Source: an uncultured Pelagibacteraceae bacterium (GTDB taxonomy: Bacteria; Pseudomonadota; Alphaproteobacteria; Pelagibacterales; AG-422-B15). Taken from it: DNA of 64,000 nucleotides. The stretch is from the NCBI GenBank assembly GCA_902524795.1, contig CABZEU010000004.1, positions 7,380 to 71,379 on the forward strand, given 5' to 3'. A program made the position numbers and the translations under genes. Within the stretch, counting starts at the first letter, position 1. Every line of letters starts with the position of its first letter. The notes beneath the pieces are model-generated. The model did not search any database. It saw nothing but the letters and a program-made list of their open reading frames with translations, and had not been told where the DNA came from. Below, piece by piece: positions 1 through 64,000 of the stretch.

Positions 1-1
1 A

Positions 2-487
2 GATAATACTGATGATCTAATTGATTCACAAAGTTTCCCAGTTATTCAAACTAATAGAGGAGGCAAGTATACCTACCACGGTCCTGGTCAGAGAATTGTA
101 TACTTGATGCTTAATTTAAATAATAGAACAAAGGATATAAAAAAGTTTGTATCTTCAATTGAAAGTATCATTATAAATACTTTAAAGACTTTCAATATTG
201 ATGGAATTAGCTTAACTAAACATCACGGCGTGTTTGTAAAAAAAATAGATAATAAATATTATAAAATTGCGAGCATAGGGCTTAAATTTAAAAAGTGGGT
301 AACCTATCACGGTTTTTCTATAAATATTAATCCTAACCTGAGTCACTATAAAGGGATAAGACCTTGTGGCCTTGATAGTGAATACGTTACCAGTTTCTAT
401 GACCTAGGATTCGATATTGATATTGAAGACTTTGATGATATCCTGGTTAAAAATATTTTTGAAACTTTTAATGAATTACACACTTAA
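2..487 (+). CDS. lipB: Lipoyl(octanoyl) transferase LipB, 5'-truncated by window edge
   Basis: Frame is open from base 2 and reads ...TNRGGKYTYHGPGQRIVY...KIASIG...TYHGFSININP...IRPCG, the LipB motifs. Confidence 0.93.
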   Translation, partial: DNTDDLIDSQSFPVIQTNRGGKYTYHGPGQRIVYLMLNLNNRTKDIKKFVSSIESIIINTLKTFNIDGISLTKHHGVFVKKIDNKYYKIASIGLKFKKWVTYHGFSININPNLSHYKGIRPCGLDSEYVTSFYDLGFDIDIEDFDDILVKNIFETFNELHT

Positions 488-1565
488 CATTAAAAAAAAC
501 AATAAAAATTCACTTTGCATTTTATTAAATGGCAAAAAATATGAAGTCAATTCTCAATGGCTTTATGAGCATAGTGACAATGCAGAAATAAGGGACCCCT
601 ATACTAAACAGTTATTAATTGAAGCAGCTGAAATAAGCCCATCATTAAAAATCATTGATGCTCAAATAGAAAAGGAAACATTGGCAATTACTTTTTCCGA
701 TAATTCTCAGCATAATTATAAAATAAACTATATATATTCACAACTTAAAAAAGCGCCCGTGAGTGAAGATAAGTACCTTTGGAATAAAAAAAATCTTAAG
801 GTTCCAAAGTATAATTTTAAGAACATAAATAATAAAATGCTATATGATATAATGTCTAGCGTTGATAAATTAGGATTTTGTTTAGTGAGGAATATACCTA
901 AAAAGAAAAACGGATTAAATGAATTAATGAAACTCATTGGTCCAGTAAAAAGGACAAATTGGGGTGGGATTGCAGATGTTAAAAATATAAATAAGGCTTA
1001 CGATCTAACTATGACAACCAGAGGTCTTGAGAATCATACAGACAACCCCTATCGATTTCCAACTCAAGGCTATATTTTTCTACATTGTATTGAAAATGCA
1101 AATAATGGTGGTGAGAATACTATAACTGATGGTTTTAATATTGCTAATATTCTCAGAAAGAGGCATAAAAAATACTTTGATACCCTTACATCATTTAATA
1201 CTTTTTTTAGATATGCTGATAAAAATGCTCATCTTGAAAATAAATGTAAACTTATTGAATTGGACGATGATAATAATATTTGTCAAATACGATATAACAA
1301 TAGAACTGAAGTTATGCCTTATGAAAATAATAAAAGATTAAATGAATATATAAAAGCGAGAAGAAAATTTTGGGACTTGATTAAAGACTCCAAAAATAAT
1401 ATCGAAATAAAGCAAATGTCAGGTGATATGTTAATTCTTGATAACTATAGAGTTTTGCATGGAAGAAAAAGTTATAAAGATCGAGAAAATAAAAGATACT
1501 TTAGGCAAGGTTATATGGACAGAGATATATTTCAAAGCAAATTAAAAACGGCAACTAGTTCTTAA
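471..1565 (+). CDS. Fe(II)/2-oxoglutarate dioxygenase, TauD/gamma-butyrobetaine-dioxygenase-like
   Basis: HxD motif (HTDNPYR), distal His in DNYRVLHGRKSY, BBOX-like N-terminal domain. ATG at 471 preferred over the ORF-track start 417, which lies deep inside lipB. Confidence 0.8.
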   Translation: MNYTLNIKKNNKNSLCILLNGKKYEVNSQWLYEHSDNAEIRDPYTKQLLIEAAEISPSLKIIDAQIEKETLAITFSDNSQHNYKINYIYSQLKKAPVSEDKYLWNKKNLKVPKYNFKNINNKMLYDIMSSVDKLGFCLVRNIPKKKNGLNELMKLIGPVKRTNWGGIADVKNINKAYDLTMTTRGLENHTDNPYRFPTQGYIFLHCIENANNGGENTITDGFNIANILRKRHKKYFDTLTSFNTFFRYADKNAHLENKCKLIELDDDNNICQIRYNNRTEVMPYENNKRLNEYIKARRKFWDLIKDSKNNIEIKQMSGDMLILDNYRVLHGRKSYKDRENKRYFRQGYMDRDIFQSKLKTATSS

Positions 1566-3549
1566 ATAAGATCAGTTCCTCTTCAGCACTAACACTGTCA
1601 CCGGCCTTAACTAGTATCTTTTCAATCACGCAATCTTTTTCACTTTTTAGAATATTTTCCATTTTCATAGCTTCTATTATTAGTAATTGATCGGCGTTTT
1701 TCACCTTCTGACCCTCAATAACATCAACTGATTTAATCAATCCAGGCATGGGTGACATTAATTTCTTAGATAAGTCTTCTTTTGCGTCTTTTGGCATTAA
1801 CTTAAGAAGGTCTTTTTGTGTACTTTGAACTACAACTGTTTTTGTCCTACAATCTAAAAAACTTACATCCGAAGTATGCATATTAATAAGATCATTTATT
1901 TTAAAATAAAATATTTCTTCATTTACTTTAAATGAACACAGTTTTTGATTTAAATTGAATGAAGATTCTACTTTAATTTTTTTCTTGTTAATCTCAATTA
2001 ACAAAGACAACGAATTATTAACAATAGCTGCCTCATTCACGAAAGTATCTAAATAGTCTTCATAAATTTTAACACTGAATTTTTTGCTTATGACATTACT
2101 TAAATTAAAAGATTGTTTTGCATAAATAAGCATTGCAATAATTCCGAATTTTAGACGCTTATCATCCGTCATTGTCAAATTTGATGAATAGCCATTCTTA
2201 AATTTTTCTTTAATGAAATTAGTACTTATTTCCCCTTTTTGAAATTTTTTGTCTTCTAAAATAGCTATTAAGAAATCGATATTATTTTCTAAGCCTGAAA
2301 GATAGTAGTTTTGAAGTGAATTGATCATTAGATTGATAGCACTTATTCTGTCTTTGCTATGAATAGCTAATTTCGAAATCATGGGGTCATAGTACAATGA
2401 AACCTCAGATCCTGGATTAATGCCTGTGTCATTTCTTATCACTTCATAATCTTTTTCAATTTTTTTAGGTTCGATATATCTAGTGACTCTTCCAATTGAG
2501 GGAAGAAAGTCCTTCGTAGGATCCTCTGCATAAATTCTGGACTCAATTGACCAACCATTTAGCTTTACATCTTCTTGTCGGATAGCTAATTTCTTATTAT
2601 CTGCGCTCAAGATCATTTGCTCAACCAAATCAATACCTGTAACTAGTTCTGTTACAGGATGTTCAACTTGTAATCTTGTATTCATCTCTAAGAAATAGAA
2701 GTTCTTTTTTGAGTCTACAACGAATTCGACAGTACCAGCTGAGTCATACTTGACCTCTTTAGCGAGTATTAGGGCCTGACTTGCCATTTCACTTCTCATA
2801 TCTTCATCAACAAATGGTGACGGACATTCCTCAATAACTTTCTGATATCTTCGTTGAATCGAACATTCTCTTTCACCTAAATGAATCTGATTTCCATGCT
2901 TATCACAAAGTATTTGAATTTCTATGTGTCTTGGTTGCTCAATATATTTCTCAATAAATACTCGATCATCTCCAAAACTTTTCTTTGACTCGCTCTTTGC
3001 AGCAATGAAGTTCTCCTCTAGTTCTCTATCTTTTCTTACAATCCTCATTCCCTTTCCACCACCTCCTGCTGAGGCTTTTAATAGAACTGGAAATCCAATT
3101 TTTTTTGAAATCTTGAGAGCTTCTGAAGCATTTTTTACTGGCGCAGTGTGGCCAGGAATTACATTGAGTTTTAATTTTATGGCAAGATTCTTCGATTCAA
3201 TTTTGTCACCCATTTTTTTTATTGCCATTTGATTTGGTCCAATGAACTTAATGTTTTCTTTTTTTAGCCTGTTAACGAACGGTGCATTCTCAGATAGGAA
3301 ACCGTAGCCTGGATGAATAGCTTCTGATTTTGATTTTTTAGCTATTGATATAATTTTATCTGCATTAAGATATGAGTCACTTGGTTGCGAACCTCCAAGA
3401 TAATAAGATTCATCTGCTTGTTTGACAAATAGGGCATCTTTATCTGCATCAGAATATACCGCGACTGTTTTTATTTTTAGTTTCTTAGCAGTTTTTATCA
3501 CTCTGCAGGCTATTTCGCCTCTATTGGCTATCAAAATTTTTCTTATCAT
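1555..3549 (-). CDS. pccA: Propionyl-CoA carboxylase alpha subunit (biotin carboxylase + BCCP)
   Basis: KILIANRGEIA, HPGYGFLSEN, EMNTRLQVEHPVTE, biotin site EAMKM; adjacent to pccB. Confidence 0.9.
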   Translation of the reverse strand: MIRKILIANRGEIACRVIKTAKKLKIKTVAVYSDADKDALFVKQADESYYLGGSQPSDSYLNADKIISIAKKSKSEAIHPGYGFLSENAPFVNRLKKENIKFIGPNQMAIKKMGDKIESKNLAIKLKLNVIPGHTAPVKNASEALKISKKIGFPVLLKASAGGGGKGMRIVRKDRELEENFIAAKSESKKSFGDDRVFIEKYIEQPRHIEIQILCDKHGNQIHLGERECSIQRRYQKVIEECPSPFVDEDMRSEMASQALILAKEVKYDSAGTVEFVVDSKKNFYFLEMNTRLQVEHPVTELVTGIDLVEQMILSADNKKLAIRQEDVKLNGWSIESRIYAEDPTKDFLPSIGRVTRYIEPKKIEKDYEVIRNDTGINPGSEVSLYYDPMISKLAIHSKDRISAINLMINSLQNYYLSGLENNIDFLIAILEDKKFQKGEISTNFIKEKFKNGYSSNLTMTDDKRLKFGIIAMLIYAKQSFNLSNVISKKFSVKIYEDYLDTFVNEAAIVNNSLSLLIEINKKKIKVESSFNLNQKLCSFKVNEEIFYFKINDLINMHTSDVSFLDCRTKTVVVQSTQKDLLKLMPKDAKEDLSKKLMSPMPGLIKSVDVIEGQKVKNADQLLIIEAMKMENILKSEKDCVIEKILVKAGDSVSAEEELILFKN

Positions 3550-3551
3550 TT

Positions 3552-5084
3552 TTACAGTGGAATATTGTCGTGTTTTTTTAATGGCAAAGAAAGTTCTTTG
3601 TCTTTTAGATTCTCTAGGGCTGTTGCTATTCTCTTTCTTGTAGAGTGTGGTCTAATTACATCGTCAATAAATCCCCTTTTTGATGCAATAAATGGATTTG
3701 CAAATTGTTCTGTATAATCTTGTGTTCTTTTTTTTATTTTTTCCTTATCCTTAATTTCATTTCTATATAAAATTTCTGTCGCTCCTTTTGCTCCCATTAC
3801 TGCAATTTCAGCACTAGGCCATGCATAATTTAGATCTCCCCTGAGATGTTTTGATGACATCACAACATAGGCTCCTCCATATGCTTTTCTTGTAATAATC
3901 GTTATCTTGGGAACGGTAGCTTCGGCATATGCAAATAATAACTTTGCGCCATTTTTTATAATTCCATTGTGTTCTTGAGATACACCTGGCAAGAAACCTG
4001 GAACATCAACAAAGGTTACAATAGGAATATTAAAGCAATCACAAAATCTAACAAATCTTCCACCTTTTTTACCTGAGTCGATATCTAGACATCCGGCTAA
4101 TACGAGCGGTTGGTTGGCAACAAATCCAACAGTTCTGCCTTCAACTGTTCCAAATCCTGTAATAATATTTTTTGCATAATCTTTTTGAATTTCAAAGAAA
4201 TAATTATTATCAACCACTTTTGTGATCAACTCCTTCATATCATATGGTTTATTTGGATTGTCAGGTACTAGAGTATCAAGAGAATAATCAGGACTTAAGT
4301 CCTGAAAATCTTTTTTATTATTATTTGATTTCTCTCTATTGCTAGACGGTAGTAAATCAATAAGGTTCTTAACCTCGTGAAGAGTTTCAATATCATTATT
4401 AAAAGCTCCATCAGCAACCGATGATTTTGATGTATGAGTTTTAGCTCCTCCAAGCTCTTCTTGACTTACATTTTCCTGTGTGACCGTTTTAACTACATCA
4501 GGTCCTGTAACGAACATAAAAGAAGTATTCTTAACCATAAAGATGAAATCTGTCATCGCGGGAGAGTAAACCGCACCACCCGCACATGGCCCCATAATAA
4601 CAGATATTTGAGGAACAACACCTGAAGCAAGAACATTTCTTTTAAAAACTTCTGCGTAGCCAGCAAGTGATGCAACGCCTTCTTGTATTCTTGCGCCACC
4701 TGAATCATTTATTCCTATAATTGGTGCGCCCACTTTCATTGCCATATCCATAACTTTACAAATTTTTTCTGCATGAGCTTCTGATAGAGAGCCTCCAAAA
4801 ACAGTAAAATCTTGACTAAATATATAAACGAGTTTCCCGTTTATTCTTCCACTACCTGTAACAACACCATCACCAGCATATTTCTGTTTTTCCATTCCAA
4901 AATCATTTGTTCGATGTTCTACATACATGTCATATTCTTCAAAAGAGTCGTCATCTATAATGATATCTATTCTCTCTCTAGCAGTTAACTTTCCTCTAGC
5001 ATGCTGAGCGTCTACGCGCTTCTTACCACCACCAAGTTTAGCTTGTTCTCTCTTTTTTTCTAATTCTTTGATTATGTCTGTCAT
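3552..5084 (-). CDS. pccB: Propionyl-CoA carboxylase beta subunit (carboxyltransferase)
   Basis: [34 protein letters not shown]-terminal KKHDNIPL. Confidence 0.92.
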
Positions 5085-5120
5085 GAACTCTATAATATAT
5101 CATATATCTTAATTATCAAT

Positions 5121-5990
5121 TTATAAGTATTCTTCAAAGTGAGAAGGTAATTTTGCATTGATATTTACTTTTCGGTTATCTTGATCAACAAAGTTTAATT
5201 GACCTGCATGTAAAAATAAATTCTTTTGAGTAGCATCTTTATTATATTGATAATATTTTTTATCCCCCAGTATTGGAGATTGATTTAAATAGCAATGCAG
5301 GCGAATTTGATGCTTTCTTCCTGAGGATGGTTGTAGCTTAATAAAATAAAGCTTATTTTTAAGTTCTTTTATTACTTCATACTTAGTACTCGCATCCAAA
5401 ATTTTTCCCATCTTACTCAATCTATCATTAAATATACCTTTATTCTTTTTTGGTTTATTTTTTACGATAGCAAAATATGTTTTTGTAATCTTTTTAGTTG
5501 ATAGTAGCTTATGGAAAAATCTTGCTGCATTGAGATTTAAAGCAACAATTAACAATCCAGAAGTATCCTTGTCTAATCTGTGTACTAATTTTGGCGTATC
5601 GTTTTCAGTTGCAAGAAATTTGATTAAATCATCAATCGAAATATTAATTTTTGAACCTCTTTGACAGGCTATGCCGCTCCATTTATTTATTACGACAAAA
5701 TTTTTATTTCTAAAAACAACAGATTTCTTAATTTTAGATTTTAAACTTTCTGGAACTGTAATATCTATATTCTTATCAACATTAGTTGTATATTCTTTAA
5801 ATACTATAATTTGGTCAGCCTCTAGTAGCCTGTAATTACTACTTGATTTTTTTTTGTTTACTTTAATATTTTTTTTTCTGATTTCTCTTTGTATCAATGA
5901 AAAAGGGATTGCTAGTTGTTCCTTCAAAAATTTATCTAACCTTATTCCAGCTGAGTCTCTATCAACTATGATTAATTTTTTCGAGCTCAC
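5121..5990 (-). CDS. RluA/RluC-family 23S rRNA pseudouridine synthase with S4 domain
   Basis: N-terminal S4-like RLDKFL, catalytic VHRLDKDTSG, GRKHQIR, ILGDKKY, LHA. Confidence 0.88.
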   Translation of the reverse strand: MSSKKLIIVDRDSAGIRLDKFLKEQLAIPFSLIQREIRKKNIKVNKKKSSSNYRLLEADQIIVFKEYTTNVDKNIDITVPESLKSKIKKSVVFRNKNFVVINKWSGIACQRGSKINISIDDLIKFLATENDTPKLVHRLDKDTSGLLIVALNLNAARFFHKLLSTKKITKTYFAIVKNKPKKNKGIFNDRLSKMGKILDASTKYEVIKELKNKLYFIKLQPSSGRKHQIRLHCYLNQSPILGDKKYYQYNKDATQKNLFLHAGQLNFVDQDNRKVNINAKLPSHFEEYL

Positions 5991-6031
5991 AAAATTTTAT
6001 GAATGAAAAAGAAATGAATGTAATATATAAA

Positions 6032-6394
6032 TTATTTACCTTGTTCCAAAATTTGGATAAATGCCATGGGTGCATTGTCTCCAGTTCTGTAACCAGCTTT
6101 TATAATCCTACAATATCCGCCATTTCTCTCCTTGAATCTTTCTGAGAGATCACCAAACACCTTAGTTACGGCCTCTTTATCTCTGAGAGAAGCAAATGCA
6201 TTTGTTCTTGATGATTGCTTATTTTTCTTTCCAAGTGTGATAATTTTTTCAACAAATGGCCTTAATTCTTTTGCTTTTGGTAACGTGGTTTTGATTGTTT
6301 CATGTTTTATTAGTGAAACAGCCATATTCTCTAACATAGCTAATCTATGAGTAGATGTTTTATTAAGTTTTCGTTTTGCTATGCCGTGTCTCAT
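6032..6394 (-). CDS. rplQ: 50S ribosomal protein L17
   Basis: MRHG...[15 protein letters not shown]...RNGGYCRI; position after rpoA. Confidence 0.97.
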
Positions 6395-6396
6395 GG

Positions 6397-7419
6397 TTAG
6401 TTATATGGATCCTCAATCTTTCTTGCAAGTTCCTCAATATTTTCGGGTGGCCAATTTGGTACTTCCATGCCAAGGTAAAGAGACATAGTTCCTAAAACTT
6501 CTTTAATTTCGTTAAGTGACTTTCTACCAAAATTTGGTGTTCTTAACATTTCAATTTCACTTTTTTGGACAAGATCGCCTATGTAGATTATATTATCGTT
6601 GCGAAGACAATTCATTGACCTCACAGAAAGTTCGAGTTCTTCAACCTTTCTTAATAAGTTTTTATTAAATTGGGGCTCTAAAGTATCAGGCTCCTCTTGT
6701 ATTTCTTCAGGCTCTTCAAAATTAATAAAAGACTGAAGTTGGTCCTGAATGATCCTTGCTGCAAAAGCAATAGCGTCATCAGGTGTTACTGATCCATTGG
6801 TTTCAATGGTAAGAATTAATTTGTCATAATCTAAAACTTTTCCTTCTCTTGTATTTTCAATACTGTATGACACTTGTTTTACTGGACTAAAGATTGAGTC
6901 AATAGGTATTAATCCTATGGCAGAGTCTTCAGGTTTATTATGCTCAGCAGCAACATAACCTTTTCCTTTAGCTACAGTTAATTCCATATTGAATTCTGTA
7001 TTATCATCTAGGTTACATATTACTAATTCAGGGTTTATAATATCTATCTCTGAAGGCGTATTAATCATACCCGCTGTAATTTCACCTGGACCTGTTACAT
7101 TCAAGTTCATCTTTCTGACCCCCTCTGAATGCATATTTAAAGATAAAGATTTAATATTCAAAACAATATCAGTAACGTCTTCACGAACACCATCTATAGA
7201 AGAAAATTCATGAAGGACATTGTCTATTTTAATAGCCGTAACTGCGGTGCCTTGCAACGAAGATAAAAGAACCCTTCTTAAAGCATTGCCTAAAGTTAAT
7301 CCAAAACCTCTTTCTAAAGGTTCTGCTACTAAGGTAGCTTTATACTGCGAGTTTTCATCGTTCGTTAATTTCAATTTAGATGGCTTAATTAATGTTTGCC
7401 AATTATTTATTATACTCAT
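6397..7419 (-). CDS. rpoA: RNA polymerase alpha subunit
   Basis: [45 protein letters not shown]. Confidence 0.98.
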
Positions 7420-7440
7420 GGTTATTCCTCTTATAAAAAA

Positions 7441-7830
7441 CTAAACTCTTCTCTTCTTTGGCGGTCTGCAGCCATTATGTGGAATGGGCGTGGTATCTTT
7501 TATTGAAGTTATATAAAATCCTATAGTCTGCAGGGCACGAAGAGCGGACTCACGACCACCACCTGGACCTTTAACGAATACCTGTAAATTCTTTAACCCA
7601 AATTCTTTAGCTTTTGTCCCAGCGTCTTCCGCAGCTATTTGAGCTGCGTAAGGAGTTGATTTTCTAGATCCTTTAAAGCCTTTAACTCCTGCAGAAGACC
7701 AGGCAATGCTATTGCCTTGCTCGTCCGTAATAGTAATCATTGTATTATTAAAGGTCGCATTTATATAGGCGAGCCCAGAAATAATACTTTTTCTTTGCTT
7801 CTTTTTTTTTGTTGACTTTATTTCAGCCAT
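7441..7830 (-). CDS. rpsK: 30S ribosomal protein S11
   Basis: [28 protein letters not shown]. Confidence 0.98.
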
Positions 7831-7832
7831 AA

Positions 7833-8210
7833 TTATTTAGTAACTTTCTTCTTACCCGCAATTGCTATTGCTTTACCTTTTTTTGTTCGAGCGTTAGTGT
7901 GAGTTCTTTGACCTCTACAAGGTAAATTTCTTCTATGCCTGACACCTCTATAAGTTCCTAAATCTTTTAATCTTTTTATGTTACCTGAAACTTCTCTTCT
8001 TAAGTCACCTTCAACTAAAAATGAGGAAGATATGACATCTGATATATTTTTAATTTCTGACTCTGATAAATCTTGAACTCTTGCATTTGAATCTACGTTT
8101 GCTTTTAAACAAATATCGTTAGAAACCTTGTTGCCAATACCGTATACATATGTGAGTGCTATTTTTAGCTTCTTTTGTGTTGGAATGTTTATACCAGCGA
8201 TCCTTGCCAT
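7833..8210 (-). CDS. rpsM: 30S ribosomal protein S13
   Basis: [32 protein letters not shown]. Confidence 0.98.
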
Positions 8211-8249
8211 GATTAGAACCTAAAAAAAGAATTATTGAGAGAATGCGGG

Positions 8250-8277
8250 ATTATATGATTATTGATCAATTGGTCAA
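8250..8277 (-). promoter_or_regulatory. Putative sigma70 promoter of the rpsM-rpsK-rpoA-rplQ cluster
   Basis: Minus strand TTGACC-N16-TATAAT followed by GC-rich CCCGC. Confidence 0.65.
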
Positions 8278-8852
8278 GCATTTAAAGAGGCCTCTATATG
8301 AGAGCTAATACCTTGATTTATATCACTTATTGCTCCTGTTCCGAGCACTTTTCTGACAAGATTCTGAGAAGAATAGTATTCGATTAAAGGCTCTGTTTCA
8401 GAAGAATAAGTATGCAGTCTCTTAGACAATGTTTCCAAATTATCATCAGATCGACCTTCTGTTGTACTTCTATTCATAATTCTTTCCTTTAATACATTTT
8501 CGTTGACATTAAGCAAAATTACACAAAGTATTTTTTCATTAATGCTTACCATTAAATGGTCAAGTAACTCAGCCTGTTTTTTATTTCTTGGAAAGCCATC
8601 AAACAAGAAGCCCTTCTTATTATTTTTATTCTCATCTATGAATTGCTTTATCAATTCAATCGTCGTTTCATTCGATACTAATTTACCATCATTTATTGTA
8701 TTTTTTATTTGAATACCTAAATTTGTTTCTTTGCTGCTTTCTTTTCTTAATAAATCACCTGTAGAAAGATGATTAAGGAAATATTTTTCACATATCAACT
8801 TTGCTTGAGTTCCTTTGCCGGCACCTGGGGGTCCAAACAAAACTATATTCAT
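8274..8852 (-). CDS. adk: Adenylate kinase (short-LID type)
   Basis: GPPGAGKGTQ, HLSTGDLLR, DGFPR, GRSDD. Confidence 0.96.
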   Translation of the reverse strand: MNIVLFGPPGAGKGTQAKLICEKYFLNHLSTGDLLRKESSKETNLGIQIKNTINDGKLVSNETTIELIKQFIDENKNNKKGFLFDGFPRNKKQAELLDHLMVSINEKILCVILLNVNENVLKERIMNRSTTEGRSDDNLETLSKRLHTYSSETEPLIEYYSSQNLVRKVLGTGAISDINQGISSHIEASLNA

Positions 8853-10180
8853 CGCCTTGATCCTCTCAATCGCGATTTTTTGATAAGAGATTCATACTGA
8901 TAGGCAAACAAGTGACTTTGTATTTGTCCAACAGTATCCATGCCCACTACTACAACAATAAGTAAGGATGTACCTCCTAGATAAAAAGGAATTGAATATT
9001 GAGATATTAATATTTCTGGCAAAATACAAACGAAAGCTAAATACATTGCGCCTATGGTTGTGATCCTAGAAAGGACAAAATCAATATACTCAGCTGTTTT
9101 TTCTCCAGGGCGTATTCCGGGGATAAATCCACCTTGCCTTTTAAGATTATCTGCAGTTTCAGTCGGATTAAAAACAATTGAAGTATAGAAAAAAGCAAAA
9201 AAGATTATTGCAGAAGCATAAAGTAGCATATAGGCAGGTTGTCCTCTGCCTAAAAGAGCCGCAATATCATTTAAAAGTCCAGACTCAGCTGATACATTAA
9301 AATTTGCAATGGTTATTGGAAGCAATAGTATTGAAGATGCAAAAATTGCAGGAATTACTCCAGCAGTATTAAGTTTTAAGGGTAAATGAGAACTATCACC
9401 AGCAAACATTTTATTACCCATTTGTCTTTTTGGGTATTGAACTATCAACCTTCTTTGAGCTCTTTCCATAAAAACAATGAAAACTACGATTGCAATAATC
9501 ATTATTAATAAGAGTAATAGTGTGATTGTGGATATAGTTCCCTGCCTTCCCAAGGTCATAGTATTAATAAGAGCGCTTGGAATTTCAGCTACAATTCCTG
9601 AAAATATTATTAAGGAAATACCATTTCCTATACCACGACTTGTAATTTGCTCACCAAGCCACATTAAAAATACCGTTCCACCTGTTAAGGTAATCGTAGT
9701 CGATAATCTAAAGAATAGACCGGGATCTGTTACAACTTTACCCGCTGATTCAAGGCCTACTGAGATACCATATCCCTGAAGCAACGCTAATATTACTGTT
9801 CCATATCTTGTATATTGAGTAATTTTACGTCTTCCAGGCTCGCCCTCTTTTTTAAGGTTGGCTAAGTGCGGCGACACACTCGTCATCAGCTGCATTATGA
9901 TTGAAGAAGATATATATGGCATGATTCCTAACGCAAATATGGCCATACGGCTTATCGCACCACCTGCAAAAACGTCAAACATTCCAAGTATTCCACTTTG
10001 GTTTGTTTCCACAAGTAATTTCAATTGCTCTATATCAATTCCAGGCAATGGAATGTAGGTGCCGAATCTATAAATAATTAAAGCCCCTAAAGTAAACCAA
10101 ATTCTTCGTTTCAGTTCTGTAGCTTTCGAAAATACGCTAAAATTAAAGTTAGATGCTAATTTTTCAGCAGCTGATGCCAT
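8849..10180 (-). CDS. secY: Preprotein translocase SecY
   Basis: FALGIMPYISSSII, GIGNGISLIIF, FIPGIRPG; multiple TM segments. Confidence 0.98.
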   Translation of the reverse strand: MASAAEKLASNFNFSVFSKATELKRRIWFTLGALIIYRFGTYIPLPGIDIEQLKLLVETNQSGILGMFDVFAGGAISRMAIFALGIMPYISSSIIMQLMTSVSPHLANLKKEGEPGRRKITQYTRYGTVILALLQGYGISVGLESAGKVVTDPGLFFRLSTTITLTGGTVFLMWLGEQITSRGIGNGISLIIFSGIVAEIPSALINTMTLGRQGTISTITLLLLLIMIIAIVVFIVFMERAQRRLIVQYPKRQMGNKMFAGDSSHLPLKLNTAGVIPAIFASSILLLPITIANFNVSAESGLLNDIAALLGRGQPAYMLLYASAIIFFAFFYTSIVFNPTETADNLKRQGGFIPGIRPGEKTAEYIDFVLSRITTIGAMYLAFVCILPEILISQYSIPFYLGGTSLLIVVVVGMDTVGQIQSHLFAYQYESLIKKSRLRGSRR

Positions 10181-10185
10181 TATAA

Positions 10186-10650
10186 CTATTTCCCTTGATT
10201 GATCTTTAGTTCTATACCAAGCTTTTTTATCTTATCCTCAGCTGATTTTGTAACTTTCACGCACTCAATAGGATTTTTTGCACTTAGCTCACCTGTACCA
10301 AGAATTTTAAGAAATCTTTTATCTTTATTTTTTAATATTCCTAACTTTTTTAAAAGATGAATATTAATCGACTGATCTTCTTTTATAGAATTCTTATCTA
10401 TTAGTTTTTGAATTGAATCTAAATTTAATTCATAATAATTTTTCTTTGCAAAGTTTTTGAAGCCAAATTTAGGAAGTCTTCTATGAAGTGGCATTTGGCC
10501 ACCTTCAAAACCATTTATTGCTGCCCCTGACCTAGCTTTTTGTCCTTTATGTCCGCTTCCTGACGTCTTACCTTTTCCTGATCCAATACCTCTTCCTACT
10601 CTTTTCTTTGATCTATAAGAACTATGTTTTACTACTTCATTTAATTTCAT
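10186..10650 (-). CDS. rplO: 50S ribosomal protein L15
   Basis: RVGRGIGSGKGKTSG, GFEGGQMPLHRRLPK. Confidence 0.97.
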   Translation of the reverse strand: MKLNEVVKHSSYRSKKRVGRGIGSGKGKTSGSGHKGQKARSGAAINGFEGGQMPLHRRLPKFGFKNFAKKNYYELNLDSIQKLIDKNSIKEDQSINIHLLKKLGILKNKDKRFLKILGTGELSAKNPIECVKVTKSAEDKIKKLGIELKINQGK

Positions 10651-10651
10651 T

Positions 10652-10834
10652 TTATTGCTCTTCCGTTTTAATTAAATGCTCAACTTTTTTTACCATTCCG
10701 CTAATTGCAGGAGTAGAATTAAGTATCACGTGGCTATTTAATTTTCTTAAACCTAAACCTCTTACAGTTGCAATCTGATCCTTTTGAGAACCAATTGTAC
10801 TTTTTGTTAGAGTAATTTTTATTTTCTTACTCAT
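10652..10834 (-). CDS. rpmD: 50S ribosomal protein L30
   Basis: 60 aa, [10 protein letters not shown]; between rpsE and rplO. Confidence 0.95.
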
Positions 10835-11367
10835 GATGATTCTCTCGCTGAGGTGATATTTCCAACTTTTTTACTTCTTCTTGCAGCTATTATTTTAGGT
10901 GATTTTTGATTTTTTAAGCCTTCAACAGCAGCTCTTATAATGTTGTATGGATTAGTACTTCCGACAGATTTTGCAACTATATCTTGAACTCCAAGAAGTT
11001 CAAATACTGCTCTCACAGAACCACCAGCAATTATTCCTGTACCGGATGGAGCAGATCTCATAACTACTTTGGATGAACCATGTACACCAACTATATCATG
11101 ATGCAGTGTTCTACCCTCTCTAAGGGGCACTTTAATAAGTGTCTTTTTTGCTGAGTCAGTGGCCTTCTTTATTGCTTCTGGAACCTCTTTAGCTTTTCCA
11201 TGGCCAAAGCCGACTTTTCCTGACTCATCTCCTGCAACTACTAATGCTGCGAAACCAAAGCGTCTTCCACCTTTGACAACCTTAGTTACTCTATTAATTG
11301 CAACTAGCTTATCTTTTATTTCAACACCGTTTTGATCTTTTTCTCTATTTTTATTTTCTTTATTCAT
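10831..11367 (-). CDS. rpsE: 30S ribosomal protein S5
   Basis: [29 protein letters not shown]. Confidence 0.98.
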
Positions 11368-11377
11368 AGTTTTTTCC

Positions 11378-11725
11378 TTAAAAACTTAAGCCGTTTGATC
11401 TTGCTTCATCTGCAATATTTTTGATAATTCCATGATAAATATTTGGTCCACGATCAAGATAAATGTTTGTAATTCCCTTCTCTTTGGCGGCCTTGGCAAT
11501 TTCTGCTCCAAGTATTTTTGCATTTTCAATATTACATGCGTTTTTCTGTTTAGCTGACTTTACTGATGATGCACTGCAAATAGTTTTGCCTTGATTATCA
11601 TCAATTATTTGCACATAGAGACATTTTGAAGATTTAAATACAGAAAGTCTTGGAAGACCTTTATTGTTCTTCTTAAGTTTGTATCTAATTCTATTGGATC
11701 TTTTTTGTTTACTTGAAATAGACAT
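11378..11725 (-). CDS. rplR: 50S ribosomal protein L18
   Basis: [19 protein letters not shown]. Confidence 0.95.
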
Positions 11726-12258
11726 TATTTTTTCTTACCTTCTTTTCGATTAATATACTCGTCTACATACTTAATTCCCTTACCTTTATAAGGCTCAGGT
11801 CCTCTAAATGATCTGATTTCTGCAGCTGTTTGTCCTACTAATTGTTTATTAGGACCCTTTATTTCAATATTGTTCTGCTTATCAACAGATACCGAGATAT
11901 ACTCTGGAATGTCATAATTAATTGGATGACTAAAACCGAGCATTAATTCGAGTACTTTGCCTTTAAGAGTAGCTCTATACCCAACACCATTCATTTCTAA
12001 TTTTTTTGAAAATCCTTCACTTACGCCAATTATAATGTTGTTTACAATATTTCTCTGCAACCCCCAGAATGGCAAAAGAGATTTGTTTTCACTCTTGGGC
12101 TTCATTTTGATAATATTTTCCTCAATATTAATTTCAATATCTTCATTTAGAGGAGATACAAGTTTCCCCATTGGACCCTCAGCCATGAAAATACCATCCT
12201 GCACATTTACTTTAACAGTATCGGGTATCGTTATTTCTTTTGAACCAACTCTTGACAT
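11725..12258 (-). CDS. rplF: 50S ribosomal protein L6
   Basis: MSRVG, LGFSHP, PEPYKGKGIKY. Confidence 0.97.
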   Translation of the reverse strand: MSRVGSKEITIPDTVKVNVQDGIFMAEGPMGKLVSPLNEDIEINIEENIIKMKPKSENKSLLPFWGLQRNIVNNIIIGVSEGFSKKLEMNGVGYRATLKGKVLELMLGFSHPINYDIPEYISVSVDKQNNIEIKGPNKQLVGQTAAEIRSFRGPEPYKGKGIKYVDEYINRKEGKKK

Positions 12259-12260
12259 AA

Positions 12261-12659
12261 TTAAAAGACCTTACAGATTATTTCACCACCAACTTTTTGC
12301 GCTCGCGCATCAGTATCGGTCATGACACCTTTTGATGTAGAGATGATAGATATACCCAGACCATTATGAACATAAGGTATTCTCTCAGCCCCGGAATAAA
12401 CCCTTCTTCCCGGCTTAGAAATTCTTGTAATATCTGATATTACAGGACCTCTATCATCATACTTCAATTCTATATCTAATTCTTCTTTTCCTGATGTATG
12501 TTTAGTGCGAGCATAACCTCTTATGTACCCCTCATTTTTCAAAACTTCTAATATACTTTCTCTCATCTTAGAAACAGGAGAAGAAACAATTGGCTTATTG
12601 CGCATTTGTGCATTTCTTATTCTGCTAAATAAATCTGATAATGGATCTTGTAATGACAT
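12261..12659 (-). CDS. rpsH: 30S ribosomal protein S8
   Basis: [32 protein letters not shown]. Confidence 0.97.
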
Positions 12660-12671
12660 ATATTTTCCTTT

Positions 12672-12977
12672 CTACCAACTTGATTTATTCATTCCTGGTA
12701 TTTGACCCTTTGAAGCTAATTCTCTGAGAGCTATACGAGATAGTCTTACTCTTTTATGATAACCTCTAGGCCTTCCAGTCAATTCACATCTATTTCTAAC
12801 CCTTGTTCTCGCTCCATTCCTTCGAAGTTTGGACAACTTTAATTGGGCCTGAAATCTTTCATCAATCGGAGTAGATTTATTCATAATAAGTTCTTTTAAT
12901 TGAGATCTCTTATTTAAATCCTTTTCCGACATTTGAATTCTGCGTTTATTTTTTTCTATAGAGCTTTTTTTTGCCAT
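12672..12977 (-). CDS. rpsN: 30S ribosomal protein S14 (long, zinc-independent form)
   Basis: 101 aa, RNRCELTGRPRG, IPGMNKSSW. Confidence 0.96.
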   Translation of the reverse strand: MAKKSSIEKNKRRIQMSEKDLNKRSQLKELIMNKSTPIDERFQAQLKLSKLRRNGARTRVRNRCELTGRPRGYHKRVRLSRIALRELASKGQIPGMNKSSW

Positions 12978-12985
12978 ATCTTTAC

Positions 12986-13537
12986 CTAATCTATTATTGG
13001 AAAATTTAAAAATTTCAAAAGAAGTAATGCCTCATCATCATTCTTTGCCGTTGTACAAATTGCAATATCCAAGCCACGAGTTTTGTCAATTTTATCTATA
13101 TTAATTTCAGGGAATATTGTGCATTCCTTAATGCCAAAAGAATAATTGCCTTGACCATCAAAGCTATTTTTATTTAAGCCTCTAAAATCTCTGATTCTTG
13201 GCAAAGCAATAGTCACAAGTCTGTCAATAAATTCGTACATTCTATGACCTCTGAGAGTAACCTTTACTCCCAGCGGCATTCCATCTCTAATTTTAAATGT
13301 AGCAATGGATTTTCTTGCTTTTGTAACCAATGGCAACTGTCCAGAAATAACTGCAAGTTGGTCAGATGCTGATTGTATTACTTTATTATCATTCACAGCA
13401 TCCCCTAATCCCATATTCAAAGATACTTTAGACAATTTTGGCAATGAAAGAGTGTTTTGCCTAGATAGCTTTTCTTTTAACTTTGGTACTATTGTTTCGG
13501 TATAGAGCTCTTTAAGTCTTGGAGTATAATTATCCAT
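12986..13537 (-). CDS. rplE: 50S ribosomal protein L5
   Basis: [31 protein letters not shown]; ATG at 13537 preferred. Confidence 0.97.
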
Positions 13538-13841
13538 CAATTTGCTCTCCTGTTTTAACATTTATTCTTACCTTTTTATTATCTTTCAAAAAAGAATAGC
13601 CCACCCGTGTTCCTTTTTTTGTTTTCTTATCAAGCAGCATTATGTTTGACAGAGTTATTGGCATTTCTTTATTGATAATGCCTCCTTCATTTTTTTGGTC
13701 TTGCTTCTGGTGTTTTTTTGACATGTTTACACCCTTTACGACAGCTTTGTCGCCTAATATCATAATGACTTCACCTTCTTTTCCTTTATCTTTTCCTGTA
13801 TTTACAGTTACTTGGTCCCCTTTTTTTATTCTCATAGACAT
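13530..13841 (-). CDS. rplX: 50S ribosomal protein L24
   Basis: KOW motif [19 protein letters not shown]; ATG at 13841 overlaps the rplN stop. Confidence 0.96.
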
Positions 13842-14209
13842 TATAAAACCTCCGGAGCAAGTGAAATAATTTTCATTTGTTTCTTCATTCTTAGTTCTCT
13901 GCAAACTGGGCCAAATATTCTTGTACCCACTGGTTCGCCCTGAGTATTAATAAGAACCGCTGCATTTGAGTCAAATTTTATTGTACTGCCATCAACTCTC
14001 TTTAATTCTTTTCTTGTCCTTACTATCACAGCTTTATGGACTGTACCTTTTTTTACTTTTCCTTTGGGAATAGCATCTTTTACTGTTACCACTATTATAT
14101 CACCAACTGATGCAAATCTTCTTTTAGATCCACCTAATACTTTTATACAAAGAACTTCTTTTGCCCCTGAATTATCTGCTACACTTAGTCTTGATTCAAC
14201 CTGTATCAT
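13841..14209 (-). CDS. rplN: 50S ribosomal protein L14
   Basis: [24 protein letters not shown]. Confidence 0.98.
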
Positions 14210-14437
14210 CTAACTTACAGCTACCCATCTTTTAAGTTTTGAAATTGGTTTTGACTCCATTATCTTTACCTTATCACCAGTATTAAATTGATTTTCAGGA
14301 TCGTGTGCACTGTACTTTTTTGAGCGCCTAATAACTTTCTTTAAAAAAGGATGCTTAAACTTTCTTTCAACTAGCACTGTGATTGTCTTATCTTGTTTAT
14401 TGCTGATTACTGTACCCTGAAGTATTTTTTTTGGCAT
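14210..14437 (-). CDS. rpsQ: 30S ribosomal protein S17
   Basis: [24 protein letters not shown]. Confidence 0.97.
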
Positions 14438-14438
14438 A

Positions 14439-14630
14439 TTAATTTCCTAATTTTTCATTCATTATTGTTTTTATTCTTGCTATTAGCTTTCTAACTTTAT
14501 ATATACGAGAGGTATTTTCCAACTGACCAGAGCTTTTTTGGAATCTTAAGTTAAAGGACTCCTTATATAGGTTGCTCAACTCTGTTTTAAGCTGATCATT
14601 TGTTTTTTTTCTTATTTCTTCTATTTTCAT
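14439..14630 (-). CDS. rpmC: 50S ribosomal protein L29
   Basis: [12 protein letters not shown]...IARIKT. Confidence 0.96.
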
Positions 14631-14639
14631 CTTTTTCCT

Positions 14640-15053
14640 TTATTTTATCAGTTGTCCAACTACTTTGGTCTTAATCGGTAGCTTTGAGGAAGCTCTTCCA
14701 AAAGCTTCTTTTGCTATCGATTGTGATACACCGTCAACTTCAAATAAAATCTTTCCTGGCTTCACCCGACATGCCCAAAATTCTGGCGAACCTTTTCCTT
14801 TACCCATTCTTACTTCTGTTGGCTTTTTTGATACCGGAACATCTGGAAATATTCGAACCCAAACACGTCCCGCTCTTTTCATAAACCTTGTCATTGCAAC
14901 CCTTGCTGCTTCTATTTGTCTGGCTGTAATCCTCTCAGCTTCTAAGGCCTTTAGCCCATAAGTTCCGTAGTTCAGACTTGTAGCAGATGTTGCAACGCCT
15001 TTAATCCTACCTTTGTGAGCTTTTCTGAATTTTGTTTTTTTTGGCTGTAACAT
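14640..15053 (-). CDS. rplP: 50S ribosomal protein L16
   Basis: [22 protein letters not shown]. Confidence 0.98.
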
Positions 15054-15056
15054 AAT

Positions 15057-15728
15057 TTATCCTAATTTATTTGGATTATTTTCCATTTCGTGAGGAGCAT
15101 TATCGTCTATGTCTCCTTTATAAATCCATACTTTGATGCCGCATGCGCCATATGTAGTTTGCGCAGTTGCTATTGCATAATCAACATTTGCTCTAAATGT
15201 GTGCAGTGGAACTCTTCCCTCCCTATACCACTCTGTTCTAGCGATTTCAGTTCCGCCAAGACGACCTCCACAATTTACTCTTATACCATCAGCTCCTAGT
15301 CTCATTGCAGATTGAACAGATCTTTTCATTGCTCTTCTAAATGAAACCCTTCTCTCAAGTTGTTCTGCAATTGCATCAGCTATTAGTTGAGCTTCAACCT
15401 CTGGCTTTCTGATCTCAACCAAATTTATTGAAACATCGTCAGATGTAAATTCTGAAATTTTCTTTTTTAGCTTTTCTATATCGCTACCCTTTTTACCAAT
15501 AATTAATCCTGGTCGAGCTGAATAAATAGTTACTTGAGCCTTCTTTGCTGGTCTTTCAATCTGTATTTTAGCTACGGCACATTTTTTCAGTTTTTTTTCA
15601 AGATAAGATCTGATTTTAAGATCTTCCTGCAAAAATGAACCAAATTCTTTCTTGTTGGCATACCATTTGGATTGCCATTTTTTATTAAGAATTAATCTAA
15701 GTCCAATAGGATTTACTTTCTGTCCCAT
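15057..15728 (-). CDS. rpsC: 30S ribosomal protein S3
   Basis: [14 protein letters not shown] motif [17 protein letters not shown]. Confidence 0.98.
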
Positions 15729-15731
15729 ATT

Positions 15732-16115
15732 CTATGCTTCTTTCTCCAATTTCTTATTTTGCACTTCTGCAACTTTAATCGTAACATTAGTTAGATGCTT
15801 ATTTATTCTTCCTGGCCTACCTTTTGCTCTTGGTCTCCATCGCTTCATGACCATACTCTTTCCACAATAAGCTTCTGTTACCTGTAAAATGTCTATATCT
15901 AGTTGATGATTGTTTTCAGCATTCGCTATCGCACTATTTAGTATCTTACTAATATCTTTAGCAATACCTCTTGAAGAAAATTTTAGAAGGTTAATTGCCT
16001 CAGAAGCCTTCTTTCCTCTAATCATTTCAAGAACAATATTAGCTTTTGAGGGACTAACCCTCAAATTTCTTAAAATAGCATAAGCTTCATTATCTTTTCT
16101 TATTAAGTGTTTCAT
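15732..16115 (-). CDS. rplV: 50S ribosomal protein L22
   Basis: SAIANAENNH, RPRAKGR. Confidence 0.96.
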   Translation of the reverse strand: MKHLIRKDNEAYAILRNLRVSPSKANIVLEMIRGKKASEAINLLKFSSRGIAKDISKILNSAIANAENNHQLDIDILQVTEAYCGKSMVMKRWRPRAKGRPGRINKHLTNVTIKVAEVQNKKLEKEA

Positions 16116-16117
16116 AA

Positions 16118-16390
16118 TTATTTAGTTTTTTTATCTCCAGTATGACTATTAAAAGTTCTTGTTGGTGAAAACTCTCCTAGTTTATGGCCTACCATATCCT
16201 CAGTAACGTTGACTGGAATAAACCTTTTACCATTATGCACAGCAAAGTTAACTCCTACAAACTCAGGCAATATAGTAGATCTTCTTGACCATGTTTTAAT
16301 AACACCTCCTTTGCCACCATCTCCTGCTGCCTTAACTTTCTTTAATAGATGACTATCAACAAATGGTCCTTTCCAAACAGATCTCGTCAT
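16118..16390 (-). CDS. rpsS: 30S ribosomal protein S19
   Basis: [31 protein letters not shown]. Confidence 0.98.
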
Positions 16391-17233
16391 TTAAACCTCT
16401 ATCCTTGCTTTTTTGTCAGTTTTTCTCTTGATAATATATTTATCTGTTCTTTTATTATTTCTTGTCTTTTTTCCCTTAGTAGGTTTTCCCCATGGAGTGA
16501 CAGGATCTCGACCACCTGATGTTTTGCCTTCTCCCCCACCATGAGGGTGATCAATTGGATTCATAGCTACACCTCTTACAGATGGTCTAACACCTAGCCA
16601 TCTTTTTCTTCCAGCTTTCCCTAATTTTTGGTTTTTCTTATCAATATTTGACAGAATACCGATTGTAGCTCTGCATTCTTCTCTTACTTTTCTTTGCTCG
16701 CCAGAGGGCAACTTAATAGCTACGTATCCATCAGACTTACCAACAATCTGAGTTGAGGAACCGGCAGATCTGGCTAATTGTGCGCCGCTTCCAATTTTTA
16801 ACTCAATGTTATGTATATCTATTCCAACCGGGATATCAGACATGGGCATACAATTGCCAATTCTAATTTCTTTTTTTTCACCTGATATTACTTGGTCACC
16901 AGCTTTTAAGTCCTTTGGCGCAAGGATATAACTTTTAGTTCCGTCAGTATATGTAATTAATGCAATGTAAGAAGATCTATTTGGATCATATTCAATTCTA
17001 TCAACAGTTGCACTTTCAGTATTATTTCTTTTAAAATCAATAATCCTATATTTTGCTTTATGACCACCGCCTTTTCGTCTCATTGTAATTCTGCCTGTAT
17101 TATTTCTTCCACCTTTTTTTGAAAGTCCAGCTGTTAGAGACTTCACTGGTTTACCAGTCCATAAACCTTTTTTATCAACAAGTGTTAGTCCACGTGTTCC
17201 GGGAGTATTTGGTCTGAATTTTCTTAAAGGCAT
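16391..17233 (-). CDS. rplB: 50S ribosomal protein L2
   Basis: [26 protein letters not shown]. Confidence 0.98.
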
Positions 17234-17239
17234 TTTTTA

Positions 17240-17533
17240 TTATACTCCCACGTTAATATCAATTGTTTGGCCTTCTTCTAGAGTTACAAAAGCTTTTTTG
17301 TAATCAGATCTTTTTCCAAGTGAGCCCCTAAATGCTTTTAACTTACCTTTTACAATTGAAGTATTCACTTTTTTAACTTTTACTTTGAATATATTTTCTA
17401 TTGCAGTTTTTATTTCTTTCTTATTACTAGTTTTATTAACCTGAAACGTAACTTGATTAAATTCTGCACCTAAAGAAGACTTCTCAGTGATAATAGGCTT
17501 AATAATGGTTTTAAAATCTTTAATGCTAGGCAT
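17240..17533 (-). CDS. rplW: 50S ribosomal protein L23
   Basis: PIITEKS, KKAFVTL. Confidence 0.96.
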   Translation of the reverse strand: MPSIKDFKTIIKPIITEKSSLGAEFNQVTFQVNKTSNKKEIKTAIENIFKVKVKKVNTSIVKGKLKAFRGSLGKRSDYKKAFVTLEEGQTIDINVGV

Positions 17534-17534
17534 T

Positions 17535-18155
17535 TTATTTATAATTCTTTTCTAGTTGAGCTAATGCATCTTTACTTATAATCAATTTCTGATGCCTCAA
17601 AAGGTCAAGAGCATTCACTGATTTAACACTTAAATACTTAATGTCTTTTAAATTTCTCGCTGCAAGAGATAAATTTTGGTTAGGTGTTTCACCTTCTAAA
17701 AACAATGCAGAGTTAATTTTTTGTTTGTCTAAATAACTCTTTAAGATCTTAGTTTTTGGCTCAGCGATCTTAAGTTTGTCTATTAATATTAGATCATTAC
17801 ATTTTACTTTTTCAGATAATATATGTTTAACGGCCAAGTTTCTTAAGCGTTTTGGTAGTTTTTTTAACGACCTTACTCCTCTAAGGTTGTGAGCCATACC
17901 ACCACTTCTGAAAATATTTGCTTTCTTAGAGCCATGTCTTGCACCACCACTACCTTTTTGCCTACCTAATTTCTGTGTTGTACCTGCAACCTCTGAACGA
18001 TTTTTGGTTCTCGCTCGTTGGGGTTTTTTATTAGACTCATTCCATCTTACAAGAGAACTTATAACTGAAAAATCAGGCTTTAAATTAAAGATAGTATCAT
18101 TGAGCTCCATGGACTCTGTGCTCTTACCATTCATTTTATTTAGTTCTACATGCAT
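17535..18155 (-). CDS. rplD: 50S ribosomal protein L4
   Basis: TKNRSEV, RQKGSGGARHG; position between rplC and rplW. Confidence 0.94.
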   Translation of the reverse strand: MHVELNKMNGKSTESMELNDTIFNLKPDFSVISSLVRWNESNKKPQRARTKNRSEVAGTTQKLGRQKGSGGARHGSKKANIFRSGGMAHNLRGVRSLKKLPKRLRNLAVKHILSEKVKCNDLILIDKLKIAEPKTKILKSYLDKQKINSALFLEGETPNQNLSLAARNLKDIKYLSVKSVNALDLLRHQKLIISKDALAQLEKNYK

Positions 18156-18157
18156 TC

Positions 18158-18847
18158 CTATTTATCCTTTTTAGTCGATTTTTCTGCTTGTACAGAAGTA
18201 CCTTCAACTTCTTTAATGTCATTTCTCTTAATAGAGTCTTCAACCACTAGCCAGGTACCTCGAGCACCAGGTGTCGCTCCCTTTATGCAAATAATATTTT
18301 TTGCTGCATCAATTTTTACTACTTGTAAGTTTTGAAGTGTTTTATGAACATCACCATACTGACCTGCCATTTTTTTTCCTTTAAAGACCTTACCTGGATC
18401 CTGGCACTGTCCTGTTGATCCAGCACTTCTATGAGATACAGAAACTCCATGAGATGCTCTCAAGCCTGAAAAATTATGCCTTTTCATCACTCCAGCAAAT
18501 CCTTTACCCTTTGTTAAACCAGACACATCGATAAATTGGCCTTCCTGGAAATGACTCGCATTCAATTGGTCGCCAGACTTTAATTCAGTGTCTTTATCTA
18601 TTGAAAATTCTCTGAGGTACTTAAAGGCGTCACTCTTTTTCTTTTCAAAAAATCCCTTCTGAGCCTTATTTGCCTTTTTTAATTTACATGCTCCTACTAA
18701 AACTTTGTCAGCATTTGTATCCGTAGACTCAACTCTTTCAACTATCTGACATTGATCAATATGCAAGACAGTCACTGGAATATTCGTACCACTTTGTGTA
18801 TACAAGTTACTCATTCCTATTTTTTTTGCGATAATTCCTGTTCTCAT
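18158..18847 (-). CDS. rplC: 50S ribosomal protein L3
   Basis: KGKGFAGVMKRHNF, PGKVFKGKKMAG. Confidence 0.97.
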   Translation of the reverse strand: MRTGIIAKKIGMSNLYTQSGTNIPVTVLHIDQCQIVERVESTDTNADKVLVGACKLKKANKAQKGFFEKKKSDAFKYLREFSIDKDTELKSGDQLNASHFQEGQFIDVSGLTKGKGFAGVMKRHNFSGLRASHGVSVSHRSAGSTGQCQDPGKVFKGKKMAGQYGDVHKTLQNLQVVKIDAAKNIICIKGATPGARGTWLVVEDSIKRNDIKEVEGTSVQAEKSTKKDK

Positions 18848-18849
18848 AT

Positions 18850-19158
18850 CTATAACTTAATTTCTACATCAACTCCCGATGCTAGATCTAATTTCATAAG
18901 TGCATCTACTGTTTGAGGGGTTGGATCTACGATCTCAATTAAACGCTTATGCGTTCTTATCTCAAATTGTTCTCTGCTCTTTTTATTTACGTGAGGTGAC
19001 CTTAAAACAGTAAATTTTTCATTATTGGTAGGAAGTGGAATTGGACCCTTAACCATTGCACCAGTGCGTTTTGCTGTATCCACTATTTCAACAGATGACT
19101 TATCCAGAACCCCATGGTCAAAAGCTTTAAGTCTAATTTTAATATTTTGATTTTCCAT
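18850..19158 (-). CDS. rpsJ: 30S ribosomal protein S10
   Basis: [28 protein letters not shown]. Confidence 0.98.
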
Positions 19159-19166
19159 TACTCTGA

Positions 19167-21242
19167 TTAAGCGAATTTCGCTTTTACCTCATCTTGTACA
19201 TTTTGTGGAACCTGCTCATAATGATCAAAAAACATAGAATATTGAGCTCTTCCCTGTGTCATAGATCGCAGAGTGTTTACATAGCCAAACATATTAGCCA
19301 GAGGAACCATCGAACTAATAGCAGTTGTATTACCTCTTGCTTCACTTCCACTTACTTGACCCCTTCGACTACTTAAATCCCCTATTACATCTCCCATAAA
19401 TTCTTCAGGCGTAACAACTTCAACTCTCATTATTGGTTCCAATAACTTTGGATTAGCTTTTTGACAGGCATCCTTAAACGCCATTCGCCCAGCTATTTCA
19501 AATGCAAGACTGCTTGAGTCTACATCATGGTATTTCCCATCTATAAGAGTCACCTTATAATCAATTATTGGAAAACCGGCTATGACTCCAGTATCGGCTA
19601 CTCCTTCTATTCCTTTCTCTACACCTGGAATGTATTCCTTAGGAATATTTCCACCTTTAATTTTATCTTCAAATATTCTTCCAGTTCCTGGCTCGCAACC
19701 CTCGACAATTATCTTAACCTCTGCAAATTGCCCTGCACCACCACTTTGCTTTTTGTGTGTATATGTTACTTCCATATTTTTAGAAATGGTTTCTCTATAA
19801 GCAACTTGAGGAGCTCCTACATTGGCCTCTACATTGAACTCTCTCTTCATCCTATCGACAATAATGTCTAAGTGAAGTTCTCCCATTCCTTTTATTACTG
19901 TTTGTCCAGATTCTTCATCTGAGGTAACCCTGAATGATGGATCTTCTTTTGCTAATCTTGCCAGTGCTTCTCCCATTTTTTCCTGATCAGCTTTTGTCTT
20001 TGGCTCAACAGCAATCTCAATAACTGGATCCGGAAAATCCATGGATTCTAGGATAATTGGTTTTTGGGCATCTGATAAAGTTTCACCAGTTATCGTATCT
20101 TTTAAACCAGCAATCGCAACAATATCACCTGCGTACGCAATTTTTATGTCTTCTCTATTGTTAGCGTGCATCAAAAGCATACGGCCAATTCTTTCTTTAT
20201 CTCCTTTAACAGAATTTAAAATTGTTGAACCAGCCTCTAATTTACCAGAATATATTCGAGTAAATGTAAGAGAACCTACGAAGGGATCGTTGGCTACCTT
20301 GAATGCTAATGCAGAGAAAGGTTCATTGTCCGATGCTATTCTTACTTCCTCTTCTTCTTTTCCTGGAATATTACCAGTTGCCTGCTGAACCTCACTTGGA
20401 TCAGGCATGAAATTCACAATTGCGTCTAACAAAGGCTGGACACCTTTATTTTTGAAAGCACTTCCGGTTAAAATTGGAACAAATTCAAAATTAATTGTTC
20501 CTTTTCTGATACACCTGATTAGCGTTTCTTCATCTGGTTCATCTCCATCTAAATATTTTTCAAGGACTTCTTCATCTTGTTCGACGGCCATTTCGACCAT
20601 TTCAGATCGATATTTTTCAACGGTATCTCTCAATTCCTCAGGGATATCTGTGTATTCATACTTAGCTCCAAGGTCCTCATTTGCCCACACAATTGCCTTG
20701 TTCTTAACTAAATCAATCACACCTTTTAAATTTGATTCACTTCCATAAGGTATTTGTAAAACTAATGCATTTGCCTGAAGTCGATCTTTGATCATGTCCA
20801 AACACTTGTAAAAGTCAGCGCCGGTGCGATCCATTTTATTAACGAAACACATTCTTGGTACATTGTATCTATTTGCTTGTCTCCAAACAGTTTCAGTTTG
20901 TGGCTCCACACCAGCAACGCCATCAAACACTGCAACTGCCCCATCGAGTACTCTTAAAGAACGCTCAACTTCGATTGTAAAATCAACGTGTCCAGGAGTG
21001 TCAATAATATTAATCCTATGGTCATTCCAAAAACAAGTAGTTGCGGCGGATGTAATAGTAATACCACGCTCTTGTTCCTGCTCCATCCAGTCCATTGTGG
21101 CTGCACCGTCGTGCACTTCTCCAATCTTATGACTTTTTCCTGTGTAATAGAGTATTCGCTCAGTAGTAGTTGTCTTTCCAGCATCTATGTGAGCCATGAT
21201 GCCAATATTTCTATACTTGTTTAATGGATACTCCCTTATCAT
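19167..21242 (-). CDS. fusA: Elongation factor G
   Basis: [34 protein letters not shown]; ATG at 21242 preferred. Confidence 0.98.
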
Positions 21243-21244
21243 TG

Positions 21245-22089
<845 letters not shown>

Positions 22090-22141
22090 ACAGTATCTCC
22101 AATTAGAAACTAATAAAAAGTTAACTATTAAAAAAAAGTCT

Positions 22142-22177
22142 AAAAAAAGTAGCGTTTAGATTTCTCTACCGCCTACT
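22142..22177 (-). promoter_or_regulatory. Structured rpsL 5' leader or terminator-like hairpin
   Basis: Minus strand AGTAGGCGGTAGA-GAAA-TCTAAACGCTACT then TTTTTT: bulged stem with a GAAA loop and a U-tract. Confidence 0.5.
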
Positions 22178-22192
22178 ATTTAAGAATGCCGA

Positions 22193-22220
22193 ATAATACT
22201 TAATAGTCTGTTTTGGTCAA
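22193..22220 (-). promoter_or_regulatory. Putative sigma70 promoter of rpsL-rpsG-fusA-S10
   Basis: Minus strand TTGACC-N16-TATTAT followed by TCGGC. Confidence 0.6.
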
Positions 22221-22229
22221 CATATATTA

Positions 22230-25200
22230 TCAAGAATTTTCCTGAATTTCTGCTGTTTCCTGCTCTTTGGCGGCTTGCATTGCATCGATTTCAATTTTAG
22301 CCTCTTTATCAAGATTTTTTGCCTGATTTTCTATCTGATTAAATATTCTTCCTGTCCCAGCAGGTATTAACCTACCTACGATAACATTCTCTTTAAGACC
22401 CTCTAATCTATCCACTTTTCCTTTGATTGATGCGTCTGTCAGTATTCGCGTCGTCTCCTGGAATGAGGCGGCAGAAATAAATGACCTAGTTTGGAGAGAA
22501 GCCTTTGTTATACCTAAAAGAACTGGTTTACCTGTGGCTGGTTTCTTATTTTCCGCGGTAAGCTGTTCATTTGTAATTAAGAATTCGTATCTATCTATTT
22601 CTTCACCTTTAATAAATGAACTATCACCAGTATCAGTAATGCTAATTTTTTGAAGCATCTGTCTACATAAAACTTCAATATGCTTATCATTAATTAAAAC
22701 ACCTTGAAGTCTGTAAACTTCTTGAACCTCATTAATTAAATAATCTGCTAAAGCTTCTATACCCAAGATCTCCAAAATATCATGCGGGTCAGGGTTTCCA
22801 TCGAGTAAGTAATCACCTTTCTCAATAATTTCTCCCTCTTGATAAGCTACATGCTTACCTTTTGGAATTAGCACTTCGACAGGATCATCTTCAGTGTTCT
22901 CTGGAGTAATAATTACTTTTTGCTTTCCTCTTATATCTTTTCCAAAAGATATAATACCTGATATTTCAGATATAATTGCATGATCTTTTGGTTTTCTGGC
23001 TTCAAACAATTCAGCTACTCTAGGTAATCCGCCAGTAATATCTTTTGTTTTAGATGCGGCCTTAGGTGTTCTTGCTAAAACATCACCTGCATGGACTTCA
23101 GAACCATCAGAAACTGATAAAATAGAATCAGGTGGTAGGAAATATCTTGCTTCATTTCCATTTGCCAGAAGTATTACTTCACCTTTTTTATCTCTCAGAG
23201 TAATTCTTGGCTTAAGATCAGCGCCTTTTGAGTCTAACTTCCAGTCCTTAACTTTGGTATACGTTAATCCTGTTTTTTCTTCTGTTTCTTCTATTAGAGA
23301 AATACCTTCCTCCATATCCACATAGTTGGCGGTACCTGATTTTTCAGAAATAACAGGATTTGTAAATGGATCCCATTCGCAAATTTTAGTTCCAGAAGAG
23401 ACCTTTGAGTCTTCTTCCACAAGTATTTTTGTTCCATAAGGGACTTTATAGTTTGCAAGCTCTCTGTTATTTTCGTCATGAATAGCTAATTGACAGTTTC
23501 TTCCCATAACAATTAAATTCTTGTTACTATCTTCAACGGTATTTTTGTTTAGGATTTTGAAAATACCATTAGTATTAATCTCAATAAAAGATTGATCATT
23601 GATTTGGGCTGCCCCTCCAATATGGAATGTCCTCATGGTTAGTTGTGTTCCAGGTTCACCAATAGACTGAGCTGCAATCATTCCTACAGCCTCTCCCTCA
23701 TTAACCATAAACCCTCTAGCAAGATCTCGCCCATAGCACTTCACACATATACCTTTTTTGCTATCGCAAGTTAATGGAGAGCGAATATAAGCATTTTGTA
23801 TTCCAGCTGTTTCAATTTTCTCAGCAAGTATCTCATCAATATAATCATCTTTTTTTGCAACAATTTCATTAGTCACTGGATGAATAGTGTCCTTTTGCAA
23901 AAATCTTCCAAGTAATCTATCTGCAATTGATATTATTACTTCTCCTCCTTCAACAACATCAGATATCCATACACCACTATTAGTCCCACAGTCGTGATCT
24001 GATATGGTACAATCTTGTGCAACGTCGCATAACCTTCTAGTCAAGTATCCAGAATTAGCTGTCTTCAATGCAGTGTCAGCTAGTCCTTTCCTTGCTCCAT
24101 GAGTAGAATTAAAATATTCGAGTACATTTAACCCCTCTTTAAAATTAGATATAATAGGAGTTTCTATAATATCCCCAGATGGTTTGGCCATAAGGCCACG
24201 CATTCCAGACAACTGCTTCATTTGAGCTGCTGAACCTCTGGCCCCTGAATTTGCCATCATATATATAGAGTTAATAGGAAGTTCTCTTTTAGTTGCTTCA
24301 TCCACTTTGACTGAGGAAATTTCATTCATCATTTCTTGGGCGACTCTATCAGTGCACTTAGCCCAGGCATCAATTACTTTGTTATATTTTTCTCTATTAG
24401 TAATAAGACCATCATTATATTGCTTTTCATATTTTTCGATTTGTACTGATGTTTCTGAAACCATTTTTTCTTTTGTCTCAGGTATTATCATATCATCCTT
24501 ACCAAAAGAGATGCCGGCCTTGTACGCGTAATGAAAACCAAGTGCCATTAATTGATCAGCAAATATAACTGTATCTTTTTGTCCACAGTATCTGTAGACG
24601 GTATCAATTAAGCTCGAAACTTCTTTCTTGCCAAGAAGACGATTTACAAGCTTTGGATCAAGATCTTTATGTTGAGGTATTAAGTTCCATAAAAGCATTC
24701 TACCAGGTGTTGTACTAATTCTTTTGGCATCAATATTCCCATTAGAATTAATGTAATTAATTCTTGCTTCAATTTTCGCATGAACTGTTGTTACGCCATT
24801 TTCGATAGCTTGTTGAACTTCAAAAATATCCTTGTACACAGCTCCCTGACCAGGTTCATTTTCTTTTTCCTGAGAAAGAAAATAAATTCCTAAGACAATG
24901 TCCTGACTTGGAACAATTACTGGCTTCCCATTTGCTGGGTTTAATATATTATTTGTAGACATCATTAAAACCCTTGCTTCTAACTGTGCCTCTAAGCTAA
25001 GCGGTACATGGACAGCCATTTGATCACCATCAAAATCTGCATTAAATGCTGTACAAACTAAAGGGTGCAATTGGATTGCTTTACCCTCAATTAAGGTGGG
25101 TTCAAATGCCTGAACACCCAACCTATGAAGTGTTGGCGCTCTATTTAAAATAATTGGGTGCTCTCTTATGACTCTATCAAGCACATCCCAGACCTCTGGT

Positions 25201-26420
25201 CTTTCTTTTTCTACCATTTTCTTTGCCTGTTTTAATGTAGTTGCCAGACCTAAGGACTCCAAACGTGCATATATAAATGGTTTAAATAATTCTATTGCCA
25301 TTTTTTTAGGTAGGCCGCACTGGTGCAGTTTAAGTTCTGGTCCAACAACGATTACTGACCTGCCAGAGTAGTCAACTCTTTTTCCTAGAAGATTTTGCCT
25401 GAATCGACCTTGTTTACCTTTAAGCATTTCTGCAAGTGATTTTAGAGGCCGTTTATTGGTTCCAGTAATTACTCTGCCTCTGCGTCCATTATCAAATAGC
25501 GCGTCTACCGACTCCTGAAGCATTCTCTTTTCATTTCTAATAATGATATCTGGCGCTCTTAATTCTATGAGTCTCGATAATCTATTATTTCTATTGATAA
25601 CTCGTCTATATAGGTCGTTTAAATCAGATGAAGCAAACCTTCCTCCATCTAAAGGAACAAGTGGTCTAAGTTCTGGTGGAATTACTGGTACGGATGTTAA
25701 AATCATCCATTCAGGTCTATTTCCTGAAGATATAAAAGCTTCAAATATTTTAATTCTTTTAATAAGCTTTTCAGAAAGTGCGACTGCTTTGGTTTCAGCA
25801 AGTTTTGATTTTAGTAGTTCAAGATCAGACTCAAGTTCAACTCTTTCAAGAACTTTTCTTACAGCTTCTGCTCCAATTCCTGCAGAAAAGGAGTCTACGC
25901 CATATTCCTCTTTTGCATTTTCTAGTTCCTCTTCATCCAAAAGCTGATTTTGGATCAATGGTGTTAACCCAGGCTCAGTAACCATAAATTTTTCAAAATA
26001 AAGTACTTTTTCTAAGTCTTTTAACTTCATATCCATCATGAGCGCAATGCGGCTTGGTAATGATTTTAAAAACCAAATATGAGCTACAGGAGCTGCAAGT
26101 TGAATATGGCCCATGCGTTCTCTTCTTACGTCTTTTTTTGTTACTTCAACTCCACATTTTTCACATATTATACCTTTGAATTTCATTCTCTTATATTTGC
26201 CACATAAGCACTCATAATCTTTTATTGGACCAAATATTCTTGCACAAAAGAGGCCATCTCTTTCAGGTTTAAATGTTCGATAGTTGATCGTTTCAGGTTT
26301 TTTTATTTCACCGTATGACCAGGATAAAATTCTCTCGGGACTTGCTATAGAGATTTTAACTTGATTAAAGTCATCTCTTGATGCGGCAGGATTAAAAATG
26401 TTCATTAAAGACTGGCTCAT
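22230..26420 (-). CDS. rpoC: RNA polymerase beta' subunit
   Basis: Catalytic NADFDGD, Zn ribbon CLCGKYK...[20 protein letters not shown]. Confidence 0.99.
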
Positions 26421-26430
26421 ATATAATTTC

Positions 26431-29400
26431 CTAATTTAAGTTCGATAATTCTATGTTAAGGCCAAGAGATCGTATCTCTTTAATTAAAACATTAAATGAT
26501 TCAGGTGTTCCTGATTGGAATACATCCTCACCTCGTATTATGGTTTCATACACTTTAGTTCTTCCAGCTACGTCATCAGATTTGACGGTTAAAATTTCTT
26601 GTAAAGTATATGCGGCCCCATAAGCTTCAAGAGCCCATACTTCCATCTCACCAAATCTCTGGCCACCAAACTGAGCTTTACCTCCCAATGGTTGCTGAGT
26701 TACAAGACTGTAAGGGCCAATTGACCTTGCATGAATTTTATCATCAACTAAGTGATGAAGCTTTAACATATATATGTATCCTACTGTGACTTTTCTCTCA
26801 AACTGCTCTCCAGTTAAGCCATCCCATAATAAAGTTTGTCCACTTTTATCAAAGCCTGCAACTTCTAACATCTCAGAGATTTCATGCTCAGACGCTCCAT
26901 CAAAAACTGGTGTTTTAATAGGAACTCCAGAAGAAATATTCATGGCAAGTTCTTTTTGCTCTGACTTATTTAGAGGAGCTATTTCATTTTTATACTGTTC
27001 GGACCCATAAACTTTCTCCAAAGAATTACCAATATATGAATGATCATTTGTAGCATTGTACTGTGCAATTGATTTATTAATAATTTCTCCAATACCAGCG
27101 CATGCCCATCCTAAATGAGTTTCTAATATTTGGCCGACATTCATTCTACTTGGCACACCTAAAGGGTTTAATACTATATCGACAGTCCTTCCATCCTCCA
27201 GATAAGGCATGTCTTCAACAGGTGCGATTTTACTTATGACGCCTTTATTTCCGTGTCGTCCAGCCATCTTGTCACCGGGTTGCAATTTTCTTTTCACAGC
27301 TACAAAAACCTTAACCATTTTCATCACGCCAGGTAACAATTCGTCTCCTCTTTGAACTTTATCAACTTTGTTATCAAAACGCGATTGAATTGCTGATCTT
27401 GCAACATCATACTGTTTTTTTAAATTGTTTATATCCTCTTGGTCTTTTGCATTTTGAAGCTTTACTTTCCATAATGAGTCTAGATTTACAGAGCTTATAT
27501 CATTTTCATCTAACAATTTTTGATCCATTATTCCCTCAGGGAGCTCTGATATACTTTTACCTTTGATTATGTTTCCTAATCTTTCTTTTATATTTCTATT
27601 AAGAATTCCTAATTCAGCCTCACGGTCATTCGCAAGCTTTTCAATTTCGTCTCTTTCAATTGAGAGGGCTCTGTCATCTTTTTCTATTCCATACCTATTG
27701 AAAACCTTTACATCTACAACAATACCACTTGACCCTGGTGGTAGTTTCAGGGATGTATCCTTTACGTCTGTTGCTTTTTCTCCAAATATTGCTCTTAGTA
27801 GTTTTTCCTCAGGAGTTACCGGACTCTCTCCTTTAGGAGTTACTTTTCCTACAAGAATATCTCCAGGATTTACATCCGCACCAACATAGACAATGCCTGC
27901 TTCATCAAGATTACGTAACATTTCGTCGCCAGCATTAGGTATATCTCGCGTAATCTCTTCTGAGCCTAATTTTGTATCTCGAGACATTACCTCAAATTCT
28001 TCAATATGAATTGAAGTGAACTTGTCTTCCTGAACAATCTTTTCTGAAATCAGAATAGAATCCTCAAAGTTGTAACCTCTCCACGGCATGAATGCGACTA
28101 CCACATTTCTACCTAAACCTAATTCACCTAAGTGCGTTGAAGGACCATCGGCAATAATATCTCCTCTAGACACTTTATCACCCACTTTAACTAATGGTCT
28201 TTGATTAATGCATGTACTTTGGTTTGATCTTTGGAACTTTAAAAGCGTATAAATATCAACCCCAGACTCATTTGTTTGTATTTTTTCTGTAACCCTAACA
28301 ACAATTCGCTTACCGTCTATTTTATCAACAATACCATCCCTATTGGCGATAATGGTTACGCCTGAGTCTATTGCAACTACTTTCTCAACCCCTGTTCCAA
28401 CAAGTGGGGACTCTGCTTGTATAAGAGGTACAGCTTGCCTCATCATATTAGAACCCATTAAAGCTCTGTTCGCATCATCATTTTCAAGAAATGGTATTAG
28501 TGATGCTGCACAAGAAACAACCTGTTTTGGTGATACGTCCATGTAGTTAATTTCATCAGGAATAGTCATTACAAAGTCTCCATTACGCCTACACGAAACT
28601 AGTTTTGTAGTGAAGCTTCCTTTTTCATCAATCTCACTATTTGCCTGCGCGATTGTATAGTCAGCCTCTTCCATTGCAGGCAAATATTCAACATCTTTTG
28701 TAACTTTACCATTTACAACTTTTCTGTAAGGGCTTTCAATAAACCCATACTGATTCACCCTTGCATGAGATGCTAAGCTGTTTATCAGCCCTATATTTGG
28801 GCCTTCTGGTGTTTCAATTGGACAAATTCTTCCATAGTGAGTTGGGTGAACATCTCTTACCTCAAATCCCGCTCTTTCTCTGCTTAAGCCACCAGGCCCT
28901 AAAGCCGAAAGTCTTCTTTTATGAGTTATTTCTGCCAGTGGGTTTGTTTGGTCCATAAACTGAGAAAGTTGAGATGTTCCAAAAAATTCTTTTAAAGATG
29001 CAACCAATGGTTTTGCATTAATTATATCTTGTGGTGTGACAGCATCAACTTCAAGTGAATTCATTCTCTCTTTAATTGATCTTTCCATTCTTATAAGACC
29101 CATTCTGAACTGATTTTCAACAAGCTCGCCCACAGATCTTACTCTTCTGTTTCCAAGATGATCAATATCATCAACCTCACCTTTGCCAGTTCTTAAATCC
29201 ATTACAGTCTTTACTACTTCAATAATATCTTCAGTCCTTAAAACTGTGATTGAGTCTGGACAGTCAAGATTTAACCTATAGTTTATTTTTACTCGACCAA
29301 CATCGGATAAATCATATTTTTCTGATTTAAAAAATAATGAATTAAATACTTCAAACGCTGTTTCTAAATTGGGTGGTTCGCCTGGCCTCAATACTTTATA

Positions 29401-30552
29401 TATTTCTACAACAGCCTCTTCTGGACTTAAATTCTTGTCGACTCTTAGAGTATCCCTAATGAATGAGCCAACGTTAATGCCATCAATTTCAAGTATGGGT
29501 AATTTGCTAATTTTTAGTTCTTTTATTTTTTCTATAGACTCTCTAGTAATTTCATCCGAAGCCTCTAGATAAATTTCACCAGTTTTTTCGTTGATAATAT
29601 CATCTGCAATAAACTTACCAATTAGTTCATCGTCATCTATAAGTAAATTTTTGAGACCATCATTATATAATTTTTTTGCAATAACTGGATTTATTTTTGT
29701 TCCTTGTTTGACAGCAACTTTTCCATTGACTGCATTAACTAAACTCTTTTGAAGCTTTCCAGTCTTAATATTTTTAGGGTTAAAGTTAAACTTCCATTTG
29801 CCGTCTTTAACGTTCAGATTATAAATTTCTGTGCTGTAGAATAAATTTAATATCTCATCTCTTTTTACTCCCATTGACATTAAAAATGTCGTAATTGGTA
29901 TTTTTTTCTTTCTGTCAATCCTGCAATGCAAAATATCTTTATGATCAAATTCAATATCCAACCATGAACCCCTATAAGGGATTACTCTTGCGCCAAAAAG
30001 TAGTTTTCCACTTGAATGAGTTTTGCCATTATCATGGTCAAAAAATACTCCAGGACTGCGGTGCATTTGGCTTACAACCACTCTCTCAGTGCCATTTGTA
30101 ATAAATGTTCCTTTTTGCGTCATTAACGGTAAGTCGCAAAGATATATTTCTTGCTCTTTGATATCTTTTACTGTCCTTGACTCAGTTTCTTCATCAATAT
30201 CAAAAACTATAAGTCGTAACTTCACATTTAATGGAGCAGCGTAAGTTTTATCTCTTTGTCGACACTCATCAACATCAAACTTTGGCTCTTGAAGACTATA
30301 TTCAATATATTCTATTCTGGCAGAGCCAGAAAAATCTTCTAGAGGAAAAACACTTTTGAACACTTTTTGCAGTCCGCGATCTGGTCTTTTTGATGGATGA
30401 ATTTCTTCCAAAAGAAACTCCTCATACGATTTTTTTTGTATTTCAATAAGATTGGGGAACTTAGAAACTTCTTTGAGTTTTCCAAAGTTCTTGCGAACTC
30501 TTTTTCTTTCAGTAAATGATAATGTATTAACCACTAATGTGTATTCGCCCAT
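26431..30552 (-). CDS. rpoB: RNA polymerase beta subunit
   Basis: [42 protein letters not shown]; exact start uncertain. Confidence 0.99.
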
Positions 30553-30555
30553 TTA

Positions 30556-30580
30556 TAATAGTTTGCTTAGCAAACTATTA
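30556..30580. promoter_or_regulatory. Perfect inverted repeat in the rplL-rpoB spacer
   Basis: TAATAGTTTGC-TTA-GCAAACTATTA, 11-bp stem with no U-tract. Confidence 0.5.
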
Positions 30581-30599
30581 AGTAAAATATTAATTTAAT

Positions 30600-30977
30600 T
30601 TATTTAAGTTCTACAGTTGCGCCTGCAGCTTCAAGTTTTTCCTTAAAACCATTTGCTTCGTCTTTCGATACCCCTGTCTTCAATTCCTTTGGAGCACCCT
30701 CTACCATATCTTTAGCTTCTTTGAGACCTAAACCAGTAATTGTTCTAACTTCTTTAATTACATTAATTTTTTTATCACCAGCAGCGGCCAAGACTATTGT
30801 GAATTCATCTTTTTCTTCTTCTGCAGCATCTCCCGCAGGTGCAGCTCCAGCAGCGGCAACAGCCACAGGTGCGGCAGCAGAAACCCCCCACTTTTCTTCT
30901 AATAACTTTGAAAGCTCTGCAGCTTCTATAACTGTTAGATCAGATAATTGATCAACTATTTGTTGGAGGTCAGCCAT
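30600..30977 (-). CDS. rplL: 50S ribosomal protein L7/L12
   Basis: [11 protein letters not shown] hinge, [20 protein letters not shown]. Confidence 0.98.
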
Positions 30978-31007
30978 TTTTATTCCCTTTCTTACTTAAT
31001 TAAAATA

Positions 31008-31514
31008 TTATTTTGAACTATACGCGTTAAATACTCTTGCTAAGTCGCCTGATGGTGCAGTCAATATTGAAGCTATCTTCTGCGCAGGTGAACTAATCAA
31101 ACCTATTAATTGTGCCCTTATTTCCTCGAGAGTTGGCAATTTAGATAAAATTTCAATTTTTTCAACACTTAAAATTTCATTATCCATTATTCCACCCAAG
31201 ACAACTAAGTCGTTGTTATTCTTTGCAAAATCTACAAGTAACTTCGTTAACGAAGCTGGATCATTGGAGTAAGCTATAGCTGTAGGTCCGTTAAATAAGT
31301 CAGATAATTCAACTTTGTTGGTTTCCTTAAGTGCTAATTTTACAAGTCTATTATTTGTAACTTTTATATTACAGCCGGCATTGAATGATTGAACTCTCAA
31401 ATCTGTCATTTCATTCATCGACATTCCTCTATAATGAAAAACAAGTATTAAACTATTCTCACCTATAATACTTTTTAAATTCTTAATAAAATTTTCTTTT
31501 TGCTCTCTCTTCAT
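31008..31514 (-). CDS. rplJ: 50S ribosomal protein L10
   Basis: YRGMS, GPTAIAYS, LSKLPTLEE; position between rplA and rplL. Confidence 0.95.
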   Translation of the reverse strand: MKREQKENFIKNLKSIIGENSLILVFHYRGMSMNEMTDLRVQSFNAGCNIKVTNNRLVKLALKETNKVELSDLFNGPTAIAYSNDPASLTKLLVDFAKNNNDLVVLGGIMDNEILSVEKIEILSKLPTLEEIRAQLIGLISSPAQKIASILTAPSGDLARVFNAYSSK

Positions 31515-31517
31515 AAT

Positions 31518-32201
31518 TTATCCATCTATAGTGTTTATGTCGACATTAACTCCTGGTCCCATTGTCGGACTCAAATATATATTTTTTAAAAAATCGCCTT
31601 TAACACCAGGAGGTCGATCTTTTGAAATCTTCTCGACAAAAAATTTTATATTCTTTTTTATATCTTCCTTTGCAAAACTTGATTTTGCTATACCTGCCTG
31701 TATTAGTGTCTCACTACTTTTATACTCAATTTCTCCTGCCTTCGCATCATCAATTGCTTGCTTTATATCATTTGTAACAGTGCCTAGTTTGGGATTCGGC
31801 ATCAAATTTCTTGGTCCCAGAACCTTCCCTAACTTACCAACTTTTGACATCATATCTGGCGAAGCTATACACCTGTCGAAGTCTGTAAAACCTGCTTCAA
31901 CCTTTTGGACAAGTTCGTCAGCACCTACTATATCAGCTCCAGCATCCTTAGCTTCTTGCTGTTTATCTTCAGGAACAATGACGCACACTTTTACTTTCTT
32001 ACCTAAACTCTTTGGTAATTTTAATTTACCCCGAACATTTTGTTCTCCATTTTTGGGATCAATATTTAAATTCATGCATATATCAATTGTTTCATCAAAT
32101 TTGGTGGTTGAAGATTTTATTACTAGCTCAATTGCATCACCTAAATTGTATGATTTCGAAAAATCATTTTGACTCAAGATATCTTTCATTCTTTTATTCA
32201 C
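31518..32201 (-). CDS. rplA: 50S ribosomal protein L1
   Basis: KFDETID, LGKVLGPRNLMPNPKLGT, SPTMGPGV; GTG start. Confidence 0.97.
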   Translation of the reverse strand: MNKRMKDILSQNDFSKSYNLGDAIELVIKSSTTKFDETIDICMNLNIDPKNGEQNVRGKLKLPKSLGKKVKVCVIVPEDKQQEAKDAGADIVGADELVQKVEAGFTDFDRCIASPDMMSKVGKLGKVLGPRNLMPNPKLGTVTNDIKQAIDDAKAGEIEYKSSETLIQAGIAKSSFAKEDIKKNIKFFVEKISKDRPPGVKGDFLKNIYLSPTMGPGVNVDINTIDG

Positions 32202-32629
32202 TAGCTTGTTACCTCAATACCCATCGATTTTGCAGAGCCAATAATGATTTTTGTACCTTGTTCAATAGTATTTGCATTTAGATCTTTTAATTTCTTTTCT
32301 GCAATGTCCCTACATTGTGATGTAGAAATAGTTGAAATCATATCTCTACCAGGTTCTTTAGATCCTTTCTTTATCTTTAATGCTTCTTTGATAAAAAATG
32401 ATGCAGGTGGTAGCTTAATTTCAATACTAAAACTTTTGTCAGTGTTATATGTAACCACAACAGGCAGCATCACTCCAGGCTGCTCCCCTTTACTTTTCTC
32501 ATTAAATACTTTGCAGAAGTCCATAATATTAATACCCCTTTGACCAAGGGCTGGTCCTACTGGTGGAGACGGATTTGCTTGTCCGGCTGGGACTTGTAAC
32601 TTTAACTTTCCTTCAATTTCTTTTGCCAT
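32201..32629 (-). CDS. rplK: 50S ribosomal protein L11
   Basis: [25 protein letters not shown]. Confidence 0.98.
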
Positions 32630-32630
32630 T

Positions 32631-33164
32631 TTATGCCTTTTCTACCTGTGTATATTCAAGTTCTACTGGTGTAGATCGCCCAAATATTGAAACAGAAACT
32701 TTAACCCTAGATCTTTCTTCATCAATTTCCTCAACTAATCCATTAAATGAGGCAAAAGGTCCATCACTTACTCTGACTTGCTCGCCTACTTCAAATGTAA
32801 TAGAAGGTTTTGGACTAGTTACACCTTCTTCTATGTCTTGTAAAATCTTATTTATTTCACTTTCAGGAACTGCTGAGGGTTTTCCTTGTGTATGTCCTAA
32901 AAAACCACTGACCTTTGGTAGTGCCTTGACCATATGATATGTTTCGTCAGTCATTTCCATCTTGGTTAATACATAACCAGGAAAAAACTTTCTTTCAGCA
33001 TTTCTCTTTTTGCCTTTTTTGACTTCTACAACTTCTTCAGTGGGAACAATAATCTCACTAAATGAAGCTTCTATGTTTTTAGTTTTAGCTTTATCTAAAA
33101 TAGCTGCTGCGACTTTTTTTTCAAAACCTGAATAAGCGTGCACAATATACCATCTATGTGTCAT
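32631..33164 (-). CDS. nusG: Transcription elongation factor NusG
   Basis: [39 protein letters not shown]. Confidence 0.98.
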
Positions 33165-33353
33165 TTAAACAGCTAGTCCTATCAGTCTATCGAGCCCGAA
33201 GCTAAAAATTTGATCTATTATCAAGAAAAATACTGCTGCGAAAGCGGTGATAATGACGACCATCACTGATCCTGTAAGTGTTTCTCTTGAAGAAGGCCAT
33301 GTTACTTTACCTCCTTCTCTCCTCACTTCTTGTATAAACTTAAAAGGTTTCAT
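33165..33353 (-). CDS. secE: Preprotein translocase SecE
   Basis: KVTWPS followed by one TM helix; upstream of nusG. Confidence 0.95.
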   Translation of the reverse strand: MKPFKFIQEVRREGGKVTWPSSRETLTGSVMVVIITAFAAVFFLIIDQIFSFGLDRLIGLAV

Positions 33354-33367
33354 AATTTTTTCTTAAT

Positions 33368-33443
33368 TGGCAGGAGCGAAGGGACTCGAACCCCCAACCC
33401 CCGGTTTTGGAGACCGGTGCTCTACCAGTTGAGCTACACTCCT
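33368..33443 (-). tRNA. tRNA-Trp (CCA)
   Basis: Reverse complement AGGAGTGTAGCTCAACTGGTAGAGCACCGGTCTCCAAAACCGG...GGTTCGAGTCCCTTCGCTCCTGCCA. Confidence 0.96.
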
Positions 33444-33447
33444 CCAG

Positions 33448-34638
33448 TTATGAAATAATTTCCGTTACAACACCGGAGCCAACAGTACGACCACCTTCTC
33501 TTATAGCAAAGCGCACTCCTTTATCCATTGCAATTGGAGCTATCATTTCAACTTCCATTGAAATATTATCTCCCGGCATAACCATTTCAGTACCTTCAGG
33601 AAGCTGACAAACACCAGTTACATCAGTTGTTCTGAAATAAAACTGAGGTCTGTAGTTTGTGAAGAAAGGTGTATGTCTTCCACCTTCTTCTTTTTTAAGA
33701 ACATAAGCTTCACATTTGAACTTTGTATGCGGAGTAATAGTTCCAGGATGAGCAAGCACTTGACCTCTCTCAACTTGGTCTCTCTCAACACCTCTTAAAA
33801 GAGCACCGATATTATCTCCAGCCTCTCCAGTATCTAGAAGCTTTCTGAACATCTCTACTCCAGTACAAGTAGTTTTTTGAGTGTCTTTAATGCCAACGAT
33901 CTCTAGTTCTTCTCCAACCTTAACTATTCCACTTTCTACTCTACCCGTGCAAACTGTTCCTCTTCCAGAGATTGAAAATACATCCTCAATTGGCATAAGG
34001 AATGGCTTATCCTTATCTCTTTCTGGTTGTGGAATAAATTCATCAACAGCTTTCATTAATTCTGCAATAGAATTCTTACCAATCTCATCATCTCGGCTCT
34101 CAACTGCAGCTAATGCAGATCCTTTAACAATCGGAGTTGTATCACCAGGAAAATCATACTCATTTAGAATATCTCTTATTTCAACTTCAACAAGTTCAAG
34201 CAATTCAGCATCGTCAACCTGATCAACTTTATTTAAGTATACAACAATTGCTGGAACACCAACTTGACGTGCTAATAAAATGTGTTCACGTGTTTGTGGC
34301 ATAGGTCCGTCAGCTGCATTAACAACTAAGATAGCTCCGTCCATTTGAGCTGCTCCTGTTATCATGTTCTTAACGTAGTCAGCGTGACCTGGACAATCTA
34401 CGTGAGCATAGTGTCTTGCATCAGTTGTATATTCAACGTGTGCTGTAGAAATTGTAATTCCACGCTCTTTTTCTTCTGGTGCTTTATCAATTGCATCGTA
34501 TGCAGTGAATTCTGCACCACCAGACTCAGATAATACTTTTGTAATTGCTGCGGTCAAAGTAGTTTTACCATGATCCACGTGACCAATAGTTCCAACATTA
34601 CAGTGCGGTTTACTACGATCGAATTTTTCTTTAGCCAT
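33448..34638 (-). CDS. tuf: Elongation factor Tu
   Basis: [28 protein letters not shown]. Confidence 0.99.
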
Positions 34639-34675
34639 TTTTTATGTCCTCTCAGTTTTTAAACAACTTTAGTCT

Positions 34676-34749
34676 TGGAGCGGGTGAAGGGAATCGAACC
34701 CTCGTAATCAGCTTGGAAGGCTGGAGCTTTACCACTAAGCTACACCCGC
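34676..34749 (-). tRNA. tRNA-Gly (TCC)
   Basis: Reverse complement GCGGGTGTAGCTTAGTGGTAAAGCTCCAGCCTTCCAAGCTG...GGTTCGATTCCCTTCACCCGCTCCA. Confidence 0.96.
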
Positions 34750-34783
34750 TTGTTCCTTCAAGCTACCCTAAGGTACCTTTTCG

Positions 34784-34868
34784 TGGTGGAGGGGGTTGGA
34801 TTCGAACCAACGTAAGCATAGCTAACGGGTTTACAGCCCGTCCCCTTTAACCACTCGGGCACCCCTCC
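34784..34868 (-). tRNA. tRNA-Tyr (GTA)
   Basis: Reverse complement GGAGGGGTGCCCGAGTGGTTAAAGGGGACGGGCTGTAAACCCG, long variable arm, GGTTCGAATCCAACCCCCTCCACCA. Confidence 0.96.
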
Positions 34869-34936
34869 CGAGATAGTTTTATCAACATCTCAAGATAAGT
34901 TTCCCTAGACATAGTCTATTGAACCTTAAGGGGTGA

Positions 34937-34965
34937 CTTATATGTAAAAAAGGAGGGTAAATCAA
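34937..34965 (-). promoter_or_regulatory. Putative promoter of the tRNA-Tyr/tRNA-Gly/tuf transcript
   Basis: Minus strand TTGATT-N17-TATAAG followed by TCACCCC. Confidence 0.5.
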
Positions 34966-35020
34966 TAAATATTAATATTTTTAAACCTAAATAAATTAAA
35001 AATGTTAAATTCTTAAATAC

Positions 35021-35794
35021 ATGAGGAATAGATTTAAAAAACTCCCTAAAAAAAGGCAAAATTCAGACTACTGGATTTATGGCCATCATGCTGTTGTTGG
35101 CGCTATAAATAATAATAATAGAATAAAATATGAAATAAACTTCACAATTGAAGCAGAAAAAAAGCTCTTTCAAGAAGTAGACATAAAAGAACTCAAATTT
35201 GCCAGGAGACATAGATCGAGAGAAGAAATTGAAAATCTACTAGGAGGCATTTCAAATCATCAAGGGATTTGCCTCAAAGTAGAAAAGCTTAAAGTGCCCG
35301 AGCTTAATGAAATTTTGGATAATTGTAATAAGGAACACTCAATCATTGTCTTATTAGATCAGCTTGAAGACTCACAAAATGTAGGAGCAATTTTTCGTTC
35401 CGCCCTAGCATTTAAACTAGACGGAATAATACTGACTCAAGATAACTCTGTAAGTGAAAATTCATTTTTAACGAAAGCTGCATCTAGTGGAGTTGATAAA
35501 GTTCCTTTTACAAAAATTAAAAATATAAGTTCTTGTATAAAAAAATTAAAACAATCTGGATATTGGATTTATGGCTTAGAAATGAATGCTGGTAAATCTT
35601 TAAAAGAAACAAAATTTCCTAAGAAGGTAGTAATTATTCTAGGTTCAGAAAATAAGGGCCTTAGGAAAATTACTACTTCACTATGCGATGAAATAATCAA
35701 AATTGATATAAGTGGTGAATTGGAAAGTTTAAATGTATCCAATACTGCTGCGATTGCATTTTATGATATTTCTAACTCAATTCTAAAGAGCTAG
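35021..35794 (+). CDS. rlmB: 23S rRNA 2'-O-methyltransferase RlmB (SPOUT/TrmH family)
   Basis: IYGHHAV, HQGI, DSQNVGAIFRS, GSENKGL, ESLNVS; usual alphaproteobacterial position between tRNA-Tyr and tRNA-Thr. Confidence 0.88.
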   Translation: MRNRFKKLPKKRQNSDYWIYGHHAVVGAINNNNRIKYEINFTIEAEKKLFQEVDIKELKFARRHRSREEIENLLGGISNHQGICLKVEKLKVPELNEILDNCNKEHSIIVLLDQLEDSQNVGAIFRSALAFKLDGIILTQDNSVSENSFLTKAASSGVDKVPFTKIKNISSCIKKLKQSGYWIYGLEMNAGKSLKETKFPKKVVIILGSENKGLRKITTSLCDEIIKIDISGELESLNVSNTAAIAFYDISNSILKS

Positions 35795-35881
35795 TGATAT
35801 CATCGCTAATACAAGAATAAAAAATACCACAAGGTAAGCAAGGGCTATTTGTCCACCAATGAATTCTAAAAATTTTTTCAT
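35783..35881 (-). CDS. Small single-TM protein, 32 aa (MKKFLEFIGGQIALAYLVVFFILVLAMISLAL); below the ORF-track cutoff
   Basis: ATG at 35881 to TAG at 35783, uninterrupted hydrophobic helix, fills the rlmB-tRNA-Thr gap. Confidence 0.5.
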   Translation of the reverse strand: MKKFLEFIGGQIALAYLVVFFILVLAMISLAL

Positions 35882-35952
35882 ATGTACTGCATAATATAAA
35901 TAAATATAGACAAATAAAACTTATAATTTTAAAAAGATTTATAAATTACTAT

Positions 35953-36028
35953 GCCCCTATAGCTCAATTGGTAGAGCAATTGATTTGTAATCAATAGGTT
36001 CGCGGTTCAAGTCCGTGTGGGGGCACCA
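35953..36028 (+). tRNA. tRNA-Thr (TGT)
   Basis: GCCCCTATAGCTCAATTGGTAGAGCAATTGATTTGTAATCAATAGGTTCGCGGTTCAAGTCCGTGTGGGGGCACCA. Confidence 0.96.
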
Positions 36029-36043
36029 CTTAAATTAAAAAAT

Positions 36044-36643
36044 CTATTTCTCATCAATTACCCAGGCATAAACCTCTCCCTTTTTATGATGAGGGTGAAT
36101 TAAATTATTAAACTTATGTTGGTATTTTTCTGAAAATTTACAAAAATGCCTTTCAGCAAGAACTTCAAAGCAATCAATTGCAATGTCTAAAGGCCACTCA
36201 TCATAGTCATATCCATAAATCATTATGACCTTTTTGCCTTGGAACCCTGAGTTAAGTAATTTTTTTATATCACCTAAAACACTTCCATCTCCTTCATACG
36301 GGGATAATAAATCAACCATTATAAATTCCTCAGGAGTGCCATTATTTCGAAGTCTTCTCATTGCTTTAGCTTCAATAAAATAATTATTTTCATCAGACTG
36401 CCAGTAAATATCCAGCTTCTTTCTGCTTAAGTTTGGATATTTTTCTTCAGTTACAATCGAATCAAATATTTGATTTTGATTTTTCATTTCATCTGTAACC
36501 ATTTTAATTAATTTTTTCTCCTGAAATGGTCCGATGCCGGGTGAATACTTTATATCTGGTTTTCTTGCATTGGAAGCTTGGGGCGCTTTAGCGTCAACTA
36601 TCTCTATACATTTTGCAAAATGGCTAATGAATTCCGAAATCAT
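36044..36643 (-). CDS. Hypothetical protein, putative PD-(D/E)xK nuclease fold
   Basis: Helix E42, E66-x-x-YP, strand D78, IE91AK93, later DIKKL; 199 aa. Confidence 0.6.
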   Translation of the reverse strand: MISEFISHFAKCIEIVDAKAPQASNARKPDIKYSPGIGPFQEKKLIKMVTDEMKNQNQIFDSIVTEEKYPNLSRKKLDIYWQSDENNYFIEAKAMRRLRNNGTPEEFIMVDLLSPYEGDGSVLGDIKKLLNSGFQGKKVIMIYGYDYDEWPLDIAIDCFEVLAERHFCKFSEKYQHKFNNLIHPHHKKGEVYAWVIDEK

Positions 36644-36757
36644 ACTAAGTAAATATTACTCCGAAAAAATACAAAACAAAAGTTGTGATAAAATTTAACC
36701 CAAAAATACTTATTCTATCATTTTATGCTTTACAATCCCAACACCGCTAGACTGCGT

Positions 36758-36810
36758 GCAATTGATTTGTAATCAATAGATTCGCGGTTCAAGTCCGTGT
36801 GGGGGCACCA
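36758..36810 (+). repeat. Partial tRNA-Thr duplicate (3' 53 nt including anticodon arm, T arm and CCA)
   Basis: GCAATTGATTTGTAATCAATAGATTCGCGGTTCAAGTCCGTGTGGGGGCACCA; one G>A difference from the intact tRNA; 5' acceptor strand and most of the D arm missing. Confidence 0.95.
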
Positions 36811-36822
36811 TTTAAAATTTAT

Positions 36823-37449
36823 CTAGTCTGTATAACCGTTAATTGACTTAGTCGTAGGACTTTTTGTAATAGATTTATTATCTTTTAGGGTTTTAAAAAA
36901 ATAATCACCAATCATGTTGGTTATGCCCCAATTATAATTTTCATTATGAAAGTGGTGGCTCATATGTGCATCACGAAGACTTTTGCCGACTTTAGTTATA
37001 GGTTTATAGTTTTTTGAATGGTGTGCTAAGTGGATCCACTCGTACCAAAGATGGTAAATCAGATGTCCGGTAAATGGGACGATAGCTGCACCAAAGCTCC
37101 AAAAAATTAATGAGTAAAACAAATAAACCTGACCATATGTATAGATTAAATATCTCCAAGGTGCGAACTGGAGTTTTATATTATCAGGATCTCGATGATG
37201 TCCATGATGAAGAACTATTTGGTATCTTCTATACCAACCATCTTTCTTTGTAAGCTCAACGTGTAACTGATATTTGTGAACATACCATTCATAAAATGGA
37301 GCAAGAAGTATTGGAATAAATATCCAGATTAAATAGTCATTTATAAGACCTGTATTAAATATATAAAATACGCCTAATACAGCCATCAGTATAAAGCCTA
37401 CTACGGTTGAGTGAGAAAAATAATTTTTGAATACAGTACTCATATTCAT
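36823..37449 (-). CDS. Fatty acid hydroxylase / sterol desaturase superfamily membrane di-iron enzyme
   Basis: His boxes EWYVHKYQLH, LHHGHH, YEWIHLAHH, HMSHH plus TM helices. Confidence 0.85.
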   Translation of the reverse strand: MNMSTVFKNYFSHSTVVGFILMAVLGVFYIFNTGLINDYLIWIFIPILLAPFYEWYVHKYQLHVELTKKDGWYRRYQIVLHHGHHRDPDNIKLQFAPWRYLIYTYGQVYLFYSLIFWSFGAAIVPFTGHLIYHLWYEWIHLAHHSKNYKPITKVGKSLRDAHMSHHFHNENYNWGITNMIGDYFFKTLKDNKSITKSPTTKSINGYTD

Positions 37450-37453
37450 ATTA

Positions 37454-37481
37454 TATAGGACGGAATTTCTTCCGTCCTATA
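37454..37481. promoter_or_regulatory. Perfect 12-bp hairpin between fdh and the hydroxylase gene
   Basis: Minus strand TATAGGACGGAA-GAAA-TTCCGTCCTATA; no downstream U-tract on either strand. Confidence 0.55.
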
Positions 37482-37491
37482 GAAAAAGTAA

Positions 37492-38691
37492 TTATTTTTT
37501 TTGGTACTTCGCCGCTTCTTCAGAGCCGCCTGTTGCAGTACCTTTACTGTAGGAGTGAGCCCCCATGCCAGCTAGTTCGCCATTTTGAACAATAAGATAC
37601 GGATCTCTTATAGGTGATCCGTCAAAGAAACACTCAAGGATTTCTCTTACACCTGCAGCATATCTTGCTTGTGCAGATAGCGACGTTCCTGAGGTATGTG
37701 GAGTCATCCCATGATGAGGCATCGTTCTCCATACATGATCATTTGGTGCTGGTTGAGGAAACCATACATCTCCTGCATAACCACTGAGCTGACCAGACTC
37801 AAGTGCACGAGCAATTGCATCTTTATCGCAAATTTTACCTCTAGCAGTGTTTACAATGTATGCACCTCTTTTCATTTTACCTATTAATTCATCGTTAAAC
37901 ATATGCTCAGTTTCTGGGTGAAGTGGACAGTTAATTGTTACTACATCACATACCTTTACCATAGACTCAACTGACTCATGAAAAGTAAGGTTTAATTCTT
38001 TTTCAACTTCATCAGGGAGTTTATGTCGATCAAAGTAATGCATATGAACATCAAAATGTTTTAATTTTCTTAAAGCATCTAAACCAATACGTCCAGCTGC
38101 AACGGTGCCAACGTGCATACCTTCGAGATCGTAAGAACGTTGAACAGCGTCGGCAATATTCCATCCACCTTCATTAATAATTCTATGTTGATTGTGGTAA
38201 TCTCTGACTAAAGATAAAATCTGCATAACAATGTGCTCTGCAACCGATCTTGAGTTACAAAATGTTACCTCTACAACATCAACTTTACGATCCATTGCTG
38301 CTTGTAAATCAACATGATCTGATCCGATTCCTGCTGTAATGGCCATTTTAAGATTTGGAGCTGTCTCCATCTTTTCCCTTGTTAGATAGTAGGGAAAAAA
38401 GGGTTGAGATATAACTACATCTGCATCAACTAATTCTTTATCGGCTTGACAGCCATCGCCATCTTTATCAGATGTAACAACGAGTGTGTGTCCGGCATCT
38501 TCAAGAAACTTCCTAAGACCAAGCTCACCTGATACACAACCTAATAATTCTCCAGGTGTAAAATCTATTGCTTTAGGTGATGGGAGAGTCATACCATCGG
38601 GATATTTATCTAATTTTGGGATGTCGTCTAACGCATACTTTGATGGCATCCCACCTTTTGGGTCATCATATAAAACGCATAAAATTTTCAT
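37492..38691 (-). CDS. fdh: NAD-dependent formate dehydrogenase (metal-independent, D-2-hydroxyacid dehydrogenase family)
   Basis: LLGCVSGELGLRKFLE, TAGIGSDHVDL, AAGRIG, FDRH, NTARG, DVWFPQPAP, MTPHTSG, GAHSY; AGGAGA Shine-Dalgarno. Confidence 0.95.
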   Translation of the reverse strand: MKILCVLYDDPKGGMPSKYALDDIPKLDKYPDGMTLPSPKAIDFTPGELLGCVSGELGLRKFLEDAGHTLVVTSDKDGDGCQADKELVDADVVISQPFFPYYLTREKMETAPNLKMAITAGIGSDHVDLQAAMDRKVDVVEVTFCNSRSVAEHIVMQILSLVRDYHNQHRIINEGGWNIADAVQRSYDLEGMHVGTVAAGRIGLDALRKLKHFDVHMHYFDRHKLPDEVEKELNLTFHESVESMVKVCDVVTINCPLHPETEHMFNDELIGKMKRGAYIVNTARGKICDKDAIARALESGQLSGYAGDVWFPQPAPNDHVWRTMPHHGMTPHTSGTSLSAQARYAAGVREILECFFDGSPIRDPYLIVQNGELAGMGAHSYSKGTATGGSEEAAKYQKK

Positions 38692-38780
38692 TACTTTCTC
38701 CTATTTAATAATCTTGAATATTCAATTTTTCGAAAAAGACTATGTCTCTAATTAATGATGACGTCAATTATAATTCGTTT

Positions 38781-39530
38781 CTAATTCATAAAAGACGGAT
38801 CTAATTTTTCCATCTTTCTTCTGACTGCGGGCCATAAAAGTGCCCCTGCCATGCCTTGAGTAGCTTCACCTTGCTGTCTAGTAGTTTCAATTGCCTCAGG
38901 TGATGGATTATTTAACTCTAATTTACCAGCCATTGCACGAACTTGGTAAGTACATGCTCTTTCTAAAAAGTAGATATAAGTAAAAGCATCGGCAACATTT
39001 TTACCTGCAGCTAAAGTTCCGTGATTACGTAAAATCATTAAATTTTTGTCACCTAAATCTGCAACAAGTCTTTTTTTCTCATCCTCAAGTAGCGCAACTC
39101 CCTCATAATCATGATAAGCAATTTGGTTGCGCACAAGCATTCCAGTTTGTGCCAAGGGTAAAAGACCATCTTTCAAAGAGGCAACCGCGACACCATCATC
39201 TGAATGCAAATGAACAATACAATGAGCATCACTTCTTGCTTCATGAATTGCACTATGAATAATAAATCCTGCTGGATTAATAGGATTGTTAGTCTCACTT
39301 ATAATCTTACCATTAATGTCAACTTTTACGAGGTTTGAAGCTGTTATTTCGTCAAACAAAAATCCGTATGGGTTTATTAAAAAGTGATCTTCAGTACCTG
39401 GTACTCTTGCAGATATATGTGTAAATATTAAATCATCCCAACCAAAGTAAGGTATTGTTCTATAAAAGGCAGCAAGATCAACTCTTACATCCCATTCTTC
39501 TTTGGAAACTGAATTTTTTACGTCAACCAT
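38781..39530 (-). CDS. Class II aldolase/adducin family protein
   Basis: THISARVP, AGFIIHSAIH, VHLHS, ILRNHG (Zn-binding His). Confidence 0.9.
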   Translation of the reverse strand: MVDVKNSVSKEEWDVRVDLAAFYRTIPYFGWDDLIFTHISARVPGTEDHFLINPYGFLFDEITASNLVKVDINGKIISETNNPINPAGFIIHSAIHEARSDAHCIVHLHSDDGVAVASLKDGLLPLAQTGMLVRNQIAYHDYEGVALLEDEKKRLVADLGDKNLMILRNHGTLAAGKNVADAFTYIYFLERACTYQVRAMAGKLELNNPSPEAIETTRQQGEATQGMAGALLWPAVRRKMEKLDPSFMN

Positions 39531-41016
39531 TGGTTATTAGTCTTTCTATTGTTTTCTTCCAGCCGTCGTAAAATTGTTCGGCATGATCAATTGAAATTTT
39601 CGGCTCAAATATTTGATTAGTTTTCCATAATTTTTCAACGTCTGCAACATCTTTGTAAATGCCAGCAAACATTCCTGCCAAATATGCAGCTCCAATCGCA
39701 GTAGATTCTTGGTTCGCTGGTCTCTCTATTTTAACCTGTAAAATATCAGACAAAAACTGCATCATCATGTTATTTCTTGTCATTCCTCCATCAACACGTA
39801 TTACAAATTTTTCTCTTTTAAAATTTGTGTCATTTAGAAGACATTCAAATAAATCTCTGGTTTGAAAACAAATAGATTTGAGAGCTGCCATCGCTATATC
39901 AGCTTTTGAGGTGTCTCTTGTAATACCTGAAATTTGACCTCTAATATCTGCTCTCCAATATGGTGCCCCTAGGCCAGTAAATGCTGGGACGAAATAAACA
40001 TCATTAGAACTTTTACTAGCTAAGTTCTCAACTTCAGATGCTTTATCAAAAAATTTAAGTTCATCACGCATCCATTGCACAACTGTTCCAGCATTAAATA
40101 TACTTCCTTCAATAGCGTAACTCTTATTTCCATTTATGTTATAAGCAATTGTGGAAAGAAGGTTTGATTGTGATTTTATAATATCAATTCCTGTATTCAT
40201 AAGTAAAAAGCAACCGGTACCATAAGTTGATTTCACCATACCTTCTCTGAAGCAAGACTGACCAACTGAAGCTGCTTGCTGATCGCCAGCTACTCCACCA
40301 ATTTGAATTTCATTGCCAAAAAAGTTAGAAGTAATTTTACCAAAATCATCAACTGAGCTTTTAACGCATGGAAGAATATTCTTTGGCAATGCAAATATAT
40401 CTAATAACTCTTCATCCCATTTATCTTCTACAATATTGTAGAGCATGGTTCTTGATGCGTTAGTTACATCGGTTGAGTGCTCTGATCCTTTTGTAAAATT
40501 CCAGATCAACCAAGTATCGATTGTACCAACTAATAGATTACCTTTACTGAGACTTTCCTTTGCTTCCTTAATATTTTCTATAATCCATTTTATTTTTGTA
40601 GCAGAAAAATATGGATCAATAACTAATCCTGTTTTCGATTGGATGGTGTTTATAAGATTTTTTTCTTTGAGTTCGTTACAATAATTTTCTGTACGTCTAT
40701 CCTGCCAGACAATAGCATTGTAAACTGGTTTACCAGTCAATTTATCCCAAGCAACGATTGTTTCTCTTTGATTAGTAATGCCTGCTACGGTTATATCTTG
40801 CGCATTAATTTTAAGATCTTCTAACACTTTCTTAATTGCATCAGTTGTTGAATTTATAATTTCAAGTGGATTATGTTCAACCCATCCATTTTCTGGATAA
40901 TATTGTTTAAATTCAATATTTTTTTGAGCAAGTATTTCCCCAATTTCGTTCAAAATTAAAGCTCTTGAACTAGTTGTCCCTTGATCTATTGAGAGAATAT
41001 AACCACTTAATGACAT
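39523..41016 (-). CDS. glpK: Glycerol kinase
   Basis: IDQGTTSSRA, GITNQRET, VWQDRRT, DPYFSATK, GDQQAA, TYGTGCF, PAFTGLGAPYW. Confidence 0.93.
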   Translation of the reverse strand: MSLSGYILSIDQGTTSSRALILNEIGEILAQKNIEFKQYYPENGWVEHNPLEIINSTTDAIKKVLEDLKINAQDITVAGITNQRETIVAWDKLTGKPVYNAIVWQDRRTENYCNELKEKNLINTIQSKTGLVIDPYFSATKIKWIIENIKEAKESLSKGNLLVGTIDTWLIWNFTKGSEHSTDVTNASRTMLYNIVEDKWDEELLDIFALPKNILPCVKSSVDDFGKITSNFFGNEIQIGGVAGDQQAASVGQSCFREGMVKSTYGTGCFLLMNTGIDIIKSQSNLLSTIAYNINGNKSYAIEGSIFNAGTVVQWMRDELKFFDKASEVENLASKSSNDVYFVPAFTGLGAPYWRADIRGQISGITRDTSKADIAMAALKSICFQTRDLFECLLNDTNFKREKFVIRVDGGMTRNNMMMQFLSDILQVKIERPANQESTAIGAAYLAGMFAGIYKDVADVEKLWKTNQIFEPKISIDHAEQFYDGWKKTIERLITNG

Positions 41017-41095
41017 ATGTCCTTATTAATAAATTTTGATGTTCAATTAATGAGTATTTTAAGATAAAGAATTACTTTTTAGTAGGCAAATTAAT

Positions 41096-41863
41096 ATGAA
41101 GTTGAATAAACCAGTCTTTTTAGCGTCTAGCAATAATGAAGCTATCGAACAGAAAAAGATTTTAGAAGAGCAGTACGGTAAAAACTCATTAAATAATGCA
41201 AATGTTATTGTAGTATTAGGTGGTGATGGATTTATGCTTGAAGCTATAAAAAGTCATATGTCGCAAAATTTACCTCTCTTTGGTCTAAATTATGGTAGCG
41301 TTGGCTTTCTAATGAACTCTTCAAATCAAAGCGATTTGTTAGACAGAGTCAATCAATCTCAATCTATTAAAATATCTCCACTTATAATGAAAGCAATTGG
41401 CGTTAATGATTCAATTCATGAAGCAATTGCTATTAATGAAGTTTCATTGCTTAGAGAAACTCACCAAGCTTCCAAAATAAAAATTTCAGTTGATGGTAAA
41501 GTAAGGTTAGATGAACTAATATGTGACGGTGTGTTAATATCTACTCCATCTGGAAGCACTGCTTATAATTTATCTGCACATGGGCCAATACTTCCAATTA
41601 ATGCGGATGTTCTCGCATTAACCCCTATCAGCGCTTTTCGCCCTAGAAGATGGAAAGGTGCAATATTAAACGATGGATCAAATATAAAATTTGATATTAT
41701 AGAAAGTAAAAAAAGACCAGTTAGTGCTGTTGCAGATAGTACTGAATTTCGAGATATCAAATCTGTCGATGTTCATCAAAGTAAAAATAAAGTTGTCGAG
41801 TTACTTTTTGATCAAGATCATTCATTTGATGAAAGAATTCTAAATGAACAATTTAAGTTCTAA
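41096..41863 (+). CDS. nadK: NAD kinase
   Basis: LGGDG, GSVGFL, AINEV, DGVLISTPSGSTAYNLSA. Confidence 0.93.
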   Translation: MKLNKPVFLASSNNEAIEQKKILEEQYGKNSLNNANVIVVLGGDGFMLEAIKSHMSQNLPLFGLNYGSVGFLMNSSNQSDLLDRVNQSQSIKISPLIMKAIGVNDSIHEAIAINEVSLLRETHQASKIKISVDGKVRLDELICDGVLISTPSGSTAYNLSAHGPILPINADVLALTPISAFRPRRWKGAILNDGSNIKFDIIESKKRPVSAVADSTEFRDIKSVDVHQSKNKVVELLFDQDHSFDERILNEQFKF

Positions 41864-41865
41864 AA

Positions 41866-42726
41866 CTAATCTGTAGAAATTATTGCCTGAAACGGGCCGC
41901 TTCCAAAAGTTAATTGGTTTGAGCCATCATTATATAAAGACATGCCCTCACCAACATTAAAAGACATCGTTAAAGTAGTTGTAGATTCTGTAAAATTAAC
42001 AGGGGTTGAGAAAGATAAGGAACCCGTTAGCTTATCTACATCCGCGTCATTTTCAGCTAAATGACCATTTGTATCAACTAAGAAACCGGTTATTGAAGCT
42101 GAGCTTCCATTTAAATTAGTAGCAGTAACATTTGCATTGAAGGTATCACCGAAACTAGTCAGAGTTTCTACAAATTTTCCTGGAGTGATTGCTGATGATC
42201 CACATGTAGAGCTGGCAGAAGGTCTAGTATTTGATGAACCATAATTTCCACTACCGGCAACAGAGGCGCAATAAATACCTGATGTACCATCTTGTCCAGT
42301 TACAGCCTCATCGAACTGCATTGCCATTGTAATACCGAAAGTATTATCAATAAGCATTACACCATGAGTATATGTTCCATTTGGTGGTCTCGACATAATA
42401 CCTGGAACATCTATTGTCTCATTTTGTTCAACAGCTAATCTAGCACCTGATGGGGACTCCCAATTTTTGTAACAATTACCTAGTCCCATGGCAGATGAAG
42501 TTGTAGGGGCTGTAGGCTCTGCCGTACAAAGGTACATCTCATAAGCAATAACTTCATAAGTATTTGGCGCGCTCGCACAATATCCATTATCAATTGGCTG
42601 CGTTTTATCAAAAACTCCACCAGTTATAGTGCATTCTGTAACATGACTATCTGCAGCTGAAAGTATAATAGATGCAAAGAAAGATAGAATTGATAATAAA
42701 AAGATTTTTTTAAAACGATAATTCAT
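41866..42726 (-). CDS. Secreted hypothetical protein, Thr/Ser/Gly-rich, six Cys
   Basis: Sec-type signal peptide (MNYRFKK plus hydrophobic stretch), beta-rich composition; co-oriented 3 bp after the barrel gene. Confidence 0.7.
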   Translation of the reverse strand: MNYRFKKIFLLSILSFFASIILSAADSHVTECTITGGVFDKTQPIDNGYCASAPNTYEVIAYEMYLCTAEPTAPTTSSAMGLGNCYKNWESPSGARLAVEQNETIDVPGIMSRPPNGTYTHGVMLIDNTFGITMAMQFDEAVTGQDGTSGIYCASVAGSGNYGSSNTRPSASSTCGSSAITPGKFVETLTSFGDTFNANVTATNLNGSSASITGFLVDTNGHLAENDADVDKLTGSLSFSTPVNFTESTTTLTMSFNVGEGMSLYNDGSNQLTFGSGPFQAIISTD

Positions 42727-42729
42727 AAT

Positions 42730-43617
42730 CTAGAAACCACTTGCCTTAACATTTAATGTTGTTGTTACAACTTTTATCTTATTTTCTCTTTTAACAGGTT
42801 CATACATTCTATCGGCAACAGATACGTACTCAATATAATTAGAAGAGTTATTTGAAAAAGAACCATTACTACCAAGAGGTATTACAAAACTTAGATTTGC
42901 AAATGAACCATCACCTGTTTGGTTATCATCGATATATCCAACTTCTAAATCAAGATTATTACTAATTATATTAAGACCATATTTTTCCCCTTCTACTTCA
43001 AATGAACCTGCGGCATTTTCAAAATCAAATAATCCTGCAAATAGTCTTGCATTTGCTGTAATTGGTAAATGATAATCAAGACGTGCGTCCCATCCGTCCA
43101 TCGCCTCTTCATCTTTTCCTGTCGAAACTGTTTCGATGCCAGATGTAGCGTCATAAATATTAGATCTCAAGTCAAACACACTACTTATAACCTCAAGACC
43201 CGCCCCATTTCTCTGATGTGAGTCATCAAATGCATAATCAAAAAATATATTTAATCCAAATATAACTTTATCGTCATTTAGAAGAGTTCTGTGTCCTATA
43301 CCTAGATTAATTGTTTGATCATTATTATGTAGATTGAGGGAGTTTTGGTTAAAAATAGCACTATTGCCATACTCTGATATCATATTTACATTCGTAAGAG
43401 ATATAGTTGGCTTTAGATGCTCTTGCAAACCTAAGTTTATATCGAGGTACTTCACCCTACTATTTTCACTCAATAATGATGAAACACTTGTGCCTAGGCT
43501 ATTAGCTAATCCATTAAAATATGAAGTTACTCTATTTTCCAAATTAGAGGCATTTGAAATCCCAATTAACAAAAAAATACCAAAGATTGAGTAAATATAA
43601 GCCTTAAAATTTCTCAT
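42730..43617 (-). CDS. Inverse autotransporter (intimin/invasin-type) beta-barrel domain protein with no passenger
   Basis: Signal peptide; TINLGIGHR, GLNIFFDY, HQRNGAGLE, NIY, EAMDGWD; intimin-like linker DRMYEPVKRENKIKV; C-terminal Phe. Confidence 0.8.
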   Translation of the reverse strand: MRNFKAYIYSIFGIFLLIGISNASNLENRVTSYFNGLANSLGTSVSSLLSENSRVKYLDINLGLQEHLKPTISLTNVNMISEYGNSAIFNQNSLNLHNNDQTINLGIGHRTLLNDDKVIFGLNIFFDYAFDDSHQRNGAGLEVISSVFDLRSNIYDATSGIETVSTGKDEEAMDGWDARLDYHLPITANARLFAGLFDFENAAGSFEVEGEKYGLNIISNNLDLEVGYIDDNQTGDGSFANLSFVIPLGSNGSFSNNSSNYIEYVSVADRMYEPVKRENKIKVVTTTLNVKASGF

Positions 43618-43673
43618 AACTTGTTTATAACAAATTACGCGAAAATTTCACTTATAAATATTATCTGATTTTT

Positions 43674-43761
43674 TGGTGGCCTCACCCGGACTCGAACCGG
43701 GACGGGAATAAATCCCAAAGGATTTTAAGTCCTTTGCGTCTACCAATTCCGCCATGAGGCC
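43674..43761 (-). tRNA. tRNA-Leu (TAA)
   Basis: Reverse complement GGCCTCATGGCGGAATTGGTAGACGCAAAGGACTTAAAATCCTT, long variable arm, GGTTCGAGTCCGGGTGAGGCCACCA. Confidence 0.95.
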
Positions 43762-43820
43762 AATTGTTTTATTTTATAACTATTTATTTACTGAACTACT
43801 AGTTCTTTAGTGTTTTGAAT

Positions 43821-43849
43821 AAAAAAAAAGGGGCCCGAAGGCCCCTTTT
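43821..43849 (-). terminator. Rho-independent terminator of proteorhodopsin
   Basis: Minus strand AAAAGGGGCC-TTCG-GGCCCC-T9: UUCG tetraloop and U-tract. Confidence 0.9.
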
Positions 43850-43869
43850 ATTATCTGCTTTACAGAAAC

Positions 43870-44562
43870 TTAATTGCTGTCTGATACTGCAGCTACATAA
43901 ATAGCCATACCAAATGCAATTTTGTTAACAAAGTCAGCAAGGTTATAGATTAAGTTCAGTGAACCAGCGTCTACGCCACCACCAAAGTAACCTACTGCAT
44001 AACCTATTGGATAAATCGCCCAACCTACTGTAACGATCAATCTCAACGCGTTGAACGCAGCTTGACCAGCAGCGTTTCCACTACCAGCACTTGCTTTGCT
44101 TGCTTCGCCTGCAAAAACTTCATAGATGATGTATATCCATCCAGCCATTCCTATAGCGAAGGCTAGACCTACATTCATTGCTCCAATTTCACCTAAATAA
44201 CCACCAACCAACATTACTATTGATGCGATTAACAGTCTCCAGAATAAACCTGAAGCAACAGCAGTGATTGCTGCAAGAATTACATAGAACTCTACAATTT
44301 GCAGAGGCACCGTAATCAACCAGTCAACGTATCGAAGAACTGTTGGTGAGTCACCAGTCGCAACCCATACTTCTCTCATGTAGAAATAGTGCCACGCTGC
44401 AACACCAGTAACCAAACCAGCTACTGTGAGGGACGTCTTCCATTTAGCTGCTACTCTGTCTCTCTCAAGAAAAAAGAAAGCTGTAGCGGCAACCATGGCC
44501 ATAGAGATTAACCAAAACGATATGGCAACTTGATCTCCGGGATTTAGCATTAATACTTTCAT
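43870..44562 (-). CDS. Proteorhodopsin, blue-absorbing type (DTE proton pump)
   Basis: Seven TM helices; helix C RYVDWLITVPLQIVEF (D97/T101/Q105/E108 equivalents), His75 in WHY, retinal Lys in DFVNK. Confidence 0.96.
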   Translation of the reverse strand: MKVLMLNPGDQVAISFWLISMAMVAATAFFFLERDRVAAKWKTSLTVAGLVTGVAAWHYFYMREVWVATGDSPTVLRYVDWLITVPLQIVEFYVILAAITAVASGLFWRLLIASIVMLVGGYLGEIGAMNVGLAFAIGMAGWIYIIYEVFAGEASKASAGSGNAAGQAAFNALRLIVTVGWAIYPIGYAVGYFGGGVDAGSLNLIYNLADFVNKIAFGMAIYVAAVSDSN

Positions 44563-44686
44563 TATTATATTCCCCTTAATTTTATAAAATTAGGCAATTA
44601 TTATTGAGAAACTGGGTTAAGTAAAGTAGAAAAAACTAATAATATATAATTAAATCAATATTTTAGATGATTGTGGATAAAAATTA

Positions 44687-45409
44687 TTAATACTTAGTAT
44701 CATAATTTTTCATTAATTCCTTCAATTCTGACTCGCAATTTTTAAGTTTTGTCTCATCAGAAGAACGCATAACAACAGAAGTTCCAAAGCGATTGTCCTT
44801 ATTAAAAGGGTAGCTTCCTATTTCAACTTCAGAATATTTATTTTGCAGATCGGTTAAGGCGTCAGCAACATTGCTTTCGGGAGTAAAAACGTCAATTGAT
44901 TTAGACTTCACCACCTCACCAACAGTTAGGTGCTTTCTCGCCCCTTCTAACATGCCCTGCATAATGCTTGGGATTCCAGCTAATACAAATACATTGTCCA
45001 TTTTAAAACCAGGCGCTCTACTCACTGGATTCTCAATAAGCTCAGAACCTACTGGCATCTTGGTCATTTTCATTCTTGCATCAGTCAATTCGCCGTCTTT
45101 ATAGTATTCCTTTAAAATGCCTAAAGCTCCTGAATTGATCTCTAATTCAACTCCAAAAGCTTTTGCTATACACAAAGAAGTAATATCGTCATGTGTTGGC
45201 CCTATGCCGCCTGTCGTAAATACATAATCATAAGTTGATCTGAGGTAGTTTACCGTCTCTACAACTATTTCTTCCTCATCTCTAATTACCCTTACTTCTG
45301 CTAGTTGAATTCCTATTTCATTCAACCAATTTGCGAGATATGATAGATTCTTATCTTGCGTACGACCGGATAAAATTTCGTTACCAATAATTATAAGTGA
45401 TGCTTTCAT
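44687..45409 (-). CDS. CinA-N / molybdopterin-binding-domain protein
   Basis: IIGNEILSGRTQDKN, TTGGIGPTHDDIT, LAGIP, IGSYP. Confidence 0.85.
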   Translation of the reverse strand: MKASLIIIGNEILSGRTQDKNLSYLANWLNEIGIQLAEVRVIRDEEEIVVETVNYLRSTYDYVFTTGGIGPTHDDITSLCIAKAFGVELEINSGALGILKEYYKDGELTDARMKMTKMPVGSELIENPVSRAPGFKMDNVFVLAGIPSIMQGMLEGARKHLTVGEVVKSKSIDVFTPESNVADALTDLQNKYSEVEIGSYPFNKDNRFGTSVVMRSSDETKLKNCESELKELMKNYDTKY

Positions 45410-45415
45410 AAAACC

Positions 45416-46123
45416 ATGTCAAAAATTGCTAATCAATATATCTCAGGGAGATTGATTAAAAGGTATAAGAGATTTTTTGCAGATATTCAACTCGATAATA
45501 ATAAAGAAGCCATAACTGCACATTGTCCCAATACAGGTTCCATGCAAGGTCTTCTCGATGAAGGCAATCCTGTTTTCGTAACGAAAGCAGACGATCCAAA
45601 ACGTAAATTAAAATATACTCTTGAGATTATAAAATCTGGCAATGCAAACGTTGGTGTCAATACGCACAAAGCCAACAGAATTGTGGAGGATGCAATCGAA
45701 TTGTATCTAATTCCTGAATTAGGTAAATACGATTCATATAAAAGAGAAGTTAAATACGGAACTAATTCCCGCATTGATTTTCTACTAAGTGATGGTGATA
45801 AACAAACTTATGTAGAAGTAAAAAATGTAACGTTATCAAGAAAAAAAGAAACGGCTGAATTTCCAGATGCAATTACAGATAGAGGCTCCAAGCATTTGAT
45901 CGAACTTTCAAAGCTGCCCAGCAAAAATACAAGAGCAGTTATGTTATTTCTCATTCAAAGAGATGATTGTAAAAAATTTCAAATCGCAAGTGATATTGAT
46001 AAGACATACCATGACAACTTTAAAAAAGTCATAAAAAGGGGAGTAGAAATAATATGTTATAACTGTTCTTTTGAAAGTGACAAAATTCGTGTAAATAAAA
46101 AAATAAAACTCATTAATGAATAA
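45416..46123 (+). CDS. sfsA: DNA/RNA nuclease SfsA
   Basis: RYKRFFADI, AHCPNTGSM, SRIDFLL, VEVKNVT, FPDAITDRGSKHL. Confidence 0.93.
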   Translation: MSKIANQYISGRLIKRYKRFFADIQLDNNKEAITAHCPNTGSMQGLLDEGNPVFVTKADDPKRKLKYTLEIIKSGNANVGVNTHKANRIVEDAIELYLIPELGKYDSYKREVKYGTNSRIDFLLSDGDKQTYVEVKNVTLSRKKETAEFPDAITDRGSKHLIELSKLPSKNTRAVMLFLIQRDDCKKFQIASDIDKTYHDNFKKVIKRGVEIICYNCSFESDKIRVNKKIKLINE

Positions 46124-46886
46124 TAAATTGCACAATAGTAAAGATTTTGAAGGCATGCGAAAAGCTGGTAATTTAGCTGCATCCACTCTTGATCTTTTGG
46201 TTGATTATGTAAAACCTGGTGTATCGACTGATGAGCTTGATTACTTTGCATTTAAGTTCATTACAAAAAATGGTGGCTTAATCGCTCCCTTATTTTATAA
46301 AGGCTTTCCAAAGTCTATTTGCACATCTATTAACCATGTCATTTGTCATGGAATTCCATCTTCCAGAATATTAGAAGAAGGAGATATTGTTAACATAGAT
46401 GTAACTGTTATCGTTGATGGCTGGCATGGAGATACCAGTCGGATGTTTCCTGTAGGCAAAATTAGTGCAAAGGCACAGAAATTAATTGATTGCACTTTTG
46501 AATCAATGCATGAAGGAATTAAAGTTGCGGGTCCGAAGTCTCGTCTCGGTGACATTGGTCATGCAATTCAGAGTTATGCTGAAAAACAGAATTATAGTGT
46601 GGTAAGAGATTTTTGTGGGCATGGACTCGGTAAAGTCTTTCATGAATTTCCAAATATATTGCATTACGGCAAAGAAAATACAGGCGATCAAATTGAAGAA
46701 GGTATGTTCTTTACTGTGGAACCCATGATTAATTTTGGAAATTATGATGTAAGAATGCTGAAGGATGGATGGACAGCTGTAACAAAAGATAAGAGTTTAT
46801 CTGCTCAATTTGAGCATAGTATAGGTATTACCAAAGATGGATTTGAAATTTTTACTAAATCTCCTGCAGGACTTGATAAACCCTAA
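46116..46886 (+). CDS. map: Methionine aminopeptidase type I
   Basis: CTSINHVICHGIP, DGWHGDTSR, CGHGLG, FTVEPM, SAQFEH. Confidence 0.96.
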   Translation: MNNKLHNSKDFEGMRKAGNLAASTLDLLVDYVKPGVSTDELDYFAFKFITKNGGLIAPLFYKGFPKSICTSINHVICHGIPSSRILEEGDIVNIDVTVIVDGWHGDTSRMFPVGKISAKAQKLIDCTFESMHEGIKVAGPKSRLGDIGHAIQSYAEKQNYSVVRDFCGHGLGKVFHEFPNILHYGKENTGDQIEEGMFFTVEPMINFGNYDVRMLKDGWTAVTKDKSLSAQFEHSIGITKDGFEIFTKSPAGLDKP

Positions 46887-46910
46887 ATTAAAGATTAAAA
46901 AAGTATTTAT

Positions 46911-48203
46911 ATGATCCCTCGATATTCAAGAGCTACCATGACTGATATCTGGAGTTCTAAATCAAGATTTAAAATTTGGCTCGACATTGAACTGTATGCT
47001 TGTGAAGCTATGGAAAAATTGGGGACTGTTCCAAAGGGTACAAGTAAAAAAGTTAAGTCAAAAGCTAAAATAAATGAGAAGAGAATTGATATTATTGAAA
47101 AGAAAGTCAAACACGATGTGATAGCATTTCTTACATCTATATCAGAATACGCTGGACCCCCTGCACGTTTTCTTCATCAAGGCTTAACCTCATCAGATAT
47201 TTTAGATACAGCATTCAATATACAGCTCATGCGATCATCTAAAATTATTGAAAAAGAAATGGCTCAGCTTCTTAAATCGCTAAAAAAAATAGCTCTCAAA
47301 TATAAAAATACGCCTTGTATCGGAAGAAGCCATGGTATTCATGCAGAACCAACAACCTTTGGTGTAAAAATAGCAAACTTCTACGCAGAGTTTGAGCGAA
47401 ATCAAGTGCGTTTAAAAAAGGCAACAAAAGAAATATCTGTGTGCGCAATTTCAGGTGCTGTAGGCAATTATGCCAATATAGATCCTCGTGTTGAACAGTT
47501 TGTTGCAAAAAATTTAGGCATGAAAGCTGAAACTATATCTACTCAAGTTATCCCACGTGACCGACACGCTGTTTATTTCAGTACTCTTGGAATTATTGCC
47601 AGCTCAATTGAGCGCCTAGCTACAGAAATCAGACATTTGCAAAGAACAGAAGTTCTTGAAGTTGAAGAATTTTTTTCAAAAGGTCAAAAAGGATCATCTG
47701 CCATGCCACATAAAAGAAATCCTGTACTAACTGAAAACTTAACTGGCCTTTCAAGATTGATTCGAGGCTACACAATACCTGCCCTAGAAAATGTCTCCTT
47801 ATGGCATGAAAGAGATATCTCGCACTCGAGTGTGGAAAGAATTATGGCTCCTGATGCTAACATCATCATTGATTTTGCACTAGCACGTTTGAATAATGTA
47901 ATCGCAAACCTTGTTGTTTATCCTAAAAATATGAAAGCTAATTTAGATAAGTTAAGAAAACTACCTATGTCAGAAGGCTTAATGCTCGCCATGACTCAAA
48001 AAGGTTTATCTCGAGAAAAGGCCTATAAAATTGTTCAGCGAAATGCCATGAAAGTATGGAAATCTGGTCTAGACTTTGAAACAGTACTGGATACGGATAA
48101 TGAATTAAAAAAATATTTAAATAAAAAAGAAATATCTAAGATATTAGACCTTAAACACGCAACGAGAAGAACCAATTATATTTTTAAAAAAGTATTTAAA
48201 TAA
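46911..48203 (+). CDS. purB: Adenylosuccinate lyase
   Basis: MIPRYSR, GRSHGIHAEPTTFG, GSSAMPHKRNP, WHERDISHSS. Confidence 0.97.
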   Translation: MIPRYSRATMTDIWSSKSRFKIWLDIELYACEAMEKLGTVPKGTSKKVKSKAKINEKRIDIIEKKVKHDVIAFLTSISEYAGPPARFLHQGLTSSDILDTAFNIQLMRSSKIIEKEMAQLLKSLKKIALKYKNTPCIGRSHGIHAEPTTFGVKIANFYAEFERNQVRLKKATKEISVCAISGAVGNYANIDPRVEQFVAKNLGMKAETISTQVIPRDRHAVYFSTLGIIASSIERLATEIRHLQRTEVLEVEEFFSKGQKGSSAMPHKRNPVLTENLTGLSRLIRGYTIPALENVSLWHERDISHSSVERIMAPDANIIIDFALARLNNVIANLVVYPKNMKANLDKLRKLPMSEGLMLAMTQKGLSREKAYKIVQRNAMKVWKSGLDFETVLDTDNELKKYLNKKEISKILDLKHATRRTNYIFKKVFK

Positions 48204-48204
48204 T

Positions 48205-48450
48205 TTATTGTGAGAAATAAATAGCTACTGCAAAAACTCCAAATATAAGTGCATAACCTCCAAAATAATAAAACTGATTTAAACTAGCATCCTGAATTAC
48301 GTTACCGTAATTCTTTTTGGGCCTGGGGTTAGAAGCTCTCTTCTTTTTTTTAATTACAGATTTCTTTTTCTTTGTAATTCTTGAAGCCGTTTTCTTCTTA
48401 ACCACTTTCTTTTTTTTAGCCTTTTTTGCGATTGCATATTTAATGTGCAT
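48205..48450 (-). CDS. Small Lys-rich protein with C-terminal transmembrane helix
   Basis: 81-aa ORF exactly filling the purB-zeta gap; basic N-terminus, hydrophobic C-terminus. Confidence 0.55.
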   Translation of the reverse strand: MHIKYAIAKKAKKKKVVKKKTASRITKKKKSVIKKKKRASNPRPKKNYGNVIQDASLNQFYYFGGYALIFGVFAVAIYFSQ

Positions 48451-48464
48451 GTGGAGTGCAATAA

Positions 48465-48794
48465 TTAGATATTATCTTTACCAATGATCTCTTCTTTTGC
48501 CTGAAGTAAAAATTGGTCCATACTTTGTCTAAGTTCATCATCAGTTATGGATATTCCTTTTTCATCAAAATCTTTTCTGACTTTTCTAAAAACATCCATA
48601 TCTCCATCCTCTTCAAGATCAGATTTGATAACTTCTGCAAAATATTCCTCAACTGCTGGCCCGGATATGCGAAGTTTTTCCGCAGCCCAGACACCAAGAT
48701 ACTTATTTCTTCGAGCCAAAATCTTAAATTCTAACTCTTGATCTCGAGCAAATTTACCCTCAAAACCTTTTTTTCGTTCATCTAGTTTTTTCAT
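48465..48794 (-). CDS. F1Fo-ATPase inhibitor subunit zeta (DUF1476)
   Basis: LDERKKGFEGKFARDQELEFKILARRNKYLGVWAA, the alphaproteobacterial zeta N-terminus. Confidence 0.9.
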   Translation of the reverse strand: MKKLDERKKGFEGKFARDQELEFKILARRNKYLGVWAAEKLRISGPAVEEYFAEVIKSDLEEDGDMDVFRKVRKDFDEKGISITDDELRQSMDQFLLQAKEEIIGKDNI

Positions 48795-48867
48795 TGTTTC
48801 TTTATACTTTTATTTAGATTTGAATTGAATTACATTTCTATCATAACAAATTTTTATACCACCTGCA

Positions 48868-49587
48868 ATGACATCATCGAAGACTTTATATGAAGGTAAG
48901 GCCAAAAAAATAATTAAAGGCCCAAAAAAGAATACTCTCATTCAGATTTTTAAAGACGATGCAACTGCCTATAACAAAAAAAAACATAAGATATTTAAAG
49001 GTAAAGGTGTCATTAATAATAAAATTTCTGAGCACATTATGGAATTTCTTAAAAGTAAAAAGATTCCAACTCATTTTGAAAAAAGATTAAATGATCGAGA
49101 ACAATTGATAAAAAAATGTCAGATCATTCCTATAGAGTTTGTTGTTCGAAATATTGTTGCTGGTTCTATTGCTAAAAAATTAGGGCTTAAGGAAGGAATG
49201 AAGTTAAAAAAACCTTTATTAGAGTATTATTATAAAGAAGACAGTTTAGATGATCCAATGATTTCAAGAGATCACGTTGAAACATTTGGATGGGCTAATA
49301 GATCAGAGCTAAAAAGAATAGATGGCATGTCTCTTAAAATTAATTCTTTACTCACTAAATTATTTAAAAAGAAAAATATCATTCTAGTAGATTTTAAAAT
49401 TGAATTTGGGAGGCTAGCCTCAAATCCAAAAAAAATTGTACTCGCTGATGAGATTAGTCCTGACTCATGCAGATTGTGGGACATAAAATCAAAACAGAAA
49501 TTAGATAAAGACGTTTTCAGAAGAAACCTAGGCAGCCTCATGGGCGCCTATGAAGAGGTTGCTTCACGATTAGGAATCGTGCATTAA
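48868..49587 (+). CDS. purC: SAICAR synthetase
   Basis: LYEGKAK, FKDDATA, LVDFKIEFG, LADEISPDSCRLWD. Confidence 0.97.
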   Translation: MTSSKTLYEGKAKKIIKGPKKNTLIQIFKDDATAYNKKKHKIFKGKGVINNKISEHIMEFLKSKKIPTHFEKRLNDREQLIKKCQIIPIEFVVRNIVAGSIAKKLGLKEGMKLKKPLLEYYYKEDSLDDPMISRDHVETFGWANRSELKRIDGMSLKINSLLTKLFKKKNIILVDFKIEFGRLASNPKKIVLADEISPDSCRLWDIKSKQKLDKDVFRRNLGSLMGAYEEVASRLGIVH

Positions 49588-49594
49588 AGGTTAA

Positions 49595-49834
49595 ATGCTA
49601 GCCAAAATCTATATCACACTTAAAAAAGACGTTCTCGACCCCCAAGGCTCGGTCATCGCCAATTCACTCAGGTCATTAGGTTTCAATCACATAGAAGATG
49701 TCAGGCAAGGCAAATTTATTGAAGTTAAACTAAATACTGAAAATAAAGAAACGGCCAATAAACAACTTAATGAAATGTGTGAGAAGCTTTTGGCAAACTT
49801 AGTTATTGAAGATTATAAAGTAGAGATAGATTAA
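49595..49834 (+). CDS. purS: FGAM synthase subunit PurS
   Basis: LKKDVLDPQG, VRQGK, LLANLVIEDY. Confidence 0.96.
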   Translation: MLAKIYITLKKDVLDPQGSVIANSLRSLGFNHIEDVRQGKFIEVKLNTENKETANKQLNEMCEKLLANLVIEDYKVEID

Positions 49835-49838
49835 ATAA

Positions 49839-50510
49839 ATGAAATCACACGTTATCGTTTTTCCAGGATCAAACTGTGATCGTGATGTAGCGGTAGCAAT
49901 CAAAAATATTTCTGGTTATCAACCGCAAATGGTATGGCACAAAGAAACGTCAATTGATCAATCTGATCTTATAGTTGTGCCAGGCGGGTTTTCTTATGGC
50001 GATTATTTAAGATGTGGCGCCATGGCATCAACATCCCCTATTATGCAAGATGTTGTGAAAAAGGCAAAAGAAGGTGTTCCTGTATTGGGTATATGTAATG
50101 GATTCCAAATTCTGATCGAAAGTGGATTATTAGATGGTGCGTTGATGAGAAATAATAGTCTGAGCTTTATATGTAAAGACATATTAATTAAGCCCAGAAA
50201 TCAAAGTTCAGTATTCACAAAAAATGCTCAGGTGGCAAAAATGCCAATAGCACATAATGAAGGTAATTTTTTTGTAACCTCTGAACAATTAAAAAAAATT
50301 CAAGACAACGACCAAATAGCCTTCCAGTATTGTGACGAAAGTGGAAATGTAAGTGAACATTCAAATCCGAATGGCTCACTTGAGAATATTGCTGGCATTC
50401 TTAATGAAAATAAAAATGTATTAGGCATGATGCCCCACCCAGAAAGAGCTGCAGAATTGGCACACGGATGTGAAGACGGTAAGACTATTTTTGAAAGTAT
50501 CTTTAATTAA
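49839..50510 (+). CDS. purQ: FGAM synthase glutaminase subunit PurQ
   Basis: [32 protein letters not shown]. Confidence 0.97.
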
Positions 50511-52714
50511 TGACAAACCGCAATTGGCAATTTCAAACGGAGCAGTCTCTTGTAGAAAATCATGGTCTCAAACTTGATGAGTTTGAAAAAATAGTAGAAG
50601 GCTTAGGCAGAGAACCCAATCTTACTGAATTGGGCATCTTTAGTGCTATGTGGAATGAACATTGTTCTTATAAATCCTCAAAATTTTGGCTCAAAAAACT
50701 ACCAACATCGGGTAAACGCGTTGTGCAAGGACCAGGAGAAAATGCTGGAGTTGTTGATATTGATGACGGAGATGTCGCCGTCTTCAAGATGGAAAGTCAT
50801 AATCATCCTTCTTTCCTTGAGCCATATCAAGGTGCGGCTACCGGAGTTGGTGGCATACTTCGTGATGTCTTTACAATGGGTGCTCGCCCCGTAGCTAATT
50901 TAAATGCCTTGAGATTTGGAGAACCCAACCATCCTAAAACAAAACATTTATTATCAGGCGTTGTCAGCGGTATAGGTGGATATGGCAATTGTATTGGTGT
51001 GCCAACCGTCGGTGGTGAAGTCAATTTTCATCCTTCATATAACGGTAATATTTTAGTAAATGCCATGACAGTTGGAATAGCAAAGAAAGATAAAATCTTT
51101 TACTCCGCAGCAGCAGGAATTGGAAACCCCGTTGTTTATGTAGGATCAAAGACTGGACGAGATGGAATCCACGGTGCAACCATGGCATCCGCTGAATTCG
51201 ATGAAGATTCAGAAGATAAAAAGCCGACTGTTCAGGTTGGCGATCCATTTACTGAGAAGTTATTGTTGGAAGCTTGTCTCGAATTGATGAAAGAAGAAGC
51301 AATTATTGCAATTCAAGATATGGGCGCTGCTGGATTAACATCATCCTCAATTGAAATGGCATCCAAAGGTGATGTGGGTTTAGAAATTGATCTTTCAAAA
51401 GTGCCAATGCGTGCACAAAATATGTCAGCATACGAATTAATGTTGTCAGAAAGTCAGGAACGCATGCTTATGGTACTCGATCCATCAAAAGAAGAAATGG
51501 CTAGAGATATTTTTAAGAAATGGGATCTCGAATTTGAGGTGATTGGCAAAGTAACAGATACAAAAAGACTTATTCTCATAAAGAACGGCAAAGAAGAAGC
51601 CAGCATACCTATTAATATATTAGTTGAAGATGCTCCTGAATATCAAAGAGATTACATTGTTGAAGAACCATCTCCAATTAAAGAATACAAATCAGAAGAC
51701 TTCGATCAGAATAATATTTTAAAGGACTTAAACACCATGATTATGCATCCCGATCTTAGTAGCCGAAAATGGATCTGGGAACAATATGATCATATGGTCA
51801 TGGCAGATACTGTGGTAAGACCAGGGTCTGATGCGGCAGTAGTGCGTATTCACGGAACAAATAAAGGACTAGCCATGAGCACAGACTGTTCTCCAGTATA
51901 TTGCAAACACAACCCTTATGAAGGTGGTAAACATGCAGTTGTTGAAACATGGAGAAACATAATAGCTTCAGGCGCCCTACCAATCGCTATTACTGATTGT
52001 ATGAACTTTGGTAACCCTGAAAAACCTGAAATCATGGGACAATTTGTAGAGTGTATTCGAGGTATGGGCGATGCTTGTTCAAAATTAAACTATCCTGTCG
52101 TTTCAGGAAACGTCTCACTCTACAACGAAACTAATGGTGAAGGCATATATCCAACGCCAGCTATAGGAGGTGTTGGGTTAATCAAAGATTTATCAAATGT
52201 AAAAACGCTTTCTTTAAAAGAAGATGGTAACTTTCTATGCGTGGTAGGGGAAACAGCTAATCACTTAGGCAGTTCAAAGTATATATCTATTATTCAATCT
52301 AAAGAGGAAGGTGGAACACCTAAGATTAACTTAGACACTGAATTAAGAAATGGAAATTTTGTAATGGATGCAATACATCAAAAATTAATTGCTTCAGCAC
52401 ATGACGTCGGAGAAGGAGGTATTTTAGTGGCTATATCGGAGATGTGTATGTTAGGAAATCTTGGAATAACAATAGAAATTGAAACAAATTTTCCACATGG
52501 CTACTTCTTTGCAGAAGATCAGTCTCGTTATCTATTAGAAGTAAATCCTACTAGTTATGATGAATGCCAAAAATTAGCAAATAAGAATGGTGTTCATCTT
52601 GAAAAAATAGGCATAGTTGGTGGAGATAAAATCAGTATTAGAAATATAGGTGATCAACACGTTTCTGCTTTGAAACGCAGTTTCGAAACGGGCATTAAAC
52701 AGATATTTCAATAG
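50510..52714 (+). CDS. purL: FGAM synthase subunit PurL (small type)
   Basis: [46 protein letters not shown]. Confidence 0.97.
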
Positions 52715-52792
52715 TAAATAATCAAAAATAAAGGAATTTTTTATAGAATATTTATTATTGAATAAATATTAAAAGCAGTTAATTGTAATGTT

Positions 52793-53122
52793 ATGAACGA
52801 AACAGTACAAAATAATATCAAAGACATAGTTGATCAAAATGATGTTGTTCTTTTTATGAAAGGCACCAAAGTTCAACCTGAATGTGGATTTTCTAATGCT
52901 GTCGTAAATGCCCTATCATTTATGAATATTGAATATAAAGACGTTAATGTTTTAGAAAGTGACGAATTAAGACAAGGAATAAAAGATTTTACAAATTGGC
53001 CAACAATTCCTCAGCTTTATGTAAAGGGAGAATTTATTGGTGGTTGTGACATTATATTAGATATGCATAAAACTGGTGAATTATCAGAGGTATTAAAAGA
53101 AAAAAATATCGCCCACGACTAA
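52793..53122 (+). CDS. grxD: Monothiol glutaredoxin Grx4
   Basis: LFMKG, CGFS, WPTIPQLY, GGCD. Confidence 0.96.
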   Translation: MNETVQNNIKDIVDQNDVVLFMKGTKVQPECGFSNAVVNALSFMNIEYKDVNVLESDELRQGIKDFTNWPTIPQLYVKGEFIGGCDIILDMHKTGELSEVLKEKNIAHD

Positions 53123-54225
53123 CCGTGCTTTGATAAATATTCTTGAACAGACTTAAAGACAATATTTCCCCTGCTGATTAGATCTTTCTGCCAACGCTTG
53201 TTGTTTTGATTGAATGTATTCAACAGATTTTTTCTACTCCAATGATTCATTATATCTTTTTCATTATTCAATTGATTGTTTTGTGTCCATCTATTCTCGG
53301 CTCTTAAATTTTTGAAAACAGTTGTAGGACCAAATGTTCCAAACTCTTGGGTGATTGTTAACCATTCAATCGATGAAAATTCTTTTACTATACCTGAGTG
53401 AATATCTCCTGTTATTCGGTAACCCACTCCTTGAGTTGGATCAAGTGGAGATACATGATCACCAAAAAGTGAAACTAGTATATTATATTTATCTTCTTTG
53501 ATATCATCAGGCACAAGTATGGTGTCATATCCTGATTTGCCTAATCCAGTATGTAAATCTATACCAAAAACCTTTTTTGTATTATTAAGATTTCTTTTTA
53601 ACCAATCTAAAATCATCTTAGGTCCCTGTTGAAGTGTATCACCGCCATATTGTAAACTCTGTGGTCTCGTATATTGCCCCTGTGCAAACCATTGCTTCAC
53701 ATTGGTGAACCCATACTTCAACAGTAAACTAATACCTCGAGGTAAAAACATAAGATCTAATTTGGGTGGGACACTTTTGGGATTTAAAAAATCATCAATT
53801 TTCGCATATCCTTCAGGTTCGCCTTGATGATTCTTTATAAAGTTTCTGTTCATATCAACATTATTTTCATTCACCCTTCTGTGCCATGCCATACCGTATG
53901 GATTAATGATATGAATAAAAACGATGCAATAGTCAGTGATGGGGCTCGCATTTTTGAGTTGCTCTAAAACTGATAATTGAATAGCTGAACCTGCAAATCC
54001 CTCAACGCCATGAATGCCCGAACTATATAACAATAGGTTATCGCTATCGATTGACCCAATGGTTGCAATATCAATACAAAGATTTTCTTGATTAGGTCCT
54101 TTGCAATCTAAAGTAAGTGTATCATGACTAACTTGGTGGCCTTGATCCTTCAGTTCATTAATGGACTTAATGAATCTATCTCGTGCTTGAAAGTAATCTT
54201 TTGAAAAGAAGTGCGATGCACTCAT
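53119..54225 (-). CDS. DUF2817-like M14 Zn-carboxypeptidase-superfamily protein
   Basis: SGIHGVEG (HxxE), NPYG...RRVNENNVDMNRNF, DLHTGLG, EFGT. Confidence 0.78.
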   Translation of the reverse strand: MSASHFFSKDYFQARDRFIKSINELKDQGHQVSHDTLTLDCKGPNQENLCIDIATIGSIDSDNLLLYSSGIHGVEGFAGSAIQLSVLEQLKNASPITDYCIVFIHIINPYGMAWHRRVNENNVDMNRNFIKNHQGEPEGYAKIDDFLNPKSVPPKLDLMFLPRGISLLLKYGFTNVKQWFAQGQYTRPQSLQYGGDTLQQGPKMILDWLKRNLNNTKKVFGIDLHTGLGKSGYDTILVPDDIKEDKYNILVSLFGDHVSPLDPTQGVGYRITGDIHSGIVKEFSSIEWLTITQEFGTFGPTTVFKNLRAENRWTQNNQLNNEKDIMNHWSRKNLLNTFNQNNKRWQKDLISRGNIVFKSVQEYLSKHG

Positions 54226-54232
54226 TTGGGAT

Positions 54233-54850
54233 TTATCGAGAATAATACTCGATGACTAGTTTTGGATCCATCTGTGTTGCATATGGAACTTCAGCAAACT
54301 GTGGCGTACGAATAAATGTTGAAGAACATTTCTTTTCATCGACAGTAATATAACCTGGAATATCACGCTCTTGACTTTTCATTGCTTCAATAACAATCTC
54401 CATTTCTTTAGACTTATCTTTAACTTCAATGACATCGCCTTCAGTAACACGGTAGCTTGAGATATTTACTCTTTTACCATTTACTTTGACATGACCATGA
54501 TTGATGAATTGTCGTGCCGCAAAAACAGTTGGGACAAACTTTGAACGATAAACGATCGTATCCAATCTTCTTTCTAGAAGAGCAATTAAATTTTCTCCTG
54601 AGTCACCCTTTTGTCTGATGGCCTCTTTATAACAATTACGGAATTGTCTCTCGTTTAGGTTTCCATAATAGCCCTTTAATTTTTGCTTAGCATGCAACTG
54701 AACACCATAGTCAGATAGTTTTCCAGTATGCTTCTGTCCATGTTGACCAGGTCTGTATTTTCTTAAATTAAACGGGCTTTTGGGTCTTCCCCATAGGTTA
54801 ACACTGAGACGTCTATCGATTTTGTGTTTTTGTGCTATTCGTTTTGTCAT
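54233..54850 (-). CDS. rpsD: 30S ribosomal protein S4
   Basis: [33 protein letters not shown]. Confidence 0.98.
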
Positions 54851-54866
54851 ATATTGTGATCCGTGG

Positions 54867-54894
54867 TTTATACTGTTTTCCTCAATATTGTCAA
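54867..54894 (-). promoter_or_regulatory. Putative sigma70 promoter of rpsD
   Basis: Minus strand TTGACA-N16-TATAAA followed by CCACGG. Confidence 0.65.
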
Positions 54895-54903
54895 ACCAGA
54901 ATA

Positions 54904-55641
54904 CTAAATTTCCTCAGTTTTCCTATAATCTGACAGAACTGTGACTACTCCTCTCAGTGTTGCAATTTCTCTATCGCTGAGATCAGCCCGGTGAAAGATA
55001 TTCCTAAGATTTTGCTTCATTTTTGGCATTTTTTCTTCGGGTTGAAAGAAACCTCTGTTTTCCAACTCTTTTTCAATATGATCAAAAAAATGCATCAGTT
55101 CATTTTGATTGCCACGCGTTAGTGAATTCTCATCAACTACTTTTTCATCATCATGCATTAATGAAAATATCGAATAACAAAATACATTAACAGCATGTGA
55201 AAGATTCAAAGATGAAAAGTTTTCGTGCGTATCAATCGTCACGCATCGTGTCACTAAAGAAAGATGGTCATTAGTCAAGCCTGATGCTTCACCGCCAAAC
55301 ACAACCGCTAACTTATCATTACTGTGTTCATTGTGTATTTCCCTAATGATAGATTTATTGTCAGTGAACTGTTTACTCATATCACGCTTTCGAGCTGTAT
55401 AGGCAATGGAGAGTGTGGAATCGCTGAGTGCCTCTCTTAAGGTAGAGTAAACTTTTGCGCTCTCTATAATTGATTTGGCATCGACTGATACTGCATATGC
55501 CTTTTCTGATGGCCAATCTAATTTAGGATTAACTAGCCTCAGGTCAGAAAAACCAAAATTATACATGGAACGTGCAACCAGACCTATATTTTCAGGAAGT
55601 TGAGTATCAACCAAGATAATTGAAATATTATTTGAAGACAT
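54904..55641 (-). CDS. trmJ: TrmJ/LasT-type SPOUT RNA methyltransferase
   Basis: [38 protein letters not shown]. Confidence 0.82.
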
Positions 55642-55644
55642 GTA

Positions 55645-57243
55645 CTAACTAAGGACCGCAGCCTTTTCTTTCATCAATTTGTACTCAACACTATCAATCA
55701 GTGCTCTAAAGGAGGCTTCAATAATATTTTCTGAAACACCAATTGTGTACCAACTCTTTTTATCTTTATCAGAACTTTCAATTGATACTCTGGTAATCGC
55801 ATCAGTTCCTGTGTTTAAAATTCTTACTTTATAGTCGATAAGTGATAAATCCTTGATCAATTCAGCATAACCACTTGATTGAAAATTATTCCTTAAAGCA
55901 TTGTCTAATGCATTAACTGGTCCTACACCTTGTCCAGTACCTATAAGTTCTTCTTTACCAAATTTTAATTTTACCTCGGCATCTGATATTGTTTTACCTT
56001 CACCACCTGAATTTTTTACGTTCACATTAAAATTGACAACTTCAAAATAAGTTGGCATTTCAGCAATGACCTTTTTCACTAAAATTTCAAATGAAGCATC
56101 AGCACCATCGTATGAATATCCAATAAATTCACGTTCTTTCACTCGATCGAGAATTTTTTGTATGGTTTGATCATCGTTATTAATCTGAATCCCAGTGGAT
56201 TTTAATCGTGCAAGAATATTTGATTTTCCTGATTGTTCTGAAATGATGATTTGGCGATGATTGCCCACTAACTCAGGATCGATATGTTCATAAGTTTTAG
56301 GGTCTTTGTTTACTGCTGAGACGTGCAATCCTCCCTTATGCGCAAATGCTGCTGAGCCTACATAAGGTGCTGTTCTATTGGGTACACGATTTAATATTTC
56401 ATCTAAAAGTCTTGAAAGTTCGGTTAACTGACCAAGATTTTTAGTATCAATGGATAGATTAAATTTATCGATATATTCATCCTTCAAAGCAAAAGTAGGG
56501 AGAAGAGTGATTAAATTAGCATTTCCGCATCGTTCACCAAGTCCATTAATCGTACCTTGTACTTGTCTGACCCCAGCATGAACTGCGGCTAATGAATTTG
56601 CTACAGCATTTCCGGTATCATTATGTGCGTGAATACCAAGTTGGTCGCCAGGAATATCCTTCACAACTTCTGAAACAATCTGTTCTACTTCATGAGGTAA
56701 TGTGCCTCCGTTGGTATCACAAAGAACCATCCACCTTGCTCCATTGTCTTGTGCTGCTTTTAAGCACTTTATCGCATATTGAGGATTAGCTTTGTAGCCA
56801 TCAAAGAAATGTTCAGCATCAAAATGAACTTCCTTCTTGCTGCTTGATAAAAAGTTAACAGACTCCCCAATATTTACTAAGTTTTCCTCATTGGAAATTC
56901 CTAACGCTAAATCTACATGGAAATCCCAAGACTTACCCACTACGCAAGCTGATGGGGCACTTACGTTAATCATGGCAGCTAAACCAGGATCATTTTCAGC
57001 ACTCCTTCCTGTCTTTTTGGTCATGCCAAAAGCCGTAAATGTAGAATTTTTAAATTCCATTTCTTCAGCGAAAAATTGTGTATCAGTTTCATTTGCACCA
57101 GGCCATCCACCCTCAATATAATCGACGCCTAAGGCATCAAGCTTTGATGCGAGAATTTTTTTCTCATCTACATTAAAATCAACGCCGTAAGTTTGTGCTC
57201 CGTCTCTCAGTGTCGTATCAAATATAAATAACTTTTCTTTCAT
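55645..57243 (-). CDS. cimA: Citramalate synthase (DRE-TIM family)
   Basis: DTTLRDGAQ, IEGGWPGAN, DAEHFFDG, HAHND, FAHKGGLH, LIDYKVRIL. Confidence 0.88.
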   Translation of the reverse strand: MKEKLFIFDTTLRDGAQTYGVDFNVDEKKILASKLDALGVDYIEGGWPGANETDTQFFAEEMEFKNSTFTAFGMTKKTGRSAENDPGLAAMINVSAPSACVVGKSWDFHVDLALGISNEENLVNIGESVNFLSSSKKEVHFDAEHFFDGYKANPQYAIKCLKAAQDNGARWMVLCDTNGGTLPHEVEQIVSEVVKDIPGDQLGIHAHNDTGNAVANSLAAVHAGVRQVQGTINGLGERCGNANLITLLPTFALKDEYIDKFNLSIDTKNLGQLTELSRLLDEILNRVPNRTAPYVGSAAFAHKGGLHVSAVNKDPKTYEHIDPELVGNHRQIIISEQSGKSNILARLKSTGIQINNDDQTIQKILDRVKEREFIGYSYDGADASFEILVKKVIAEMPTYFEVVNFNVNVKNSGGEGKTISDAEVKLKFGKEELIGTGQGVGPVNALDNALRNNFQSSGYAELIKDLSLIDYKVRILNTGTDAITRVSIESSDKDKKSWYTIGVSENIIEASFRALIDSVEYKLMKEKAAVLS

Positions 57244-58608
57244 TTACTTTGTTTTCCATATGGTTTTTGCACCTTTATCTTCTAGTAATATTCCTAAATT
57301 TTCCAACTCATCTCTAATTCTGTCAGCTTCAGCAAAATCTTTATTTGCTCTTGCGGTATTTCTTTGAGCAATCAATGACTCAATCTTATTTTGATCTACG
57401 CTTATATTTTCTTTACCCCATGATAGCCATTGGGAAGGTTCATCATTCATCAATCCAAGAAATTGAGCCGAAATTAAAAATTTATTTAATGAGTCATGAT
57501 CATTACTTTTACAATTTTTGAATAATTTATGCAATTCAGCTATTGCCTTAGGCGTATTCATGTCATCATTTAATGCGTTCATTACATTTTCATCAATCTT
57601 CTTGCTTAAGTCAGGCTTAAAATCAACTTCAGAAAAATATTGGTACCACTTATCTAGTGTTTTTTTACTCTCTTGCAGATTATCATTTGTCCAATTCAAT
57701 GGCTGGCGATAATGAGTAAGTATCATGGTAAATCTAATAACCTCTCCTTGATATTTTTCTTTAAGTTCATTCACAGTTACAAAATTTCCATCAGATTTTG
57801 CCATTTTATTTCCTTCGACAGTGACAAAGCCATTATGAACCCAATAATTTGCAAATTTTTCTCCGTTTGCACACTCACTTTGAGCGATTTCATTTTCGTG
57901 ATGTGGGAAAATTAAATCTTGCCCACCGCCATGAATATCAAATGTTTTACCTAATAATTTTTCACTCATTGCTGAACACTCTATATGCCATCCAGGCCTT
58001 CCCTTGCCCCATGGACTGTCCCATCCAGGCTCGTTATCTTTAGAAGGCTTCCATAGTATAAAATCTGATGCCTCTTGCTTATAGCTTTCAACATCAACTC
58101 TTGATCCAGCAATCATTTCTTCAAGGTTTTTTCCTGATAATGATCCGTATTTAGGAAATTTAGTAGATGAAAAAAGAACATTACTCTTTGCAACATAGGC
58201 GTAATTTTTTTCAATTAAAGTCTCAATAATATTGATCATTTCAGCTATGTGATCTGTTGCTCTGGGCTCAAAAGAGGGTTCCATTGCTCCTATATATTTC
58301 GCATCAGCGTGAAAATAATTAATGGTTCTTGAAGTTAATTCATTGATGTCTTCATTGTTTTCTTGAGAGGCATTTATAATCTTATCATCAACGTCTGTTA
58401 TATTTCTCACGTATGTTACATGCTCAGTACCGTAGAAGTTTTGAAGAATTCGAAATAAAATATCAAAAACAATGACAGGTCTTGCATTTCCTACGTGTGG
58501 ATAGTCGTATACTGTGGGACCACAAACATACATTCTGATATTTTTTGGATCAATTGGTTCAAACTTTTTTTTTGAGTTTGAGAATGTGTCGTATAAATTC
58601 AGTGACAT
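57244..58608 (-). CDS. cysS: Cysteine--tRNA ligase
   Basis: MYVCGPTVY, HVGN, PGWHIECSAM, DLIFPHHENE, KMAKS. Confidence 0.97.
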   Translation of the reverse strand: MSLNLYDTFSNSKKKFEPIDPKNIRMYVCGPTVYDYPHVGNARPVIVFDILFRILQNFYGTEHVTYVRNITDVDDKIINASQENNEDINELTSRTINYFHADAKYIGAMEPSFEPRATDHIAEMINIIETLIEKNYAYVAKSNVLFSSTKFPKYGSLSGKNLEEMIAGSRVDVESYKQEASDFILWKPSKDNEPGWDSPWGKGRPGWHIECSAMSEKLLGKTFDIHGGGQDLIFPHHENEIAQSECANGEKFANYWVHNGFVTVEGNKMAKSDGNFVTVNELKEKYQGEVIRFTMILTHYRQPLNWTNDNLQESKKTLDKWYQYFSEVDFKPDLSKKIDENVMNALNDDMNTPKAIAELHKLFKNCKSNDHDSLNKFLISAQFLGLMNDEPSQWLSWGKENISVDQNKIESLIAQRNTARANKDFAEADRIRDELENLGILLEDKGAKTIWKTK

Positions 58609-59937
58609 TTATAACTCCACTCTTTCTATGATCTTTTCTCTGCCCAGCAATTGAATAAGTAGTTTCATTTCAGGGCCATGATTAAGTCCTGTAAAGGCTT
58701 CTCTAAGAGGCAAGAACAATTCTTTTCCTTTTCTGCCAGTTTTTTCTTTTATGGCCGAAGTCCATTGTCCCCACGTTTCATCATTCCATGGATCATCAGG
58801 GATCAATTCCATTGCAATCTTAATATAATCTTTATCAGAAGGCTTAATGGTTTCACTATTAAATACAATATCTGTCCATTGTTTTATATCTTCAACAACA
58901 TTCAGATTGCCTCTGATTGTTTCCCAAAACTTTTGATCAATTTTTTCATCAATCTTTTTTAATCTCTCTTCGATCTCGCTAAAATTGTATTTTTGAACCT
59001 GTTTTTTATTGAGAGCATTCAATACATCAATTTCAATTCGACCAGGTGACGTTGAAATTGTACTCAAATTAAATTCACTTTTTATTTGATCTATATTGTC
59101 TTTTAATTCAATTGAATTAGACGTGCCGATGGTCGCCAATAAACTTAGTATTGATATGGGCTCCATATTCGCCTCCCTGAAACTACTAATGGATATGACA
59201 TTGTCTCGTTTTGACAATTTATCTCCACTTGACGCTTTTAGTAAGCCGTGATGGGCAAAGGTTATTTTATTTTGATCCAACGCTTTAATAATTTCTACTT
59301 GAACAGCCGTATTGCTCGTATGATCATCTCCTCTAATGACGTTGGTTATACCGTAGTCAATATCATCTACAGCCGAACTAAAAGTATATAAAGGAACGCC
59401 GTCCTCTCTAAACAAAACAGGATCAGACAAACTAGTGAGGTCTATATCTATTTCACCTTTAAGTAAATCATCCCATTTCATACGTTCAGTTTTTAATAAG
59501 AATCTCCAGTGGGGTTTTCTTCCTTCTGCTTCGTAGTCTTTCTTTTGTTGGTCTGTTAATTCCATTGCAGACCGGTCGTACACTTGCTTACCACCAGCTG
59601 CGATGCGCAATTTTCTTTTTCTTTCAAGTTCTTCGGGTGTTTCATAGCAAGGGTAAATTCTGCCATCAGCTTTTAATTTCTCGAATTGCTCCCTGTATCT
59701 GTCAAAACGATACGATTGATTAAACGTTTCATCATAATCAATGCCCAGCCAATCAAGATCATATTTGATCTGAGATATATATTCATCTTTTGATCGTTCT
59801 AAATCAGTATCATCAATTCTTAAAATGAATTTCCCATTGTTGGTACGTGCATACAGCCAATTAATTAATGCTGTTCTAATGTTTCCAAGATGCAATAAAC
59901 CTGTTGGACTTGGTGCAAACCTTGTTACTGTTGTCAT
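58609..59937 (-). CDS. gltX: Glutamate--tRNA ligase
   Basis: RFAPSPTGLLHLGN, LRIDDTD, IRGDDH, KLSKR. Confidence 0.93.
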   Translation of the reverse strand: MTTVTRFAPSPTGLLHLGNIRTALINWLYARTNNGKFILRIDDTDLERSKDEYISQIKYDLDWLGIDYDETFNQSYRFDRYREQFEKLKADGRIYPCYETPEELERKRKLRIAAGGKQVYDRSAMELTDQQKKDYEAEGRKPHWRFLLKTERMKWDDLLKGEIDIDLTSLSDPVLFREDGVPLYTFSSAVDDIDYGITNVIRGDDHTSNTAVQVEIIKALDQNKITFAHHGLLKASSGDKLSKRDNVISISSFREANMEPISILSLLATIGTSNSIELKDNIDQIKSEFNLSTISTSPGRIEIDVLNALNKKQVQKYNFSEIEERLKKIDEKIDQKFWETIRGNLNVVEDIKQWTDIVFNSETIKPSDKDYIKIAMELIPDDPWNDETWGQWTSAIKEKTGRKGKELFLPLREAFTGLNHGPEMKLLIQLLGREKIIERVEL

Positions 59938-61584
59938 TTAATTTTCCATATCTCTAAATGCATTCGTGATCGGATATCTTCTGTCATAGCCAAAATTTCT
60001 TTCAGAAATCTTCACGCCTGGCGCTGCTTGTCTTCTTTTATATTCTGAATTGTAGAGTAGATTTTGAATTCTTTTAACTAATTCTTTATCAAATCCTTGA
60101 TCTACAATCTCTTTTACTGAACTTTCTTTTTCAACAAGATGGTACAATACTTTATCCAATACATCATAGGGTGGAAGTGAGTCGCTGTCTTTCTGATCTT
60201 CTTTTAATTCAGCTGTAGGTTCCTTGGTTATAATATTATTTGGTATAATCTCATTTTTATCGAGCAACGATAAAGAGGGCTTATTTTTGTTTCTCCATTC
60301 TGACAATTTAAATAGGTCAGTTTTATAAATGTCTTTAACAACAGAGAACCCTCCACACATATCTCCATAGAGTGTCGAATAACCAACAGATACCTCTGAT
60401 TTATTGCCGTTTGTGATAACCATATGGCCAAATTTGTTTGAATAGGCCATCAAAATCGCTCCTCTTGTTCGCGATTGAATGTTTTCCTCAGTGATATCTT
60501 TTTCTGTTCCAGAAAAAAGATCATTAAGTGTGTTGTCGTAGGAATTGACAATGTCATTGATAGAAATGTTCATAAGTTCAATACCTAAATTGTTGCCTAG
60601 TTCTGATGCATCAGTGTTGCTCTCAATACTCGTATATTTTGAGGGCATTAAGATACCTTTTACTCTTGAAGGACCAAGTGCATCAGTGGCAACAGCTGCA
60701 CTAAAAGCACTATCAATTCCTCCTGATATTCCCAATACAACGCCTGGAAAATTATTCTTTTCAACGTAATCTCTTAGACCCAAGATTAAACTAGAGTAAA
60801 TGACATCATTCATATCTGTATGATCAGAAAACGTATCTTCTATTAAAAATTTATGGTCTCTATCAAATAAAAATTCCTTAGACTCTGACTGACAGTACTT
60901 AAGTTTGTAGACAACTTTTTCCTGATCATTCAGAAATGAGCTTCCATCAAAGACTATTTCATCCTGACCTCCTACTTGATTAACATAGATGAGAGGTGCA
61001 GCAATAGATTTTGAAAATTCGATAGCTTTCTTTTCTCGTTCATTAATTTTATTGGTATCAAAAGGAGACGCGTTGAGAGAAACAGCAAGATCAATTTGTT
61101 GTTCACCAATTTCAGTGATGGTTTGATTTACCCAAATATCTTCACAAATAAATATCCCCAGATTAATACCTTTAAAATCTATAACGCTTACTTTTTCACC
61201 ATTTGAAAATATTCTCTTTTCATCAAATACTCCATAGTTTGGGAGTGCCATCTTGTAATGCTTATGTAAGATCTTTCCATCATGAATGACTACTGCAGCA
61301 TTAAATAAATTACCTTCATCTAACCAAGGTGTGCCTAGTACAACAGTTGGGTGTTTCCCTTTTGATAGATTGACAATCTCATCAACCGCTTCATGAACTT
61401 TTTTCATAAAAGCAGGTTTCAAAATTAAATCCTCTGGTGGGTAACCAGTTAACATTAGCTCTGAAAATAAAATTAGATCAGAATTATTATTTTGTAAGTG
61501 GTCAATAACGATCTGTTTGTTGAATGCAATATTCCCAACAACTGGGTTTGATTGAACTACTAATAATGAAATTTTTTCTGCCAT
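59938..61584 (-). CDS. nadE: Glutamine-dependent NAD+ synthetase
   Basis: Nitrilase-like domain (GYPPED, LPNYGVFDE, ICED) plus SGGIDS, ENIQSR, GNKSE, TAELK. Confidence 0.95.
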   Translation of the reverse strand: MAEKISLLVVQSNPVVGNIAFNKQIVIDHLQNNNSDLILFSELMLTGYPPEDLILKPAFMKKVHEAVDEIVNLSKGKHPTVVLGTPWLDEGNLFNAAVVIHDGKILHKHYKMALPNYGVFDEKRIFSNGEKVSVIDFKGINLGIFICEDIWVNQTITEIGEQQIDLAVSLNASPFDTNKINEREKKAIEFSKSIAAPLIYVNQVGGQDEIVFDGSSFLNDQEKVVYKLKYCQSESKEFLFDRDHKFLIEDTFSDHTDMNDVIYSSLILGLRDYVEKNNFPGVVLGISGGIDSAFSAAVATDALGPSRVKGILMPSKYTSIESNTDASELGNNLGIELMNISINDIVNSYDNTLNDLFSGTEKDITEENIQSRTRGAILMAYSNKFGHMVITNGNKSEVSVGYSTLYGDMCGGFSVVKDIYKTDLFKLSEWRNKNKPSLSLLDKNEIIPNNIITKEPTAELKEDQKDSDSLPPYDVLDKVLYHLVEKESSVKEIVDQGFDKELVKRIQNLLYNSEYKRRQAAPGVKISERNFGYDRRYPITNAFRDMEN

Positions 61585-61619
61585 TTGATTGATATTACAA
61601 CTAATTAATTTAGTCGCGA

Positions 61620-62999
61620 TTACTTGGCAATTATAATTTTTGACTTGTGAGGTTCTTGAGATTCTCTGAGCTTATCAGATATTAAGAAGGCAAGTTCTAA
61701 TGCCTGGTTTGCGTTAAGTCTAGGGTCACAATGAGTATGGTATCTAGCAGATAAATCTTCATCTTTTATCGCTTGAGCACCGCCAATGCACTCAGTCACG
61801 TTTTGCCCCGTCATCTCCAAATGCACTCCACCAGGATATGTTCCTAAAGAGTGATGAATATCAAAAAATGACTCAACTTCTTGAATAACCCTCTCGAAAG
61901 GTCTGGTCTTAAAGCCAGAATTAGCTTTCATAGTATTACCATGCATTGGGTCGCATGACCAAACGAGGTTGTAATCTGAGTTAGCAAAAGGTCCAATTAG
62001 TTTGGGCAACTTCTCTTCAACATTATCAACCCCAAATCTACAAATGAGGGTAATTTTACCAGCTTCATTTTCGGGATTTAATACATCGATCAATTTCTTT
62101 AATTCATCAGGATCTAAAGTTGGACCACACTTAATTCCAATAGGGTTTTTAATGCCCCTACAAAATTCTACGTGGGCTCCATCAAGTTGTCTTGTCCTGT
62201 CACCTATCCACACCATGTGAGCGGATGTATCGTACACTTCACCAGTCGTACTATCTGTACGTGTTAAACATTCCTCATATGGTAAAAGGAGTGCTTCATG
62301 ACTTGTAAAAAAATCAACATTTCTTAATCTTTTCGTATTGCCAGATGAGATACCAATGGCATCCATAAAAGATAATGTATCTGATATTTTGTCAGCTAAA
62401 TCTCTGAATTTTTTTCCTTGAGGACTCTCATCAACAAAACCCATATTCCATTGGTGAACTTTATTAAGGTCAGAAAAACCACCCTTTGCAAAAGCTCGCA
62501 ATAAATTGAGAGTTGCTGCTGATTGAGTGTATGCTCTGATCATTCTTTGAGGATCAGGCACTCTTGAAGACTCAGTAAACTCCATATCATTAATGATATC
62601 GCCTTTATAACTTTCTAACTCAACTCCATCAATTTCTTCTTTAGGTGAACTTCTTGGTTTAGCAAATTGTCCTGCCATTCTTCCAACTTTAACAACGGGA
62701 CAATTGCCTGCTGCTGTAAGTGTCACTGACATTTGTAAAAGAACTTTGAAAGTATCTCTTATGTAATCAGCATTGAAGTCGTCAAAACTTTCTGCACAAT
62801 CTCCACCTTGTAATAGAAACGCTTTTCCTTCTGAGACTTTAGCAAGATGTCTTTTTAAATCTCTTGCTTCCCCTGCAAAAACTAGAGGTGGATATGTTTT
62901 AAGTTGGCTTTCGGTTTTTTCTAACTCTAATTTGTCGGGATATTTAGGAATATGTTTTGCCTTATATCCTCTCCAACTATTTACTGTCCATTTACTCAT
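61620..62999 (-). CDS. Class II DAHP synthase
   Basis: [46 protein letters not shown]. Confidence 0.95.
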
Positions 63000-63095
63000 T
63001 TTTAAAAACTCTATATTTTTCAGCCTTATAGTACCAAATAATCTAAATTACTAGAGTCTTAGCTAAATATATTGATTTTATTAGATAAATTTGAT

Positions 63096-63779
63096 TTACC
63101 CAACAGGTGAGTTGATTTGTTCTATACCTTTGCTAATTTTAGGCAACACGTCTTCCTGATCAAGTTTCTTAGTTTGGTCATATTGAGGATGTGCCAAAGT
63201 TGCTAAATCTTTTGCTTTAGCTAGGGCGACATCATAAAAACTTTCAGGACTTGCAACTTCATCAATATATCCTGGTTCAATAGAATCTTTTATTGAATAC
63301 ATTTCAGCATTAAGAAGTGCCCTTTGCTTGTGTGATTTTGTTAATTTAAATTTTGCAATTTCTAAAATAGGTGTTGGCACAATCATATTGTTTCTTAATT
63401 CATTTGCCCCAACCTTGAAGTCACCTTCACAGCCAACACGGTAATCACTGCTGCATAAAAGAAAGGCCCCGAGGGCAATAGCGTGTCCACTACATGCAGC
63501 AACTACAGGACGAGGAAATGAAAAAACTCTTTTCAACATTAAGAAGCCAGATTTTACCATAGCGGTAGCATTTTCAGGACTCGACATCATAACCTTTAAA
63601 TCAAATCCAGCTGAAAACATACCAGGTCTTCCTGTAATTAAAACTGAACCCTTATTAGTAGGTATTTGATCCATAATTTTTTCAAAATTCTGAATCATCT
63701 CTGGTGAAAAAACATTTACTTTACCATCATCCATATGAATGATTGATACATCACCTTCTGTTTTGAGAGTTACTATCAT
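63096..63779 (-). CDS. Crotonase / enoyl-CoA hydratase family protein
   Basis: DDGKVN, FSAGFDL, PVVAACSGHAIALG. Confidence 0.88.
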   Translation of the reverse strand: MIVTLKTEGDVSIIHMDDGKVNVFSPEMIQNFEKIMDQIPTNKGSVLITGRPGMFSAGFDLKVMMSSPENATAMVKSGFLMLKRVFSFPRPVVAACSGHAIALGAFLLCSSDYRVGCEGDFKVGANELRNNMIVPTPILEIAKFKLTKSHKQRALLNAEMYSIKDSIEPGYIDEVASPESFYDVALAKAKDLATLAHPQYDQTKKLDQEDVLPKISKGIEQINSPVG

Positions 63780-63784
63780 GGAAC

Positions 63785-64000
63785 TTATACTAATTTATTT
63801 TTAAAAAACATATAGTATAAAAAAGAGACTATTATTGATAGACCAATAACAATTGGGCCAAATAATTCAAATTGAGTAAAGGTTGCAATTCCGGTTAGTC
63901 CAATCATTGCTAATTCAATATGACTTTTAAGAAAACTCTCTTTGAATGCAGCAGAAATAATCAAAATATTTATTGGTAAATAGAGAATTATACCCGTAAT
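63785..64000 (-). CDS. C-terminal part of a membrane protein, truncated by window edge (possibly HXXEE family)
   Basis: Open frame from 64000: ITGIILYLPINILIISAAFKE...LYYMFFKNKLV*; several hydrophobic segments. Confidence 0.55.
   Translation of the reverse strand: MTGIILYLPINILIISAAFKESFLKSHIELAMIGLTGIATFTQFELFGPIVIGLSIIVSFLYYMFFKNKLV

Follow-up and report, generated by a model that had tools for sequence, protein, structure and literature searches.

How does a single gene come to lie, with no recombinase beside it, between an intact tRNA-Thr gene and a partial copy of the same tRNA in a Pelagibacteraceae bacterium? The mechanism by which SAR11 hypervariable islands gain genes is unclear, and these genomes are, to our knowledge, famous for the absence of mobile elements. 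The locus considered here is located on contig C4 of a single-cell genome, and the whole 64,000-nucleotide stretch of DNA that was analysed is referred to as the window.

A precise insertion at tRNA-Thr(UGU)

A repeat search identified a 59-nt direct repeat (35976-36034 and 36758-36816) with two mismatches and a spacing of 782. The part internal to the tRNA corresponds to tRNA positions 24-76, and its two copies (35976-36028 and 36758-36810) are identical at 52 of 53 positions. The interval between the copies holds a 199-aa minus-strand ORF and the 114 nt upstream of it, in agreement with an initial annotation that had described the repeat, a single 600-bp ORF facing the tRNA and an upstream region of ~115 bp. 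This ORF stops 15 nt short of the tRNA; it is the only one of at least 60 aa within the insert, and the antisense ORFs overlapping it are short (52 and 54 aa). The locus is laid out as follows.

35021..35794, plus strand: conserved left flank, SpoU-type rRNA methyltransferase gene (rlmB-like; Pfam SpoU_methylase, 134 bits)
35953..36028, plus strand: intact tRNA-Thr(UGU), anticodon tgt, forming attL (ARAGORN; 100% identical to the tRNA of relatives)
35976-36028, plus strand: att core in common with phages, the last 53 nt of the tRNA (exact in three viral contigs)
36029..36043, no strand assigned: the 15 nt that separate the tRNA from the ORF stop, at the unit's left end (left-end alignment)
36044..36643, minus strand: cargo gene, 199 aa (ORF list)
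36644..36757, no strand assigned: region upstream of the cargo gene, 114 nt, with a promoter-like site inside
36735..36757, plus strand: P arm, ATCCCAACACCGCTAGACTGCGT, a phage-type attP flank that abuts the partial tRNA copy on its left side
36758..36810, plus strand: partial tRNA-Thr copy (tRNA positions 24-76), the attR core, with one mismatch (G to A at 36779)
36823..37449, minus strand: conserved right flank, fatty-acid-hydroxylase-family gene (Pfam FA_hydroxylase, 52.3 bits)

A SpoU-type methyltransferase gene is found upstream of the tRNA in most relatives, and in relatives with an empty site the stop codon of the hydroxylase gene is located 8-15 nt past the tRNA. When the 782 bp were deleted in silico, the junction obtained was identical to the empty junction of one relative (G065) at 118 of 120 positions, with the flanks around the compared junction being 90.5% and 92.0% identical. 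The 782-bp insert is a precise site-specific insertion at tRNA-Thr.

In a single-cell assembly, a repeat of this kind might instead be made by mis-joining, and the genome is indeed fragmentary (35 contigs, 80% completeness). However, the repeat is just 53-59 nt long, metagenome contigs from three runs and three studies cover the cassette interior with few differences and enter both att copies (for example, 768 nt over 36012-36779 with 7 differences), and the same architecture is observed in 16 relatives. This agreement between the metagenome contigs of three studies and 16 relatives makes an assembly artefact exceedingly improbable.

Contig depth in the metagenomes is 4-9 over the cassette and tens to hundreds on its flanks, values that cannot rank abundance. 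One X2 contig, at a depth of 4.4, joins 36029 back to 35988; it may belong to another organism and is not interpretable. No circle or empty-site joint of this lineage was found in the assembled metagenome contigs, which break inside the att repeat.

The insert carries a pelagiphage attachment-site arm

The exact 53-nt core was found in three viral contigs that have no tRNA gene. With a 34-nt core, 11 viral loci were recovered, six of them with the order integrase, attP, RNA polymerase and two with RNA polymerase followed by attP at a contig end; on the phage contigs, both the integrase and the T7-type RNA polymerase were confirmed by Pfam. The initial annotation had proposed a search of the genome and of co-occurring phages for an integrase with this att, and the integrase-bearing phage contigs with the exact core are of that kind. 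Among named proteins, their integrases come closest to those of Pelagibacter phages HTVC109P, 021P and 019P, with 38-40% amino acid identity.

These contigs share the layout of HTVC019P-type phages, which, in the accessible part of their description, have a tyrosine integrase, a non-coding attP between integrase and RNA polymerase, and attB in SAR11 tRNA (10.1101/410191). Published targets of this type are tRNA-Cys, tRNA-Leu and tRNA-Arg, with no mention of tRNA-Thr (10.1101/410191). A tRNA-Thr match is noted, in the accessible text of a second report, for integrase-bearing environmental relatives of the HTVC106P type (10.1101/2019.12.14.876532).

The likeness to phage attP extends beyond the tRNA core. 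Flanks that agree with 36735..36757 at 22 of 23 positions adjoin attP in viral contigs L075 and L073 and also occur in a cassette in L080, and flank and core together align with L075 at 96.2% over 79 nt (blastn). Since the 23 nt left of the second repeat copy are unique in the window and were matched at three or fewer mismatches in 0 of 100 shuffles, chance is excluded. In total, the cassette retains 23-26 nt of phage-type attP flank from the RNA-polymerase side; the integrase-side arm is missing. Between attL and attR of the window, tblastx found no phage genes and matched the att region only. The window thereby differs from an HTVC019P-type prophage, having only att and its flank, whereas relative G003 (see below) does have the phage genes.

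The insert sits where temperate T7-like (HTVC019P-type) pelagiphages integrate in tRNA-Thr(UGU) of SAR11-type bacteria. The intact tRNA, the empty sites and an att in common with phage attP bear out the original interpretation of the repeat as the attL/attR pair of a tyrosine-integrase system. Together, the data show that a small DNA with a phage-type att (the 53-nt core plus at least 23 nt of flank) and one PD-(D/E)XK-like gene recombined precisely with the tRNA, and that this recombination restored an intact tRNA, now attL, while the 3' tRNA segment that was displaced became attR.

A tandem tRNA pseudogene or tRNA gene duplication was also considered, but the empty sites and the phage flank led to its rejection.

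A promoter-like site on the minus strand (36741-36712) has its -35 hexamer, TTGGGA, inside the phage-derived flank. Three promoter-like sites were found against 5.9 expected from shuffles, and the flank site is no better than chance; because it is a consensus match at such a background, the promoter upstream of the cargo gene is a tentative prediction.

Variation of the slot among relatives

The slot was compared in 37 genus relatives, in four of which it is cut by contig ends. There is no insert in ten relatives, one to four repeat-bounded units in 16, an insert without a recognisable repeat in six, and a 24-kb T7-like prophage in one (G003). The partial tRNA copies, which run from tRNA position 22-30 to the CCA end, share their boundaries with the phage attP core. 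Units are 0.4-0.9 kb in size and single-gene, each with an upstream region of its own and with gene orientation mixed among them; the genus has no fewer than 11 distinct cargo ORFs at this slot. Thus, the empty sites, other cargo and tandem arrays that the initial annotation had envisaged in relatives are all present, with one relative (G019) having a tandem array of four units and four partial tRNA copies. Apart from the G003 prophage, no canonical mobile-element genes were found in the relatives' loci. The tRNA-Thr gene is ~90% identical in the other family of the order, and match counts mix partial copies with other tRNA-Thr genes; no conclusion here draws on that order-wide comparison or on the unpublished genome G105.

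Several units retain phage arms. In unit 1 of G019, a single 100-aa ORF is framed by phage arms, with ~86 nt of the right arm on one side and the left arm on the other. A right arm of ~86-95 nt is kept in G019, G036 and G026, and in all three arm-carrying units, whose cargo differs, homology to it is lost at ~+86 to +118 nt from the core; the window's unit is without this arm. The left arm is found at an att copy in 4 of 60 family genomes, that of the window included. With just four such genomes, this is a small sample, and common ancestry of the units is possible. The L080 cassette (Pelagibacteraceae) encodes 68 aa and has the same flank, identical to the window's at 32 of 40 positions.

A common 90-aa cassette is followed on the right by the hydroxylase gene in some cases and by a prepilin-peptidase-like gene in others. 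Neither its gene nor its att flank was found in the viral contigs searched (0 matches for the flank). This cassette and that of L080 have an AATTA(T)AAAAA-type start, as does the left end of the window's unit (36029..36043); being short and AT-rich, this likeness is weak evidence. In G026, G010 and G034, a proximal unit runs straight into the 90-aa cassette at position 21-27 of the latter, and no att copy separates the two. The island is indeed remodelled by deletions.

Recombinases in the genome

The earlier statement that no recombinase is encoded in cis holds. The Phage_integrase profile search found no recombinase on the window's contig and two matches elsewhere in the genome (contigs C13 and C5), which are the host's XerD-like and XerC-like recombinases. 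An integron-integrase model gave these two Xer-like proteins 136 and 135 bits, far short of its cut-off of 265, and the Resolvase family had no match. Among five relatives tested, four have two recombinase matches off the tRNA-Thr contig, and the fifth has none. Since the genome is 80% complete, an integrase may lie in its unassembled part.

Origin of the units

We tentatively favour, at somewhat less than even confidence, a non-autonomous unit of an additive gene island at a pelagiphage att site, placed there by a phage integrase acting in trans. That integrase would come from a pelagiphage with this att specificity, either infecting or resident, and would be the sole means by which units integrate and may be excised. 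The island would grow by serial integration at the tRNA, units would be merged or lost through deletion, and homologous recombination in the conserved flanks would spread them between cells. The full prophage at the same site in G003 and the deletions that visibly reshape the island in G026, G010 and G034 weigh against this explanation. So does the missing right arm of the window's unit, since its own integration would be impossible if the integrase needs that arm. The few genomes with the left arm, the 80% completeness of the genome and the failure to find the cargo gene in viral contigs also count against it. An integron-like capture slot without a resident integrase, where single-gene circles with a pelagiphage attP would be moved by phage integrase in trans, is conceivable but rather unlikely.

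The unit could also have been left by a larger integrase-bearing element that entered the tRNA and then underwent an internal deletion sparing the cargo and the distal att flank. Its source would be either an HTVC019P-type prophage with an extra gene or a small integrase-plus-cargo islet. The initial annotation had considered a large element of this sort, and part of that scenario is borne out: the G003 prophage occupies the same site and ends in this attR, immediately before the hydroxylase gene, and the window holds the RNA-polymerase-side flank only, with no integrase-side arm. In addition, 95 nt of an L090-like phage arm persist in G026 at 95.8% identity; this stretch contains the final 37 nt of the integrase frame with the stop codon and is fused to an older cassette, the att copy having been lost, and similar fusions are observed in G010 and G034. 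Other observations speak against a deletion, as no phage gene remnants were detected inside any cassette (tblastx; seven weak off-att matches all lie in host genes beyond the island) and no integrase fragment longer than the arm was found in the loci of the 37 relatives. Furthermore, in the six phage contigs showing both attP sides, no ORF lies in the intervals that separate attP from integrase and from RNA polymerase, so that they have no attP-adjoining gene to leave behind. The 199-aa gene was not found in the viral contigs searched, and the cargo ORF of G019 unit 1 is opposite to the single gene direction on the phage contigs. Given the prophage in G003 and the 23-26 nt of attP flank retained in the window, a deletion origin is a serious possibility, if a doubtful one.

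Finally, no site-specific step need have occurred in this lineage if the cassette originated elsewhere and arrived by homologous recombination alone, through the tRNA and hydroxylase flanks, or if the tRNA end was duplicated locally. The flanks are conserved across the genus, the common 90-aa cassette is found beside two different right flanks, and high recombination in SAR11 is reported in the accessible parts of two studies (PMC12374537; 10.1101/2024.10.30.621061). However, homologous recombination accounts for how att-bounded units spread and not for how they arose, the partial copies start and stop where the phage attP core does, and local duplication cannot yield a non-tRNA phage flank beside the copy. 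We consider this explanation improbable.

A putative nuclease as cargo

The cargo protein belongs to an uncharacterised family with 516 representative clusters. Across 53 family sequences, E91 of the motif D78...E91-x-K93 never varies, and conservation is at least 90% at both D78 and K93. This conserved D...ExK motif is PD-(D/E)XK-like and suggests that the cargo is a putative nuclease. In the PD-(D/E)XK superfamily, a D...(D/E)xK motif is located on the second and third strands of an alpha-beta-beta-beta-alpha-beta core. The AlphaFold2 model of the cargo (pLDDT 97.4) has D78 on strand 76-82 and E91 and K93 on strand 87-95, with helices 42-56 and 122-130 flanking them; the motif is thus predicted to lie on the second and third core strands, as in that superfamily.

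Similarity to known families is weak. The Pfam SfsA restriction-endonuclease-like domain matches the cargo at E=0.016 (best in the family 0.0011, in 3 of 53 members), Pfam PDDEXK_3 matches 1 of 53 members (0.0014), and an SfsA structure in the PDB matches at E=0.019. The best VIA-align Z scores (6.0-6.2) include restriction-endonuclease-like folds mixed with methyltransferases and Alba-like proteins, and Foldseek gave no match to the model at E<=0.001. The closest protein-atlas clusters with a name are MunI-like (0.78) and AccI-like (0.77) restriction enzymes, values low enough that we take them as no more than a lead. Neither PADLOC nor PHROGs assigned it to a family. In the favoured mechanism the cargo would probably be a nuclease, and it is possibly defensive.

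Its gene was not found in the 60 relatives searched or in the species-representative genome collection. The closest homologue in a longer contig (L076, 82% amino acid identity) has a different context and no att, and Pfam searches on the neighbours of two metagenome homologues returned nothing useful.

Comparison with known systems

Prochlorococcus islands with repeated tRNA 3' ends were reportedly described by Coleman in 2006, and tycheposons are said to have been reported by Hackl in 2023. Tycheposons are 4-200 kb in size and have their own tyrosine recombinase (as described in the accessible part of PMC10872708), whereas the units observed here are 0.4-0.9 kb with no recombinase in unit or contig. 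Compared with tyrosine-integrase elements at tRNA sites in general, the window has the repeat, the intact tRNA, the empty sites and the att match, but no internal integrase gene.

The initial annotation had also named the locus as its best candidate for an undescribed system, a claim that does not stand. In the accessible part of PMC11796062, partial tRNA repeats mark integrase-less gene cassettes in SAR11 genomic islands, with four such cases, and additive islands are described in PMC10872708. Because such tRNA-linked, integrase-less cassettes are published, the kind is already known (PMC11796062). Those cassettes are from the same organism group and likewise have no canonical mobile-element genes. 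In contrast to the present units, which are single-gene, form arrays of up to four and in some cases have pelagiphage attP arms, they are described, in the text available of PMC11796062, with neither a recombinase source nor a phage att flank. The link of cassette units to pelagiphage attP arms appears to be new.

The locus displays features of additive islands, namely variable content at one site, tRNA repeats and an absence of canonical mobile-element genes. In the Methylophilaceae, the accessible part of PMC10872708 describes additive islands with recurring 20-bp tRNA-end repeats. There too, in genome-streamlined plankton, a site beside a tRNA gathers variable cargo between tRNA-end repeats, although the repeat is ~53 bp with phage arms here and 20 bp there.

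CIMEs, according to the accessible part of PMC6323972, keep attL and attR, have lost integration and transfer genes, form tandem arrays and need the recombinase of a related element. The window's unit similarly keeps attL and attR without integration or transfer genes. However, CIMEs are defined by conjugative elements, whereas the autonomous relative here is a lytic/temperate T7-like podophage and the units are single-gene. Integrons are resembled in that single-gene units without a recombinase and with variable cargo are arrayed at one site. They differ in that there is no integron integrase here, the units are bounded by fragments of the tRNA where integron cassettes end in attC sites, and the cassettes have upstream regions of their own and mixed orientation.

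Implications for SAR11 gene turnover

The locus provides a concrete link between SAR11 islands and phages: island units bear the attachment-site arms of a defined temperate pelagiphage group, and one relative carries a prophage. If the units are decayed prophages, the locus documents the speed and completeness of prophage erasure, with single useful genes kept. If a phage integrase moves the units in trans, infection would directly drive the turnover of SAR11 accessory genes, including candidate nucleases that are maybe anti-phage. And if the slot does capture circles in an integron-like manner, each phage encounter could reshuffle a small array of accessory genes, nucleases included, in the ocean's most abundant bacteria.

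A single-gene insert in a variable tRNA-Thr slot

Integration at a tRNA gene is expected to leave a partial copy of that gene at the far border of the insert. The initial annotation had described such a repeat around an integrase-less single-gene cassette, mobilised in trans or swapped between repeats, and tRNA, repeat and ORF searches of the window reproduced every detail of the observation: the repeat, the content of the spacing and the lone ORF.

Features of the tRNA-Thr locus (window positions)
Upstream of tRNA-Thr: left flank, SpoU-type methyltransferase gene (Pfam)
35953-36028, +: tRNA-Thr gene, anticodon tgt (tRNA gene search)
35976-36028, +: att core in the tRNA, its last 53 nt from anticodon stem to CCA, 52/53 identical to the second copy
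36044-36643, -: 199-aa cargo ORF (ORF call)
36758-36810, +: partial tRNA-Thr copy, 52/53 identical to the tRNA 3' end
Beyond the partial copy: right flank, fatty-acid-hydroxylase-family gene, then 2-hydroxyacid dehydrogenase gene (Pfam)

The repeat extends 6 bases beyond the 53 nt with one more mismatch, and the ORF together with the 114 nt upstream of it fills the space between the copies. Within the window, the G+C content of the insert is not distinct from its surroundings.

To place the locus among relatives, 47 genus genomes were searched with the tRNA plus 6 nt. Of these, 38 matched, the window's genome among them, and the locus was taken and oriented from all 37 matching relatives, with flanking genes and ORFs mapped.

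Slot classes in 37 relatives
No insert: 10/37
One to four units, each ending in a partial tRNA copy: 16/37
Insert of 313-576 nt without recognisable repeat: 6/37
Prophage (genome G003): 1/37
Cut by contig ends: 4/37

Of the ten empty sites, nine have the hydroxylase stop codon 8-15 nt past the tRNA; in the other, that of genome G028, 46 nt separate the tRNA from a downstream prepilin-peptidase-like gene. Where repeats are present (16 loci), the partial copies start at tRNA position 22-30, three being degenerate, and genome G019 carries a tandem of four units spaced at about 540, 510, 490 and 400 nt. Most units hold a single small ORF. Among the encoded proteins are a common one of 90 aa, several that are membrane or secreted proteins, an HNH endonuclease of 274 aa and the 199-aa protein of the window; few could be assigned a Pfam family. 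The 199-aa gene was found in 0/60 relatives searched. When the 782 bp are removed, the window matches the empty junction of relative G065 at 118/120 positions, with flanks otherwise 90.5% and 92.0% identical. The slot is variable, gaining and losing units, and the 782 bp were inserted into it precisely; the empty sites, other cargo and tandem arrays that the initial annotation had suggested looking for are all present.

The surroundings of the slot also vary. Four relatives (G011, G068, G026 and G028; loci L037, L049, L065 and L066) have on its right not the hydroxylase but a prepilin-peptidase-like gene and, beyond it, secretin-like and ATPase-like genes, so the 90-aa cassette occurs beside two different right flanks. 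In G068 (C1:163404-187892; L049, L085, L086) a type IV pilus cluster of ~23 kb, with many pilin-like genes and prepilin peptidase-, PilB-, PilC- and PilT-like genes named by eye, lies between an rlmB-like gene and tRNA-Thr. Its border beside rlmB is a 100% identical copy of the tRNA 5' half (positions 1-38), and thus the 5' side of tRNA-Thr, too, resembles an insertion site for a large island.

Phages with the same attachment site

No recombinase is encoded in cis. The window's genome (1.11 Mb in 35 contigs, 80% complete) contains only two tyrosine recombinases, XerD-like and XerC-like by score, both on other contigs, and a family profile search of it returned no resolvase. Integration depends on a recombinase encoded elsewhere, and a search for phages bearing an integrase with this att was successful. 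The 53-nt core is exact in three IMG/VR contigs lacking any tRNA gene; in one of them, L075, 78 nt separate it from a preceding 306-aa tyrosine integrase gene and 86 nt from a following 814-aa T7-type RNA polymerase gene (Pfam). Querying viral sequences with 34 nt of the core yielded 11 loci, six with the order regulator-integrase-attP-RNA polymerase and two with RNA polymerase-attP at a contig end. The remaining three (L088, L091 and L093, IMG/VR contigs of another virus type) carry a full-length tRNA-Thr-like gene, more than an att fragment; over positions 7-76 it shares 98.6% identity with the host tRNA.

The phage integrase shares 38-40% identity with its counterparts in the Pelagibacter phage isolates HTVC109P, 021P, 121P and 019P. 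Placement of attP between the integrase and RNA polymerase genes is a hallmark of HTVC019P-type phages in the available text of 10.1101/410191, where the targets given are tRNA-Cys, tRNA-Leu and tRNA-Arg, with tRNA-Thr not among them. Sequences identical to SAR11 tRNA-Thr are mentioned for integrase-bearing environmental relatives of HTVC106P in the portion available of 10.1101/2019.12.14.876532. In relative G003 the slot holds 24 kb of such a T7-like phage, a stretch that starts with RNA polymerase, continues with tail and internal virion genes and runs as far as the contig end. A partial tRNA copy immediately before the hydroxylase gene marks where the phage terminates; its integrase end falls outside the assembled sequence. 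Judged by sequence, the att of the slot is that of temperate T7-like pelagiphages, and the units are integrated at a phage attB.

Elsewhere in the window (43674-44562), tRNA-Leu(taa) adjoins a 230-aa membrane ORF, rhodopsin-like by eye. tRNA-Leu(TAA) is the attB of HTVC105P/109P/119P in the same available text (10.1101/410191); a partial copy of this tRNA was not found in the window's genome.

Phage arms on the cassettes

Immediately left of the partial copy in the window lie 23 nt that are non-tRNA, unique within the window and identical at 22/23 positions to the attP flank of phage contigs L075 and L073. This left flank recurs at the first partial copy of G019, at the G003 prophage and at a 68-aa cassette in L080, a Pelagibacteraceae record (32/40 nt identical to the window's); across the family it adjoins an att copy in 4/60 genomes. 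Upstream of the cargo gene, a promoter-like site (36712-36741, -) that matches no better than chance has its -35 hexamer TTGGGA within the conserved flank; in the phages, this flank might also serve as an early promoter element.

The first units of G019, G036 and G026 open with the integrase-side arm. G026 matches phage contig L090 at 95.8% over 95 nt, the last part of the integrase reading frame accounting for 37 nt, after which homology breaks off abruptly. With a right arm, one 100-aa ORF and a left arm, the first G019 unit is a complete attP wrapped round a single gene. The window's unit has the left arm and lacks the right; its first ~33 nt resemble the starts of the 90-aa and L080 cassettes, a weak match that is short and AT-rich.

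Two origins can be considered. Decay of a larger element at tRNA-Thr may have left the window's unit as a deletion remnant, which we regard as possible, if rather doubtful. In its favour are the prophage occupying the slot in G003, the lack of a right arm in the window's unit and the small number of arm-bearing cases. Three genomes point the same way: they have lost the att between a proximal unit and the 90-aa cassette, the two being joined at position 21-27 of that cassette. Alternatively, a pelagiphage integrase supplied in trans would act on small attP-bearing DNA, a reading that we put forward tentatively, at a little under even chances. Small mobile units are favoured because translated comparison with the phage contigs detected no phage coding remnants inside any cassette, because no gene adjoins attP in the six phage contigs showing both sides, and because in all three right-arm units, with their different cargo, homology runs out within +86 to +118 nt of the core. 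Under trans mobilisation, integration would proceed in the usual manner of tRNA-targeting integrases, reportedly summarised by Williams in 2002, with crossover in the anticodon stem-loop. Spread from cell to cell by homologous recombination through the flanks would be compatible with both trans mobilisation and a remnant.

A putative nuclease as cargo

In a 5.8-billion-protein index, 8 clusters are close to the 199-aa protein, and a profile search with its family gave 516 clusters at 50% identity; none of the family members has a Pfam match above threshold. Across 53 members, E91 never varies and conservation of D78 and K93 is 90% or higher. An AlphaFold2 model from the family alignment (pLDDT 97.4) places D78 on one strand and E91 and K93 on the next, in an alpha-beta-beta-beta-alpha-beta core. 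D...(D/E)xK residues on adjacent strands of such a core form the PD-(D/E)XK arrangement. Sequence and fold searches gave only weak, mixed matches (SfsA, E=0.016-0.019; best Z 6.0-6.2), and the protein is accordingly termed a putative nuclease.

Among longer contigs, the closest homologue, 82% identical in amino acids, lies in a different context on metagenome contig L076 (121-1052), followed by an overlapping 112-aa ORF without Pfam family, which may be a partner gene absent from the window's cassette. At the nucleotide level, homology with the window (79%) is confined to the ORF body and stops 24 nt short of the tRNA. The cassette itself recurs with few differences in contigs of three metagenome studies, which end within the att repeats.

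Relation to known tRNA-linked islands

The initial annotation considered this the best candidate for an undescribed system in the window, but such systems are on record: the available text of PMC11796062 describes seven tRNA-associated SAR11 islands, a partial repeat of the tRNA being present in four, with one integrase and no canonical mobile elements. Those cassettes, like the window's unit, are integrase-less and marked by a partial tRNA repeat. CIMEs, as presented in the accessible part of PMC6323972, are att-only elements relying on a relative's recombinase and resemble the unit in carrying att without a recombinase of their own; additive islands with recurring tRNA-end repeats in other streamlined plankton appear in the part available of PMC10872708. 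In literature full text, supplementary files being outside the scope, we found no statement of SAR11 cassettes carrying pelagiphage attP arms. The feature is real, a phage-att-derived cassette in an additive island, and its mechanism is partly shown.

Two further partial repeats occur in the window's genome. On contig C6 (34487-36646), a copy of positions 5-55 of a tRNA-Met(cat), 96% identical and 2.0 kb upstream, encloses with that tRNA a single 597-aa ORF, a second single-gene unit at a tRNA, here with a 5'-side repeat. On C11 (37133-37399), another tRNA-Met(cat) is followed by 148 nt without an ORF and an exact copy of its positions 33-74, which looks like an att scar without cargo. Cassette islands linked to tRNAs are already known in SAR11, and the window's locus adds another; with these two further repeats, the phenomenon is general in this genome.
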